IMG/VR virus record: IMGVR_UViG_3300002026_000057
From: a virus
Taxonomy: Duplodnaviria; Heunggongvirae; Uroviricota; Caudoviricetes
Length of the DNA: 64,000 nt
Direction: 5' to 3' (one strand)
Below the pieces are notes generated by a model. It worked only from the letters and a program-made list of their open reading frames with translations, ran no database searches and was not told the origin of the DNA. The first letter of the stretch is position 1. The number at the start of each line of letters is the position of its first letter. Shown piece by piece: positions 1 through 64,000 of this stretch. Both the position numbers and the translations under genes were made by a program.

Positions 1-581
1 TTCCCCGACCATTTTCCAATAATCTCTTTATCTTCGCCAGGAAGAGTTAGAAATTCGGGGTCTTGTTTTAACTTTAACAGATGATTAGTTAAGTCGACAA
101 TGGTTAATATTTGTTCAACCCATTTGGGATTAAGAACGATATCATTTTTCCAATCAACATAACGATGAACTTTGAATGTGGAAAGATGGGCTCTACCAAT
201 TTCCATTGGTCCAGATAACATCAACGAAGCATTCATATTACCCTCACCGTTCCGTGTCCATACACAGGTTTTAACGATACCCCAATGGTCTGATAATCGA
301 TAAACATATCCATCATCAGTGGTGAAATACTTTGATTTGGATTTACCTTTACTTTCGTGTGTGGTTACGATATTGTTTTTGAATTTATCCTTGAGTCTTC
401 CCCAAGTTTCGAATACGTTAGAATATTCACTTTCGATAGACTGAAAATCTACTTTGGTGCAAGTTTGATAATCCTCATGAGTTATTTCCGGTTTAAGATC
501 TCGGTAATGAATGTATTTAATTTTATTTAATTCATTCACCCAATCCCGGGTTTTAATTATTTCTTCTCTTGGAATATCCAT
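1..581 (-). CDS. hypothetical protein, 5' part only (gene runs off the window edge; starts MDIPREEIIKTRDWVNELNK)
   Basis: Hand-translated minus-strand frame with ATG at 579-581. No competing ORF is listed for 1-660. Absent from the ORF track presumably because no stop lies inside the window. Confidence 0.45.
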   Translation of the reverse strand, partial: MDIPREEIIKTRDWVNELNKIKYIHYRDLKPEITHEDYQTCTKVDFQSIESEYSNVFETWGRLKDKFKNNIVTTHESKGKSKSKYFTTDDGYVYRLSDHWGIVKTCVWTRNGEGNMNASLMLSGPMEIGRAHLSTFKVHRYVDWKNDIVLNPKWVEQILTIVDLTNHLLKLKQDPEFLTLPGEDKEIIGKWSG

Positions 582-662
582 CTCTATCGTTTTTAATTAG
601 ACGATGTAAAGATAGATCAAAATAATTAGAATAACAAATTTTAATTAAAAAAGATTGAGGAT

Positions 663-1196
663 TTATTGGATAATTGTTCCTACATCAAACACGACGTAGT
701 TTCGAGCATTGGAGTCCCATTTATCTATGAATGTATTTCCAATATAACCTAATGATTTAAGGAATAATGACGCTTCCTTTTCACCACTTAATACAAATGA
801 TAGCCATTCATATACTTGTTTATTTGTGACATCACCATAATTCTCAGATTGTTCTATGTAATCAGATCTTAATTCTTCAATTGAGTCTTCATCAATTCCA
901 ACATTTTCCAATCCATTTAGGATTCGTCCCCCATCCTCACTTGCAGGGGAATCAAGGTCAAAGAAATTACCAGATCTAAGTTCGTACTCATTAACGAAAC
1001 CATTCGATGTGAAATATCTTTCTGACACTTCTCTACTATCAGAAAAATATATTCCCCACCCACCAAGAGATTTACCATCACCACTCCCAACTTTTGACAT
1101 GTCGAATGTATCGAATTTCCTGTCTGATCCATGCCACACATTTATACCTTCGGGAATTAATCTTCTTAATTGATCTTCTGTTACGATTATTTTCAT
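663..1196 (-). CDS. paralog A of the 'ITE-x-QL' N-terminal-motif family; HGS...GIYF core, possible ADP-ribosyltransferase-like fold
   Basis: N-terminus MKIIVTEDQLRRLI. WHGSD...GWGIYFSDSRE...Y core shared with 1201..1785 and 40257..41654. Tandem with paralog B. Confidence 0.6.
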   Translation of the reverse strand: MKIIVTEDQLRRLIPEGINVWHGSDRKFDTFDMSKVGSGDGKSLGGWGIYFSDSREVSERYFTSNGFVNEYELRSGNFFDLDSPASEDGGRILNGLENVGIDEDSIEELRSDYIEQSENYGDVTNKQVYEWLSFVLSGEKEASLFLKSLGYIGNTFIDKWDSNARNYVVFDVGTIIQ

Positions 1197-1200
1197 TGTT

Positions 1201-1785
1201 TTATACTATTTCAATGTTTGTTATCTCAATAATATTGGGGTTATAAACAATAATATGTTGTCTATCTTCTTTGTTTATTATTTGTCCATCATATCCTAAT
1301 TTAACCATTCCCCTTGCAAAAATAATTGGATTATATCTAAAGAAATCTATCCATACTTGTTGAAACAAATCTTTCTCAGTGTTATTATACTGCATAAAAG
1401 ATTGAATAGCAACATTAAGTCCCCTTTCAGGGTTTTCATCCCAATCTTGAGCATTAAGTTCCCATTCTGGAAGTTGTTTTATTATTTTCTTTAATTCTAT
1501 TGGCTTAATATTTTTGCTTGAAGTTTCATCCAATAATTTATTTGGTCTTAAAATAACGGAGTACAAAAATTTACCATAGTGTAGAGCCTCATTACGACTT
1601 GTTGTGAAATATATACCAGGTCCTTCCTGATCTGAAGCTTCTTGTGACCCCATAAATTCATCTGTGAATTTTTTAAAATCATGATCCGATCCGTGATATG
1701 CAATAATATTACCACCAATAACAGTTTCCTTAATGTTTCTTTTTAATTGATGAAGTTGAGCTTCTGTAATAATTATTTTCTTCAT
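1201..1785 (-). CDS. paralog B of the 'ITE-x-QL' family; YHGSD...GIYFTTSRNEALHYG core (ART-like, speculative)
   Basis: N-terminus MKKIIITEAQLHQLKRNI. Core motif similar to 663..1196. Sits 4 bp downstream of paralog A. Confidence 0.6.
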   Translation of the reverse strand: MKKIIITEAQLHQLKRNIKETVIGGNIIAYHGSDHDFKKFTDEFMGSQEASDQEGPGIYFTTSRNEALHYGKFLYSVILRPNKLLDETSSKNIKPIELKKIIKQLPEWELNAQDWDENPERGLNVAIQSFMQYNNTEKDLFQQVWIDFFRYNPIIFARGMVKLGYDGQIINKEDRQHIIVYNPNIIEITNIEIV

Positions 1786-1812
1786 ACCTATAAATATACT
1801 GAAAATTATTAA

Positions 1813-1840
1813 TAAAAAAAGGGGGATAAATCCCCCTTTT
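1813..1840. terminator. GC hairpin GGGGGA-TAAA-TCCCCC flanked by an A-run and a T-run (bidirectional intrinsic terminator)
   Basis: Perfect 6-bp GC stem with A7 upstream and T4 downstream, between converging gene ends. Confidence 0.55.
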
Positions 1841-1851
1841 AATGTATGTTA

Positions 1852-2706
1852 TTATTTCTGAAAGAATGGAGGTAGTACTGAACCGTTTCCTGAATAAGTC
1901 GGAGATACACCATTCCACTTTTTCGCCAACTCATATGTAACCAATGTCGGAGTGATTGAGTTTGACAATAATCTATTTGCTTCAGCCTGAGCTTTGGCGA
2001 CAAGAAGGAGAGATTCAGCCTCACCTTGTGCTTTTGCTACAGTTTTCTTGGCATCAGCCTCAGCCTGAACAATTTCATTTTGTTTTTGGGTAGCTAACTG
2101 AATGGCCTCAATTTTAGATATAATTGCTTTCTGAACCTGTTCCGGGAATCGAATATCACTTTTATATGAAATATCATCGATAACTAAACCAAGGGGTTCA
2201 CATTTTTTTCGTAATTCATCTTTAGCGTAATTTATCATATCAATTTTTTTGACACTATAAATTTCATCTACCCTTAAATTACTGGCATAATTAATAAAAT
2301 AGTTACTAACATCTTGACGAAGAATTTCCTTTATAATAGGTATCATATCCTTTCGATATGTGACAAATAACTTTACCACCTTCGTAGGATCAGCGTGAGC
2401 TGAAATTGCAATGTCAACATTACAGGTTATACCTTCAACTGATTGGAAATAAAAAGCTTCATCAACGGGGCTTCCCTCAGTAGCACTTTGGGTGAACGGA
2501 TAAATGTTAACGAATGTTGGGTAGGTGTATAGATCATAAGGAAGACCTAACCAATACCGACCTACATCGAGAACTTCGGGTTCAACACCTTTGTTTTGGC
2601 CAAGGGTTTTAACCTTTACCCCAATATTACCGGGGTCTACTCTACTACATGAGATTAACATCATTGATCCAAGTAGGATCATCATTAAAAAACTACTTTT
2701 TTTCAT
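1852..2706 (-). CDS. SPFH/band-7 (prohibitin/HflC-like) domain lipoprotein
   Basis: Signal peptide ending in lipobox L-I-S-C-S. Band-7 core is followed by an Ala/Gln/Glu-rich coiled segment (QAEADAKKTVAKAQGEAESLLLVAKAQAEANRLL). Confidence 0.7.
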   Translation of the reverse strand: MKKSSFLMMILLGSMMLISCSRVDPGNIGVKVKTLGQNKGVEPEVLDVGRYWLGLPYDLYTYPTFVNIYPFTQSATEGSPVDEAFYFQSVEGITCNVDIAISAHADPTKVVKLFVTYRKDMIPIIKEILRQDVSNYFINYASNLRVDEIYSVKKIDMINYAKDELRKKCEPLGLVIDDISYKSDIRFPEQVQKAIISKIEAIQLATQKQNEIVQAEADAKKTVAKAQGEAESLLLVAKAQAEANRLLSNSITPTLVTYELAKKWNGVSPTYSGNGSVLPPFFQK

Positions 2707-2897
2707 TTGTTTTTGTTTTTGTTTATAAAAATTGATTTAAGTAAAAAATAAGCGATTACAGGCGCTCCAGCAAAAGCTAAAACGTTAAAAAGGAATGGAA
2801 GTTCTGCCATCGACATCAATGGAATAATCCAAAACCATACACCAAATACAATAATAATTGATGCTAAAATTCTTGCGTAAATGTTTACAGGATTCAT
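2703..2897 (-). CDS. small 2-TM membrane protein, translationally coupled to the SPFH gene (NfeD-like partner?)
   Basis: Very hydrophobic 64 aa. Its start overlaps the SPFH stop as an ATGA overlap. Confidence 0.45.
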   Translation of the reverse strand: MNPVNIYARILASIIIVFGVWFWIIPLMSMAELPFLFNVLAFAGAPVIAYFLLKSIFINKNKNK

Positions 2898-2961
2898 ATT
2901 TGTTTATTTATTTGTTTATGTAATGATAATGAAAATAATTTAATTATCCAAATTTTGGAGT

Positions 2962-2986
2962 AAAAAAAGGGGAAAATCCCCTTTTA
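2962..2986. terminator. GC hairpin AGGGG-AAAAT-CCCCT with A/T flanks
   Basis: Hairpin plus A-run/T-run immediately downstream of the 2984..4753 gene end. Confidence 0.5.
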
Positions 2987-4753
2987 TACTTCGACCTGAA
3001 TTTCAGTGAAGATTTTAATGAAACTATCTTTTTCAAGCGTGTCAAGAGAAAAGTCATAGTCAACGTCTTCTCTAGTTTCACTAAATTCACCCCCAAGGAC
3101 AGTAATTAGGTCATTGAAAGTATATGCATTTTCCCATTGCTGAGCCAACGCCTTATTTGCAATTTCCGTGATATTGTTTTTACCCGACACCCTAGAAGTT
3201 CCTGCTCCGAAGTTCAAGAGAACAAAGGATTGTTTTTCTCCTTTAGGTAAAAATAATCCAAGAATATTCTGTTTCTGAACCGATTCAACCTTAACCTCTA
3301 AGAAAAGATTATTTGGATCCATCATATATTCTCTGGACATTTTGTCACCCTTACCCACAATGATCTTATATTTGCAAGTATCCAAACCGCTAAATATATT
3401 AATTTGAACAAGGGTTGGGTCTTTTAATCCTTTACCTGCGTAAAGATATTCAACAGCTCCATTTGGGGCATTTGTGATATCACCTGAATACATTAGAGCA
3501 CCATCTCCTTGGTTATAGGATGAATTCCAACCAACGTGTCCGTTTAGGTTAATTCCATGAAGATCGATATCTCGAGCACCCCATTCGTTTTCCCAATACA
3601 TTCCGACGGCCATTTTTTTACCTGAGAATCGTGAACCTGTTGGTATATTACCCACGAACATCTTTTCAGAAGTTGGTAAGGCGTACTCAACGTTCTTAGG
3701 AACAAAGAATTTTTTACCTTCGAAACTAAACCTACTTTTAAGGTAATCAACCAAAAAGGTAAAGTTCTGCTCGTTTACATTACTGGTAGTTTTTTCCTGT
3801 GTCCACGATTTACCATTACGGATTCTGTAAACAAATGAGTCCTGCCCATTCATTCTCGTATAACACCCTGAAATAGCCTTAAATATTGCATATGGGGTTG
3901 CGTTATTCAACCAGTGAACATCAGAATCGGTAAGTAACTGACTCGTTGCAAGGTTAAGTGGATTACTCACCAATGGTTTATGCATAGTCTTTGACAACTT
4001 TGCAATTTTATTGACGGCCTTTGGACACTTACCTTTGAAAGCAAGGAACAATGGTTTGAACCTATTGAAGATTTCAGCGAGTTTTTCAAATCCGAACTGT
4101 TCAAATTGTACACCGGGGTTAAATGTTGAGCTCTTAATAAGTTCAACTGTACCGGGGTTTTTGATTAACAAAGACTTACCTGTTGCACGATAGATAATGT
4201 ATCTGAAAAATTCCATAGTGTCCTGTGGAATAACTCCGTACATATCGGCAATAATTATGACGGCTTCTTTGTTTTTGATACCTTCTTTACCTGTGAATTT
4301 GTACCCAAGTTCATCAGTGAGAATTGATAAAATGTCAATGATGGTGTCTTCTTTCAAAGCTGCACCAGATTTAAGGATACCAAGACATTTTGATATCATT
4401 TCATTCTTACTGTATCCTTTGATAACTTTAAATACAACCTTAACATCGGGCACATTAACCACTTCGTCAGGAATATATACGTCACCCTGAAAATCAGTAC
4501 CATAAGTACTCATATAATGAAGAATTTGTTCAATGAACAATTCCCAACGGGTTGATGTTTTGATTTTCTCCCATGACTTATGGAAGGTCTTATTAAGATC
4601 GTTTCCGGATAATTTTTCCTTCTTATAATATGCAAGGATTTTGTCTTTCGCCCACAAGGCGTTTGGTTCAATTATAAACCCATCTTCAGAAATGAATGGT
4701 TTCTGGTCAGAAGATAAACCGATTACGGCATTGAAGTGTTTTAACGTTTTCAT
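2984..4753 (-). CDS. hypothetical protein (589 aa)
   Basis: Long uninterrupted ORF. No motif I can name. Confidence 0.55.
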   Translation of the reverse strand: MKTLKHFNAVIGLSSDQKPFISEDGFIIEPNALWAKDKILAYYKKEKLSGNDLNKTFHKSWEKIKTSTRWELFIEQILHYMSTYGTDFQGDVYIPDEVVNVPDVKVVFKVIKGYSKNEMISKCLGILKSGAALKEDTIIDILSILTDELGYKFTGKEGIKNKEAVIIIADMYGVIPQDTMEFFRYIIYRATGKSLLIKNPGTVELIKSSTFNPGVQFEQFGFEKLAEIFNRFKPLFLAFKGKCPKAVNKIAKLSKTMHKPLVSNPLNLATSQLLTDSDVHWLNNATPYAIFKAISGCYTRMNGQDSFVYRIRNGKSWTQEKTTSNVNEQNFTFLVDYLKSRFSFEGKKFFVPKNVEYALPTSEKMFVGNIPTGSRFSGKKMAVGMYWENEWGARDIDLHGINLNGHVGWNSSYNQGDGALMYSGDITNAPNGAVEYLYAGKGLKDPTLVQINIFSGLDTCKYKIIVGKGDKMSREYMMDPNNLFLEVKVESVQKQNILGLFLPKGEKQSFVLLNFGAGTSRVSGKNNITEIANKALAQQWENAYTFNDLITVLGGEFSETREDVDYDFSLDTLEKDSFIKIFTEIQVEV

Positions 4754-4770
4754 TTGTTTTAAACTTTAAA

Positions 4771-4950
4771 GTGGGGAGTATTTTCATAAGTTTGATTTTT
4801 ATAGGAACTCCATTTACCTATTTAAGTTTAATAATTTGACGGAGAGTAATTTATCTTAAAAGGATTGTTTTATAGGAACTCTCTATGTCAATATTTTATG
4901 GCGGGTAGTATTTTTCCATGTTTGTTTTTTATAGGAACTACCTATGCCAA
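4771..4950. repeat. three ~50-bp direct repeats (G.CGG.AGTA.TTT...TTGTTTTTTATAGGAACT.C.TAT.CCAAT) in an AT-rich ORF-free intergenic region
   Basis: Core TATAGGAACT at 4800, 4871 and 4930 with conserved flanks, spacing ~71 and ~59 bp. The region 4754-5058 lacks ORFs. Confidence 0.6.
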
Positions 4951-5058
4951 TTTTTTTCAATGAACTTTAACGATACAAATATAAATAATATATTTAACAC
5001 TGCCAAATAAATATGTGATTTTTTTTATATTTTAATAAAAAACCAGTAAATCCCTTTA

Positions 5059-5295
5059 TTATAATGTTCGTGCTATTAGGTTTGTTTCACATACAATTGG
5101 AATTTGCTCAAGAATAACTGTTAATTTGAAGGCACTTTCGTAATCCTTTTCCTTAATAGTCTCATTGAGTTTTTCTTGATAGATTTTAGTTAATTCTTCA
5201 GGCTTATATGCGTTCGTGAAAAGTAATTGAAAAACTAAAAAATTAGACTTTTCTGTAATTTGTTCTCTAATTGTTTTTGTTACTTGTTTCTTCAT
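5059..5295 (-). CDS. hypothetical protein (78 aa)
   Basis: ORF directly upstream of the MTase gene in the same orientation. Confidence 0.35.
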   Translation of the reverse strand: MKKQVTKTIREQITEKSNFLVFQLLFTNAYKPEELTKIYQEKLNETIKEKDYESAFKLTVILEQIPIVCETNLIARTL

Positions 5296-5308
5296 AATAT
5301 TGGTAAAA

Positions 5309-6022
5309 TTAAATTTCGTCTAAGAGTTTTTTTGATATATTGACATATTTTTCATCAATGTCAATTCCAATAAAATCCCTGGATAGTTTCTTACACACAA
5401 TTCCAGTGGTTCCAGATCCAAGAAATGGATCAAGACAACTGTCACCGGATTTAGTTGTAAGTAAGATACAGTTTTCAACTAATTGTTCTGGAAACGGGGC
5501 TGGATGGAGTTTATTTCTTGAAGGATTAATATTCCAAACTTCAGATTGATATTCTGATAATATTTGATTTTTATAAACATCAGGTTTTCCTTTAGTTAAC
5601 CAATAGATATGTTCAGTACAAGGTAAAAGAACATCCTTTCTAATGTTTGGGGATGATAACCTATTCCAAACAATTAATTGGTACACATTCAAATCAGATT
5701 TGGATATGAAATCGGTTGGTAAGAAAAGTTTATTCTTATGTCGTCTTAATTTATGATTAAAAAATATTGAACCATTTGGTTTAATAATCCTTTTCATTTC
5801 ATTTAAGACATCAACCATCCATTCTTGATATTTATCTTCAGGTAAATCATCACCATAAGAATTGTAATCAATATTATATTTTTTCCAGACTTGATTACCT
5901 GGAGTTGTTTTTCCTATTAATCCTTTTTTATTGTATGGTGGTGAGGTCACTATTGTTGAGATGGTATTAGATGGAATTTTCCTCATCTCTTCCATCGAAT
6001 CCCCTGTTATTAATTTTATCAT
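5309..6022 (-). CDS. DNA amino-methyltransferase, beta class (SPPY then DPFLGSGTT; N4-cytosine or N6-adenine)
   Basis: Motif IV IVTSPPYN precedes motif I VLDPFLGSGTTGIV, the beta-group order. SPPY is more typical of N4C MTases. Confidence 0.75.
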   Translation of the reverse strand: MIKLITGDSMEEMRKIPSNTISTIVTSPPYNKKGLIGKTTPGNQVWKKYNIDYNSYGDDLPEDKYQEWMVDVLNEMKRIIKPNGSIFFNHKLRRHKNKLFLPTDFISKSDLNVYQLIVWNRLSSPNIRKDVLLPCTEHIYWLTKGKPDVYKNQILSEYQSEVWNINPSRNKLHPAPFPEQLVENCILLTTKSGDSCLDPFLGSGTTGIVCKKLSRDFIGIDIDEKYVNISKKLLDEI

Positions 6023-6295
6023 ATTAGTTAAATATACAGAAATTTAGGGTATTAATCAAATAAACTTAATATTTTTCTATGGTCTTGGTGAAACTGAAGA
6101 CCCTTTAGGTGGTATTGTAAAGTTCCAAAAGGGAGGTGAATGGTTGTTGTTCCGAAAGATATTGCATCTTTGTTTTTTTATGGTACCTTCTTTTAATTTC
6201 TCTATCGATATGATATCATCAACATTACTATCTGTATTTACCTTGTTTCGGTACAGAATGTATTCCACCAAATAAATATTTATTTTTTATATTTA

Positions 6296-6324
6296 ATAAA
6301 AAGGGGGAAATAACCCCCCCCTTT
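6296..6324. terminator. GC hairpin GGGGG-AAATAA-CCCCC with A/T flanks
   Basis: Stem-loop with flanking A- and T-runs between minus-strand genes. Confidence 0.5.
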
Positions 6325-6346
6325 CTTCCGATTATCTTCCGATTTT

Positions 6347-6694
6347 TCAAGCAATCGCCCGATTTTCGTCCGATTCAACCTTCACTTCAATCTTATACTG
6401 TTCCATAATTTTATCAATTTTCCATTGATACTGAAGTAATGGATGATTTTCTTCAGAATAACGTCTCTCAATTTGAGAAAAACTTTTACCCCTTGCTATT
6501 CCATAAGCGGCATACATAGCTCGTAAGTTTTCTCTATTAGATTGATGTTTATTTCTAGCGTCACTAGCTTGAAGTTTTCTTTCACCAACTAATTTCACAG
6601 TTTTTCTCTGATTTTTGTAGAATTTCTGTAATTCAACCATTTCTTTGATATCACTTTTTATTTTTAGGATATCGATTTTTTCTATTGTTTCCAT
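6347..6694 (-). CDS. hypothetical basic protein (115 aa)
   Basis: ORF. Lys/Arg-rich. Confidence 0.45.
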   Translation of the reverse strand: METIEKIDILKIKSDIKEMVELQKFYKNQRKTVKLVGERKLQASDARNKHQSNRENLRAMYAAYGIARGKSFSQIERRYSEENHPLLQYQWKIDKIMEQYKIEVKVESDENRAIA

Positions 6695-6733
6695 AATATA
6701 TTTTTAATTTATTTTTATTGTTATTAACTTGAC

Positions 6734-6813
6734 ATCACAATTTGTGATATCAATCCTTGATTAGAGAATCACGAATCCGGACATAATGTCCAGATTAATG
6801 TCCATATTATGGA
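6734..6813. promoter_or_regulatory. three palindromic operator-like sites in the 6695-6845 intergenic region
   Basis: ATCACAA-TT-TGTGAT (6734-6748), GGACAT-AA-TGTCC (6779-6791) and TCCATA-T-TATGGA (6801-6813). They lie upstream of the 6694 minus-strand gene start. Confidence 0.45.
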
Positions 6814-6844
6814 GATCTGATTTTAATTTAGTGTTCGTTCATAG

Positions 6845-7105
6845 CTATTCGAATTTAATTCGTTCTAAAATTTGTTTTGTCATTTCCTGTGAAATCTCTC
6901 GTTTCAAATTTTTTGACCCGAAATATTGATCATCAGTAATAATTCGCTGAACCACTTTATGGACGTCAAAATTATTGAATTCTTTATCCACAAGTTTTTT
7001 CGCTTGTTCTTCTACTGAATCTTGAACCCATTGACGGATATCTTCTTTTGTGATTCCGAGTTCATTGTGCATGTAATTTTTAAACATTAACCATTTGTTG
7101 TCCAT
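6845..7105 (-). CDS. hypothetical protein (86 aa)
   Basis: ORF. Confidence 0.4.
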   Translation of the reverse strand: MDNKWLMFKNYMHNELGITKEDIRQWVQDSVEEQAKKLVDKEFNNFDVHKVVQRIITDDQYFGSKNLKREISQEMTKQILERIKFE

Positions 7106-7382
7106 GAGTTGAATTTTTAAGTGATAAATTTAATTTATTTGTATGCTTACGCATTTCAGGAGTGCCTAAAAAGCAAATAGAAGTCCATTGGTTACTTATG
7201 TCGGGTTCAGAAAAGAACACAACATTAGCACTATGCCACTTTAATTTGTAATATAGGTCTTTGAGTTTTTCTTCGTTAGAGATTTCCAACGATATGAGAT
7301 ATTCACTATCTCTCATCCAATCTTGGAATTGATTGGGGAATTGGTATGCAAATTTCGCAACTGAATGACCTGTTTGTACCAA
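7080..7382 (-). CDS. hypothetical protein (100 aa)
   Basis: ORF. Confidence 0.4.
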   Translation of the reverse strand: MVQTGHSVAKFAYQFPNQFQDWMRDSEYLISLEISNEEKLKDLYYKLKWHSANVVFFSEPDISNQWTSICFLGTPEMRKHTNKLNLSLKNSTHGQQMVNV

Positions 7383-7499
7383 TTGGTATCCGGGATCAAG
7401 GTCAGCCCGTGTTACTGTTACTAATTTAACTTACTTCATGACTAATAGTTTTTAATTGTTTATGTATATTAATAAATACTTAGAGATACAAATATAAAC

Positions 7500-7527
7500 A
7501 AAATATTTGGATTTCCAAATATATTTT
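7500..7527. promoter_or_regulatory. inverted repeat AAATATTTGGA-TT-TCCAAATAT upstream of the 7382 gene start
   Basis: 10/11-bp palindrome in an AT-rich leader. Confidence 0.35.
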
Positions 7528-7614
7528 TAAAAAAAAAGTGGGGTGGAGTGCTTTATTTTATTGCTACTCGCTATCCCCACATTTTAACAGTTCAAAGTAC
7601 TGCTAGACTATCAT

Positions 7615-7821
7615 TTATGGTAACAGTTTAAATTTCCCTGTCACCTTTTCAAATAATTCTCCATTACTTACAAGAGATCCATAATAGTCAGCCTTTTCAT
7701 AAGCGTCTTCGTGATACCTTGCTTTTACGTAGAATGTTCGAACTCTGCCACTCGTAAGGGTGAGTTCAACCAACCAATACTTCATTGGTGGTTTTTTGGT
7801 CTTCTTTTTATTGTTAACCAT
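7615..7821 (-). CDS. hypothetical protein (68 aa)
   Basis: ORF. GTGGGG...CCCCAC hairpin downstream at ~7555-7600. Confidence 0.35.
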   Translation of the reverse strand: MVNNKKKTKKPPMKYWLVELTLTSGRVRTFYVKARYHEDAYEKADYYGSLVSNGELFEKVTGKFKLLP

Positions 7822-7906
7822 AATCTTAATCCAGTCAAATGAATTGACGGATTAAGATGAATTTAAAAAACATTCTTTCATAAAAATAAATATAACAATA
7901 ATTTGG

Positions 7907-8221
7907 TTAATTTATAAATAGGGCTTTAATTATCCAAGCCAAACTGAAAACCACCCATGGTAAAATTATTCCCATTAGTAAAGTTTGTGTTTTGTCAGTA
8001 ACATCTTCTTTAAATTGTTGAGAATTATGATTTTTAAATAACCCAACAAAAAATACTAGACCGACAGCTTCAAAAAATGTAATGGCGGGTAATGTGACAA
8101 ATACGGGAAGTACAAACCATCCCCAAAATTTCCAAAACACAAATCCCCAAGAAAAGGATTCATAAACAAGTAATCCAAATATTACAACTACAATACCGAT
8201 AAGTGCTAATAATGCTTCCAT
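7907..8221 (-). CDS. multi-TM membrane protein (104 aa)
   Basis: Hydrophobic segments throughout. Confidence 0.45.
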   Translation of the reverse strand: MEALLALIGIVVVIFGLLVYESFSWGFVFWKFWGWFVLPVFVTLPAITFFEAVGLVFFVGLFKNHNSQQFKEDVTDKTQTLLMGIILPWVVFSLAWIIKALFIN

Positions 8222-8234
8222 AATTTTTATTTTA

Positions 8235-8780
8235 TTACATTGAATAATATGATTTTAAATACTTTCCTTCTTTTAACGGAATATAAACAAATCCCGTATA
8301 TTCATCTCCACTCATTCCACCATTTACATATTGGTTGACAAGAATATGATCGAATGAGTCCCATTCTTCGTATTGAGGTTCAATATCTGGTTTATCGACA
8401 ATTTCAAGTTTGCCGTGAGCTTCAGATTGTTCAAGACATTCAATAATATCTTTAACATATTTCTCACCCAACGATTTTCTAAGTTCATCTAAAAGAATAT
8501 CGTTATGCTTAGTTTCTTCCTGATTTCTTTTATTTTCTTCAGCCATAAAAAAATCCATAGCTTGATCGTTTTCATCCATTATATGAGATTCAGCTATCCA
8601 CTCAATGAATTTTTTAAATCCATCGGCGTTTTTGTATTTTACGGGATCAATGGCGAGCCCCATTCCATATAACATATCAAGAAACATAATGTTCTGTTGA
8701 TCTGGATATCGTTCGTGATAAGATTCAACATAATCTTGAAAGTATGCTATGTCAAAAATTTCAGTTCTTAAATGTTTCAT
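8235..8780 (-). CDS. hypothetical acidic protein (181 aa)
   Basis: ORF. Confidence 0.5.
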   Translation of the reverse strand: MKHLRTEIFDIAYFQDYVESYHERYPDQQNIMFLDMLYGMGLAIDPVKYKNADGFKKFIEWIAESHIMDENDQAMDFFMAEENKRNQEETKHNDILLDELRKSLGEKYVKDIIECLEQSEAHGKLEIVDKPDIEPQYEEWDSFDHILVNQYVNGGMSGDEYTGFVYIPLKEGKYLKSYYSM

Positions 8781-8805
8781 TATAATAGGTATTTAATTTT
8801 TATTG

Positions 8806-17760: not shown

Positions 17761-18286
17761 TGGTAATGTCTACAAGACGGACAGCTTGACGGGATTCAAT
17801 TTGGGCTAATGGTAAGTTTCCCTTGGATTCAGCCGCGGCCTTACGATCAAGACAAACCTGAAGTTCTCTTTTCTTTTCCTTAATTTTATCTTTGAATTTA
17901 AGACGAACACCATTAAGTTTACCCATCTTATCTTCGACATTAGTAATCCTTCGGTACATTTGTTTAATTGTATCCTCAAGGATTGCAATTGGGTTCATTT
18001 TAACCACAGCCCCCATAAGAGACCTAATGGCCATCATATATAATGTCCCGGCGAGTAAACGTGCGTTCTTATCAAAAACCACGTACAGAATTGCCGCAAT
18101 AACGAGACAAAGTGCAATTATTCCCAGAAGACTTGTGAGAGCCGATTGTACGAGAATTAAAATAGGTTGAAAGAATGCGAGAAGGGCAACAACACCAATG
18201 GCAAGAACAACCATTCCAAGTGTTCCACCTTTTTGATCAAAGACACCTTTGGCCTTATCTCCGTAATTTGCTAATGAATTTTCCAT
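17738..18286 (-). CDS. membrane protein with C-terminal coiled coil (182 aa)
   Basis: Two or three TM helices followed by a charged helical region. Confidence 0.5.
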   Translation of the reverse strand: MENSLANYGDKAKGVFDQKGGTLGMVVLAIGVVALLAFFQPILILVQSALTSLLGIIALCLVIAAILYVVFDKNARLLAGTLYMMAIRSLMGAVVKMNPIAILEDTIKQMYRRITNVEDKMGKLNGVRLKFKDKIKEKKRELQVCLDRKAAAESKGNLPLAQIESRQAVRLVDITNEYISGR

Positions 18287-18293
18287 TTTTTAA

Positions 18294-18941
18294 TTATTGA
18301 ATAAAATTGTTTATTTTCTGTTTATCTCCCAACATTTCATTGATGATAACATCAGCGGAAGCCTGGAAGTTGGCTTCTTGGGCTCGGAGTTTCATTTCTT
18401 CAGCTCCAGCCTCTTGTTGTAAGGTCAGGATCTTAGTGTTAAGTTCCGTCATTCTTTTGGTGAGAGACTCTAACTCTTGTTTAGCTGAATCCACCTCAAC
18501 CATTTTGTTTTGAACTTTGGATTGAAACTGTGAGTTCATCTCTTTATCGAAACTTTTCTTTTCTTCTTGAATAAGTCCGATATATTTGTCGAGAGAGGTG
18601 ATAAGAATTGTTTTTGTACACCCCTGAAGTCCAAGGACAGCATAAACGGTTTGAAATTTCTGTTGATCAGTCATAGCCATTGATTTCATATTCTCAATAG
18701 CTTGTTTGAACTCGAAGTAGTCTTGTCCAGGTTGATTATTCTCTTCAAGAACTGCGGTCAACACGTCAACAAATTTGTTGTCAACAATACCCTGTACTGT
18801 TTGTGTTGATGTAAAGCTCTGAACAGGTTCACCGGGAACTTTAGCATTCTTAGAAACCAAAGACATTTTTCCTTGGTCATCTGAATTTGGTGCTCCATCT
18901 TCCTTGAAGATAAGCCCCTTTAAAAATCCTGATTTGCTCAT
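18294..18941 (-). CDS. coiled-coil protein (215 aa)
   Basis: Long heptad-like Q/E/K-rich C-terminal half. Confidence 0.5.
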   Translation of the reverse strand: MSKSGFLKGLIFKEDGAPNSDDQGKMSLVSKNAKVPGEPVQSFTSTQTVQGIVDNKFVDVLTAVLEENNQPGQDYFEFKQAIENMKSMAMTDQQKFQTVYAVLGLQGCTKTILITSLDKYIGLIQEEKKSFDKEMNSQFQSKVQNKMVEVDSAKQELESLTKRMTELNTKILTLQQEAGAEEMKLRAQEANFQASADVIINEMLGDKQKINNFIQ

Positions 18942-19016
18942 AGAAGTTTGTTAAATTAATAAAAATATGGATACAAAAATAAAACGAAAAAATGAAACCG
19001 CCAAATTTTTTTGGAT

Positions 19017-19394
19017 TTATTTTTCATTTTTTTCATCTAAAGGTTCAAATTCTTGTTTCAGTTTGAGATAATTCTCTCGACGACGTTCTTTAAGGTTTTC
19101 AAGAAATAGACGAGATCTTTCAATTCTTTCCTCGTATTCCTCATCGGTTTCTAAACGTGGGCGACGGATAATAACTTCCGTAAAAGGATCCCATGAATTA
19201 TTTTCAGAGTAATGTCCCGAATCTGAATGATATACCAGAATGTCTGTTGGTTGTAAATCAGTGGGTAAATCGCCAAATAGAATGTCACGATTTTCACCCC
19301 CATAATTTTTAGTGAAGATTGTATCATAAACCATTTTTTTAGGCTTACTCATATCTACTTGGTCTTCAAATATAAATCTTTGATATTTTTTCAT
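19017..19394 (-). CDS. hypothetical protein (125 aa)
   Basis: ORF. Confidence 0.45.
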   Translation of the reverse strand: MKKYQRFIFEDQVDMSKPKKMVYDTIFTKNYGGENRDILFGDLPTDLQPTDILVYHSDSGHYSENNSWDPFTEVIIRRPRLETDEEYEERIERSRLFLENLKERRRENYLKLKQEFEPLDEKNEK

Positions 19395-19431
19395 ACCACA
19401 AAGATATGTAACTTTTTAATTAATTCCAAAT

Positions 19432-19460
19432 AAAAAATGGGAAATTTTAATTTCCCATTT
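19432..19460. terminator. hairpin TGGGAAATT-TTAA-TTTCCCA with A/T flanks
   Basis: Stem-loop with A6 upstream and T3 downstream. Confidence 0.45.
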
Positions 19461-19490
19461 AATTTTAATGATTTTATATAGATGACCGCC

Positions 19491-19946
19491 TTATTCTGAA
19501 ATAAAATCCTCTATTTTATATCGTCCAGACTTTATTTCTTTTTCTAACATTCGACCTCTAGACCATCTAAGTAAATGTTCTAATGAATAGATATCAATGT
19601 TTTCTTGGGCTAGTTTTACCATTTCACCAAAGACCTCATATCCACGACCCATCTCATCATCAGATTTGAATTTATATCGACTTTGTCCGAACAATTCATA
19701 ATGGTGATACCCAACAGAATCGTCGCCATTAATTTCATTTTCATAATCATACAACCAACGCTCACCCTCACCATCTCCAAAACAAGGATCGTTATCATTG
19801 AAATCAATTAGGTATTCACTTGGGTTTTCATACTCGTCAATTCTTTTCCCAGTAAAATCACAAATAGCGTGATCAAAGACTTTATGAGTTCCAATCTTTT
19901 TACCAGTATTATGGTCAAATAGATCTGCTGTTTTATATACAAACAT
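19491..19946 (-). CDS. hypothetical protein (151 aa)
   Basis: ORF. Confidence 0.45.
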   Translation of the reverse strand: MFVYKTADLFDHNTGKKIGTHKVFDHAICDFTGKRIDEYENPSEYLIDFNDNDPCFGDGEGERWLYDYENEINGDDSVGYHHYELFGQSRYKFKSDDEMGRGYEVFGEMVKLAQENIDIYSLEHLLRWSRGRMLEKEIKSGRYKIEDFISE

Positions 19947-20212
19947 TATCGTGAATTTTTTAATTCTTCTGCTCTTTTCTTTAGGGCGTTATATGTGACA
20001 TCTTTTCCACCACAAACTAATTCAGGTTCTTTAGACATTTTTTTATTGATGATTTTAAAATCAACATCTGTTTTATTTTTTTCAATAAAACTGTGCTGTC
20101 CCCACACATCATCAAAATAATAATTCTCACTATCTTCACTTTTAATGTTTGCAGTGAACCCAATATCCCAACCAATAGTATCGGTTATAAATTTAATCTT
20201 TGTTTTCATCAT
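19946..20212 (-). CDS. hypothetical protein (88 aa)
   Basis: ORF. ATGA overlap with the previous gene. Confidence 0.4.
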   Translation of the reverse strand: MMKTKIKFITDTIGWDIGFTANIKSEDSENYYFDDVWGQHSFIEKNKTDVDFKIINKKMSKEPELVCGGKDVTYNALKKRAEELKNSR

Positions 20213-20356
20213 ATTTGATGGTTAAATCTTCATTAATTTTATCAACGGTTTTATTGATTTCCAATTTTGTCTCATCAATTAATTCCATAAGGGTTTTTAT
20301 TTTGGTGAGATAATTTTTCACTCTTACATATTCTTCGTAAGTTAATGTTTTTTCCA

Positions 20357-20707
20357 TTATATTTGATTTTTTGATCTTTCGAAACCCATCTTCAACGCCT
20401 CTTCAGGTGTAGGGATTCCATTATTTTTTATTGACCCGAAAATTGGATGAGCACACATAAAAAGTTTCTCAACTCTTTTACGAGTTTCATTGTCATAATA
20501 TCCCGCAAAATATCCTAAATTTGATTTGGCGATATCTTCGGCGGTCATAATATTACCACCCGGATCTATGTTTAAATTTTTTTGAATATACCTTATATAG
20601 TCAGTAAGATATTGTTGAGCATCGTATGGATCAGTGATTTCCATGGCGGGTTTTAAAGATTCACCAATTGTTAATGTTTCTTTGTTTTCGGGATTGAATT
20701 TCGTCAT
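20357..20707 (-). CDS. hypothetical protein (116 aa)
   Basis: ORF. Confidence 0.45.
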   Translation of the reverse strand: MTKFNPENKETLTIGESLKPAMEITDPYDAQQYLTDYIRYIQKNLNIDPGGNIMTAEDIAKSNLGYFAGYYDNETRKRVEKLFMCAHPIFGSIKNNGIPTPEEALKMGFERSKNQI

Positions 20708-20889
20708 AATAAAAATCTTTTATTCGTTGAATTGGTTCCACCAGCGCATAATTCACTTCCATATGTGTTCCAAGCGGAACGATTAGATTTTCTTAAATCA
20801 TCAAGAGATTGCTCTAATTTTTCTAAGCGTTTATCCATAAACTAAAATATATGAAAAATATCTTAGATTACAAAATTTTAATAAGAAAA

Positions 20890-21147
20890 TTAATGGGTTG
20901 AAAGAACCTCAGAATTATGATATTCTTCTTTGGTTATTGTGGTAATATAATCTCTAATTATTTTGATTGGTTTGTTTGAAGGATTGTTGGGAGACCCTTC
21001 TTTGTGTTGAACCATTACTTCAGATGTACAAAAATCATATTCTGCTGTTATTTTATTTTCGTCTTCAATTACGAATCCTACACCTTCAGGGGTTCTAACA
21101 AAATCCCCCTTTGTGAAATACATAAAATGCAGAATACCTTCTCTCAT
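20890..21147 (-). CDS. hypothetical protein (85 aa)
   Basis: ORF. Confidence 0.35.
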   Translation of the reverse strand: MREGILHFMYFTKGDFVRTPEGVGFVIEDENKITAEYDFCTSEVMVQHKEGSPNNPSNKPIKIIRDYITTITKEEYHNSEVLSTH

Positions 21148-21386
21148 GTCCTATAATGGATTTGTTATTATATAAATATGATGAGTTTTTAATTAATTTG
21201 GTTTTTTTAATAACAGAATTTTTAAATTATTTGTTTTTTTGATAAACGTTACGGTTTATATCTTGAATTTTCTTCTTACGAGTATTACTACCCTTAAACC
21301 AATGTTCAACTACATAAATGTCGAGTATTATCACAATGATCGATAAACCAATTAATAAAATTACTGTGCCATATTCACTTATGAAA

Positions 21387-22196
21387 TTAACCATTGTCCA
21401 AATTATTAATTAGTTCTTTTACTTTATCGATATGTTTATGATCCATCGGTTTCCCACAAGTGTTCAATTTTATGAATGATTCATAAACTGCCCTCTTATC
21501 TGGATTTTCAAGAAATCCATAAGTGATACCGTGGCTTGTGAATGTATGCTTGTCTCTATGAGACATTTGAGAGAAATAAACACCCTTGTATGGGAATCTA
21601 TCTTCATAAAACTCACATAGAGCTGTCAATCTTTGTTTTCCATCAAGTACTTGGTAATATTTACCCGTTGTTTTTTCGTTAAGTTGAATGAAAACGAATT
21701 TCCCTATATCAATATTGTTATATATACTGTCAATGAGATCAACTTTATCATCAATACTCCATACGTGCCCACGTTGATATTCAACATCAAAGTCAACACC
21801 TGCATGGGATGCATAAACCATATGTAATAAAGATTCAACGGGAGAATTTAATAGTCTGATACGGTACTTTTCTTCTTGAGTGAATTGAGTCTCCTTATTC
21901 TTACCGTATTTATAAATTTCATGCCAAGCGTCAACATGAAACTCGTGAGATGCTGGTTTATCCCTGTCCCGTTTAACATTCATTGCTTCGCACACATAAA
22001 AAAGACCTTCTTGGCGAATTTCACGAACATATACTTCTTCAAGTGCTCCAAGGCTAACACGTTCACCAATTTCAAAACTACGGGTTGGATTCAACGGAAT
22101 CATTCCTATTTCTATTGCATGTTCCATCTCCCGTAAACTATATTGGAGATTATGTAGACTTAATTCTTCCGGTGATTTTTTAACAATCTTTTTCAT
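21387..22196 (-). CDS. DUF262-like (ParB/Srx-fold, GmrSD N-terminal-type) domain protein
   Basis: Motif LDGKQRLTAL matches the DUF262 DGQQR signature. Confidence 0.5.
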   Translation of the reverse strand: MKKIVKKSPEELSLHNLQYSLREMEHAIEIGMIPLNPTRSFEIGERVSLGALEEVYVREIRQEGLFYVCEAMNVKRDRDKPASHEFHVDAWHEIYKYGKNKETQFTQEEKYRIRLLNSPVESLLHMVYASHAGVDFDVEYQRGHVWSIDDKVDLIDSIYNNIDIGKFVFIQLNEKTTGKYYQVLDGKQRLTALCEFYEDRFPYKGVYFSQMSHRDKHTFTSHGITYGFLENPDKRAVYESFIKLNTCGKPMDHKHIDKVKELINNLDNG

Positions 22197-22291
22197 GATT
22201 TGTTGTTTTTATAATTAGACACTACAAATATAAAAGGAATAATTGAAACTGCCAAATAAAAACCCCCAGATTTCTCTGAGGGTTAGTAAAT

Positions 22292-22945
22292 TTATTCTAA
22301 ATTCCATTTAATCCCGACCATAATATAGTCTTTATATGGTGTTAATAGTGTGTAATTTGATAATCTACTTTCAATCCCCACGGCAAATCTATCAGTTATC
22401 GAATAGAATAGTTGTGGTTCAAACATAATAACAGTTGGAGATTCATTTGGATCATACAATCCAGAATTCCATAAATCACAATATCCAGTAAGTAAGAGTT
22501 TGTTCCATTCTTTTAAAAATGTAAATGTTACTTGAGATCCACTTTGAGACGTATATTGATCATATCGATATAAAATATCCATTGATAAACCCCAACCATT
22601 TATCTCTGTTGCCTTTTGAAATCCTAGTAGATATACTGGATCAATTCGAAATGCATCTGTACCATCAGAGTATATTCCCACATTATACTGTACAGTCCCG
22701 GAGATACCATTTTTGGTAATATTCCAATACTTGGAGACCTCAGTATATGATTCATAGTACCCATTAAAATCCATCTTAAAATCGGTGAAATAATAAAATG
22801 CACCATGTTCCAATGGTTTATAAATTTCCGATGTGATGAAGTTTACAGGTTTACCATTTCCATAACCATATAAGAATTGGAAATTCTGTCCTTGGACCAT
22901 TCCAAAGACACAGAAAAATAATACTATTGTAATTAGTTTTTTCAT
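22292..22945 (-). CDS. secreted protein with signal peptide, possibly an outer-membrane beta-barrel
   Basis: Signal peptide MKKLITIVLFFCVFGMVQGQ. Alternating aromatic/hydrophilic beta-strand-like pattern. Confidence 0.45.
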   Translation of the reverse strand: MKKLITIVLFFCVFGMVQGQNFQFLYGYGNGKPVNFITSEIYKPLEHGAFYYFTDFKMDFNGYYESYTEVSKYWNITKNGISGTVQYNVGIYSDGTDAFRIDPVYLLGFQKATEINGWGLSMDILYRYDQYTSQSGSQVTFTFLKEWNKLLLTGYCDLWNSGLYDPNESPTVIMFEPQLFYSITDRFAVGIESRLSNYTLLTPYKDYIMVGIKWNLE

Positions 22946-22955
22946 TTTATTACAT

Positions 22956-23360
22956 TTATTGTTTAAGATATAATTTTACAGATGGGTGATAATTAAGAAG
23001 GTGAAATTCTTCTTGTAATTCTTTTTTGGTAAAAAAATTGTAATTCCTAACAAGTGACGTGAAAATTTTAATTTCTCTACCAACGAAATAGTTTTCTGGG
23101 TATCCAGCTTGTCCCTTAAACTCTTCACTACCCATTCTATCTGAATAGAGGCTACCAAAAGTTCGTCCCTTATGCGTTTTTCTCTGATTAAGAACTCTAC
23201 CAGTTGCCATTGTTCGACCTTTTACTTTATTGAAGTTATCTAGATTTGAACATATAGCGATACCAAGATGAAGATCATCATCTTTAATGACGCCGGCAAT
23301 GGTGAATCTTGTACCATCAACACTTTTTCCATGAAAATACATTACATCAATTTCTTCCAT
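22956..23360 (-). CDS. hypothetical protein (134 aa)
   Basis: ORF. Confidence 0.45.
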   Translation of the reverse strand: MEEIDVMYFHGKSVDGTRFTIAGVIKDDDLHLGIAICSNLDNFNKVKGRTMATGRVLNQRKTHKGRTFGSLYSDRMGSEEFKGQAGYPENYFVGREIKIFTSLVRNYNFFTKKELQEEFHLLNYHPSVKLYLKQ

Positions 23361-23564
23361 AATTTTTAAATTTATTTAAAGTTATACTCAATGAAATCCA
23401 CATCACCATCAGTGTTGTGGACAATTATTTTTCCTTTGAAATGGGTTGCCGCGTAGTGAAACGCAAGGTCTCTATGTTTAAAGTTTTTAACAGACCTATA
23501 TTTTCTATCTTTAAGAATTTTCCATTTCCCTCGGCTCGATATTATATTAATGTCTACAACCATA

Positions 23565-23936
23565 TCATCCAAAACCCCCATATGTTACATTTTCATCTAC
23601 TTTCTCTCCACACAATACACAATAATAGACTGTCCTATGCTCAGATCGATCTAAGTAACCACCTGGATAATTAAATTCTTCAGTTCTTGTTTTCTCGTGG
23701 GTACAATATTTGTTTAATTCAAGAGTAGTTTCAATGATTTTTTTTTCAATTCTATCCCTCGATTCTTTGAGACCGGATAATTTAATGGATAACATCAACG
23801 CCTGTTTGTTTTTAAACTCCTCTTCTTTAAGAAGCATTTCTTTTTGTTTTTGAAATTCCTCTATTTCTTTTTGTTTTTCTTCGATTTTCCTTGTTATGTG
23901 GGATAAATCGAATACGTCGTTACATCGCTGTACCAT
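23565..23936 (-). CDS. coiled-coil protein with C-terminal zinc knuckle (123 aa)
   Basis: KEIEEFQKQKEMLLKEEEFKNKQ coiled coil. Cys cluster YYCVLCGEK. Confidence 0.4.
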   Translation of the reverse strand: MVQRCNDVFDLSHITRKIEEKQKEIEEFQKQKEMLLKEEEFKNKQALMLSIKLSGLKESRDRIEKKIIETTLELNKYCTHEKTRTEEFNYPGGYLDRSEHRTVYYCVLCGEKVDENVTYGGFG

Positions 23937-23939
23937 ATA

Positions 23940-24323
23940 TCAATTTATAAATGTATCCTTTAACTCATTATCTCCTGGTTTCCATTCAGGGTTATCAGCT
24001 TTCCAGTTATCCCCTTTTAATATCCAAGTATATTCAATCTCATCAAATGAATCATTATACTCGTAAACTTCAAAGAACCGGCAATCATCAGGATCTAGAC
24101 TGAATAGATTTACAATCTCAGACGCTAATTGTTCTGATGCATTGGTGACTGAAGTGCCTTTGCCTATATCAATAAAACAAATATATGTTTCACCGTCATC
24201 ATTAAACATTTTTACGACGCACTCGGATGGAACTCTTCCATATCCTAAGTACTTATGATTGAATTCTTGTGTCATTGTTTTTAGTTTAATAACAAAATAT
24301 AAGGAAAAAGAATAAGAATACAA
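23940..24323 (-). CDS. hypothetical protein (127 aa)
   Basis: ORF. Confidence 0.45.
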   Translation of the reverse strand: MYSYSFSLYFVIKLKTMTQEFNHKYLGYGRVPSECVVKMFNDDGETYICFIDIGKGTSVTNASEQLASEIVNLFSLDPDDCRFFEVYEYNDSFDEIEYTWILKGDNWKADNPEWKPGDNELKDTFIN

Positions 24324-24352
24324 AAAAAAATAAAGAATATATTTATAGATAT

Positions 24353-25114
24353 ATGATTTTTAATATAATAAAATACTTTAGGGAATACCTTCCAAAATCA
24401 AAAAAGATGAACTTCTCAGACTTAAAACCAATAGATCTAAAGAAAATAAACCTTATTGATTTTCCTTCAGATCAATATTTTAACGAATCATTTGAAAAAA
24501 CTCAAATAATCCTTCATCACACAGTATCAGGTCCCGAAGCTAGGGGTGATATCCAAACTTGGATCCAGGATAAAAGAAGAATTGCAACATGTATAATTGT
24601 TGATGGATATGGTGTGCCTAATCAATTGTTTTCATCAAAATTATGGGCTGGACATACTGGAGTATCATCGAAACTAGATCAACACTCTATTGGGGTTGAA
24701 ATTGATAATTGGGGTGGATTAATTTTAGGCGATGGTGATACCTATCAGTTTGGAAAGAACCCAGACGGTACTCCAAAATTGGTTAAAACAATTAATGGTA
24801 AATTATACGCCGCATATGGAAATGTTGTTGAAGTTGAGACCCAATTCTATTCTGATGGATGGAGGGGTTATAAGTATTTTCAAAAATATAACGAATCTCA
24901 GCTTAGAACTGTTGGTGAACTTCTTCTATTATGGAGAGATAGGTACCAGATTCCCCTGACATATAATACCGATATGTGGGATGTTTCACAAAGAGCATTA
25001 TCAGGAGAACCTGGTGTTTGGACTCACGTTTCATATCGTCCATATCCTCAAAAATTCGATTGTCATCCCCAACCTGAATTGATTCAGATGTTAAAAACTG
25101 TACAAACCCTGTAA
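24353..25114 (+). CDS. N-acetylmuramoyl-L-alanine amidase (amidase_2/PGRP-type endolysin)
   Basis: ILHHTVSGPEARGDIQTWIQD...AGHTG...NQHSIGVEIDNWG is typical of amidase_2 / T7-lysozyme-like zinc amidases. Confidence 0.7.
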   Translation: MIFNIIKYFREYLPKSKKMNFSDLKPIDLKKINLIDFPSDQYFNESFEKTQIILHHTVSGPEARGDIQTWIQDKRRIATCIIVDGYGVPNQLFSSKLWAGHTGVSSKLDQHSIGVEIDNWGGLILGDGDTYQFGKNPDGTPKLVKTINGKLYAAYGNVVEVETQFYSDGWRGYKYFQKYNESQLRTVGELLLLWRDRYQIPLTYNTDMWDVSQRALSGEPGVWTHVSYRPYPQKFDCHPQPELIQMLKTVQTL

Positions 25115-25115
25115 T

Positions 25116-25598
25116 CTACATCAATGGGTGAATATCTTGCTCTTTCACAGTACGTTCACGCCTCCAAATAGATGTTTCTTCTTTAATTGACTGTACTAAT
25201 TCATCTCCACCTCTGATTGCGTGGATTTCAAAAATTGGGGTAAACGGATCGGATGTAACTAAAATAACATTAGATAACCCAAAAATACGTAAAAAGAACG
25301 GTTCGTGATGTCTCACGGATTTAATTCTGTAATAATGAATCTCTCTGGTAACAACTGAGAATACTCCTTTTCTTTCAGAAATGGTCTTTTCACGAAAACG
25401 AAATGACCAACAAGTAATAATTAACCAATTAGAGAACCATATTATCCCGGAAATAACCCCAAAGAAATACATTTGGTGGTAGATGCCGATTGTTATGGAA
25501 ATTAGAAATAAAAGTAACCACCATATGTTTACAAGTTGAGATGGTTTCATAACAAATATGAGGTCGTCGGTGTCAGTTTCAATAATTTTCTTTACCAT
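25116..25598 (-). CDS. membrane protein with bacterial PH (bPH_2/YdbT-like) domain
   Basis: Two TM helices followed by a membrane-flanked domain. Confidence 0.45.
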   Translation of the reverse strand: MVKKIIETDTDDLIFVMKPSQLVNIWWLLLFLISITIGIYHQMYFFGVISGIIWFSNWLIITCWSFRFREKTISERKGVFSVVTREIHYYRIKSVRHHEPFFLRIFGLSNVILVTSDPFTPIFEIHAIRGGDELVQSIKEETSIWRRERTVKEQDIHPLM

Positions 25599-25684
25599 TT
25601 TATTTGTTTTTAGTTATTAGACACATCAAAGATATATCGAATAATTGAAACCACCAAACATTTTGACGTAAATATTTTAAAAAA

Positions 25685-26158
25685 ATGAGATATCATAAGG
25701 GGTTGCGTATTTATATAGAAAGAAACAACACCATGAAATTAAAACACATTTTACTCGGATTAATGATGCTTTTAATACCATATAACATCATAGCTCAGCT
25801 TGATACATCTAGTATTTATGACCTTAAAATAAAAAGTAATAAGGTTCAAGTATATGAAAAACGAGATGGGGGTATTGAGGTTGGTAAAAACTTACGTCTT
25901 CCTGAAACATATTTCTTTTTTACTCGCAACGGGATATACGGGGCAGATATATATGGAATTCTAAAGTATGAGTTTAGATCACCAGTAACCTTCACCGAAG
26001 AATATCAATTTAATAGATTTACAATTAGAGGTTTTGATTTGGATTTTAAAAATGAATGCACAATAATGATATTCGATTATTATGTAAAAAACAAGATTAA
26101 AATTTTCTTTATGTACGAAAAACGTCAGTATGTCTTTGATTGTGTTTTAGTTAACTAA
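25685..26158 (+). CDS. secreted protein (signal peptide MKLKHILLGLMMLLIPYNIIAQ; likely start at 25733)
   Basis: Internal Met followed by a classic signal peptide. Tyr/Phe-rich. Confidence 0.45.
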   Translation: MRYHKGLRIYIERNNTMKLKHILLGLMMLLIPYNIIAQLDTSSIYDLKIKSNKVQVYEKRDGGIEVGKNLRLPETYFFFTRNGIYGADIYGILKYEFRSPVTFTEEYQFNRFTIRGFDLDFKNECTIMIFDYYVKNKIKIFFMYEKRQYVFDCVLVN

Positions 26159-26344
26159 CTAAAATAATCATCAAATGGTGACCAAGAAGCTATGGACCAT
26201 TCGATAGATAAACTTTTTCTTTCTTTCTTCTTTTTCTTTCTGGGAAGATTTTTTGATTCTTCCCATTTTTTTAATATTCTCTCTTTCCATTCATTATTAT
26301 GAACTTCCATCATACTGCCCATTCCAATGGCCATAATTGCGTAT

Positions 26345-26689
26345 TTATTTATGCTGTTCATAATATTTCTGAATTAGAGAATTAAGTTTTTCTTCATCTG
26401 AAATCTTAACAACCTGAGCCCAATACTTTGGCATCTTTTTCAACACATATGACATTTGTTTTGGAGTTAGATAACGTTTCTTTTGAAGTTGTAGAGCCAA
26501 AGATGATAGAAATTCACCATCAGTGCCATTAAACCCAACTCCATTATGAAAGAGAGTATCTTTGGATTCTTGTTCCTCAAGAGTTTGAAACTCAAAAATT
26601 TTAAGAAGGGCTTGTTGTGCCCATATTGGATCAGTTGACAGTTTTGCCTTAACGAAATCTCTGATTTGAACTTTTGTTATTTTGCTCAT
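26345..26689 (-). CDS. hypothetical protein (114 aa)
   Basis: ORF. Confidence 0.45.
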   Translation of the reverse strand: MSKITKVQIRDFVKAKLSTDPIWAQQALLKIFEFQTLEEQESKDTLFHNGVGFNGTDGEFLSSLALQLQKKRYLTPKQMSYVLKKMPKYWAQVVKISDEEKLNSLIQKYYEQHK

Positions 26690-26745
26690 CTTTATTTCTT
26701 TTATGAGACAAAGATAAAAACAATTTTTAAAATATCCTAATTTTT

Positions 26746-26991
26746 TTACCTTTTTTTACCTTCCCATGATCGAGGCTCATCATTTTCTTCTCTCTCATCA
26801 TCGAGTATGTCACGAAACAATTCTTCTTCGGAGATATCCTCAACATCAAGATCCATAAATTCAATTTGATCGATTTGATCGATTTGATTCATCATTTTAA
26901 GATAATATTCAATATCTTCTTTCTGCCGTCTTTGAAGATATTCTTCGTCGTCTTCAAGCTCTTCGTGGTAATAATCACTTGTTTTACTCAT
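26746..26991 (-). CDS. highly acidic small protein (81 aa) with QIDQIDQI repeat
   Basis: Asp/Glu-rich. Contains an in-frame GATTTGATC x3 tandem repeat. Confidence 0.4.
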   Translation of the reverse strand: MSKTSDYYHEELEDDEEYLQRRQKEDIEYYLKMMNQIDQIDQIEFMDLDVEDISEEELFRDILDDEREENDEPRSWEGKKR

Positions 26992-26999
26992 AAATAAAG

Positions 27000-27386
27000 T
27001 TTTTAATAAAATAATTTTTAAATAAAAACTGAGTCACTTAGCGGTGAAGTGTATAGATACAGACAAGATCCACGTCTATGTCAAAGACCTCCCCATACAA
27101 CAAAGACAAAGGCAAAATCTAAGTCTTGTTTTCGCCAGCTAATTGTTCACCACCCTTCTTGGTGGGATAACTTATCTGACTGTTGTGGTGTTTTCTATAA
27201 AACCCACAAAAACTTAAATTTCGTATGAGGAGCGATATAACCATAAAGCTGTTTTCGCAGTGCAGGACTGCAAACACAATTTCATTGCGTTAGATTTTTA
27301 GTCTATATGTAAAAGAACTCCACCACTAAGCACAAAGAAAGATAGAATCGGCTTGTGCTTCGTCTACCTTTCACCTTAGTTTATAA
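27000..27386. ncRNA. candidate structured non-coding RNA: ~390-bp ORF-free, GC-richer island between two minus-strand genes
   Basis: No ORF >=60 aa on either strand. GC is visibly above the surrounding ~30%. Multiple local hairpins. Unique in an otherwise tightly packed region. Confidence 0.3.
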
Positions 27387-28376
27387 TTAGTCCTGATTTT
27401 CAGGAAGTTGTTTTAGGAATATATCAACCACTTCTTGGAAACGTGGGTTGACATCGATACGAAGTGCCGCCACAGTCTTAATTTTAGACTGACGTTCTTT
27501 TTCAAACTCAACTTTAATAGCCTGTTGTTCGGCCGACATCTTTTTAACAGCCAAATCGTACTCGGTACGAAGGTCGTAATTAGTCTTCTCTGCTTTAGAT
27601 TCGGCATCAGCGTTAATGTTTGCAATTCTTGCGTTTTCGGCGGTAACAAGATTATTAACTTTCGCCTTAAAGTAATTTACCTTTTGCTCAAATCCACGGT
27701 GAAGAGCCGCCAATTCTTCATGGAGTTTAAGTAAATCTGAAGATTTATGATGAACTTTAATTTCAACAGGGCTCTTCTCTCCATCTTTAATTGTCATCCA
27801 TTCAATAGCTGGAAGACGTGGAAGTTCGTTTCTCAACACATCTAATGTCGAACCCTTATGAATAAATTGACCAATATGTGAAGCATAGGCTTCAGCTTCC
27901 AAATATTCTCCAAGTTCGCTGACAGTAAGTTGTTCCCAACCATAGTTATCATACACTTCCGGAAGAACTTCAGCACGAACAAATTCTGGTGCTTTAGGTT
28001 GGGTGATATTTGAGAGATCTGGCTTACTTGTTTTTATTGAAACAAGAAGTTCGGTCTTAGCCTTAATATTTTCCATTAAGAAAGCCTGACACGCGTGAAG
28101 TTTTGCTTTTTCGGTAAGAAGTGCAACAACATTTGTTGGTAACGGTTTTGCTGCAACAATTACATGATCTTTTTTTCCAACTTCAACAACTTTTGAATAA
28201 TTGTTGACATTAGTCAATTGATGATTAATTTCAGTTGCTCTTTGATGACAAAGATTTGAAATTGATTGAGCCTGTGAAAGACTTAAACCTGATGTTGAAA
28301 GCGAATTTTTTTTCATTTGTTCTGTGTTTTTAAAAAATATACATATTAAAAAATAAAAAACCAAATATAAAGACAA
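27387..28376 (-). CDS. hypothetical protein (329 aa), coiled-coil C-terminal region
   Basis: ORF. Confidence 0.5.
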   Translation of the reverse strand: MSLYLVFYFLICIFFKNTEQMKKNSLSTSGLSLSQAQSISNLCHQRATEINHQLTNVNNYSKVVEVGKKDHVIVAAKPLPTNVVALLTEKAKLHACQAFLMENIKAKTELLVSIKTSKPDLSNITQPKAPEFVRAEVLPEVYDNYGWEQLTVSELGEYLEAEAYASHIGQFIHKGSTLDVLRNELPRLPAIEWMTIKDGEKSPVEIKVHHKSSDLLKLHEELAALHRGFEQKVNYFKAKVNNLVTAENARIANINADAESKAEKTNYDLRTEYDLAVKKMSAEQQAIKVEFEKERQSKIKTVAALRIDVNPRFQEVVDIFLKQLPENQD

Positions 28377-28399
28377 CTATTTTTTTGATAAATTATAAC

Positions 28400-28672
28400 C
28401 TATTCACTATCAAGGTTATATTCACCCAATAAATCTGAAAATAATTGTGGGAAACTTCCCACATCCATTGCCTTTTCATCGTCCACTTCACTTGCGAAAA
28501 CTTCAATGATATCATCTAAAGTTGTGTTATAGGTTTTACAAATCTCTTTGATGAAGGATAATTTTCCATTTCCCTCTCCTAAATGATGAGCTTGACTAAC
28601 ACATTTCCCGTCCACATAACAGGCTTCCCAATAATCTTCTTGTGAAGATAAAATAATTACTCTTTTTGCCAT
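28400..28672 (-). CDS. hypothetical protein (90 aa)
   Basis: ORF. Confidence 0.4.
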   Translation of the reverse strand: MAKRVIILSSQEDYWEACYVDGKCVSQAHHLGEGNGKLSFIKEICKTYNTTLDDIIEVFASEVDDEKAMDVGSFPQLFSDLLGEYNLDSE

Positions 28673-28690
28673 AATATTTATGAATTTTAA

Positions 28691-29077
28691 TTACCCATTA
28701 TTTTGGCTATCACCTTTCTCCACTCTGTAACTATCCTGAATATCATCAGGAGTAGACACTTCAAAAATAGCACTTTGTTCTTTCGAGATTAACTGATGAG
28801 AAATTCCTCTATGTACTTCAACCACATCCCCCACCACTAAATCTACCTGAACTTTTTCTGCCGTGTCCGGGTTAATCATAATTAAAGTAAAAGACCCTTT
28901 AGCCACATACCATGTTTCTCTTTTTTTAACGTGATAGTGCATACTGAATTTACTATTAGGATCAAAGTTTAAAACCTTACCACAATAGTCATCCCCATCG
29001 TGTATTATTGATTCAAAACCCCATCCTTTAATTCGTACTTCGGGTTTAGATATAATTTCCACATTTCTTAATTTCAT
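28691..29077 (-). CDS. cupin-fold protein (sugar-phosphate/NDP-sugar isomerase- or epimerase-like); start trimmed to the ATG that overlaps the kinase stop
   Basis: Cupin motifs HYHVKKRETWYV and GDVVEVHRGISHQL. ATGA overlap with the upstream kinase gene if started at MKLRN. Confidence 0.55.
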   Translation of the reverse strand: MKLRNVEIISKPEVRIKGWGFESIIHDGDDYCGKVLNFDPNSKFSMHYHVKKRETWYVAKGSFTLIMINPDTAEKVQVDLVVGDVVEVHRGISHQLISKEQSAIFEVSTPDDIQDSYRVEKGDSQNNG

Positions 29078-29868
29078 ATCAGTTCTGAATTTACTGCAAC
29101 TACTCCCTTTTGTGTCACAACCCAAGCAGCACATTTATTAGCAAAGCGTATTGACTCTTCAATGTCCTTATTTTCGATATACTTTACAACTAATGATGCA
29201 ATAAAAGTATCACCTGCTCCGCTAAGATCTCTAACATTGTGTTCATTTTCGATTGAAAATCGTTTAATCTTATTCAGCTCAGCCCCATCCTTTCCTAGCG
29301 TAACAATTAAATTTCCATTGAATTTTATTGAATCACTCCAATTTTGAAGATACTCGGTTTTATTTATTTTAATAAAACCAATATTTTCCACCCAATTTCC
29401 AATTTTTTTCTTACTATCCAAGAACACCAATTTGTGTCGGTTTGCAATATATTGAATATGGTCTTCATATAGATATCCCTTGTTATAATCTGAGATAATA
29501 ACAGCGTCATAATTTGGGAAATAAATATTATCCAATACTGACCACTCGATAGGTTTAATTTTATCATTAACGTCGACGCGCAAAAGCATATGATTCGATT
29601 GTTCCTCGATATACCTGGTTTTTACCGGCCTGAAATCATTTGTAATTAAATCATAATCTATTCCTAAGGCTGAGATGTTCTCTACAACATTGATTGACAT
29701 CCCACCTGAAGTACGTAGCGTTGTTGGTTTAAAAATCGGAACGGGAGCTTCTGGCGATAATCTTTCGCATATTCCGTATTGAAATATGTCGGTACAACTA
29801 TCACCAATTACTAATATTTTACTCATCGTCTTCGTCATTTTTCTTAGGAAAATCCCCATCAGCATCAC
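29074..29868 (-). CDS. pfkB/ribokinase-family sugar kinase (HldE/RfaE domain-I-like)
   Basis: N-terminus ILVIGDSCTDIF and C-terminal GAGDTFIA pfkB signature. Confidence 0.65.
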   Translation of the reverse strand: MMLMGIFLRKMTKTMSKILVIGDSCTDIFQYGICERLSPEAPVPIFKPTTLRTSGGMSINVVENISALGIDYDLITNDFRPVKTRYIEEQSNHMLLRVDVNDKIKPIEWSVLDNIYFPNYDAVIISDYNKGYLYEDHIQYIANRHKLVFLDSKKKIGNWVENIGFIKINKTEYLQNWSDSIKFNGNLIVTLGKDGAELNKIKRFSIENEHNVRDLSGAGDTFIASLVVKYIENKDIEESIRFANKCAAWVVTQKGVVAVNSELI

Positions 29869-30022
29869 AATGAGCTGGTGGATACCCGTGTTTAGAGATA
29901 TTTCTTTGTCTCAAGGTTCTGTTGTAGATCCTAAAGATGAAATTAAGTAACGATCCGAATATAATAACGAATCCTAACCAGATCCAAAAATTACTAAAAA
30001 TGAATTTTAAAAATTCCCACAT
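29819..30022 (-). CDS. small membrane protein (67 aa)
   Basis: Hydrophobic N-terminal half. Confidence 0.35.
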   Translation of the reverse strand: MWEFLKFIFSNFWIWLGFVIIFGSLLNFIFRIYNRTLRQRNISKHGYPPAHCDADGDFPKKNDEDDE

Positions 30023-30222
30023 TAGATTATGATTTTTTTAATTGATGTAACTTGGATGGGAACCAACCCATCAAATTTTATTACGTACTCAAATAAATGA
30101 ATACCTTTCTCTTGAGCTGGAAGTTCAGTCTCATGAATTGCCTGTTTCCAAATTGGTGAATCATTAAGAGATTTCTTAATGTTATTGTCTTCGATTTTCG
30201 AATATACTTTTATTGTTTCCAT
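30022..30222 (-). CDS. hypothetical protein (66 aa)
   Basis: ORF. ATGA-type overlap. Confidence 0.35.
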   Translation of the reverse strand: METIKVYSKIEDNNIKKSLNDSPIWKQAIHETELPAQEKGIHLFEYVIKFDGLVPIQVTSIKKIII

Positions 30223-30239
30223 AGTTAAAATATAAGTAA

Positions 30240-30632
30240 TTATAATTGAATTTCAAAACGATTTCTCATTTTTTCTAAAGTTTCCTCAGGCACATTATGT
30301 ACATTGACGCCATTATGACGATTTTCAACGATAACAGAATAAACCCGATATCCGTACTTTTGTGCGAGGTCATAATATGGTTGCATTTCTTTAAGTGTAG
30401 TTGATGTGTTTGCAACGACAACAGGTGTTAAACCATCCATCATCAAGCTAGCAGCTTTTGATTGACACCATTCATGAGCTTTTTTAACATTTTCTGGCTT
30501 CCAATTGTATTTACCATCTTTCATATGATAATCATCGGCAGTACAGATCTGATCTACTGATGCTAATTGTTCAGCAAAAGTTGATTTACCTGATCCAGGA
30601 ATTCCTCGTACTATTATTAGAAATTTTGTCAT
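30240..30632 (-). CDS. P-loop kinase (AAA_33/polynucleotide-kinase-like)
   Basis: Walker A IIVRGIPGSGKSTFAE. 130 aa. Confidence 0.55.
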   Translation of the reverse strand: MTKFLIIVRGIPGSGKSTFAEQLASVDQICTADDYHMKDGKYNWKPENVKKAHEWCQSKAASLMMDGLTPVVVANTSTTLKEMQPYYDLAQKYGYRVYSVIVENRHNGVNVHNVPEETLEKMRNRFEIQL

Positions 30633-30810
30633 AATTGGGCAAATGTAATTATAATTTATTTAATTTCCAAGTTAAATGAATAATAAAATCTAATTCTCGT
30701 TATTTTATCATATATCTCGTACTTCATATCCTCTATTAATTTTTAAAATAATTGGAGAATCTAATTTAACTTTATTAACTGATATAAGGGTTACAAAATC
30801 AAAATTACTA

Positions 30811-31599
30811 TCATATGTTTATTTCAATTTCTTTAATTGGCTCAATCGTTCCCCATATGTAAACTTCCAATAAATAATCATGCGGATACAACACATAATT
30901 AGTGAAATATGAGGTATCCATTATATTAGGTTTATTGTGATCAGGTCTATTATCTATAATATCGGGTACTTTATAATCATAAGCGTACACAGATAGTCCG
31001 TATTCTTGAATCATATCAAAAAATCGTTCTTCATTGAGTTGGTCATTTCTTTTTGGGTTGTTCCAATTTTCAAATGTAAAAGTTTTAGTTACAGGTAAAA
31101 ATTGCTTTGGATTAAAATCCATAATTATTAATGAATACGCTTTTTGTTCGGGGAAATTATGACAGATAAATGGATAATCAAGTTTATAATCATCTCGACG
31201 GATTTCTTTTACTTGAGTATCATAATTAATTAACATTACTCTATCATAAAGAAATAAATGTTCGGTTAATGACCGAATTTGCTGAAAAACCGAATATCCT
31301 GTATCATAAATTGAATAATAAAATTTCTTTTGAAAAAGATATTTTTCGTTTTCAGTTATAATGTTCCAATAATAAATCCATTTATTGTAATCAGTATAAT
31401 TCAATTCTTCATAAATGTATGAATCTACTAATTTTTGAATCTCACCACTTAAAGGGTAATTTGCATGAAGAACAATATCATATTCGGGGAAAAATGACCT
31501 AAGTTGTGATATGTTTATTATTAGAACGTTTACTTTTTCTTCAGTATCACAATACGACGTAATTCCAACTGCTTTATGTTTATTACTATTTCTAATCAT
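30811..31599 (-). CDS. hypothetical protein (262 aa)
   Basis: ORF. Confidence 0.5.
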   Translation of the reverse strand: MIRNSNKHKAVGITSYCDTEEKVNVLIINISQLRSFFPEYDIVLHANYPLSGEIQKLVDSYIYEELNYTDYNKWIYYWNIITENEKYLFQKKFYYSIYDTGYSVFQQIRSLTEHLFLYDRVMLINYDTQVKEIRRDDYKLDYPFICHNFPEQKAYSLIIMDFNPKQFLPVTKTFTFENWNNPKRNDQLNEERFFDMIQEYGLSVYAYDYKVPDIIDNRPDHNKPNIMDTSYFTNYVLYPHDYLLEVYIWGTIEPIKEIEINI

Positions 31600-32221
31600 T
31601 TTTTAACCCTCCCCATTGTTTTGCCATTGCTTTTGCAAACCCCGGAAAAGTTTCACTTCTTTTCCTACGACGTTCATCGGGTGGTAATTTCAATGTTTCC
31701 ATATGCCACATTGAATCGTGTCGACCATCCTTATATGTGTACAATACTGGCTCAACCATATTAGTTGGTTTCAAATGAGGTAATCCTTTTAACCATAATC
31801 CCGTCTTTTTACTTTCTGGATCCCCAAAAAAATATGGATGAACATATTGATCGGGCTTTCTATATCTAGTGGACATAATCCCCACAGGATTCTCAATGGC
31901 AATCATTGGACAATCCACTTCAGTCAAATCCATAAAAAATTGAATAGCCTCTTCACGTTTGTCCGCTCTTCCCGGAAATCTGTCTTTGAATTCGGGTTTC
32001 ATCCATTTATTGCCCGTGACAGTTAAATAGGTACATTCTGGGTGGAAAATACATAAATCAAACTTCTCCCTTTTTAATACCTCGAATACATCCTCTTGAA
32101 AGTGCCACTCAGGGTGTCCACCAGAACAGGGTAATAAATCACAACTATATGCTTCGTGTCCTAATTCACGAAACGCTTTACAAACAACTTGACTTTCTTC
32201 ACAACCAATTAGTACTCTCAT
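31592..32221 (-). CDS. hypothetical protein with weak C5-cytosine-methyltransferase-like motif order (GCEES ... HPEC ... ENP)
   Basis: LIGCEESQ, FHPECTY and IENPVG recall C5-MTase motifs I, IV and VI, but the match is divergent and the protein is short (209 aa). Confidence 0.3.
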   Translation of the reverse strand: MRVLIGCEESQVVCKAFRELGHEAYSCDLLPCSGGHPEWHFQEDVFEVLKREKFDLCIFHPECTYLTVTGNKWMKPEFKDRFPGRADKREEAIQFFMDLTEVDCPMIAIENPVGIMSTRYRKPDQYVHPYFFGDPESKKTGLWLKGLPHLKPTNMVEPVLYTYKDGRHDSMWHMETLKLPPDERRRKRSETFPGFAKAMAKQWGGLKND

Positions 32222-32222
32222 A

Positions 32223-33662
32223 TTATCCGTTTATTAACACCACAGCTGAAGTTGTTGGTCGGGTAAGAGAAGTGTATTTCAATTGATTCCTCTCTTTTAC
32301 AGTCCAATTCTCGTCCATATCGTTCTCCATAACAAATACGTGAGTATATGTACTTCCTTGCGATTTATGGGCGGTAATTGCCATTCCGTAATCCATATCT
32401 TTTACAATGGTTTCTTTTTTATTTCTAGGACTTCCGTCTCTAAATTTATTTATTGTTTTCATTAAGATATTGTTCCTTCTGAAATCATAATATTTTTTCC
32501 AAGGACCAATTACATCTCGTCTTACTCCTATTTCTTTAAACTCATCATGAAGTTCCCCGTATCGGTGTAAATTGTTAAAATCATTAACATCAATAATGAA
32601 TACATTTTTATTTTTGAATTTACCGTGTGGAAGATCTTCACGTATTGTAACATCCCACCCAAACAAACCGTATTTATTTTCAGTTTTTTCAGTCTTAGCA
32701 ATAACTCTATAATCTTCTGAATTCTCAATAATATTATATCGAGCATTTGACGATCTTACGCTTCGATAAGCCATAAGGATGTCACCGATTTCAATCGTAT
32801 CCGAACCTTTTCCAAACAATTCATTTCTAATTGACCTATTCGCCCCCATAACGGTTGTGTTTTTCCACGCAATTACTTTTGCAAATTCCGTATTGGTTTT
32901 AAATTCTTCGGATTTATACTTCTCCATAATTAACCTCTTAAACTCATCGGTGTTTTCGGTGAATATTACACCCTCACCTTTCTCATTCATAACGGTTTCT
33001 CTTTGAAATCCGCCAGACTGTTTGTTTAAATTGTTTCGTAGATCACTATAAACAACTGATAAAGGATTGGATTGGTTTTGTCTTTCAATTATGGTTAATT
33101 GATGAAGTTCAATTTCGGGTTGTTCAAAAACGGCACTAAGTTTTTCTCCCACCGGCGGAATTTGTGCTGGATCACCCATGAATAAAATTTTTATTTCATA
33201 ATCCATTGTTATTGCCATAATTAAATTGTACAACTCCTGGTTAATCATTGAAGATTCATCTATGATAACAAATTCATAATCAACAATAGTTGGAAGTGCA
33301 ATTGGGCCAAACTGAGGATAATTTGGATTATAATTGTCGAGATCAACATCTGGCCGTAATCCTAACAATGAATGTAAGGTCTTACCTTCCACATCTGTGG
33401 CAGCCATAATTACTTTTTTTGCTTTATGAGTTGGTGCTGAAACAACAACATTACCTCGATATTCATCGAGTATTTTTTTTATACAAGTTGTTTTTCCTGT
33501 GCCAGCATATCCTGCCAATGTAAAAAGGAAGCTACTATCATCATTTAACCATTCACGAATTTTATTTATCCCCTCATATTGCTCATCGTTAAAAGTGATT
33601 ATCTTTCCAGTTGGAAGAACCAATTGATTGTCATCAACCACACGTATATTCTTCTTTGACAT
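32223..33662 (-). CDS. SF1B DNA helicase, Dda/RecD/Pif1-like
   Basis: Walker A LAGYAGTGKTT, Walker B VIIDESSMI, C-terminal ITAHKSQGSTYTHVFV. Confidence 0.8.
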   Translation of the reverse strand: MSKKNIRVVDDNQLVLPTGKIITFNDEQYEGINKIREWLNDDSSFLFTLAGYAGTGKTTCIKKILDEYRGNVVVSAPTHKAKKVIMAATDVEGKTLHSLLGLRPDVDLDNYNPNYPQFGPIALPTIVDYEFVIIDESSMINQELYNLIMAITMDYEIKILFMGDPAQIPPVGEKLSAVFEQPEIELHQLTIIERQNQSNPLSVVYSDLRNNLNKQSGGFQRETVMNEKGEGVIFTENTDEFKRLIMEKYKSEEFKTNTEFAKVIAWKNTTVMGANRSIRNELFGKGSDTIEIGDILMAYRSVRSSNARYNIIENSEDYRVIAKTEKTENKYGLFGWDVTIREDLPHGKFKNKNVFIIDVNDFNNLHRYGELHDEFKEIGVRRDVIGPWKKYYDFRRNNILMKTINKFRDGSPRNKKETIVKDMDYGMAITAHKSQGSTYTHVFVMENDMDENWTVKERNQLKYTSLTRPTTSAVVLING

Positions 33663-34267
33663 TAAAATCGTTTATTATAAACTAAATTATTCCAATGATC
33701 CAATCCATTTAGTATTGTCTCATCATGGTCGAATGCCCATTCTAAATTATCGTGATTTATTAAAAATAACCCCACGTCCACCCATTTCACTAATTCAACT
33801 TCTTTGCATGTGAAATATTTAATATTTTCCGGAAATATTTCTGGTTCATCTTTAAAATCATAAACATTTAGATAGATATTTGAAATATTCTGACGATGAT
33901 CGGTTGGCTTGTCTTTGACGATGATCGGTTGGCCGTCATTATTATAAACTAAATATTCTTCACTGTCCGGCATATAAAACGATGTTTCTTCATATACTTC
34001 TCTCATCATCCCTTCATGACGAGTTTCATCCCAATCAAGATATCCGCACGGTAGGCTAAATTTTCCGGGCTCATCTACCATCGATTTAGACCTTTTTGTA
34101 ATTAAGACTTTCATACCATCTTTAGTCATTGCGAATATAATTGCAACAACCGCCGTTGAACGACTAATAAAAAAATTTTGGTTTATTTTTACATCAGTTC
34201 CAGGTGATATAAACCTATACATCAAATGGTCATTTTCTCTATTATTAAATTTTTTTGGAAGTTCCAT
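33662..34267 (-). CDS. NUDIX hydrolase (second copy)
   Basis: Nudix box GYLDWDETRHEGMMREVYEETSF. Confidence 0.65.
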   Translation of the reverse strand: MELPKKFNNRENDHLMYRFISPGTDVKINQNFFISRSTAVVAIIFAMTKDGMKVLITKRSKSMVDEPGKFSLPCGYLDWDETRHEGMMREVYEETSFYMPDSEEYLVYNNDGQPIIVKDKPTDHRQNISNIYLNVYDFKDEPEIFPENIKYFTCKEVELVKWVDVGLFLINHDNLEWAFDHDETILNGLDHWNNLVYNKRF

Positions 34268-34802
34268 TTTGAAATTTTATTAATTTAGTTTTAAGACTCC
34301 ATATTCTCATTGTGCCAAGTTTTGCCACTTTGAATTGTTCTTCCTGAGTCAATTTTCTTGCATCCTTACGAATTTTAGCATTCCTTTTTATAGTGGCATA
34401 CACCGAATTCCGGGTTTTCCATGGACTTCTATAACAAGAAATGATTCCTGCGTGTTCGGGAATAAATTCAGTACAGGTTGATAATAATTTTTCAGGTAAT
34501 GCATAATAAAACTCTCGTATTCTCACGTCAGAATGATCGTGCTTCTTTTTAAAATCAGCAAGCAAATCAGACTTCGATCTTTTTATTTCAACCTCAGTAG
34601 CAAATCCACTCTTATTAATAATAAACACATCACATTCGTGCATCCCCGGAAGTCCCCATGAAAGATTTGGAACAATTATGTTAGTCCTCACTCCGAAAAG
34701 ACGTGAAATCGCCTCTTCCATTTCAATTGTGGTTATCGGTACTTCTTTCGGTTTACTTGTGGTTTTTGTTTTTTGAACGTACTTTCGTCTCTTTACCGCC
34801 AT
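34245..34802 (-). CDS. hypothetical protein, possible PD-(D/E)xK nuclease fold
   Basis: HECDVFII ... EVEIKRSK fits a D...ExK pattern. Weak. Confidence 0.35.
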   Translation of the reverse strand: MAVKRRKYVQKTKTTSKPKEVPITTIEMEEAISRLFGVRTNIIVPNLSWGLPGMHECDVFIINKSGFATEVEIKRSKSDLLADFKKKHDHSDVRIREFYYALPEKLLSTCTEFIPEHAGIISCYRSPWKTRNSVYATIKRNAKIRKDARKLTQEEQFKVAKLGTMRIWSLKTKLIKFQNGTSKKI

Positions 34803-35527
34803 TATGCGAGTTTCATATCTCTAATCAATTCCCTAAGAAATAGATTTTTATCACCACCAATTACCTTTTCTTTCCATTCAGCAAAATACTCAGGAAAATG
34901 TGATTCCAATGTTTCTCTATCCATTCTTCTAATGAATATTTTATTCTCAGGAGCCATAGCGTCGGCAGCGGATTTATACATTTTCACATCGAACATCCAA
35001 TCGGCAAAATCAAGATAATCTTTCTTGTTAAAAACCCTTTCATCACAAATCACAGCAACCGCAGTTAAAGCATCATTTAGATCTGGTTCAGTGAAATACG
35101 CCATTTCAATTTCATTTTCAACCAACTCGTCAGCAATCTGATTTAGAGACCCAACAGATATCATTGTAAAATCCCTACTTGAATTGGTGGTTCCTCCATT
35201 AAGAATAATCCAGGTTTTCCAATGTTCCAAATATGTCCATATAATATGAACAGGATTAAACCTACCATATTTCAATGCATATTCACCCATAGCGTGTCCA
35301 GCCTGAATACCTTGTTGGATGGGGCTTATGTTATATGGAACAAAGAAATACATTCGATATTCCAATTCATTAGGACAACCACCATTTTCAAGGATTTCCT
35401 CTTTCGTTGCATAACGTTCAATCGTTTCATATGGAACGTTGGACATATCATCAGCGGTTATTTTAATAACCATACCATCTTTGAGTACAACCCATTGGCC
35501 GACCTCAATTTTTATTTTTTCACTCAT
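34802..35527 (-). CDS. hypothetical protein (241 aa); faint PTH2-like QAGHA motif
   Basis: ORF. IQQGIQAGHAMGEYAL weakly resembles peptidyl-tRNA hydrolase PTH2. Confidence 0.35.
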   Translation of the reverse strand: MSEKIKIEVGQWVVLKDGMVIKITADDMSNVPYETIERYATKEEILENGGCPNELEYRMYFFVPYNISPIQQGIQAGHAMGEYALKYGRFNPVHIIWTYLEHWKTWIILNGGTTNSSRDFTMISVGSLNQIADELVENEIEMAYFTEPDLNDALTAVAVICDERVFNKKDYLDFADWMFDVKMYKSAADAMAPENKIFIRRMDRETLESHFPEYFAEWKEKVIGGDKNLFLRELIRDMKLA

Positions 35528-35557
35528 ATCTAAAATATATGTAAAAATTATGAGAAA

Positions 35558-35941
35558 TCAAAACAACTTCGCTAGATACTCAACGCTCACTTTTGTTTGA
35601 TTCATTTCTTTTCGGATAATTTTGAGTAATTCATCCCGTTTTGGATTTTCCGGGTTATCAAAATATTCGTTAAGAATAGCTACAAGATTTTTCGGTGGAC
35701 TGAGTTTATTACGGATATCCGACCCAATTTCGGTTGACTCAATAAGGTCATATTCCACAACTTCTAGGTTTTCGTAATTAAAGTCCTTCCCTGTTTTTGT
35801 TGTCTCATTATATTTTTTAAACAACTCCATTGATGCTGTCATTGGAAGTACTTCTGGTATGGAACCAGTTGCAAGACTTCCATCTTGAAGAATATGAACA
35901 AATTCTTTTGAGTCTTTAAATCTTAATGTTTTTACTTTCAT
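35558..35941 (-). CDS. hypothetical protein (127 aa)
   Basis: First of four overlapping-start small genes. Confidence 0.45.
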   Translation of the reverse strand: MKVKTLRFKDSKEFVHILQDGSLATGSIPEVLPMTASMELFKKYNETTKTGKDFNYENLEVVEYDLIESTEIGSDIRNKLSPPKNLVAILNEYFDNPENPKRDELLKIIRKEMNQTKVSVEYLAKLF

Positions 35942-36234
35942 TTTTTTTCGAATTTAATTCCTTGTTTTTCTAATTCCTTAATGGTGTCGAAACCATATTT
36001 TAATTTATTTATTTTACCACCAAGCGAATTATCTTTAGTTGTTAATTCTCGATTATCAACGTCAATTGAGACGATTTCGTGTTCGAAAAATGATCGTCCA
36101 ATTGGGTCTTGATATTCTTCTTCATAAACCAAATCGCCTATTTTCATTTCTTCCCATCGTTTCTGTTCTTCATTGAACTCCTGAGTTATTTTTTCAAACT
36201 CTTTTTTCGTTAATAATTTTCCGTTTATTATCAT
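35938..36234 (-). CDS. hypothetical protein (98 aa)
   Basis: ATGA overlap. Confidence 0.4.
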   Translation of the reverse strand: MIINGKLLTKKEFEKITQEFNEEQKRWEEMKIGDLVYEEEYQDPIGRSFFEHEIVSIDVDNRELTTKDNSLGGKINKLKYGFDTIKELEKQGIKFEKK

Positions 36235-36485
36235 TTTTTGTTCTCATTAAATAATTTAATTAAAATTTCTAATTCTGTTAATTCTGTAAATATAACAGAA
36301 TCAGAGTGATCGAAAAACTCTACGGAATAACCGCCATCAATACACTCGTCGTTAGCACAAGTTATTAGACATAAGTCACCGATTTCGAAAATAAAGTAAT
36401 GAAATGGTTTATCACCACTTTCTTCAACATTTACCTTTTCTTTTTTAAATCCAAGGTTTAATAGATTTTTTTCTAAAATTTTCAT
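36231..36485 (-). CDS. hypothetical protein (84 aa)
   Basis: ATGA overlap. Confidence 0.4.
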   Translation of the reverse strand: MKILEKNLLNLGFKKEKVNVEESGDKPFHYFIFEIGDLCLITCANDECIDGGYSVEFFDHSDSVIFTELTELEILIKLFNENKK

Positions 36486-36772
36486 TTTATTTCTTCTTTT
36501 TTAATTCGAAACGATTTTCCCTCTATTTTTGCTTTAGATTTTACTTCGTCTCTTAGTTTTATTCCGATAGATTCGGCCATTAATTTTGCATTAACACAAT
36601 AATCCAATTCTTCATTTTCATATGGTTTCCCATCAACGGTTGCTACGGCATGCCATATATTCTGTTTAAGATTAAGCTGTCCTTCATTTTGTTTAAGTTC
36701 TACATTAACAACAATGTCAGTTACAACCTTATCAAGAACATATTCTAATTTATATCGTCCGTTTAGTACCAT
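36482..36772 (-). CDS. hypothetical protein (96 aa)
   Basis: ATGA overlap. Confidence 0.4.
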   Translation of the reverse strand: MVLNGRYKLEYVLDKVVTDIVVNVELKQNEGQLNLKQNIWHAVATVDGKPYENEELDYCVNAKLMAESIGIKLRDEVKSKAKIEGKSFRIKKEEIK

Positions 36773-36775
36773 TCG

Positions 36776-37516
36776 TTATTTATTTATATATTCCTTAAAC
36801 CATCTAGTGAACATACTCGGTAATTTTGAGTGGTCAGAGAATCCGTATAATCCACAAGAGAAAAAATCATGAACTTCAATAACAAACGTTCCTTCATCAT
36901 TAATACCGATATCAAGAGTATATGCTACTGGTGCATCCTTATACGCATCAATCATCCGTTTGATTTGATTTACATCCGGAAACAAAGTGAATTCACCCAC
37001 ATAATGTTGTAACCCAACCATTTTACCTTTATAAACAAACGTTCTCCATTCACTATCAATGGTAATATGTCTTGAAATTTGATATGTACCGTCAGGAACA
37101 CTTAAACTATCGGGATTGATAATATCTCTAGCAAATCCCTTTATTTTTTCATGACTTTTTATAAACCACCAACCTTTAAGACCTTCTAAATTACTATTAG
37201 TCCCAACGAAAATGTCTCTTTGTGCAAATTGATAAAGTTGTGTTGGTACATTAATTGGTTTAGGGGTTATTCCGTGGAATGTCTCTAAAAATTGAGTGAC
37301 GAATTCCACACTTCCGATTGGAATAGAATCGTTATGATATTTTAAAAACTTAAATGGTTGAACCACATCATTATCATCCATCTCGGTGTTCATATATTGA
37401 ACGCCCATATGTTCAAGACCTGGCGATAACCAATTATGAAATCTAATGGACTCCAACAATGTGAAAGCAAAGTCGTGCCTGATTTCGTTGTTTATTTTTT
37501 GTATTAGGAATTTCAC
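36776..37516 (-). CDS. ATP-grasp-like enzyme (putative)
   Basis: EWRTFVYKGKMVG and DIGINDEGTFVIEVH resemble ATP-grasp core strands. Confidence 0.4.
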   Translation of the reverse strand: MKFLIQKINNEIRHDFAFTLLESIRFHNWLSPGLEHMGVQYMNTEMDDNDVVQPFKFLKYHNDSIPIGSVEFVTQFLETFHGITPKPINVPTQLYQFAQRDIFVGTNSNLEGLKGWWFIKSHEKIKGFARDIINPDSLSVPDGTYQISRHITIDSEWRTFVYKGKMVGLQHYVGEFTLFPDVNQIKRMIDAYKDAPVAYTLDIGINDEGTFVIEVHDFFSCGLYGFSDHSKLPSMFTRWFKEYINK

Positions 37517-38940
37517 AGTGATACCGATTTATCTATTTGAATACACTCCTCAAGTGTGTTTGCGGTTTCTTTATCATCCCTGAACATTTTATAGACAGGG
37601 TGAAGTACTGAGTAGTTACCTTCACTGTCCTGAGACAACCCGGAACATTTTATTTCAACAATCTTACCCATTAACTCATCTTGATTATTGGTTATATAGT
37701 CCATTTCATCTTCGGTAATTCCTGTTGGGGATGTTTTCAATAAACCTTCTTCAGAAATAACATTCAATGAAGATATGAGATTGGCATTTTTGCCCGTTCC
37801 ATAATTGAAACCAGTAACACGAAGATCTAAATTGATTTCTTTCTTTACCTTGATTTGGTAAGATGGTTTAGTGTCCGCCCATACTCCTTCCATTCCCTTA
37901 ACCACAGTTCCTTCACCATTACGTCTTAGAACTTCTTCGAAATGATCCATAACTTCCTCAATGGTGCTCACTTCTCTTGTTTCAACAACAGACAAAGTCT
38001 TGAACCCTTGTAAGGCTTTTTTCAATATCTCAAACCTAACCCTATATGGCCTTGTACATTTTCTGGTAAAATATTCGTCGATGGTTAGAAGATCCCAAGC
38101 GGTTACCCGAATGAGATCCAAAGCCTCACGATATGGAAGATGTTTCTTTTCAAGTTTTTCAATATCTTTAGTTACATCTTTACCTTCAGATTTCTTGGTT
38201 GCAATTGTGATGAGTGATGAAACAATACCATTACTTTCGTATCTTGGTAATCCCTCCATTGTCAACTCACCATTCAGGACGCAATCATTAATTCGGACAA
38301 GTTCCGACATGAATGCTGGATCTTCCAAAATTGTGGGTTCACCCTGTCGGGATTCGTTATAAACCTCACCACCCTGGATAATAATGTTAATGAATCTTCC
38401 ATCCATTTTCTCCTGACTGTAACAGGTACCCTTGGATAGAAGTTTTTCAATAAGTTCTTTGGAATAGGGTTTACAACCCATATATCCTGTCTTCTCGATA
38501 AGATCCGGAAATACCTTATTTATATTCCGAGTACCCATACCGATTTTACAATCTTTTTCAATGATACGCTGAATGATACATGCGTCATCGAGGCTAAGGG
38601 ATTCAATAATTTCTTTCAAATATTTAATCGCGGCGTAACCAGTGATTGTTCTTTTAGATAATGGGTCTAACAAGTTTAATGACTCATCTAAAGAATAAGT
38701 TGGTTTATGAAATTGTTCGATTTCGGGAATCTGTTTAATGTAGAACTTAACTCGTTTGGAGTTTGCCATGTACAGAACACGTTTTAGAAGTTCATTGTCC
38801 TTATACTTGGAGAGAATATTCATTTTCTCGTTAGTACCTGATTCGTTTGCAATCTCGTCGAAAATTTGTTTGATAGTCATATTATTTTTATATTTAATAA
38901 TGATACAAAGATAAAAAATATTTTTGGAAGTGCCAAACAA
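37513..38940 (-). CDS. ATP-dependent DNA ligase
   Basis: Motif I EKMDGRFINI (KxDG), motif IV/V EGTVVKG, motif VI YQIKVKKE. Confidence 0.7.
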   Translation of the reverse strand: MFGTSKNIFYLCIIIKYKNNMTIKQIFDEIANESGTNEKMNILSKYKDNELLKRVLYMANSKRVKFYIKQIPEIEQFHKPTYSLDESLNLLDPLSKRTITGYAAIKYLKEIIESLSLDDACIIQRIIEKDCKIGMGTRNINKVFPDLIEKTGYMGCKPYSKELIEKLLSKGTCYSQEKMDGRFINIIIQGGEVYNESRQGEPTILEDPAFMSELVRINDCVLNGELTMEGLPRYESNGIVSSLITIATKKSEGKDVTKDIEKLEKKHLPYREALDLIRVTAWDLLTIDEYFTRKCTRPYRVRFEILKKALQGFKTLSVVETREVSTIEEVMDHFEEVLRRNGEGTVVKGMEGVWADTKPSYQIKVKKEINLDLRVTGFNYGTGKNANLISSLNVISEEGLLKTSPTGITEDEMDYITNNQDELMGKIVEIKCSGLSQDSEGNYSVLHPVYKMFRDDKETANTLEECIQIDKSVSL

Positions 38941-38974
38941 TTAAGGTAATATTTATGATTATATACAATATATT

Positions 38975-39436
38975 ATGATATTAACATCAATACAAGGATT
39001 GATATTTATTCTATATGTGACCTTTTTATTAATTAAATTTAAAGGACCATTACACTCCATTTCAGCGTCATGGTATGAATTAGGATATCCATTAAGAAAT
39101 TTATTTGTGGCATTTTGTTTTTCAATTGGATTTACAATGACGCTACAGACGGGAAGTGTTTTATTCTTTTTATCAGGTCTTGGATTAGCATTTGTTGGAA
39201 TAGCTTCATGGTCTCAATCTTCCGTAAAATTAACACGTTTTATACACTTTGCTGGTGCCGTGAGTGGTATTGTTTTTGGACTATTAGGTATCGGATTTGG
39301 ATTCGATAATTGGATACCATTATTAATGTGGATAATATTATCATTATTAATACTATTGTTTAAAATAAAAAATCATTGGTGGTGGATTGAAATTGTTGCA
39401 TTCATTACCATAATAATCGGATTATATAACCAATAA
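38975..39436 (+). CDS. multi-TM membrane protein (153 aa)
   Basis: 4-5 hydrophobic helices. First gene of the plus-strand block. Confidence 0.5.
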   Translation: MILTSIQGLIFILYVTFLLIKFKGPLHSISASWYELGYPLRNLFVAFCFSIGFTMTLQTGSVLFFLSGLGLAFVGIASWSQSSVKLTRFIHFAGAVSGIVFGLLGIGFGFDNWIPLLMWIILSLLILLFKIKNHWWWIEIVAFITIIIGLYNQ

Positions 39437-39440
39437 AAAC

Positions 39441-40250
39441 ATGAACATATTTAAAAAAATTTTCAATCTTTTTAAGAAAAAGAAAGAAGTAAAAATTCCC
39501 GCTCTAACTAATTTTGGTTGGAAAAAGGATACACACGACCCACGAGACTTTAAATTTAAAGTTACTCGGCCTATTGAATTACCTAAATCAGTTGACCTAA
39601 GAAAAGGGTGTCCACCTGTTTATGATCAAGGTGAACTTGGTAGTTGTACTGCTAATGCTCTTGGAGCCGCATTTCAATTTGAACAAATAAAACAAAAGAA
39701 ACAAGATTTTATACCTTCAAGATTGTTTATATATTATAATGAAAGAGAAATTGAGGGAACTGTTGATCAAGATTCCGGTGCAATGATTCGTACTGGTATT
39801 AAAACAATGGTTAAAGATGGCGTTTGCCCAGAAAAAATGTGGAGGTATAATATATCCAAATTTAAAAATAAACCAACACCTGAATGTTACGAAGAAGCTT
39901 TGAAGAATCAAGTGTTAGAATATTTGAGGATTTCACCACATTCTTTATATGAAGTGAAATATGCGTTAAATGAGGGTCACCCTGTTTCATTTGGTTTTAT
40001 GATTTATGAATCAATGATGTCCCAAGATGTGGCTAAATGGGGAGAAGTTCCAGTTCCAAAACCAGGAGAAACCACTATGGGCGGACACGCAGTTCTTGCA
40101 GTTGGTTATGACGATAAGAAAAACGCTTTACTTGTAAGAAATAGTTGGGGATCCCAATGGGGTATTAATGGATATTTTTGGTTACCTTATGAGTTTGTAA
40201 CAGAACCGAATATGTCTGCCGACTATTGGGTAATAAAACTTGTCGAATAG
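39441..40250 (+). CDS. papain-like (C1 family) cysteine peptidase
   Basis: Catalytic Cys region QGELGSCTANALG, His region GGHAVLAVGYD, Asn region VRNSWGSQWGINGYF. Confidence 0.8.
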   Translation: MNIFKKIFNLFKKKKEVKIPALTNFGWKKDTHDPRDFKFKVTRPIELPKSVDLRKGCPPVYDQGELGSCTANALGAAFQFEQIKQKKQDFIPSRLFIYYNEREIEGTVDQDSGAMIRTGIKTMVKDGVCPEKMWRYNISKFKNKPTPECYEEALKNQVLEYLRISPHSLYEVKYALNEGHPVSFGFMIYESMMSQDVAKWGEVPVPKPGETTMGGHAVLAVGYDDKKNALLVRNSWGSQWGINGYFWLPYEFVTEPNMSADYWVIKLVE

Positions 40251-40256
40251 ATTACA

Positions 40257-41654
40257 ATGAGAGTTATTATCACCGAAAATCAATTAAAAAATGTTATTAA
40301 CCGTACTATTCTAAATGAAACTTCCGGTGAATTAGAAAAGTATTATGTTAAAACTGGTATTTTTGATGATGAAGACCGAAATGTTATAATGAATATCACT
40401 AACGGCGATAATTTCACAAAACTTATCGCCGATATGTACTATTATTTTGCCGGTAAGTACAACAAAGAATTGGTTGAACCAAGAAGATTATCTGCGAGAG
40501 ATATTGAAATTCTCGAAAATACACATAGAAGACTAAAAGAATATAACAAAAATGTTATACCTATTCATGATCTATATGCAAAAGAACATAACGCTCATCC
40601 GTTAGAAAAAATGAATGATTTAGATTGGAGAGAACGAATCATTGAAAGAATAAAACAATTACCGAGTTTATTAGTTCGTAATTTAAGGGGTGATATTAGA
40701 AAAGAAAGAACCCATTATGAATTGGAAGGGTTGTTTCATACAATAAAAGAAATACAAAATTCCTTAAAGTTAGTTGGACAAACTAAACCTGAACATCGTG
40801 AAAAAATTGAGAAGAAAATATTTTCGAGCGCCAACGACACTTTCGATGGGGTTAAAAAAAGACTTGAAGATACAACTATTCCATATTTGTCACAAGATGA
40901 TGCATCTGAAGGTATTGTCGAAAAAGTTAGAGATATAGGTGATGAAGCAGAAATATTATACAACCAAGACAATATTTTAGTTGTAAAAATTAATAGTGCA
41001 GAGGCGATGGGGTATATCGGTTGTAGTTCTCAATGGTGTTTTGCTTCAAATCCACAACAATATTGGGACAATTATACTGGCGAAGGTGGATTTGCTACCA
41101 TAGTTTTTAATTTCAATGAAGAGCCAAGTGAACCAACCGCAATGGTTGTTGTATTGGAAGATGGTAATGTATATAATATGTATAATGATTTTATGGAGGA
41201 TGGGGAGGAGTATTTAATAGATATAGGCGTACATAACATAATCCAAAGAGGTGAAATGGAATTATCCGAAAGCTTTGATATTGAAAAACAAATCGATGGG
41301 TTTATTTACCATGGAACAGGAAAAGGACAGGCTTTAAACATACAAAAAGATGGGTTTATGAAACCTAACAGAACAGGTGAAGAACATCCATCAATTTCAT
41401 TTACTAAAAGTTTTAACTATTCAAAATATTATGCAACCGTTAAAGGTGGATCAAACAAAATGGTTATATTGAGAACCAAATTAACAAACGATTTTATATT
41501 GTCTCCAAAGATATTAAATAATAAAGGAGACGAATATGTTACATTTAAAAAAGTTTCTACAAACGATTTAGAAATACTGTGTCCCGATAATAAATGGAGA
41601 CCATTAAATGAATGGGATGTTATATTTGATGAACCTAAAATTAACTTAAATTAA
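40257..41654 (+). CDS. paralog C of the 'ITE-x-QL' family (465 aa) with C-terminal YHGTG...ISFT ART-like core
   Basis: N-terminus MRVIITENQLKNVINRTILNE. C-terminus FIYHGTGKGQALN...HPSISFTKSFNYSKYYAT parallels the HGS...GIYF cores at 663..1785. Confidence 0.6.
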   Translation: MRVIITENQLKNVINRTILNETSGELEKYYVKTGIFDDEDRNVIMNITNGDNFTKLIADMYYYFAGKYNKELVEPRRLSARDIEILENTHRRLKEYNKNVIPIHDLYAKEHNAHPLEKMNDLDWRERIIERIKQLPSLLVRNLRGDIRKERTHYELEGLFHTIKEIQNSLKLVGQTKPEHREKIEKKIFSSANDTFDGVKKRLEDTTIPYLSQDDASEGIVEKVRDIGDEAEILYNQDNILVVKINSAEAMGYIGCSSQWCFASNPQQYWDNYTGEGGFATIVFNFNEEPSEPTAMVVVLEDGNVYNMYNDFMEDGEEYLIDIGVHNIIQRGEMELSESFDIEKQIDGFIYHGTGKGQALNIQKDGFMKPNRTGEEHPSISFTKSFNYSKYYATVKGGSNKMVILRTKLTNDFILSPKILNNKGDEYVTFKKVSTNDLEILCPDNKWRPLNEWDVIFDEPKINLN

Positions 41655-41690
41655 AAATAATTCATAAAACATTTGGCAAATCCAAATATC

Positions 41691-41720
41691 TTTTTTATAT
41701 TTGTACCATATTTATAATAA
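41691..41720 (+). promoter_or_regulatory. promoter copy A: TTATATTTGTACCATATTTATAATAA, containing a Bacteroidota -7 element TAtaTTTG
   Basis: Exact 27-mer repeated at 42644-42669. Followed by a small ORF and a strong terminator. Confidence 0.5.
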
Positions 41721-41773
41721 CATTCCTGTTAGTCCCTGTCGAAAGACAAACTTTCAGGTGTAAAAAGAAAACA

Positions 41774-41857
41774 ATGAGAACAATTAATAAATATTTCGTA
41801 TCTAAATCTTATAAGATGTATCTTATGGGAATCGGGAGAGATTTGTTTAATTGTTAA
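41774..41857 (+). CDS. small ORF A (27 aa, MRTINKYFVSKSYKMYLMGIGRDLFNC) between promoter copy A and a terminator
   Basis: Hand-translated. May instead be a non-coding transcript. Confidence 0.2.
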   Translation: MRTINKYFVSKSYKMYLMGIGRDLFNC

Positions 41858-41886
41858 CATAACAAGTAACTGAATTTTTAAAAAAT

Positions 41887-41935
41887 CCCGATTCGAAAGA
41901 TTCGGGATTTTTTTTTGTTCTTTGATGTATTGGAA
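41887..41935 (+). terminator. rho-independent terminator ATCCCGATTC-GAAA-GATTCGGGAT plus T9, followed by the repeated tail GTTCTTTGAYRTATTGG
   Basis: 9/10-bp stem with a GNRA loop and a T-run. The same tail is found after the terminator at 42872. Confidence 0.65.
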
Positions 41936-41942
41936 TAACATA

Positions 41943-42016
41943 TACGCTCGAAGCTCAAGTGGACGGGCTTCTGGCTTTTAACCAGAAGGTTGTGGGTTCG
42001 AGGCCCACCGGGCGTA
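41943..42016 (+). tRNA. tRNA-Lys (anticodon TTT), canonical length but apparent 8-nt T-loop
   Basis: Acceptor ACGCTCG/CGGGCGT, D-stem GCTC/GGGC, anticodon stem TCTGG/CCAGA, loop CTTTTAA, T-arm GTGGG-TTCGAAGG-CCCAC. Confidence 0.5.
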
Positions 42017-42022
42017 CAAAAT

Positions 42023-42112
42023 GACTCTGTGGCAGAGATAGGCGTGATGCACCAGACTTTTAATCTGGGATCCCCATAAAGGTGTACGTGGGTTCGATTC
42101 CCACCGGGGTCA
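42023..42112 (+). tRNA. tRNA-like, 90 nt, anticodon loop CTTTTAA (UUU) with ~19-nt variable region; identity uncertain
   Basis: Acceptor GACTCTG/CGGGGTC (with G-U pairs), T-arm GTGGG-TTCGATT-CCCAC, discriminator A, anticodon stem CCAGA/TCTGG. Confidence 0.4.
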
Positions 42113-42169
42113 CTTGAGAGTAGAGTTTAGGTATTTTCTGTATCTTGTTTGAACTGAAATATCCAAATC

Positions 42170-42238
42170 GCCGACAATCCAGGGAGACGACGGCTCTGTA
42201 AAAGCCTAGCGCGAAGGTTCAAGATCCTTCTGGCGGCA
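42170..42238 (+). tRNA. degenerate tRNA-like element (acceptor GCCGACA/TGGCGGC, loop CTGTAAA, 8-nt T-loop); possible pseudogene
   Basis: 6/7 acceptor pairing, T-stem GAAGG/CCTTC, but no convincing D-arm. Confidence 0.25.
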
Positions 42239-42303
42239 CATAGGTATCGGTTTTAGGGTTTTTTACTACTTTTTTGGTCCAATGTCCCGAAAAAAAGTAG
42301 AAT

Positions 42304-42386
42304 GGAAAGGTGGTCGAGTGGTTAATGGCACCAGACTGTAAATTTGGTCTCTTCGGAGTTCGGGGGTTCGAATCCCTCCCTTTCCA
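42304..42386 (+). tRNA. tRNA-Tyr (GTA), type II
   Basis: Acceptor GGAAAGG/CCTTTCC, 3-bp D-stem, anticodon stem CCAGA/TTTGG, loop CTGTAAA, variable hairpin CTC-TTCG-GAG, T-loop TTCGAAT, discriminator A. Confidence 0.7.
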
Positions 42387-42393
42387 CAACAAT

Positions 42394-42466
42394 GCATCCG
42401 TAGCTCAATTGGCGGAGCTCGTGACTCTTACTCATGAGGTTGGGGGTTCGATTCCCTTCGGATGCA
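42394..42466 (+). tRNA. tRNA-Lys (CTT)
   Basis: Acceptor GCATCCG/CGGATGC, D-arm GCTC-AATTGGCG-GAGC, anticodon loop CTCTTAC, T-loop TTCGATT. Confidence 0.65.
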
Positions 42467-42472
42467 CAAATC

Positions 42473-42555
42473 ACCATCGTAGTAAAGTGGCCAAATACGC
42501 TTCTCTCATAAGGAAGTCCTTTTTAGGTTCGAGGGTTCGAATCCCTCCGATGGTA
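42473..42555 (+). tRNA. tRNA with anticodon CAT (Met or Ile2) carrying a long variable hairpin (CCT-TTTT-AGG)
   Basis: Acceptor ACCATCG/CGATGGT, anticodon stem CTTCT/GGAAG, loop CTCATAA, T-arm GAGGG-TTCGAAT-CCCTC, discriminator A. Confidence 0.55.
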
Positions 42556-42643
42556 CAAAATGGTGATTATCACCATAATAGAAAAAAGTTTTAAAAAACT
42601 TAAAAAAAAGTTTAAAAAAACTTGGTTATTCCAATACGATTAT

Positions 42644-42669
42644 TTATATTTGTACCATATTTATAATAA
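42644..42669 (+). promoter_or_regulatory. promoter copy B: the same TTATATTTGTACCATATTTATAATAA 27-mer
   Basis: Identical to the 41694-41720 element. Confidence 0.5.
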
Positions 42670-42688
42670 AGATTAAACGCTGAAACAA

Positions 42689-42838
42689 ATGAAAAACATA
42701 ATTGCAATAATTTCAAGGACACAAATATCGTCCCCATCAACGACAAGTAGTCGTAATGGAAATGGTATATTCTGTTCAGACTTTACAGGCAGAAATATTG
42801 CAGACACGGGTTCAGGTGGAAAGGTTGTTTTAAGATAA
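42689..42838 (+). CDS. small ORF B (49 aa, MKNIIAIISRTQISSPSTTSSRNGNG...) between promoter copy B and a terminator
   Basis: Hand-translated. Flanked by the promoter at 42644 and the terminator at 42872. Confidence 0.25.
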   Translation: MKNIIAIISRTQISSPSTTSSRNGNGIFCSDFTGRNIADTGSGGKVVLR

Positions 42839-42871
42839 ACTTTTCCGAAACACACAAACTGAACCCGACAT

Positions 42872-42919
42872 CTGAATAGATAGTCGGGTTTTTTGTTCTT
42901 TGACATATTGGTATTTTGA
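42872..42919 (+). terminator. rho-independent terminator CCCGAC-N13-GTCGGG plus T6, followed by GTTCTTTGACATATTGG
   Basis: Hairpin plus T-run. The tail is shared with the terminator at 41887. Confidence 0.6.
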
Positions 42920-42999
42920 TGAAGTGGCTGAGTGGTTGAAAGCGACAGTCTGCAAAACTGTTTACGAAAGTACTCGTGGGTTCGAATCCCACCTTCATC
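42917..42999 (+). tRNA. tRNA with anticodon GCA (Cys identity, U73) but a type-II-like long variable hairpin (TAC-GAAA-GTA)
   Basis: Acceptor GATGAAG/CTTCATC, 3-bp D-stem GCT/AGC, anticodon stem ACAGT/ACTGT, loop CTGCAAA, T-arm GTGGG-TTCGAAT-CCCAC, discriminator T. Confidence 0.55.
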
Positions 43000-43077
43000 T
43001 CCATTTGGAACGTTCTGTCATTGCTATATCGGGACAGAACACCTCCATAGGGTTGCATGGTTTCCTATGGACCACCT

Positions 43078-43166
43078 GGGTGAGTAGCTGAATTGGCTTA
43101 GCGGGAGGCTGTTAACCTCTGATTGAAAATATTGAAATAAAGTGGGTTCGAAGCCCTCCTTGCCCT
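43078..43166 (+). tRNA. tRNA-Asn (GTT)-like with a 21-nt AT-rich insertion at the variable-loop position
   Basis: Acceptor GGGTGAG/CTTGCCC (with G-U pairs), anticodon stem GGAGG/CCTCT, loop CTGTTAA, insert GATTGAAAATATTGAAATAAA, T-loop TTCGAAG. Confidence 0.45.
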
Positions 43167-43229
43167 CAAATTATAGTTTTGTTTAACTATACTTATAGTT
43201 GATTAATAGAGAATATTTTCAACTGATAT

Positions 43230-43303
43230 TGTCTTGTAGTTCAGCCAGGAAGAACGTTCGGCAGATACCCGAAAGGTCGTTGGTTCAAACCCAATCAAGA
43301 CAA
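43230..43303 (+). tRNA. tRNA, probable Ile (GAT), anticodon loop CAGATAC (A at position 33)
   Basis: Acceptor TGTCTTG/CAAGACA, D-arm GTTC-AGCCAGGAA-GAAC, anticodon stem TTCGG/CCGAA, T-arm GTTGG-TTCAAAC-CCAAT. Confidence 0.5.
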
Positions 43304-43373
43304 CGAGAGAGACCCTTTTTTCTGATTTTTTTTAAAGGACACTTCGGTGGAAGCGTAGAAAAAAGTCTGATAC

Positions 43374-43455
43374 TGTGACGTGGATGAGCGGTTTAGTCAC
43401 CAGTCTGATACACTGGGTGCTTAGCACGACGTGAGTTCGAATCTCACCGTCACAA
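43374..43455 (+). tRNA. tRNA-Ile (GAT) with a 14-nt variable hairpin (GTGC-TTA-GCAC)
   Basis: Acceptor TGTGACG/CGTCACA, anticodon stem CCAGT/ACTGG, loop CTGATAC, T-arm GTGAG-TTCGAAT-CTCAC, discriminator A. Confidence 0.55.
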
Positions 43456-43575
43456 CAAAAGGTTAGTAATCTAGACGCCTAACCAGCTGAAAAGATGAAG
43501 TTTCCTTGGCGAAATTGATCCAAACTGGCACCTGTGGTGGGATGAGAAGTGGTGATAAAGTGACCAAAAACTATA

Positions 43576-43663
43576 AGGAAGAGTGTCCGAGTGGCTTATG
43601 GAGGCGGTCTTGAAAACCGTTGTCCCTGCAAGGGGACCGTGGGTTCGAATCCTACCTCTTCCG
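43576..43663 (+). tRNA. tRNA-Ser (TGA), type II
   Basis: Acceptor GGAAGAG/CTCTTCC, loop CTTGAAA, variable hairpin GTCCC-TGCAA-GGGAC, discriminator G. Confidence 0.7.
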
Positions 43664-43735
43664 CAAAAGGGTAGCTGTTTTTTAGAATTTTTTTATCGAA
43701 CTGAGTAAAGGTATTCGGAAACAAAAAATTCGTTT

Positions 43736-43820
43736 GGAGAGGTGGCAGAGTGGTCTAATGCGGCAGTCTTGAAAACTGTTGGGCTTTCGGGCTCCGGGGG
43801 TTCGAATCCCTCCCTCTCCG
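43736..43820 (+). tRNA. tRNA-Ser (TGA), second copy, type II
   Basis: Acceptor GGAGAGG/CCTCTCC, loop CTTGAAA, variable arm GGGCTTTCGGGCTC, discriminator G. Confidence 0.65.
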
Positions 43821-43934
43821 CAACTGAAAACTATTGGATTGTCTAAGTTTTTTAGTGGCGGAAGTTTAAAGGACAATAAACCGCCCCGGAAAGGTATATA
43901 AAACAGTGAACTTGTTCATTGATTCCGGGAATTT

Positions 43935-44023
43935 GGAAGAATGGGTGAGTGGTTTAAACCAGCGGCTTGCTAAGCCGTCGGGCGGGGTAACCCGCCCCAA
44001 GAGTTCGAATCTCTTTTCTTCCG
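43935..44023 (+). tRNA. tRNA-Ser (GCT), type II
   Basis: Acceptor GGAAGAA/TTCTTCC, loop TTGCTAA, variable hairpin CGGGCGGGG-TAA-CCCGCCCC, T-arm AAGAG-TTCGAAT-CTCTT, discriminator G. Confidence 0.7.
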
Positions 44024-44097
44024 CCATATTTAAAGAAATTTCATTAAAAGTCGCCTGTTTCAGAAACCGATGAGTATTTATAAATAAATAAACATTT

Positions 44098-44517
44098 ATG
44101 AATACAAATGAAAAGGGTAATAGAGGATTGGCAAATGTAATATCTGACGTAATTAATAAGGGGTATTTTATATTTTTACCACTTACGGACACAACAAATA
44201 TTGATATTATAATTGCAAATGAAAAAATGGAAATGTTCAGAGCTCAAGTAAAATATAGTTCTGTTAATAAACATGGAGTTATTAAAGCATCTACATCAAA
44301 TGTTGTTGATAGAAAAAGAGTTTCTGTAAATTTTTCGGTTATTGATTTGTGGGCAATTTATTGTCCTGACACAAGTAAAGTATACTATGTACCAAAAAAA
44401 GAATTGGTAAATAAGTCATCTGGAATGGAATTACGTGTTAATAAACCGAAATTGAATAATCCAAACATACATTTTGCAAATGATTATTTGGATATAAAAA
44501 ATGCGTTGATAAAGTAA
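44098..44517 (+). CDS. hypothetical protein (139 aa) embedded in the tRNA array
   Basis: ORF on the same strand as the tRNAs. No motif identified. Confidence 0.45.
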   Translation: MNTNEKGNRGLANVISDVINKGYFIFLPLTDTTNIDIIIANEKMEMFRAQVKYSSVNKHGVIKASTSNVVDRKRVSVNFSVIDLWAIYCPDTSKVYYVPKKELVNKSSGMELRVNKPKLNNPNIHFANDYLDIKNALIK

Positions 44518-44752
44518 TCAGCCAAATTGGATTATCATTAGCTGATTTCACACGTCAAAACAATGGTCATGACATTGTGGAGATGTTAGGGTTCTGAATT
44601 GCATAAGAGGCTCTATTAATGTTCAGCTGGAAAACTTCCCTGTGTTTGTGTATAGGCAGCACAATAAATACGGGGATATTCTGAGAGACATTTTTAAGGT
44701 GGTTGAAATATCATCGGTAGTGTGAGTATAAGGCTCACTTCAGAACCAAATT

Positions 44753-44825
44753 GGTGTCGTAGCTCAGTTGGTAGAGCGCGGGCCTGAAGAGCCCGGCGTC
44801 GGTGGTTCGAATCCACCCGATACCA
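44753..44825 (+). tRNA. tRNA-Phe (GAA)
   Basis: GGTGTCGTAGCTCAGTTGGTAGAGCGCGGGCCTGAAGAGCCCGGCGTCGGTGGTTCGAATCCACCCGATACCA; clean cloverleaf. Confidence 0.8.
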
Positions 44826-44831
44826 CAATAT

Positions 44832-44905
44832 TCTTGTGTAGCTCAGTTGGTTAGAGCGGCGGACTGTTAATCCGTAGGTCGAAGGTTCAAGTCCTTCCTC
44901 AAGAG
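44832..44905 (+). tRNA. tRNA-Asn (GTT), canonical
   Basis: D-arm GCTC-AGTTGGTTA-GAGC, anticodon stem GCGGA/TCCGT, loop CTGTTAA, T-arm GAAGG-TTCAAGT-CCTTC, discriminator G. Confidence 0.7.
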
Positions 44906-44999
44906 CAATACTGGTTTTTGATCCCGCTTTACCGTTAGGATGCTCAGGCTGAACAGAATACAAAGGAGGAATGACAGGTGTGGAGAGACACACAAATAC

Positions 45000-45071
45000 G
45001 GATTGGTAGCTCAGGGGTAGAGCGCTGGCCTGAAGAGCCAGAGGTCGAAGGGTCAACTCCTTCTCATTCCA
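45000..45071 (+). tRNA. tRNA-Phe (GAA)-like second copy with a divergent T-loop (GTCAACT) and an acceptor mismatch
   Basis: D-arm GCTC-AGGGGTA-GAGC, anticodon stem CTGGC/GCCAG, loop CTGAAGA, T-stem GAAGG/CCTTC. Confidence 0.45.
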
Positions 45072-45273
45072 CAAATGTGGGTTGTCCACCAGTAGAGGTG
45101 GGTACGTAAGTCTGTTATACACGGCAGAGTCCACGCCAAATATCGGGGATGATACACTGTTTTATCACAGTGCCCCGTCCAAAAAAGGACAAGTGAATGG
45201 ATCAATCCCTGTTTCCGCAGGGGGAGATTACCGTCTAGAGTACGGACATTTACATCGGAATTGTCCTTTACTT

Positions 45274-45361
45274 GCAGTAGTCGCCTAGTTGATCGATGGC
45301 ACTGGATTTCCAATCCAGTCAGATAAAGTTCACGTCGAGGGTTTGAATCCCTCCTACTGCT
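45274..45361 (+). tRNA. tRNA-Gly (TCC)-like with an 18-nt variable-region insertion
   Basis: Acceptor GCAGTAG/CTACTGC (7/7), 3-bp D-stem GCC/GGC, anticodon stem CTGGA/TCCAG, loop TTTCCAA, T-arm GAGGG-TTTGAAT-CCCTC, discriminator T. Confidence 0.5.
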
Positions 45362-45720
45362 CTTTTAAGATATCTGGAAATACAGGTTCGAATCCTGTAC
45401 CGCTCCTTCGGGGGAGGTTCGTCTAAGGGATAGGACGCCGGAGCACACGGTCTCCTTTGCTTAGGAATATCGAAGCGGCTACATCTCAATATTAGCTATA
45501 AAAGATGTAGAATGGGTGAAAGTCCCAAGGAGATCAGACTTTCGTGGTCGTGGGTTCGAGCCCCACCGCTACCGTCGGTAGTGTAAGTCTCAGTTGGTAG
45601 AGCTGCGAACCATAAATGTTATTTCTTAGGAACACCAATCACGATGGGTTCGAAACCGTAGTGAAGGTACATTAGAAAGTGTTCTAGCGGGAATAACAAT
45701 GCCTCGGATAATAATAGTAC
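45362..45720 (+). other. cluster of tRNA-like fragments: isolated T-arms, hairpins, and a 3' half (T-arm plus CGCTACC-G) directly abutting a 5' half (GGTAGTG-TA-D-arm) with mutually complementary acceptor strands
   Basis: T-arms ACAGG-TTCGAAT-CCTGT (45381-45398) and GTGGG-TTCGAGC-CCCAC (45556-45572). 3' acceptor CGCTACC at 45573-45579, then TC, then GGTAGTG plus a D-arm-like TCTC-AGTTGGTA-GAGC. GCGAA at 45613 can pair with TTCGT at 45547. Confidence 0.3.
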
Positions 45721-45736
45721 TTAAAAATTCCGGGGT

Positions 45737-45810
45737 CGCGATGTAGCTCAGTTTGGTTAGAGCGCCGCTGCACAAGGCGGAGGTCAGAGGTTCGAATCCT
45801 CTCATCGCAA
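45737..45810 (+). tRNA. tRNA-like with C1.A72 mismatch (initiator-like) and a non-7-nt anticodon loop (CCGC-TGCACAAG-GCGG)
   Basis: Acceptor CGCGATG/CATCGCA, D-arm GCTC-AGTTTGGTTA-GAGC, T-arm AGAGG-TTCGAAT-CCTCT, discriminator A. Anticodon loop is 8 nt (or 6 with a U.G pair). Confidence 0.4.
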
Positions 45811-45815
45811 CTATA

Positions 45816-45900
45816 TGCGAGGTCGACTGGAGTTGGTTCCAGCGGGGGCTCATAACCCCTAACCCTTACGGGAACACAGGTTCGAATCCTGTCCTCGCTA
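45816..45900 (+). tRNA. tRNA with anticodon CAT and a 15-nt variable hairpin (CCC-TTAC-GGG)
   Basis: Anticodon stem GGGGG/CCCCT, loop CTCATAA, D-arm CTGG-AGTTGGTT-CCAG, T-arm ACAGG-TTCGAAT-CCTGT, acceptor GCGAGG/CCTCGC. Confidence 0.5.
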
Positions 45901-45922
45901 CTAATATTTTTTTTAAAATACA

Positions 45923-46009
45923 TGCGGGGTGGTGTAATTGGTTAACACGCTGGGCTCATAACCCAGAGACATCTAATGCTTCGTGTCAGTTCGAATCTGA
46001 CCCCCGCTA
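45923..46009 (+). tRNA. tRNA with anticodon CAT and an 18-nt variable-region insertion; U1.U72 mismatch
   Basis: Acceptor TGCGGGG/CCCCGCT, D-arm GTGT-AATTGGTTA-ACAC, anticodon stem CTGGG/CCCAG, loop CTCATAA, T-arm GTCAG-TTCGAAT-CTGAC. Confidence 0.5.
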
Positions 46010-46014
46010 CAATT

Positions 46015-46087
46015 GCCTATTTAGCTCAGTTGGTGGAGCGTATCCTTGGTATGGATAAGGTCATGGGTTCGAATCCCGTACTAGGCT
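46015..46087 (+). tRNA. tRNA-Thr (GGT)
   Basis: Acceptor GCCTATT/ACTAGGC, D-arm GCTC-AGTTGGTG-GAGC, anticodon stem TATCC/GGATA, loop TTGGTAT, T-arm ATGGG-TTCGAAT-CCCGT. Confidence 0.65.
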
Positions 46088-46131
46088 CATTCTCGTTTTT
46101 CATATATTTATGGATATAAAAAATTAAAACT

Positions 46132-46374
46132 ATGTTCAAAAAATTATGGGAAAATATTAAGGCATGGTGGATTAAAACCGCCGAACCTTGGTTAAAGAAA
46201 AGTTGGATGCAAATTGTAAATATCATTGTAATGTTCATTGCATATGGTACAACCGATTCACTTCCATGGGTACAAGCAATTGTAGGATTGTGGTTGTTCC
46301 TTCTTTTGGGATATTATATTTTCTGGAAACTCTTTGGAGCGGAAAAAATGTTCAAAAAGGATATCACAACGTAA
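46132..46374 (+). CDS. small 2-TM membrane protein (80 aa) inside the tRNA array
   Basis: Trp-rich hydrophobic helices. Followed by a strong terminator. Confidence 0.45.
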   Translation: MFKKLWENIKAWWIKTAEPWLKKSWMQIVNIIVMFIAYGTTDSLPWVQAIVGLWLFLLLGYYIFWKLFGAEKMFKKDITT

Positions 46375-46398
46375 AACAATTATTTTTACAGTATGGGT

Positions 46399-46430
46399 AA
46401 ACCCCAATTATACTGTAATTGGGGTTTTTT
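46399..46430 (+). terminator. rho-independent terminator ACCCCAATTA-TACTG-TAATTGGGGT plus T6
   Basis: 10-bp stem plus T-run right after the 46132..46374 ORF. Confidence 0.7.
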
Positions 46431-46433
46431 ATT

Positions 46434-46518
46434 GCCGATGTGGCATCAGCGGTCGACTGCGCCTGACTTGTAATCAGGATCTTAAACGGCAACGGGGGTT
46501 CGAATCCCTCCATCGGCT
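46434..46518 (+). tRNA. tRNA-Thr (TGT) with ~15-nt variable-region expansion
   Basis: Acceptor GCCGATG/CATCGGC, 3-bp D-stem, anticodon stem CCTGA/TCAGG, loop CTTGTAA, T-arm GGGGG-TTCGAAT-CCCTC, discriminator T. Confidence 0.5.
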
Positions 46519-46592
46519 CCATCCCTTCGGGGATCCCCGGCTTTTGGTGCTGGTAACACCTTGTAACCGATAACAATTAAAAACTACCAAAT

Positions 46593-46667
46593 GCGATAGT
46601 AGCTCAGTTGGTTCAGAGCGGGACCTTGCCAAGGTCCAGGTCGTGGGTTCGAGCCCCATTTATCGCT
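46593..46667 (+). tRNA. tRNA-Gly (GCC)
   Basis: Acceptor GCGATAG/TTATCGC, D-arm GCTC-AGTTGGTTCA-GAGC, anticodon stem GGACC/GGTCC, loop TTGCCAA, T-loop TTCGAGC, discriminator T. Confidence 0.7.
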
Positions 46668-46672
46668 CAATT

Positions 46673-46745
46673 GCGAAAGTAGCTCATTTGGTAGAGCATC
46701 AGCCTTCCAAGCTGAGGGTGGCGAGTTCAAGCCTCGTCTTTCGCT
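46673..46745 (+). tRNA. tRNA-Gly (TCC), canonical
   Basis: Acceptor GCGAAAG/CTTTCGC, D-arm GCTC-ATTTGGTA-GAGC, anticodon stem TCAGC/GCTGA, loop CTTCCAA, T-arm GCGAG-TTCAAGC-CTCGT. Confidence 0.7.
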
Positions 46746-46974
46746 CCAAGTATTCTTCATAACTCAGAGGATTCATCGCGCCAGAAATGGTGAGGAACTT
46801 CAGGACATCACTGCCAAATGCGGGAGGGTTAAAACCCGTTATCACCGCAGAGGATGCAACCCAAAAAAGCTTAGACGGCAAGCAGGTCTATAATAGTAAG
46901 GTTGGGGCTTAGACAAATGATGAAACAAAACAGAAACCTGGGTACGCTCAAGTTATGATTTATTTTGATTAATA

Positions 46975-47048
46975 GGATCATTAGCTTAATTGGTAAAAGC
47001 AGAACACTCATAATGTTAAGAGTAACGGTTCGATCCCGTTATGATCCA
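46975..47048 (+). tRNA. tRNA with anticodon CAT (Met/Ile2), canonical length
   Basis: Acceptor GGATCAT/ATGATCC, D-arm GCTT-AATTGGTA-AAGC, anticodon stem GAACA/TGTTA, loop CTCATAA, T-arm AACGG-TTCGATC-CCGTT, discriminator A. Confidence 0.6.
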
Positions 47049-47478
47049 CAAATAAATAATATTTAATATTGTAATAAAGGTCTTGGATCCTTCAAAGATA
47101 ATATTGAATATCTCACGAATGCTATAAAATATTTAAAATAAAAATATCTCATACAACCATATCCCGAAACTATTTATATATGTAGTTTCATAAAATTCTA
47201 AATTAATAAAAATGAAAGATTGTGAACCGTATAAACAGAAACAAAACAGCAACATTGTTCCTTTTCTTAGGAACATTTTTCAATCCTTTAGGATACGATG
47301 CTCTCCTAAAATTCTTAATCGATACGACAGGCAGTTATTGGTTTTCAATTTCCATTTTCTACCTATTGTCAGTAGTTTGCTTTATCTCTTACTTTGTTTT
47401 AGCTAAAGTAAACCCATTAAAACTCTTTACAAGAAAAAGAGATTTATCTTAGGATATTAATTTCTTTTTCTTTATATT

Positions 47479-47553
47479 TGCACCCGTAGCTTAATTGGAT
47501 AAGCATCACTCTTCTAAAGTGAAGTCATATGAGTTCGAGCCTCATGGGGTGTT
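47479..47553 (+). tRNA. tRNA-Arg (TCT)
   Basis: Acceptor GCACCCG/GGGGTGT (one mismatch), D-arm GCTT-AATTGGATA-AGC, anticodon stem TCACT/AGTGA, loop CTTCTAA, T-arm ATGAG-TTCGAGC-CTCAT. Confidence 0.55.
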
Positions 47554-47566
47554 CTAATTAATTGAT

Positions 47567-47710
47567 ATGTCTACAACTATATGTCCAAAATGTAAACAAC
47601 CACTTATTACAATAGATAAAGATTACGTTATTTGTTGTGATGAGGTAATATACGTGATAAATGATATTCACAATTCAAAAAATGAATCACGTCTTGAAAT
47701 ATCAAGATGA
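47567..47710 (+). CDS. small zinc-ribbon ORF (47 aa, MSTTICPKCKQPLITIDKDYVICCDE...)
   Basis: Hand-translated. CPKC...CC cluster. Below the ORF-track cutoff. Confidence 0.25.
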   Translation: MSTTICPKCKQPLITIDKDYVICCDEVIYVINDIHNSKNESRLEISR

Positions 47711-47849
47711 AAATAATAAATGGATTTCAGTAAATGGATATGCATTTATTGATAATTGGGGACATTGTATAATAATTGTTTATGGCGAAGGTCGTAGAGA
47801 TGCACTTAATCAACATTTAATAAAAACGCTCCCATATTTCAACGGATAG
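47661..47849 (+). CDS. hypothetical protein (62 aa); partly overlaps the zinc-ribbon ORF, so the true start is uncertain
   Basis: ORF track. Its C-terminal codons (…YFNG*) coincide with repeat copy 1 of the tRNA-3'-like element. Confidence 0.3.
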   Translation: MIFTIQKMNHVLKYQDENNKWISVNGYAFIDNWGHCIIIVYGEGRRDALNQHLIKTLPYFNG

Positions 47850-47893
47850 AATTAGAATTTCCTAAATTTTAGATACAGGTTCGATTCCTGTTG
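47830..47893 (+). repeat. tRNA-3'-half-like repeat, copy 1 (TTCAACGGATAGAA...TTTTAGATACAGGTTCGATTCCTGTTGGGAG)
   Basis: T-arm-like ACAGG-TTCGATT-CCTGT with no matching 5' half. ~80% identical to the 48308-48365 copy. The two copies flank the GNAT gene. Confidence 0.5.
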
Positions 47894-47913
47894 GGAGTAC
47901 AAAAAATATTAGT

Positions 47914-48294
47914 ATGGTAAGAATTTTAAATAAAAAAGACAACAAGCAATTAAGTGAATTAATAAAAATTGCACTTTTTGAAAACGTTTTTATTGTAAAA
48001 AAGAAAAATCATCATTTTTTTGGCTATTTTATCGATGATAAATTAGTTGGTGTTGTTGGATATTTTACAATGAAAAAATATAAAACCATTGGTTTTATTA
48101 ACGCATTTGTTTTACCTGAATACAGAAAATCTGGTATTTATAAAAAACTTACTGAAGAAAGGTTTAATTTTTGTGTTGAAAATTATAAAGGATTTAAAAT
48201 TTTTATATCCGTAAATAGTAAAAGTAGACCACAAATAGAAAAATTAGGTTTTAAATTAATTGAAGAACAATATAGAATGTGTTTAAGTATTTAA
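47914..48294 (+). CDS. GNAT-family N-acetyltransferase
   Basis: Motif A region VGVVGYF...INAFVLPEYRKSGIYKKL. 126 aa. Confidence 0.6.
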   Translation: MVRILNKKDNKQLSELIKIALFENVFIVKKKNHHFFGYFIDDKLVGVVGYFTMKKYKTIGFINAFVLPEYRKSGIYKKLTEERFNFCVENYKGFKIFISVNSKSRPQIEKLGFKLIEEQYRMCLSI

Positions 48295-48307
48295 TAATAC
48301 CCTTGTA

Positions 48308-48365
48308 ATTCAACGGATAGAAAGTTTTAGATAGAGGTTCGATTACTGTTGGGTGCTGAAGTAGA
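48308..48365 (+). repeat. tRNA-3'-half-like repeat, copy 2 (TTCAACGGATAGAAAGTTTTAGATAGAGGTTCGATTACTGTTGGGTG)
   Basis: Shares ATTCAACGGATAGAA and TTTTAGATA.AGGTTCGATT.CTGTTGGG with copy 1. Confidence 0.5.
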
Positions 48366-48376
48366 ATAATACCAAT

Positions 48377-49126
48377 ATGAAATATAAAACAATTGTTATT
48401 TCCGATGTCCATCTTGGAAGAAAAGATTCTAAAGTGGATGAAGTTGTGGATTTTCTTAAAACAAATTCTTGTGATAATCTTTTCTTAAATGGTGACATCA
48501 TTGACGGATGGCATCTTCAGCGTGGAGGTAAATGGACCAAAACGCATACAAAGTTCATTAAGAAAATAATGAAACTGGTTTCACACAATAAAACAAAAGT
48601 AGTATACATTAGGGGTAATCATGATGATTTTCTTGAAAATATTATGCCGTTTTCAATTGGCGATAATTTTGAGATAAAAACTGATTACGTTTACAATAGT
48701 TTGGGTAAGAAATTTTTAATACTACATGGTGATATTTTTGATGACATAACATCGAAAATCACTTGGTTATCAAAATTAGGCGATGTTGGGTATGAAGTTT
48801 TATTGTGGATTAATAGGAGGAACAATAATAAAAGATTAAAAAGGGGATTACCTTATAAATCTTTTTCTCAGGACATTAAAAAAAAGGTGAAATTTCTTGT
48901 TAGCTTCCTGTCAAAATTTGAAGAGAAAGCCGTCAAATTCGCTGAACATAAAAAATGTGATGGAGTTATTTGTGGACACATACACACCCCGGAAAACAAA
49001 ATAATAAATGGAATGATTTATATGAATTCCGGAGATTGGGTTGAAACCAAAAGTGCTTTGGTTGAGGATTTTGATGGTAATTGGGAAATTATTTATTCAG
49101 AAGATAAAATCATTAAACAATCATAA
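48377..49126 (+). CDS. calcineurin-like metallophosphoesterase
   Basis: Motifs ISDVHLG, GDIIDGWH, GNHDDF, LHGDIFD and GHIHTP. Confidence 0.7.
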   Translation: MKYKTIVISDVHLGRKDSKVDEVVDFLKTNSCDNLFLNGDIIDGWHLQRGGKWTKTHTKFIKKIMKLVSHNKTKVVYIRGNHDDFLENIMPFSIGDNFEIKTDYVYNSLGKKFLILHGDIFDDITSKITWLSKLGDVGYEVLLWINRRNNNKRLKRGLPYKSFSQDIKKKVKFLVSFLSKFEEKAVKFAEHKKCDGVICGHIHTPENKIINGMIYMNSGDWVETKSALVEDFDGNWEIIYSEDKIIKQS

Positions 49127-49127
49127 T

Positions 49128-49364
49128 ATGAAAACAAAAATTTTAAAGAAAATCAATGACAGAATCAGAATCATTCCAAAAAATGAAATGTTTGCTGTTG
49201 AACATCGTTTATTAGGTAGTCATGAATGGAAAGAACTTAATCTTTTCTCAACAATTTCTGCTGCAATTAACAAAAAGAACAGTTATATTGTTATGGTAAT
49301 TATGAGAGATTTAGGGTATCGAAATGAATTTGTTAAAAGAAGAATTAAAAGAAACAACAAATAG
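49128..49364 (+). CDS. small basic protein (78 aa, MKTKILKKINDRIRIIPKNEM...); start moved to the ATG right after the phosphoesterase stop
   Basis: The ORF-track version (49041..) overlaps the upstream gene. The internal ATG at 49128 gives a TAA-T-ATG junction. Confidence 0.4.
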   Translation: MKTKILKKINDRIRIIPKNEMFAVEHRLLGSHEWKELNLFSTISAAINKKNSYIVMVIMRDLGYRNEFVKRRIKRNNK

Positions 49365-49445
49365 ATGGCATCAACCACAAGAAATACTTGTCATTACACA
49401 ATGAAAATAGGTAAAAAAATTATCCATCGTAATTGTTGTGAGGCA

Positions 49446-49476
49446 AAAATAAACCCCCCGAAATCGGGGGGCTAAA
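49446..49476 (-). terminator. hairpin CCCCCCG-AAAT-CGGGGGG between the plus-strand block end and the convergent minus-strand genes
   Basis: 7-bp GC stem. The A-rich plus-strand flank becomes a T-run on the minus strand. Confidence 0.55.
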
Positions 49477-49588
49477 TAAGTAAATTACGTTTACCATTCG
49501 GCTATTAGTTAACATTTGGAATGCTAAACCAATTTATAATAGGTAATTCAAAATAGCCTTCATCTATAAATATTTCCTTATAGACGAA

Positions 49589-49870
49589 TCACTCATATTT
49601 CTTAGCAATTTCTTCAATAATATCACCATCAGTTTTACTGATTGAATACCAAACAGATTTTAGTTTTTTAAGAGATTTAAAATACTTCATTTGTCCAAAA
49701 CTCCTTGGACGAATGTTTTCTCCTCCATTCATAAAATCATCTTCATCGATATCGAATTGTTCAAAAATTAAAGACTTCAGTTCTTCAAATTCCATATCAC
49801 TACAATTTGCAACAAATTTATTAGGTGAAATGTTAATAGTAATATCCCCATTAGATGTAAAACGTGCCAT
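49589..49870 (-). CDS. hypothetical protein (93 aa)
   Basis: ORF. Confidence 0.4.
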   Translation of the reverse strand: MARFTSNGDITINISPNKFVANCSDMEFEELKSLIFEQFDIDEDDFMNGGENIRPRSFGQMKYFKSLKKLKSVWYSISKTDGDIIEEIAKKYE

Positions 49871-49882
49871 AATTTATATATT

Positions 49883-50548
49883 TTAATAAAATTTTCTTAA
49901 AACCGAAACAACATCATAAGCGTCTTCAAGGGCATCATGGGTAACATTTCCACTGATGCCAGCCCGGGACTTACAAATGTTTAGTGATGGTAATTCTTCA
50001 TCAGTTTTCCAATCAAGGAATAACATTGCCGGATCCATTATTCTCTGTTTGGCGATGATGAGTTTTTGCCACCATGGAAGTTTCTTCAAGAAAACATTAT
50101 CAAATGTTCCGAAGTTTTTACCGGCAACATTAATTAAAATCGGCTTAGTTTTACCGTTGATTAACGGATATGTTACACCATCAATCACTCTGATTGTTTT
50201 ATCCATTTGGTCAATAAGACTATATCCTGGACCGTTTTTCCATAAAAAATCGAAAAATGCTGATGCAACCTCATCCTCATCATAGAAATCTATAATTTGT
50301 GATAGCTCAGCACGTTTATCTTTATCACCATCAAGATATTCACCCATTAATCGAACGATTTTTTCATTCATGGTTAGTGCTCTTGGAGACCCAGAAATTT
50401 GTCTCTGAAGAATAATTGCGTGAAATTTTGGAATCTCGGAGAATGATAATTTTTTCGTGGTGTCTTCGATGACCGCCCCGATAGATAATACTTGGTTGTT
50501 TTCAGGATCTAATCCCGAAGTTTCAATGTCAATTGATACGTATTTCAT
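49883..50548 (-). CDS. DEDDh 3'-5' exonuclease (DnaQ/epsilon-like)
   Basis: Exo I VSIDIETSGLDP, Exo III HDALEDAYDV. Confidence 0.7.
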   Translation of the reverse strand: MKYVSIDIETSGLDPENNQVLSIGAVIEDTTKKLSFSEIPKFHAIILQRQISGSPRALTMNEKIVRLMGEYLDGDKDKRAELSQIIDFYDEDEVASAFFDFLWKNGPGYSLIDQMDKTIRVIDGVTYPLINGKTKPILINVAGKNFGTFDNVFLKKLPWWQKLIIAKQRIMDPAMLFLDWKTDEELPSLNICKSRAGISGNVTHDALEDAYDVVSVLRKFY

Positions 50549-50556
50549 TTTTAAAT

Positions 50557-50892
50557 TTATTTTTCTAACATTATTGTCTTATCTGGAGTTGTTATGGTTA
50601 CTCTATTCTGATCCAATCCATACATAAGAACTTTAGCAAGTCCTAACGCCCTGTCATATATCTCCTCCTGAGTTCTAGGAAACCTAGGATAATTAATATA
50701 ACCCACAATAACACCGGGTTCGTTTCCATCTACATAACGGAATTCAGTTGGGGTAATAGTTACACAGTCTTTTATTTCATTTACATATTGATCACAAAGT
50801 TCTCTAACCTGGTCCATAGTGTGAAAATTCTCAGAATATCCGACACGTAGTCCAACCCATATTTGTATGTTAAAAGATTCTGTTATTTTCAT
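50557..50892 (-). CDS. hypothetical protein (111 aa)
   Basis: ORF adjacent to the PP-loop ATPase gene. Confidence 0.45.
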   Translation of the reverse strand: MKITESFNIQIWVGLRVGYSENFHTMDQVRELCDQYVNEIKDCVTITPTEFRYVDGNEPGVIVGYINYPRFPRTQEEIYDRALGLAKVLMYGLDQNRVTITTPDKTIMLEK

Positions 50893-50894
50893 TT

Positions 50895-51797
50895 TTATTC
50901 ACCGTAATTATCACGGGCAAACGTATTCATTGCACTACTATCATCAAAATTTATCTCAGATTCGGTTTTACTTCTCTCATTCAAATCGTTAACTCCACAA
51001 AACCCATTACATTCAAATAACGGTTCAACTTTACACTCTGGCATGTCATCAATGGATTTTAGTTCGGGGTAATCAGGATGTTTCCTTAAAAAGAGAAGCT
51101 CGTTTCCCGACTCTTTAGCCGCTTTACTTTGATCCCTCAACATACATACGGGTTTACCTTTCGCATTGGTTAGTTCATGCTCCATATCCGCCATAGCCTC
51201 AAATTTCTCCGGGAAATCCCTTCTCATTTTCTGCCAATAACCAACACCACCCTGAACACATCCCGTTTGGAAACAATTGTTGTTTCTAAAACCTAGACGA
51301 TACATAAGTGGAACTGTTATTCCAGCATCCTCAACTATTTTTATACAATCATCCTTATCATATCCCATCATTAATAGAGGGTAGATAGGTTTTGCTTGCG
51401 AATGGTTTTTGGTTAACGATAATGCTCGATTAAATTCTTTCTTGTCGAATTCAAACCCGAAAACTTGATATTCGTACTCGGTTTCTTTTTGCCATCTTTC
51501 TCTAACCCGACGTTTTAACTGAGTTGAACAAATAGCCCCAGTGGCCACATTAAGTGATACGTGTTTTCTCCAAACGTGTTGAATACTATCATATTCCTTA
51601 CCTATTGCGGTAATGGTCTCAATTGGCGTCCCATACCACTTTTCACACTCATCTTTGAATCGGTAAGTATCAGGATGTTCATTGTGGGTATCAATCATAA
51701 CAACCCTGCAATTTTCAACACCGTATATGTCTATTGCTACTTTACAAGCTGTGGCTGATGTTATACCGCCACTCCACCAGCAAATAATTTTCTTCAT
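50895..51797 (-). CDS. PP-loop ATPase (PAPS-reductase/QueC-like superfamily)
   Basis: N-terminal CWWSGGITSATA is an SGGxxS PP-loop. Confidence 0.6.
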   Translation of the reverse strand: MKKIICWWSGGITSATACKVAIDIYGVENCRVVMIDTHNEHPDTYRFKDECEKWYGTPIETITAIGKEYDSIQHVWRKHVSLNVATGAICSTQLKRRVRERWQKETEYEYQVFGFEFDKKEFNRALSLTKNHSQAKPIYPLLMMGYDKDDCIKIVEDAGITVPLMYRLGFRNNNCFQTGCVQGGVGYWQKMRRDFPEKFEAMADMEHELTNAKGKPVCMLRDQSKAAKESGNELLFLRKHPDYPELKSIDDMPECKVEPLFECNGFCGVNDLNERSKTESEINFDDSSAMNTFARDNYGE

Positions 51798-51820
51798 ATT
51801 AAAATATAAAGAAAATTTTT

Positions 51821-52501
51821 TTAAATACCAAATTTACATTTATCAAAATGAAATCTACTTGCAATATGTACAGGTATATTTTTACCACATATTGGGCAAT
51901 CAACTCTATTTGCTTTCTTTCCATACATCGGATTTTTGTCACCTAGTTTAGCTTTAGAAATGTTTTCCACATGTAATTTATTTTTTTTCTTCCCTTCAAG
52001 TGTATGAGAAATTGACAATCTTCTATTTTTTTCATTAGTTTCGTTTATATTCCTATTCTTTGCGGAACAACTCATGTGAGATTTAGATAATTCTGAGTGT
52101 TTTCTACCTAGCCAAAATGGTTTTAATGTTCCATTTTTAACTAGATCATCATCTTTTCTTACTCGATATTTTTTACCATTATCATCGATATATAAACCTA
52201 ATTCTATGGTATTGTATCCGACGCCTGGAATGTGATAATTTCTATTAAGGGTATCCCCTTTGTCCCTAATTATTAGTTCTCTCTCATACCTAATACAATC
52301 TTCTCTTGAAGAGAAATCAAGTTGTAAAATTGATTTCTTTAATTTTGATTTATCAGGTTTCCAAGTTCTCATAGAACCCATATAACAATCTAAAGACGGA
52401 TGATTATTACAGGATCTACTCCCATAATAAAATTCACCCGTCTCAATGTGATCTAATCTGTAAGTGTAGTGGTACATATGTATTTTATACATAAATACCA
52501 C
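51821..52501 (-). CDS. GIY-YIG homing endonuclease with C-terminal zinc-finger/NUMOD-like region
   Basis: YHYTYRL...GEFYYGSRS (GIY...YIG), catalytic R and E in RYERELI, C-terminal CPICGKN...C. Confidence 0.7.
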   Translation of the reverse strand: MVFMYKIHMYHYTYRLDHIETGEFYYGSRSCNNHPSLDCYMGSMRTWKPDKSKLKKSILQLDFSSREDCIRYERELIIRDKGDTLNRNYHIPGVGYNTIELGLYIDDNGKKYRVRKDDDLVKNGTLKPFWLGRKHSELSKSHMSCSAKNRNINETNEKNRRLSISHTLEGKKKNKLHVENISKAKLGDKNPMYGKKANRVDCPICGKNIPVHIASRFHFDKCKFGI

Positions 52502-52522
52502 GGAATGTTCAAAAAGATAATT

Positions 52523-53191
52523 TTAAGGACAATAAAGTAAACTTGGATTATCTTTATGGATATCAATACCCGGAAATTTGTCCTTGAACTTCTTCAGATT
52601 GAAAGGTCGAGTTATGATATGCATCCCATTTTTAGTAGGAAGAAAAACCATCATAGGTTCTTTTTTTGTTTCATGTTGTAGCCCAAGTATCTCATACTGA
52701 ATTTCAGCATACATATATTTTCCTTCCAAATTTTCGGGAGTTTTAATGTCAACCCAATCAATATCAACAATCCATTTTTTATCTTTGTCATTATGATATT
52801 GACCACAAACGGAATCGAATGAGCCTTTAAGAGATTTAACCATACCGCTACTAACAACCTCAACAACTCTTTTGAGCATATGAAATGAAAGGTGTTTATA
52901 GTTCCTTTTATTTAATCGTAAATACGCACGTGCATTTTCAGCATCACACAAACTAATGATATGAGGCGTAAGGTTATTATATTGTTCAAAAGACTCTATG
53001 TGATAGTTTACAATAACAACCATATCTCTTTTAAGATCTGGGTTATCTTTCCTACGTTTTAGAATCTGAAGAAAGTAAAAATCGAACTCATCTTCAAATG
53101 AGATGAGTTCTCTTATTCTATCTATATTATTTACCATAAACTTTTCTGTATGTTGTGAATAAAGATTTAATGTTTCTTGCACCCACCCCAT
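52523..53191 (-). CDS. hypothetical protein (222 aa)
   Basis: ORF. Confidence 0.5.
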   Translation of the reverse strand: MGWVQETLNLYSQHTEKFMVNNIDRIRELISFEDEFDFYFLQILKRRKDNPDLKRDMVVIVNYHIESFEQYNNLTPHIISLCDAENARAYLRLNKRNYKHLSFHMLKRVVEVVSSGMVKSLKGSFDSVCGQYHNDKDKKWIVDIDWVDIKTPENLEGKYMYAEIQYEILGLQHETKKEPMMVFLPTKNGMHIITRPFNLKKFKDKFPGIDIHKDNPSLLYCP

Positions 53192-53516
53192 TCATTGAAT
53201 GAATAAAAATTTGTTTCGGAAGTTCTTGGTCATGGTCAATACAATAATTAATCATCCATTGAGCACAATGAAACCCGGTCTTTTCTTTACAAATATCATA
53301 AAAATCCTGATCAATATGATCTTGAACATCGTAATGAACATCAGCTAAATCATGATCAAATGATACAATTTCCGGTAAACCATTATCTTGAATATACTTC
53401 ACAAACTCATCGTAGTTACGAACAACGACCCATTCTTTTGTTGCATATTCTGGTATTGGGAAATACATATGTGCATCCTCAACATTCCGAAAATCATCTA
53501 GAAATAAATTATACAT
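53127..53516 (-). CDS. hypothetical protein (129 aa); start likely downstream of the overlap
   Basis: ORF overlaps the next gene by ~65 nt. Confidence 0.4.
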   Translation of the reverse strand: MYNLFLDDFRNVEDAHMYFPIPEYATKEWVVVRNYDEFVKYIQDNGLPEIVSFDHDLADVHYDVQDHIDQDFYDICKEKTGFHCAQWMINYCIDHDQELPKQIFIHSMNGVGARNIKSLFTTYRKVYGK

Positions 53517-53525
53517 TTTGTCATT

Positions 53526-54059
53526 TTAATTGTCAAACCAGAAAACAACAACAACCTCATTTCGTCCATTGTTTTCAAGAGCTTTCATTGTTTTTAAGAG
53601 TACTTTATACTCAAGTCCAACATCATATTTCTCTGATTTTTTATACCACGAATATGCCTGTTTCAATTCTTTCACCGTCATCCAACTATGTGAGTGCCAG
53701 TCTGGGTGATAGGTGTACCACGGTTTACCATCCTTGTCTTTGATTATTGGTCTTCCCCATCGCTGGGCGTCTTCCAATGTACAACAATTTTCATGTGGAT
53801 TTGACTCTTCCGTGATGTATAGGAATAAATCCCGTCTGGCCGCCCATCCTAATCCAAATTCAGGAATACCTTTTGGGTCAAATCCCTTATAAGTACTACC
53901 TCTCACACCGGCTAATATACTAAACATTGTGTAGTTTCGGCCAGGATTTATTGTACCACCAAAATTATCCCACCAATCTGTATTTTGGCCTCTTTTAGCG
54001 TTTTCCTTAACACCTTTCTTTTCTCTGTACTGAATGTACATATGAATATCTGCTCCCAT
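53526..54059 (-). CDS. hypothetical protein (177 aa)
   Basis: ORF. Trp-rich. Confidence 0.45.
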   Translation of the reverse strand: MGADIHMYIQYREKKGVKENAKRGQNTDWWDNFGGTINPGRNYTMFSILAGVRGSTYKGFDPKGIPEFGLGWAARRDLFLYITEESNPHENCCTLEDAQRWGRPIIKDKDGKPWYTYHPDWHSHSWMTVKELKQAYSWYKKSEKYDVGLEYKVLLKTMKALENNGRNEVVVVFWFDN

Positions 54060-54063
54060 AATT

Positions 54064-54957
54064 TTATTTGTTTAAGTGTTTAAAATATTCTCTAATTGAA
54101 ATATTGTTCCAAGTTATAATATCTTTACTTCTACTTGAAGGTGCAAAGGTTTTACTAACCGCATTGATGTAAAAAGAGTATTCACCTTGGTTAAATGTTC
54201 CCCATTGTTCATCATCGAAAAACCTTCTTATTTGTAGTTGAACCAATGCAAGGTTATCAAATGAGACAACATCAAATTCGGTAAAAAGTTTTGAAACCCA
54301 CCAAAACCATTCTTTATGTGATTGACTTGTTAAATCTACTTTACCTTCATTGAATCCGAAATCTTTTTCACCTAGAATTAGTATTTTTTTTACTCCTTTG
54401 TCTTTAAGTGATAAAATCTCATTAAAGGTATCAATTCCATTAATTACGTGAAAAACAGTGTTTTTGTAATTTAGGAAATGATCTGGAATATTCCATTTTA
54501 ATCCACTTCTATATGAAATACCTAAACCTTTAATAAACCCATTAGTAATTAAAGAGTCTAATCCCTCATAATACCTCATTAGATGACCCTGGTTAACAGT
54601 TAAGTTCACAATGAACCCTCTGTGACCGCACCACATAATAAACTCCTCCAGACCCTCCGTAAGGTCGTTACACCCAATTGCTAGTTCAATACCTTTTGGT
54701 AATTCGTCAAGGGTGGCTTTTAACTCTTCATAATCACACTCTCGACCATCAGTCGTAGCACTTTCATGACAGAAATCACACACCCCAACACCTGTTTTCG
54801 GATTACGTCCAAATAAACATTTAGTTGAAACCCGAATATCCAGGTTCAATGGGTATTCAAATTGGAATGATGGATCGGGAGTCGTAATAACTCTCGTTCC
54901 ATCATCACGCAATTCAACGATTGCATTACCATTACGATATTTTGCTATCAATCCCAT
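54064..54957 (-). CDS. hypothetical protein with CX12CX2C cysteine cluster (possible atypical radical-SAM/Fe-S enzyme, QueE-like?)
   Basis: VSTKCLFGRNPKTGVGVCDFCHES. The spacing resembles the atypical cluster motif of some QueE enzymes. Speculative. Confidence 0.35.
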   Translation of the reverse strand: MGLIAKYRNGNAIVELRDDGTRVITTPDPSFQFEYPLNLDIRVSTKCLFGRNPKTGVGVCDFCHESATTDGRECDYEELKATLDELPKGIELAIGCNDLTEGLEEFIMWCGHRGFIVNLTVNQGHLMRYYEGLDSLITNGFIKGLGISYRSGLKWNIPDHFLNYKNTVFHVINGIDTFNEILSLKDKGVKKILILGEKDFGFNEGKVDLTSQSHKEWFWWVSKLFTEFDVVSFDNLALVQLQIRRFFDDEQWGTFNQGEYSFYINAVSKTFAPSSRSKDIITWNNISIREYFKHLNK

Positions 54958-55382
54958 TATTCTTCTTTAGCTTTCTCCCAAACGTGTTTACTGTTAACAG
55001 AACAATCTTCACATAGAGTTGTTATCCAACCTTTTGTGTGCCCTATATTTTTAGTGCTTCCACAATTTTCACACACTTTATATGACAATGATTCAACGAA
55101 AGATATAACTGCATACTGCTCAGGGGTCGCCGATTCAACATAAAAAGATAGACCGCCAAACTTTTCTTTAACTTGAGATGCCACCACTTGTGGATATTTT
55201 CCATCTCTGTTGTTCTTATCGGTATTCCATTGTAAATTAGAACACAATTGATCGATAAGCCAGTACCACCCATCACTACACTCAAATCCCCACACCATAC
55301 AAGTCTGTTTCATATCTCCGTGGCGATTTGCAAATATCTTAGGATATTTTGCACATAACTTTTCATCAAGTTCTTGTCTCAT
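54957..55382 (-). CDS. Cys-rich protein (141 aa)
   Basis: CENCGSTKNIGHTKGWITTLCEDC zinc-ribbon-like. Confidence 0.45.
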   Translation of the reverse strand: MRQELDEKLCAKYPKIFANRHGDMKQTCMVWGFECSDGWYWLIDQLCSNLQWNTDKNNRDGKYPQVVASQVKEKFGGLSFYVESATPEQYAVISFVESLSYKVCENCGSTKNIGHTKGWITTLCEDCSVNSKHVWEKAKEE

Positions 55383-56248
55383 TACAATTCTTTTAATTCA
55401 AATTTTATTGATTTTATTAAACCGGGAGTTGCTATTCCACGTTCGGTCTTAACAACGTATTTTTCGTTATAATTTGATTTTGGGCCCATTTCCTCATCCA
55501 CTTCATTACAAATCCGTCTCCACCTATCATCACCCTCTTTCAAGAAAAGAATTTCATTTTTAGAATAATTCTGTGCAAGGGAGTAGTTTTTTTCGTAAAA
55601 TACATTCCTTGGTCTGGAAATTTGCCAGTAAATACCATCCTCCTTTATGATCCCTCCCTCAGCCGTTAGATAAACTCCGTCTACTAAGGAATCAATTCCA
55701 GCTGAAAGTTCTTCATCATTCGGATATGATAGATATTTGGTTGTTTCCTTCAAACCATCAATAACGAGTTCGAATTTATATTCAGGAACAATTTGTTTTC
55801 CGTCTTTGAATTCAGGAACATGAAAAAATGTTGGGTCAGGGCCAGAGTTATCGTTTCCGATGAATAACCATGAGTTCTTGTTAAAGATGAAATTTCTCAT
55901 TGCCTCTTTGTTTCCACGAAGATCTTCAGTTGTTCCAACGCCATCATGGTCAATATATCCATCACCTTCATTAAAAATGATGTCGGTTGCTCCCGTTTGC
56001 TCCATTACAACCTCTTTGATAAGGTCTTCCTGACCGAAACTATCCTGAAATACGTACGCCAATTTAGTCATCGAGTCATTATATTTTTCCCAACCCCAAC
56101 CAAATTCTTGTCCAAAAACCCTAATAATCCCGTTTTGATCGGGATAAATCGTGTCATAAACAAATTCTTGGTCTTCCCTAGCCACTGAAAGACTATGAGA
56201 ACTTGAACTGTTAGTTTCAAATACACCTGTTCTTACAATTTTTTTCAT
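55382..56248 (-). CDS. hypothetical protein (288 aa)
   Basis: ORF. Confidence 0.5.
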   Translation of the reverse strand: MKKIVRTGVFETNSSSSHSLSVAREDQEFVYDTIYPDQNGIIRVFGQEFGWGWEKYNDSMTKLAYVFQDSFGQEDLIKEVVMEQTGATDIIFNEGDGYIDHDGVGTTEDLRGNKEAMRNFIFNKNSWLFIGNDNSGPDPTFFHVPEFKDGKQIVPEYKFELVIDGLKETTKYLSYPNDEELSAGIDSLVDGVYLTAEGGIIKEDGIYWQISRPRNVFYEKNYSLAQNYSKNEILFLKEGDDRWRRICNEVDEEMGPKSNYNEKYVVKTERGIATPGLIKSIKFELKEL

Positions 56249-56310
56249 TTTTTTATAATTTTTAATTCTACAAATATAAGGAAATTATTTCATTCCGCCA
56301 AAACTTTTAT

Positions 56311-56709
56311 TTAAAATCTGTAAACTAATTCATCTTCTCGGTTATATATGGAAGTAACGGAATTTTCGCCGTGTACTAAAGAGAATGTCCACCCCATATA
56401 TTTTAATGTTCTACTAGGAAACGATTTGGTAAGAACATCAAACGGTTTAACATATGTCCCCTCATATTGAGCGATGTCAAGAATTATAAAAAGAATTCTC
56501 CATGGATCGGGGAATATGTCATGTGTTGTGAGCCTTTCAAACCTCTTGTTATCTTTATCAATTATTTTGTTCATCAACACATTGAATGAATCTTCATCAG
56601 TATAAAACCTTTTGATTCTTTTCATATTCATTGTTTCTTTTTCTGATCTATCAAAATAGTATTGAAAGAGATCGGTGAGATTCACATAGTTGTTTTCTAA
56701 TGGGTTCAT
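56311..56709 (-). CDS. hypothetical protein (132 aa)
   Basis: ORF. Confidence 0.45.
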   Translation of the reverse strand: MNPLENNYVNLTDLFQYYFDRSEKETMNMKRIKRFYTDEDSFNVLMNKIIDKDNKRFERLTTHDIFPDPWRILFIILDIAQYEGTYVKPFDVLTKSFPSRTLKYMGWTFSLVHGENSVTSIYNREDELVYRF

Positions 56710-56711
56710 AT

Positions 56712-57179
56712 TTAAAGATTTAATTGTTTTAATTGATTAATAGTGTCAATAGATGAGGTATGAAGAATTCCAACGCCACCCGACTCTCTCCATTGTTCGA
56801 TGTTTGAATCTAAATCGTCAATTAATATTGAATTGGGTGATGCAAATTCTCTTTTTTGACTAGCAGATCTTAAAATCAAGTGAACGCCAGGAAGTTCACG
56901 TTCAACCCATTTAGCTTTTCCAACCCTTGAGTCGTTTTTAATTGATGGAGCAGATAAAAGCTCGGGATTATACTTCTTAATATAATCCCACAGAGCTTTA
57001 CCATCATGTGTCCATTCCAAGTTAACCCAGAAATTAACACCTGCTTTATCAATGGGGTCCCAGAACTTCTTATCAGATTGATACTGTCCTGAGATATCTC
57101 TTCCCGTTAATTCAAGGTATCCTTTTAAAAAGTCAACAAGAACACCGTCCATATCACAATATAATTTATATTTCTCCAT
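56712..57179 (-). CDS. HAD-family 5'(3')-deoxyribonucleotidase-like phosphatase
   Basis: N-terminal LYCDMDGVLVDF is HAD motif I (DxDGV). Confidence 0.55.
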   Translation of the reverse strand: MEKYKLYCDMDGVLVDFLKGYLELTGRDISGQYQSDKKFWDPIDKAGVNFWVNLEWTHDGKALWDYIKKYNPELLSAPSIKNDSRVGKAKWVERELPGVHLILRSASQKREFASPNSILIDDLDSNIEQWRESGGVGILHTSSIDTINQLKQLNL

Positions 57180-57185
57180 ATTTTC

Positions 57186-58247
57186 TTAATTATCATCTCC
57201 TTCACTATCATTTATAGTGAATGGTTTAGAATATTTTGGGTATATTTTTGCCCAAATCATCTGACTAATATCTTTCCCATCTGCCAAATTGAAAAATACC
57301 CCACGGAGACTTTTATCATATGTAAAAATTTTCTCAGCAAGTTCTTTTCTGGTTTTATAACCCTGACACTCAATTTCAGAAGTGTAAGTGTATTTCATCT
57401 TACCTTCAATAGACTGAAACAATTTAGTCATAGTATCAATTTGGTCATGTACCCAAGAGTCGAACTCATCAGGAACGTGTTCCAATAATTGATCTATTGG
57501 TAAACCATCTTTAAGATATGTCCAAATATCTCTACTTGAAATCTTAGTGACGATAGAATGTAAACGACAATATTCTTCGCCTTTTATTTTCATTCTGAAC
57601 CCAGACTTGAATCGAATAACATACCCTTCAGCATCTGGTTTAATGCTCGATTTAATTGTTTCAAAATCGGTCACTCCGTCATATTTTTGTACAACGGTAC
57701 AACCTAAATCTTCAAATCCAACGTTATGTACTGGTAATTCAATTCCCGAAACTATTTCTATGCGTCCTAAAAGAACTAAACCTTCAAAATCATATTTACA
57801 TACAATTCTACCTTCTTTGAAAATAATTTCAAAAATGTAGGTATAATCCTTTGCAAATTTTTCATATTCGAAAGCTTTAAGCAATTGTTTAGCTCGTTCT
57901 GCATACATAGAAGTGAAGGATCCTCGTGAAGCGAAAATCCATTCATCTTCGTACCAGAATAACAATCCCAACTGACCATCCATTTTTTCGAATAAATCGA
58001 ATGGTTCATCAGGAATTGGATAGTTTACGTTTAACAATTGTTCCCAATTGAAAAACTTGTTGAAGCACCGTGAAACAATATCACCTTTTGAGTTTGTTAC
58101 CAAACCACGGCACATCAAAGTGATTTCATCCCAATGGTCTTCCCATTGAGTCTGACGAGAATAGTTCCAAATAGTCAAATCCTTGTATGGGTGTGACTGT
58201 TTGATTAACCAACCTTCGTCATAATATTTGTTTAATACTTCTAACAT
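57186..58247 (-). CDS. ATP-dependent RNA/DNA ligase (nucleotidyltransferase superfamily, Rnl-like)
   Basis: Motif I FEKMDGQLG (KxDG), motif V-like EGYVIRFKSGFRMKIKGEEY. Confidence 0.6.
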   Translation of the reverse strand: MLEVLNKYYDEGWLIKQSHPYKDLTIWNYSRQTQWEDHWDEITLMCRGLVTNSKGDIVSRCFNKFFNWEQLLNVNYPIPDEPFDLFEKMDGQLGLLFWYEDEWIFASRGSFTSMYAERAKQLLKAFEYEKFAKDYTYIFEIIFKEGRIVCKYDFEGLVLLGRIEIVSGIELPVHNVGFEDLGCTVVQKYDGVTDFETIKSSIKPDAEGYVIRFKSGFRMKIKGEEYCRLHSIVTKISSRDIWTYLKDGLPIDQLLEHVPDEFDSWVHDQIDTMTKLFQSIEGKMKYTYTSEIECQGYKTRKELAEKIFTYDKSLRGVFFNLADGKDISQMIWAKIYPKYSKPFTINDSEGDDN

Positions 58248-58248
58248 T

Positions 58249-58902
58249 TTATCGTTTATTTTTCATTCCATCCATATGATGGTCAAGAACCGTTGCATAT
58301 TCTGAACAAATTGGTCTTGCATCCATCAATGGAAAAACTTCGGTTCTTAAATTATATGGTCGGAATTCTGGGTGTCCATCTATCCCGATATCCATTTTCT
58401 TACCTTTACCAAATCTATTATCACCCGTAAGGTGAGTATGACCGTGTAAGTGTATTGATCCTTGTTTCATATCTTTCCAAGACTGAATTGGATAATGGGT
58501 CAAATGGAATTTTCTTTTATCACATATAAAATCGTCTTCCATTTTATCAACATAAAGAAAAATTTCTCTGATTCCATTTTTATTGTTCTTCTGATGATGA
58601 TCGTGGTTTCCAAGAATCTTATAAATGTTTTTGCAAACCAATCTGTCATAAAATTCACGTATAGATTCAAATCCGCCAAATGACCAGTCACCTAAGTGAA
58701 TAAACGCATCATCCTGCATAACAACAGCGTTGATGTTATTTACAATTGCAGAATTCATCGCTTCCAAATCAGGGAAATCCCTTGTTTGAAGATTTGGTAT
58801 ATCTCCGTCGTGGGTTCTCCATTCAGTTACACCCCTACAAATATTTTTATGATTGTAGTGGGTATCTGATGAAATCCATATATTTTTATTTTCTATTCTC
58901 AT
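58249..58902 (-). CDS. calcineurin-like metallophosphoesterase (second copy)
   Basis: SSDTHYNH, LGDWSFGG, GNHDHH and HLHGHTH motifs. 2-bp gap to the ligase gene. Confidence 0.65.
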   Translation of the reverse strand: MRIENKNIWISSDTHYNHKNICRGVTEWRTHDGDIPNLQTRDFPDLEAMNSAIVNNINAVVMQDDAFIHLGDWSFGGFESIREFYDRLVCKNIYKILGNHDHHQKNNKNGIREIFLYVDKMEDDFICDKRKFHLTHYPIQSWKDMKQGSIHLHGHTHLTGDNRFGKGKKMDIGIDGHPEFRPYNLRTEVFPLMDARPICSEYATVLDHHMDGMKNKR

Positions 58903-58905
58903 TAT

Positions 58906-59721
58906 TTAAAAATTTTTTACTATTATTTCTATTGTTCCTTTTCCCTTTTTCTTGGCAACCTTCTCATAGTCATAATCAAGATCAATGATTTTATAATTTT
59001 TCAATCTATCGAGATGAGGATTAACTATTCCATTATGTTCTCTCACATTACTCATTACAAATCTTACTCCTCTCGCATCCAATATATCCAACATCGTATA
59101 CAATTTGAGTTCTCTATCAAACGACCAATATGCGTTGTACCCAGCCTCTGTAATCAAATAAGGTGGATCGAGATATACGAAATCATCTTTTCCGGGAATC
59201 TCATCCAATAAGAATTCAATATAGTCCTGACTTGTGAAAGATATATTTTTTTCATTAATAATTCTATGATAGTCCAATAATTTTGTAACAGTACTATCAT
59301 TTATTGTTCTTTTTCCAAATGTTTGGTTAAACTTCAATTTCTTATTAAACCTCATCATATTATTCGTACATGATGAAACCAATGCGAAAAATAAAAAAGG
59401 ATTTTGAACTACATTAAATTCTTCCCTAACCCTATTATACTCATCCTGATCGGTTTTTGAAATTGCAAAACTCTTAACCAAATTCACAAATTCTTCCCCA
59501 GTTCGGTTTCGTTGGAATTCTCTGTAAAATTCAATCATCGGTGATATAACGTCGTTTGCAACAATATTCTTATATTCAGAATTTATTGTAACCGATAATC
59601 CACCCGCAAAGACATCATAAAATGTGTCAACATCCTTCGGAAAGTGTTCCAACAATACGGGCATCAATTTATCTTTTGCTCCGGTAAAATTCAACGGGGA
59701 TTTATATATCTTTTTTTCCAT
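58906..59721 (-). CDS. DNA N6-adenine methyltransferase, Dam-like (alpha class)
   Basis: Motif I FYDVFAGGLSV precedes motif IV VYLDPPYL. Confidence 0.75.
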   Translation of the reverse strand: MEKKIYKSPLNFTGAKDKLMPVLLEHFPKDVDTFYDVFAGGLSVTINSEYKNIVANDVISPMIEFYREFQRNRTGEEFVNLVKSFAISKTDQDEYNRVREEFNVVQNPFLFFALVSSCTNNMMRFNKKLKFNQTFGKRTINDSTVTKLLDYHRIINEKNISFTSQDYIEFLLDEIPGKDDFVYLDPPYLITEAGYNAYWSFDRELKLYTMLDILDARGVRFVMSNVREHNGIVNPHLDRLKNYKIIDLDYDYEKVAKKKGKGTIEIIVKNF

Positions 59722-59753
59722 GAGACAAAGATAATCATTTTTTTTTAATACAC

Positions 59754-59796
59754 AAAAAAAAACCTCACTAAATTATCAGTGAGGTGTTTTTTTTTT
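59754..59796. terminator. bidirectional terminator A9-CCTCACTAAATTATCAGTGAGG-T10
   Basis: Perfect hairpin with long A- and T-runs between convergent or adjacent operons. Confidence 0.65.
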
Positions 59797-59813
59797 CAAA
59801 AATGTTAAATGAT

Positions 59814-60062
59814 TTACAACATTCGGTCAATCTTTAACTTCCTAAGTAATTCTGATAATTCTTCACATTCAGCATCACTGACTCTTGTTTCACACCATTG
59901 TGATGATAATTTACCCAATAGTTTTGCTTCTTCCGTTGACATAAAAACCTCACGAGCTTTTTCTCGTTGGTGGGTAGTTAACGCTTGGTCATATGTGTCT
60001 TCATTTATAACACTCATAAGACTCTTTAATTGTGATTCGGTTAATTTAATTTTCTTACTCAT
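59814..60062 (-). CDS. small protein (82 aa) carrying the shared N-terminal motif (MSKKIKLTESQLKSLM...)
   Basis: N-terminal KLTESQLKSL matches the I/L-TE-x-QL motif of 663..1196, 1201..1785 and 40257..41654. Confidence 0.45.
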   Translation of the reverse strand: MSKKIKLTESQLKSLMSVINEDTYDQALTTHQREKAREVFMSTEEAKLLGKLSSQWCETRVSDAECEELSELLRKLKIDRML

Positions 60063-60067
60063 AATTT

Positions 60068-61690
60068 CTAAGCGTTTTCATCTTCTGGATTATATTGTGA
60101 TGCTAATTGTACTAATTCAACCATTTGTTCAAGTACAGCATCTGGATCAATACTATTTTTTATGTTTTCACCTGTACGTGTGAAGAAATCAGGTAAGAAT
60201 CCTGTCTTATACCCGCTTTTTGTTCTTCCCTCATTCACAAAGAATTCTATGTTCTTTTCAAGTGTGAAATCATCGGAATTAATATCACCAAGAGGTTTAC
60301 GTAATCCCGTTACCACTGGCTGAAATAATTCACCAATTTTAACCCCTTGACCTGTTTCTGGGTGTCTAACATTTAATTCTGATGTAAATATTGACTTGAT
60401 TATATATTCATTTCCTACTACTTCACCTTTTACTTCAAGTTTACTTTCAATTGTAACACCCTTATTACCTTCTTGTATATTTTTTGATAATAAGTTATAT
60501 ACAGGGGTTTTTCCACCTTCTCTTTGAAAGAAGTTTTCATCATGTACCCTTTGTTTTGCATACCAATTACCACCTTGGTAAATATAGTTTGCGTGTCTTC
60601 TTGGAACTGCTGTTGATACATCACGATCTCTTTTTCCTCCTTCACCATCATCATCAATTGCTCCCATTGCTAAGTCAGCTCGAAGGTCCATAACTTCGTC
60701 AATTGCCTCTTCAACGTTATCCAAATCTCTAACAGCAAAAAAGTCAGCATCTATTTCTGCTGTGGTTCCACCAAACTTTCTAATTTTACTCACGTTTGTA
60801 GTATGCTCAGTTCTGATTGATGTTGCCCAAGTTTCAGGAATTAATGAAATGTCCAATTTATCAAGGAGACCATGTTCTGAGAACATTTTATTTATAAGTG
60901 GAAATAATGCGTATCTTTTAGCTCTTGCGTTCTGTAATGTTTCCACCCTTTCCTTCCAAGCTTCTTTTTCTTCATCTGATGCGTCTTCGGCAGGAGGATT
61001 ATCTAATAAATTTTCTAGAACATCTCTATCAGGAGGGTTACCTGTTGATAGTCTTCTTGGAAGGTTTTTCATATATTCTCCACTCATCATATTATCAGCT
61101 AAGATAACATATCTAGTTTTCACTGTTGGTCTATCCAAATTCTCATCTTCACCATGGTTTCTGAATATTAACATCCACTTATCACTTGGGAGACGAGCTA
61201 CTACTTTACTAATAACCACTCCTTCGACCATTTCACCAGTATCGGGATCTTCACAAACAATCCTTTTTGGCGGTTCAGATTTTTTACCAACCGTTAGTTG
61301 ATCCACTGGAATTCTTATTGCTTCTGGTAATTCCTCTCTTTGAAAAACTGAACCCCTATTTGGGGCAATGTCTTGCTCGGCTACCATTGCTAATTCTGGT
61401 TCAACTTCAGGTTCTAATGTACGTATTTTACCCCTTTCAGGATTAACATTACCTTGAGGAATATTATTTTGTCCTATGTCCGAAGAATTATTCTTTTCTA
61501 CGGGTTCAAAAAGAATTGGATATTTGTTATAGTCATCAATATAAACGTTTTTATCTGGTGGGAACTGCTTGTCAAGTTCAGCTTTGTAATTAATCTGTTC
61601 TATGATTAAGGACACTAGATGTTTTATAGGTATTTTTGCCATTTTTAAATGTGTTTCTTTATAAATATATTCAATTTCATTTGCGTCCAA
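60068..61690 (-). CDS. hypothetical protein (540 aa)
   Basis: Long ORF. No motif identified. Confidence 0.55.
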   Translation of the reverse strand: MDANEIEYIYKETHLKMAKIPIKHLVSLIIEQINYKAELDKQFPPDKNVYIDDYNKYPILFEPVEKNNSSDIGQNNIPQGNVNPERGKIRTLEPEVEPELAMVAEQDIAPNRGSVFQREELPEAIRIPVDQLTVGKKSEPPKRIVCEDPDTGEMVEGVVISKVVARLPSDKWMLIFRNHGEDENLDRPTVKTRYVILADNMMSGEYMKNLPRRLSTGNPPDRDVLENLLDNPPAEDASDEEKEAWKERVETLQNARAKRYALFPLINKMFSEHGLLDKLDISLIPETWATSIRTEHTTNVSKIRKFGGTTAEIDADFFAVRDLDNVEEAIDEVMDLRADLAMGAIDDDGEGGKRDRDVSTAVPRRHANYIYQGGNWYAKQRVHDENFFQREGGKTPVYNLLSKNIQEGNKGVTIESKLEVKGEVVGNEYIIKSIFTSELNVRHPETGQGVKIGELFQPVVTGLRKPLGDINSDDFTLEKNIEFFVNEGRTKSGYKTGFLPDFFTRTGENIKNSIDPDAVLEQMVELVQLASQYNPEDENA

Positions 61691-61940
61691 TTCTTTTTGC
61701 CCAATCTTTCTTGATTTCAGAACTATTAGACGAAATAAATCTCATATCGCTAGTATAATCAATATAGTCGTAATCGTTTACAACTTCTTTTGGATCTGGG
61801 AGAACCTCATCATCTATATCTTCTCGATAATACCTCACCCTATCATTTATCACTCGTCTAACAGTTCTCCAGTAAATTGCAGATTTGTTATAATTTCTAG
61901 GGGTATCTTTTAATATTGGTAATTTTCTACTTCTACTCAT
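61677..61940 (-). CDS. hypothetical protein (87 aa)
   Basis: ORF. Confidence 0.4.
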   Translation of the reverse strand: MSRSRKLPILKDTPRNYNKSAIYWRTVRRVINDRVRYYREDIDDEVLPDPKEVVNDYDYIDYTSDMRFISSNSSEIKKDWAKRIGRK

Positions 61941-62439
61941 AATTAAGAGTCGTAAGAATTTTTTCTTTAATATTACTTTGTTTTATCCCCTCATTTACTT
62001 TAGGGGTTCTTACAAAATGTTTTGGACTTATCCACGGACTTAAATCTAAGTCATCAATTGCAATCCAATTTTGAATTTCATGCTCGTGTACGTATTTCAG
62101 TATTTCATCCGCACGACAATCTTCTAATTGCGAGAGTGAAGTAAATTTAACCCCCCATAGGTCAGGTGTTATATCGGTAACAATGGTATTTACAGAATTC
62201 CATTTGAAAATCTCATTCATCTGCTCAATACTATATTGTTTACCCCAATCACTGGAAAGTATTATAATTGGATTTACCATTTCTATTATTGAATTGAATA
62301 TTTTAACACACTTTTCATCAAAACGATAACAATTATACATTGGATGCCAATGTTTTCGATTGGTGTTAAATTGATGAGAGGTGGCTAATACGCCATCGAT
62401 GTCTAAAAATATGTAAGGGTTCATAATACAAAAATACAA
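61933..62439 (-). CDS. HAD-family phosphatase (nucleotidase-like)
   Basis: N-terminal YIFLDIDGVLAT is HAD motif I. Confidence 0.5.
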   Translation of the reverse strand: MYFCIMNPYIFLDIDGVLATSHQFNTNRKHWHPMYNCYRFDEKCVKIFNSIIEMVNPIIILSSDWGKQYSIEQMNEIFKWNSVNTIVTDITPDLWGVKFTSLSQLEDCRADEILKYVHEHEIQNWIAIDDLDLSPWISPKHFVRTPKVNEGIKQSNIKEKILTTLNYE

Positions 62440-62453
62440 AAAAAAATTAACAA

Positions 62454-63881
62454 TTACAATACAACTTTTTCTTTATCCCATTTTAATGTTTCATACATCA
62501 TCATTTTTTTGGTTAAAATCTCAACGACCTCTTTGAAGTGGTCTGGAATTGGAGTGTTAGCCTTTCCATATGCTTGATGGAGTTTACCTCTTTGGTACTG
62601 AAGGTCAACAGTATGCTTACCATCTGTAAGTGAAATGTAAATATAAATTGACCCGTGGATAAATTGTTGAGCCATACAGTTTTTCATCCTATGACCCTCA
62701 TAACAAAAATCACGATCACTTAAAAGAACTTTTGGAAAAAATCGTTTTTTAATTGGTAGTTGTATGTTATCAATGACTTCTTGAGGAATTTTATATTTCA
62801 TCATATACCCAATTCGATGATAAGTTTTTAAAATTTCCCAATACGGTAATAATAATTCAACTTCATCCGGTGTTCTTAATTGAGATAATTTTAAATCTGT
62901 AAACCCATTTTCTTCCAAAAATTCACGAACCTCTATGAGTTTATATAGTGAAAGTAAAAGATTGTCAACCCTTGGAGTATCCCTATCTGCCGATTCATTA
63001 AGTTTTGTATACTCATTAAAAATATGTATTAAGGTGTTCTTTTCACTATCGTTTTTACATTTGTGCCTTTTAGTTTTATTAAATGACTTATTGGCGATTA
63101 ACTTCCAATTAAATTTTTTAATATATTCCACGTAGTTCTCACCAAATAACCCACACATGTATGCAACAGCTTTAATGTTAAGTTCAGTTCCGGTGGCAAT
63201 ATGAATTGGATCTTCTCTCTTTGATAATTCTTTAATCAGGTATTTTGATTTAATTCCATATTCATCCAAAATAGAGGGGAGGAATTTATCATCATTTAAT
63301 TTTAACCATTTTTTCTTAGGATAAATTAATTGAATATCAACATACACATTATCGTGACCCTTAATCTGTTTTTTAAATAAATGATAATCAACAATAAGGT
63401 CGAACAATTTATTTATTACAGGTTTATAATATGTTTTATTTTTTAAATAAGGATCCGTTATTTCCTTTTGTAAAACCCGTTTAATTTCATCAAAAAATTC
63501 AGTTGTTTTTCTTTCATATTTTATACCCCAGAAATCTTTTCTTTTTTCACCGCGATAAAAACCCATATGGGTCAATTCATTTAATTTTTCAAAATCACCT
63601 CGTTTTATCCATGAATTGGATTGTGGTTTTCTTTTAGCTCGTATTTTGTTGATGATTTCATAAGTTATTAAAAACTCACCGTTTTCTCTGTTCAGATATA
63701 GTTCATGCTTAAATGTGACACCATCCGATTCTTCCCCTTTTTGAAAATCCATATAGAACAACCCTCTATATATTATGCTATCCTTCTCTATTTCAAGGGA
63801 TAAATCCGCTGTTGAATTTAATTTCTTACCTGCATTAAATTTTTCTTGAAAGTACTGCATAAAAAATCCGACTATATACAT
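62454..63881 (-). CDS. hypothetical protein (475 aa)
   Basis: Long ORF. Confidence 0.55.
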   Translation of the reverse strand: MYIVGFFMQYFQEKFNAGKKLNSTADLSLEIEKDSIIYRGLFYMDFQKGEESDGVTFKHELYLNRENGEFLITYEIINKIRAKRKPQSNSWIKRGDFEKLNELTHMGFYRGEKRKDFWGIKYERKTTEFFDEIKRVLQKEITDPYLKNKTYYKPVINKLFDLIVDYHLFKKQIKGHDNVYVDIQLIYPKKKWLKLNDDKFLPSILDEYGIKSKYLIKELSKREDPIHIATGTELNIKAVAYMCGLFGENYVEYIKKFNWKLIANKSFNKTKRHKCKNDSEKNTLIHIFNEYTKLNESADRDTPRVDNLLLSLYKLIEVREFLEENGFTDLKLSQLRTPDEVELLLPYWEILKTYHRIGYMMKYKIPQEVIDNIQLPIKKRFFPKVLLSDRDFCYEGHRMKNCMAQQFIHGSIYIYISLTDGKHTVDLQYQRGKLHQAYGKANTPIPDHFKEVVEILTKKMMMYETLKWDKEKVVL

Positions 63882-63900
63882 AAATATAGTCGGATTTTTT
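63861..63900. terminator. bidirectional terminator A6-CCGACTATAT-ACATAA-ATATAGTCGG-T6
   Basis: 10-bp perfect stem with A- and T-runs. Confidence 0.6.
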
Positions 63901-64000
63901 CATTTAATGTAGCTTATTAATAATTTGGCCACCTCCGAGGTGGATCTCGGTTTATATTAATGACAGGTGCGTAGTTCATAAAATCAGCAAATAAATCTTC

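What the first reader, a model, noticed from the sequence alone, without database searches (positions are those of the whole stretch)
45362..45720. Abutting tRNA halves with mutually complementary acceptor strands (possible permuted/split tRNA or tandem-duplication remnant) plus orphan T-arms
A well-formed T-arm (GTGGG-TTCGAGC-CCCAC) followed by a 3' acceptor strand CGCTACC and discriminator G ends at 45580. Two bases later a 5' acceptor strand GGTAGTG starts, followed by TA and a D-arm-like TCTC-AGTTGGTA-GAGC and an anticodon-stem 5' strand GCGAA. The two acceptor strands pair 7/7, so the junction itself is a perfect hairpin. The partner strand for GCGAA (TTCGT) is found upstream at 45547, just before the T-arm, not downstream. 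That 3'-half-then-5'-half order is what a circularly permuted tRNA gene looks like. Neither half has a normal partner on its proper side. An additional orphan T-arm with acceptor-like tail (ACAGG-TTCGAAT-CCTGT-ACCGCTC) sits at 45381-45405. Permuted tRNA genes are known from a few algae and archaea but not from bacteriophages.
Basis: partly seen in the sequence, partly recalled or inferred. Interest (0 to 1): 0.65.

Follow-up and report, generated by a model that had tools for sequence, protein, structure and literature searches.

The report
Phage tRNA mimics with closed acceptor stems
The gap in this phage's tRNA gene array holds two small RNA genes built like tRNAs turned inside out (acceptor stem closed by a loop, anticodon loop missing), the architecture of bacterial Y RNA-like "YrlA" tRNA mimics; relatives in other phages keep the fold through compensating mutations, so these are working RNAs, not a split tRNA gene or junk.

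Summary
The sequence features are real, although the internal coordinates for unit B are about 6 nt off. The region holds two in-register "permuted" tRNA-like units, not one.

- Unit A is 45373-45442.
- Unit B is 45541-45609. It sits on a 10/12 bp basal stem.
- A decayed T-arm fragment lies at 45644-45659.

ARAGORN and Rfam call no tRNA in this gap.

The decisive evidence is comparative. A syntenic array (L026) keeps unit A directly after tRNA-Gly(tcc), with changes on both sides of paired positions. Six other phage contigs carry the same T-arm/D-arm body with a closed 7-bp acceptor of unrelated sequence. Across 12 units, 94% of cells are paired and all 7 acceptor pairs change on both sides (0/500 shuffles reach this). 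True tandem tRNAs show only 1-4 of 7 cross-pairs.

In L057 such units lie about 420 nt upstream of a phage Ro60/Rsr gene on the same strand. L065 units carry the Rsr-binding motif and score up to 57.8 bits on Rfam YrlA.

The window has no Rsr, no exact motif, and only 28 bits on YrlA. I therefore class it as a new variant of the YrlA kind. It is not a permuted tRNA gene and not debris.

The parts
45274..45362 (+). tRNA-Gly(tcc), the upstream neighbour. Its 3' end lies 10 nt before unit A.
   Evidence: ARAGORN; Rfam tRNA 54.3 bits. The same tRNA and the same spacer precede the orthologous unit in L026.
45373..45442 (+). Unit A, a permuted tRNA-like module. In order: TCTGG (positions 39-43), AAAT, T-arm 45382-45398, closed acceptor hairpin 45399-45418 (ACCGCTC-C-UUCG-G-GGGAGGT), TC, Glu-type D-arm 45421-45436, G, CCGGA (positions 27-31).
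   Evidence: Sequence. Called as a tRNA when un-permuted. Permuted-tRNA CM R1 gives 33.9 bits. Orthologue in L026 and six paralogous-body units in IMG/VR with covarying stems.
45479..45510 (+). Linker hairpin CTACATCT-(16 nt, AT-rich)-AGATGTAG between units A and B.
   Evidence: Sequence and fold. L026 has an analogous 6-bp hairpin with an AT-rich loop at the same place. Function unknown.
45507..45514 (+). GUAGAAUG, one mismatch from the GNCGAAN0-1G motif of YrlA RNAs. It lies 35 nt before the T-arm of unit B.
   Evidence: Sequence. L065 unit 1 has GACGAAUG at the same 35-nt distance. The motif definition comes from PMC4201824.
45514..45533 (+). 5' strand of the basal stem of unit B (GGU..., GUCCCAAGGAGA).
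   Evidence: Pairs 10/12 with 45622-45633, plus GGU/ACC.
45541..45609 (+). Unit B, a permuted tRNA-like module. In order: TTCGT, GGTC, T-arm 45550-45566, closed acceptor hairpin 45567-45583 (CGCTACC-G-UC-GGTAGTG), D-arm 45589-45602, GCGAA.
   Evidence: Sequence. Rfam YrlA 28.2 bits, full-length. R1 gives 45.0 bits. Called as a tRNA when un-permuted. Same body type as the YrlA-like units of L065, L057 and L030.
45622..45636 (+). 3' strand of the basal stem of unit B (UUUCUUAGGAAC ACC).
   Evidence: The 13-mer TTTCTTAGGAACA recurs at 47263 in a terminator-like hairpin.
45640..45663 (+). Fragment C, a decayed T-arm-like hairpin (CACGATGG-GTTCGAAA-CCGTAGTG). It resembles the T-arm of tRNA-Thr(ggt) with a 1-nt deletion.
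   Evidence: Alignment. No partner strands were found. Probably debris.
45737..45811 (+). Downstream neighbour tRNA with an irregular anticodon loop.
   Evidence: ARAGORN; Rfam 54.1 bits.

Best explanation
The 374-nt gap between tRNA-Gly(tcc) and the next tRNA encodes two non-decoding tRNA mimics of the YrlA (Y RNA-like) architecture.

**Shown**
- Each unit has, in this order: the 3' strand of an anticodon-like stem, a short variable loop, a canonical T-arm, a 7-bp acceptor-like helix closed by a short loop (UUCG in A, G-UC in B), a D-arm, and the 5' strand of the anticodon-like stem.
- The elbow nucleotides are intact: G18G19, T54-T55-C56, G53-C61, and the R15:Y48 pair.
- The helices are maintained by compensating substitutions in related phages.

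**Inferred**
- The units are transcribed with the tRNA array and released by the same processing enzymes.
- They fold into the tRNA L-shape, so they are seen by tRNA-binding proteins.
- Unit B carries a long imperfect basal stem. Through it, they dock onto a Ro60/Rsr ring protein, encoded elsewhere in the phage genome or by the host, as YrlA RNAs do.
- Because the closed acceptor helix is exactly 7 bp, RNase P may cut it, as it does in Mycobacterium smegmatis YrlA. That would give a two-piece tRNA-like RNA.
For: **Anatomy**
- Sequence and coordinates.
- ARAGORN calls the un-permuted constructs as tRNAs; controls.

**Orthology**
- L026 is a syntenic array (neighbouring 80-aa protein 80% identical). 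It has the same unit 10 nt after tRNA-Gly(tcc).
- Between the window and L026, pair 40-30 changes C-G to U-A, 7-66 changes U-A to G.U, 4-69 changes A.G to C-G, and 13-22 changes U.G to U-A.
- In L026 the acceptor is closed by a GUAA-capped helix instead of UUCG.

**Family**
- IMG/VR scans found the same T/D body with a closed acceptor in L030, L031, L045, L057, L060 and L065.
- In those orphan units, 5-7 of 7 acceptor pairs form across 3-8 nt loops. In 29 true tandem-tRNA junctions matched by the same pattern, only 1-4 of 7 form (one case has 6).

**Covariation over 12 units**
- 94.3% of cells are paired, against 70.3 +/- 2.3% in shuffles (0/500 reach the observed value). Slid controls give 35-52%.
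- All 7 acceptor pairs change on both sides.
- The anticodon-like stem pairs 5/5 in five A-type units with four different sequences.

**Link to Y RNAs**
- In L057, an A-type unit and a B-type unit lie about 420-650 nt upstream of a 550-aa Ro60/Rsr gene on the same strand (TROVE 8.8e-44, vWA_Ro60 4e-59).
- Two further phage Rsr loci (L088, L089) have closed 7/7 units upstream.
- L065 units carry GACGAAUG and GGCGAAUG and score 57.8 and 31.8 bits on Rfam YrlA. L030 scores 48.9 bits.
- A- and B-type bodies occur as pairs in L065, L057 and L030, as they do in the window.

**Literature**
- YrlA-related sequences were reported in 22 phages, and a 7-bp stem is cut by RNase P (PMC4201824).
Against: - **No Rsr in the window.** There is no TROVE/Rsr gene in the 64-kb window. 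I ran Pfam on 37 ORFs, including all of 400 aa or more. tblastn of the L057 Rsr against all six frames found nothing.
- **No exact motif.** GNCGAAN0-1G is absent. Unit B has GUAGAAUG, one mismatch. Unit A has no room for a 5' strand.
- **Rfam does not discriminate.** The YrlA score for unit B (28.2 bits, gathering score 69) equals the score of an ordinary tRNA-Phe/tRNA-Asn junction (28.6 bits). Unit A gets no YrlA hit at all. My permuted-tRNA CM also scores real tandem junctions as high (50.3 and 41.5 bits, against 45.0 and 33.9).
- **Unit B is weaker than unit A.** It has no orthologue in L026 and has two extra bases in its D-arm region.
- **Folding energies are unremarkable** (z = -0.9 and -1.7). 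RNAfold prefers a competing 16-bp hairpin over unit A's D-arm.
- **The array does contain real debris.** Examples are fragment C, a pseudo-tRNA-Arg at 48299-48355 and a pseudo-tRNA at 42170-42238.
- **No expression data.**
Confidence: 0.68

Rival explanations
1. Neutral debris. Each unit would be the junction of two tandemly duplicated tRNA genes whose outer halves were deleted. Complementarity would then be inherited, not selected.
For: - Tandem paralogues are common in this array. The Gly/Gly and ???/Met junctions show 6/7 cross-pairing, and in-silico crosses of Ser/Ser and Met/Met halves are called as tRNAs.
- Other pseudo-tRNAs and fragment C exist.
- The 3' part of unit A resembles tRNA-Met 45816 (26/30), and unit B shares 20 nt with tRNA-Gly(gcc).
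- Unit B is absent from L026.
- The strain variant L001 gives no information: there are 0 substitutions in the region, where about 1.4 would be expected.
Against: - It needs four deletion end-points, all at anticodon loops.
- The T-loops, D-loops and all 21 pairs are intact in both units, whereas fragment C is visibly decayed.
- A C(UUCG)G tetraloop sits exactly at the acceptor end.
- The orthologue in L026 and six other units keep the helices with changes on both sides of the pairs.
- Homologous units sit next to Rsr.
Confidence: 0.12
2. A true circularly permuted tRNA gene. The transcript ends would be joined (for example by the phage T4 Rnl1-type RNA ligase) to form an anticodon loop. RNase P, RNase Z and CCA addition would then open the acceptor, giving a decoding tRNA.
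For: - The order and register are those of a permuted tRNA.
- The 7-bp acceptor is a good RNase P substrate.
- The phage encodes an Rnl1-family RNA ligase (57186-58247, 68 bits) and a metallophosphoesterase next to the array.
- An RNase P RNA-like element lies at 46759-46956.
Against: - No 7-nt loop with U33 and R37 can be assembled from the bases flanking positions 31 and 39 in either unit (sequence).
- There is no bulge-helix-bulge motif, and no splicing endonuclease is known in bacteria.
- In relatives the anticodon-like stem continues into long basal stems (L065, L057, L030), not into a loop.
- Relatives carry the Rsr-binding motif.
Confidence: 0.04
3. An Rsr-independent tRNA decoy or processing signal. 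The units would mimic the tRNA elbow and acceptor to soak up host tRNA-targeting defence enzymes, or to direct RNase P/Z cuts in the array transcript, without any Ro60 partner.
For: - No Rsr in 64 kb.
- Unit A (window and L026) abuts a tRNA and lacks an Rsr-binding strand.
- The same body also occurs in normal order with the anticodon arm replaced by CCG-UUCG-CGG (L037) or absent (L034). This suggests selection for an anticodon-less tRNA shape as such.
- Phage tRNAs are known to counter tRNA-targeting defences (PMC10264068 and PMC11555353, by title and abstract).
Against: - Rsr is adjacent in L057, L088 and L089, and the motif is present in L065.
- No specific defence enzyme can be named from the data.
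Confidence: 0.16

Closest known systems
YrlA, Y RNA-like A (Rfam RF02553; Chen et al. 2014, PMC4201824; structure 10.1101/312249)
   Same: - Order V/variable loop, then T-arm, closed acceptor-like stem-loop, D-arm, on an extended anticodon-like/basal stem.
- tRNA tertiary nucleotides are kept.
- Encoded next to tRNAs.
- Often two RNAs in tandem.
- Present in phages.
- Relatives of these units lie beside Rsr (L057) and carry GNCGAAUG (L065).
   Different: - In the window there is no Rsr within 64 kb, no exact GNCGAA motif, and the score is far below the Rfam gathering threshold.
- Unit A has a Glu-type D-arm (GTCT..GGAC) instead of the conserved YrlA CUC/GAG D-stem. It abuts a tRNA, so it has no 5' Rsr-binding strand.
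- The acceptor helix is exactly 7 bp (6 bp in Salmonella YrlA).
Mycobacterium smegmatis YrlA
   Same: It has a 7-bp closed acceptor stem. That RNA is cut by RNase P in the loop and receives CCA (PMC4201824). The same outcome is plausible for unit B and for the L030, L057, L088 and L089 units.
   Different: Cleavage was not tested here. The loops here are only 3-4 nt.
Circularly permuted tRNA genes (Cyanidioschyzon merolae, Thermofilum)
   Same: The 3' half is encoded before the 5' half, the acceptor is initially closed, and the anticodon stem is formed by the transcript ends.
   Different: There is no reconstructable anticodon loop and no BHB motif. The organism is bacterial/phage, without the splicing endonuclease.
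Two-piece (permuted) tmRNA
   Same: The T-arm and 3' acceptor strand are encoded upstream of the 5' acceptor strand. Maturation is by RNase P.
   Different: ARAGORN finds no tmRNA. There is no tag reading frame and no G3.U70. A full D-arm is present.
tRNA gene fragments and pseudogenes in prokaryotes (PMC9897764)
   Same: Partial tRNA sequences that tRNA finders do not call. Fragment C and the pseudo-tRNAs of this array are of this kind.
   Different: Units A and B are matched 3'/5' pairs with conserved, covarying helices.

Membership tests
YrlA (Y RNA-like, RF02553) | tRNA-like domain in the order T-arm, closed acceptor-like stem-loop, D-arm, with tRNA elbow nucleotides | tested here: met
   Covariation over 12 units.
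YrlA (Y RNA-like, RF02553) | GNCGAAN0-1G motif near the 5' end (putative Rsr contact) | tested here: not met
   Unit B has GUAGAAUG at 45507-45514 (one mismatch). Unit A has none. The motif is present in relatives: L065 (GACGAAUG, GGCGAAUG) and L057 unit 1 (GCCGAAG).
YrlA (Y RNA-like, RF02553) | Encoded within about 4 kb of a Ro60/Rsr (TROVE) gene on the same strand | tested here: not met
   No TROVE in 37 window ORFs. tblastn of a phage Rsr against the window found nothing. The feature is met for related units in L057, L088 and L089.
YrlA (Y RNA-like, RF02553) | Score at or above the Rfam gathering threshold (69 bits) | tested here: not met
   Unit B scores 28.2 bits and unit A has no hit. 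An ordinary tRNA junction scores 28.6 bits. Rsr-adjacent phage units also score only about 32 bits.
YrlA (Y RNA-like, RF02553) | Binding to Rsr; modification by TruB and DusA | not testable with these tools
   Needs immunoprecipitation and modification mapping.
Circularly permuted tRNA gene | 3' half upstream of the 5' half on one strand, and together they form a cloverleaf | tested here: met
Circularly permuted tRNA gene | Transcript ends can be joined into a 7-nt anticodon loop (U33, R37); BHB motif for the splicing endonuclease | tested here: not met
   The flanks are GCGAA|CCAUAAA / CAGACU|UUCGU for unit B and CCGGA|GCACACG / AAGAUA|UCUGG for unit A. Neither gives a canonical loop or a BHB. 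Relatives continue into long stems.
Circularly permuted tRNA gene | Mature, CCA-ended decoding tRNA detected | not testable with these tools
   Needs tRNA-seq or circular RNA-seq.
Neutral tRNA gene fragment / pseudogene | No selective maintenance of pairing between orthologues; decay of the conserved loops | tested here: not met
   Pairing is maintained with changes on both sides. The loops are intact in units A and B, and decayed only in fragment C.
Two-piece tmRNA | tmRNA-like acceptor (G3.U70), tag reading frame, detection by ARAGORN/Rfam | tested here: not met
   Only a 6.7-bit T-arm match.

The most novel reading that the evidence does not exclude
The closed 7-bp acceptor helices would be opened by RNase P, possibly helped by the RNase P RNA-like element in the same array. 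The units would then receive CCA and act as charged or chargeable two-piece tRNA-like adaptors. Alternatively, the phage Rnl1-type ligase would circularise them into unconventional tRNAs. Either way, the phage would make functional tRNA-like molecules from permuted genes, something not known in bacteria or their viruses.
Probability: 0.06. Interest if true: 0.85.

Novelty: new variant of a known kind. Interest (0 to 1): 0.5.

Why it matters
Y RNA-like tRNA mimics are known mainly as partners of Ro60/Rsr, encoded beside that gene. What their tRNA-like half does, and how they arose, is still open.

In this work they appear as regular residents of the tRNA arrays of large uncultivated phages.
- They occur in at least two body types that travel as pairs.
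- They are mostly invisible to the Rfam model.
- In this window they occur without an Rsr gene in 64 kb.

The same T-arm/D-arm body is found in four forms: ordinary or suppressor tRNAs, normal-order tRNA-like RNAs that lack an anticodon arm, and permuted closed-acceptor units. This natural series could test the proposal that Y RNAs evolved from dimeric tRNA transcripts.

It also gives annotators a concrete rule. A gap in a phage tRNA array with a T-arm followed within 3-20 nt by a complementary acceptor strand and a D-arm is probably a tRNA mimic. It is probably not a broken or split tRNA.

Tried and rejected
**Searches that gave nothing**
- The Rfam YrlA hit cannot serve as proof. The model scores true tRNA-tRNA junctions equally, and Chen et al. 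warn of this.
- My own covariance model of in-silico permuted tRNAs (R1) recovers units A and B. It does not separate them from real tandem junctions.
- Near relatives were not found in INPHARED by DNA.
- IMG/VR gave nothing with the exact 21-mer of unit B, and nothing with the 465-aa flanking protein.
- A degenerate T-loop...D-loop pattern for unit B found only an ordinary tandem junction.
- Contigs encoding homologues of the 465-aa protein carry no tRNA arrays.
- Relatives found through the 139-aa and 249-aa proteins (L013-L024) have arrays but no closed-acceptor units.
- The strain variant L001 is identical across the region and so uninformative.
- The last two contig look-ups (P0076, P0086) landed next to portal genes, not arrays.

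**Readings considered and rejected**
- Alternative parse as normal-order tRNAs with large inserts (5' half of A + 3' half of B; 5' half of B + fragment C): only 4/7 and 4/5 pairs, or none. This was read by hand from the sequence.
- tRNA-His-like identity (G-1:C73) for unit A: not conserved in the other A-type units.
- attP-type 3' tRNA fragment: no integrase was found among the Pfam-scanned ORFs, and the 5' halves would be left unexplained.
- The whalefall-1 hit (19.7 bits) is just the UUCG hairpin.

Full report
**Setting.** Window 41.9-47.9 kb is a plus-strand array of 26 tRNA genes (ARAGORN). Rfam reports 25 of them at gathering score. Many of them carry long extra arms.
- The phage has no near relative in GenBank phages.
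- Its SF1 helicase is closest to those of Crassvirales-like gut phages, at about 30% identity.
- A motif repeated in the array, TTATATTTGTACC, resembles the Bacteroidota -7 promoter box. That resemblance is from my own knowledge and is only a lead.
- The finding lies in a 374-nt stretch (45363-45736) where neither ARAGORN nor Rfam calls a tRNA, even at E <= 10.

**Observation.** The internal coordinates given for the second unit are about 6 nt too high.

*Unit B*, in order:
- TTCGT, 45541-45545
- GGTC
- T-arm GTGGG-TTCGAGC-CCCAC, 45550-45566
- CGCTACC, 45567-45573
- G73, then UC
- GGTAGTG, 45577-45583, which pairs 7/7 with CGCTACC (one G.U)
- a D-arm, 45589-45602, with one extra base and one bulged U
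- GCGAA, 45605-45609, which pairs 5/5 with TTCGT

- TCTGG, 45373-45377
- AAAT
- ACAGG-TTCGAAT-CCTGT
- ACCGCTC-C73-UUCG-G(-1)-GGGAGGT, which is 6/7 pairs plus one extra pair, capped by a C(UUCG)G tetraloop
- TC
- a perfect Glu-type D-arm, GTCT-AAGGGATA-GGAC
- G, then CCGGA, which pairs 5/5 with TCTGG

Both units are in exact tRNA register. Both keep G18G19, the T-loop, G53-C61 and an R15:Y48 pair (G:C in B, A:U in A).

A third piece, 45644-45659, is a decayed copy of the tRNA-Thr(ggt) T-arm.

**Is it more than chance?**
- I rejoined each unit in normal order with an artificial anticodon loop. ARAGORN calls both as tRNAs, A up to 110% and B up to 105% of its default threshold.
- Random pairings of halves from the 25 real tRNAs pass in 8.5% (default), 3.3% (105%) and 1.5% (110%) of 600 cases. 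Most of those are isoacceptor pairs.
- A scan for a T-arm followed by a closed 7/7 helix found only unit B in the window. In about 330 kb of related loci it found two chance hits without D-arms.

**Tests that do not discriminate.**
- Rfam's YrlA model matches unit B full-length at 28.2 bits (E = 4e-4 in the local search). It matches the junction of the real tRNA-Phe and tRNA-Asn genes equally well, at 28.6 bits. Chen et al. describe exactly this false-positive class (PMC4201824).
- A covariance model I built from 58 in-silico permuted phage tRNAs scores B at 45.0 and A at 33.9 bits. Real tandem junctions score 50.3, 41.5, 36.7 and 36.6 bits.
- Tandem paralogues with 6/7 cross-complementary acceptor strands exist in this array, as do pseudo-tRNAs.
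- On the window alone, therefore, a remnant of tandem duplicates could not be excluded.

**Comparative evidence.**

*A syntenic array.* The 80-aa membrane protein encoded 0.5 kb downstream has many homologues. One of them (80% identity) lies on a 19.9-kb contig, L026. Its tRNA array is syntenic with the window. Its order is Cys, Asn, Asn, Ile, Ser, Ser, Phe, Phe, Gly(tcc), an unannotated gap, tRNA, Met, ORF80, Thr, Thr, then Met, Arg, Arg.

Ten nucleotides after tRNA-Gly(tcc), L026 has the orthologue of unit A: TTCGG-AAAC-[same T-arm]-TCTGTCC-T-[GUAA-capped extra helix]-GGGCGGG-TC-GTCT-TTTGGATA-AGAC-A-CCGAA. Relative to the window:
- pair 40-30 is U-A instead of C-G
- pair 7-66 is G.U instead of U-A
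- the 4-69 mismatch becomes C-G
- pair 13-22 becomes U-A
- a different stable tetraloop closes the acceptor

Unit B and fragment C are absent from L026.

*More family members.* Two IMG/VR pattern scans based on the conserved T-arm and D-arm gave a clean split.
- Where ARAGORN annotates tRNAs on both sides, the 3' acceptor strand of the first and the 5' strand of the second pair at only 1-4 of 7 positions. One of 29 cases reaches 6.
- Where neither side is annotated, six further contigs (L030, L031, L045, L057, L060, L065) have 5-7 of 7 pairs across loops of 3-8 nt. L057 again uses UUCG.

*B-type partners.* Several of these loci also hold a second unit with a GCTC-AGTTGGTA-GAGC-type D-arm, like unit B. 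Rfam scores these as YrlA: 57.8 bits (L065), 48.9 (L030) and 32.8 (L057). Within one genome the two body types share their flanking basal-stem sequences (L065, L030).

*Covariation.* On an alignment of 12 units, 94.3% of cells are standard pairs, against 70.3 +/- 2.3% in shuffles (0/500 reach the observed value). Slid controls give 35-52%. All seven acceptor pairs change on both sides. In that alignment unit B is misaligned by one column, which counts against the structure. The anticodon-like stem pairs 5/5 in five A-type units with four different sequences.

**Link to Y RNAs.**
- In L057, the B-type and A-type units lie about 650 and 420 nt upstream of a 550-aa ORF on the same strand. That ORF is a Ro60/Rsr orthologue (TROVE 8.8e-44, vWA_Ro60 4.2e-59).
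- Of five further phage Rsr loci, two (L088, L089) have closed 7/7 T-AS-D units upstream. Four of the five have tRNAs or a tmRNA next to Rsr.
- The Rsr-adjacent units of L089 score only about 32 bits on Rfam YrlA. The Rfam threshold is therefore not informative for these phages.
- The L065 units carry GACGAAUG and GGCGAAUG, which fit the GNCGAAN0-1G motif. They also have 7-bp terminal stems.
- Unit B has GUAGAAUG (one mismatch) at the same 35-nt distance from its T-arm. It also has a 10/12-bp basal stem, 45522-45533 with 45622-45633, extended by GGU/ACC.
[quoted passage not shown] It proposes that they probably derive from dimeric tRNA transcripts. It reports YrlA-related sequences in 22 phages, and shows that the 7-bp-stem YrlA of M. 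smegmatis is cut by RNase P and receives CCA (PMC4201824, 10.1101/312249).

**What argues against simple membership.**
- The window has no Rsr. I ran Pfam on 37 ORFs, including every ORF of 400 aa or more and all ORFs flanking the array. tblastn of the L057 Rsr against all frames found nothing.
- The motif is not exact, and the Rfam threshold is not reached.
- Unit A, in both the window and L026, abuts a tRNA and has no 5' basal strand.
- RNAfold prefers a competing hairpin, 45423-45460, over unit A's D-arm.

I therefore describe the units as working like YrlA, and as a new variant of that kind, not as members of RF02553.

**Mechanism.**

*Shown:*
- two conserved, covarying, closed-acceptor tRNA-like folds encoded in the tRNA array
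- relatives next to Rsr

*Inferred:*
- co-transcription with the tRNAs, and release by RNase P/Z acting on the neighbouring tRNAs
- an L-shaped fold recognised by tRNA-binding proteins
- docking to an Rsr ring through the basal stem (unit B)
- possible RNase P opening of the 7-bp helix

The phage also encodes a T4 Rnl1-family RNA ligase (57186-58247, 68 bits), a metallophosphoesterase beside the array, and an RNase T-like exonuclease. This echoes the rsr-yrlBA-rtcBA RNA-repair context in Salmonella (PMC7790460, from its abstract). That is a lead, not a test.

**Rivals.**
- *Neutral debris* is now unlikely for unit A and less likely for unit B.
- *A true permuted tRNA* fails because no anticodon loop can be assembled, and because relatives continue into long stems.
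- *An Rsr-independent decoy* remains possible. Normal-order relatives of the same body favour it: in these the anticodon arm is replaced by CCG-UUCG-CGG (L037) or missing (L034).

**Verdict.** This is a new variant of a known kind, and of moderate interest.

Noticed in passing
window 46759-46956 (+): A 198-nt element between tRNA-Gly(tcc) and tRNA-Met matches the archaeal RNase P RNA model end to end (31.6-39.8 bits, E about 1e-7 to 7e-9, gathering score 84). It has GAGGAA..UC and ACAGAA blocks and a closing P1-like helix, but the specificity domain is missing. This may be a phage-encoded minimal RNase P RNA. It was not seen in the syntenic L026, and I found no report of phage RNase P RNAs in the paper library.
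   Followed up: partly
window 8805-8877 (-): tRNA with anticodon UUA (would read the UAA stop codon), 66.5 bits on Rfam tRNA. This may indicate stop-codon reassignment in part of this phage. L036 has a suppressor(tta) built on the same T/D body as unit A.
   Followed up: no
window 42023-46521 (several): Many tRNAs that normally have short variable loops (Lys, Met, Cys, Asn, Ile, Gly, Thr) are 83-92 nt long, with long extra arms. The tRNA at 45816-45901 has a 5-6-bp D-stem and is matched by the tRNA-Sec model rather than tRNA. The tRNA at 45737-45811 has an irregular anticodon loop.
   Followed up: no
window 48299-48355 and 42170-42238: Pseudo-tRNAs. The first is a copy of tRNA-Arg(cct) with its anticodon arm deleted and its T-stem mutated. 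The second is a weak tRNA-like sequence (23.4 bits). So the array also contains genuine debris.
   Followed up: partly
window 41691, 42640, 44164, 47468 (+): The motif TT(T/A)TATATTTGTACC is repeated four times in the array, twice within 73-nt repeats. It resembles the Bacteroidota -7 promoter box TAnnTTTG, which suggests several promoters and a Bacteroidota host.
   Followed up: no
window 57186-58247 (-), 48377-49126 (+), 49883-50548 (-), 44098-44517 (+), 47914-48294 (+): RNA-related genes around the array: a T4 Rnl1-family RNA ligase, a calcineurin-like phosphoesterase, an RNase T-like exonuclease, a PD-(D/E)XK (PDDEXK_5) nuclease embedded in the array and conserved in arrays of related phages, and a small GNAT acetyltransferase. 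The syntenic L026 has an HD + AAA_33 (Pnkp-like) gene.
   Followed up: partly
window 11880-17304 (-): Cell-like genes in a phage context: a PAS-domain protein, an ABC transporter ATPase and permease, and a substrate-binding protein fused to an OmpA domain. Also a Band-7/SPFH protein (1852-2706) and a GmrSD-like protein (21387-22196). These may be auxiliary genes or a sign of chimeric or host DNA.
   Followed up: no
L037 (9865-9887, -), L034 (1020-1042, +), L032 (12873-12945, -), L033 (12867-12940, -): The T-arm/Glu-type D-arm body of unit A also occurs in normal gene order. In L037 the anticodon arm is replaced by CCG-UUCG-CGG. In L034 there is no anticodon arm at all. L032 has an 8-nt anticodon loop (gtga). 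L033 has A33.
   Followed up: partly
L057, minus strand, about 3500-3900: Between the A-type unit and the Rsr gene lie two further repeated, structured units of about 90 nt (GGGCCG..GGTTTCGGTTATCG..CCCTTTGTCCGA). They may be additional Rsr-associated RNAs (YrlB-like).
   Followed up: no
L026 1999-2066 and 1993/2143/2322 (+): A third type of orphan closed-acceptor unit (ATAGG-TTCGAAT-CCTAT, TTTTCGC-TTCT-GCGAAAA, 7/7 Watson-Crick; R1 40.8 bits). Also a motif AGTTACTTCGT repeated three times, which resembles the sequence just upstream of unit B's T-arm (GACTTTCGTGG).
   Followed up: partly
L001 1651-1980 compared with window 46520 onward: A strain variant from run SRR931349 is 99.6% identical over 1650 nt. 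It then carries a completely different set of array elements, which shows rapid cassette-like turnover of the array.
   Followed up: partly
L002 286-335 and 513-560: An unrelated phage array contains short acceptor-plus-T-arm minihelix-like elements that lack D and anticodon arms (e.g. GCTAGTG...ACGG-TTCGAGT-CCGT-T-GGCTAGC). This is another kind of tRNA-like filler between tRNA genes.
   Followed up: no
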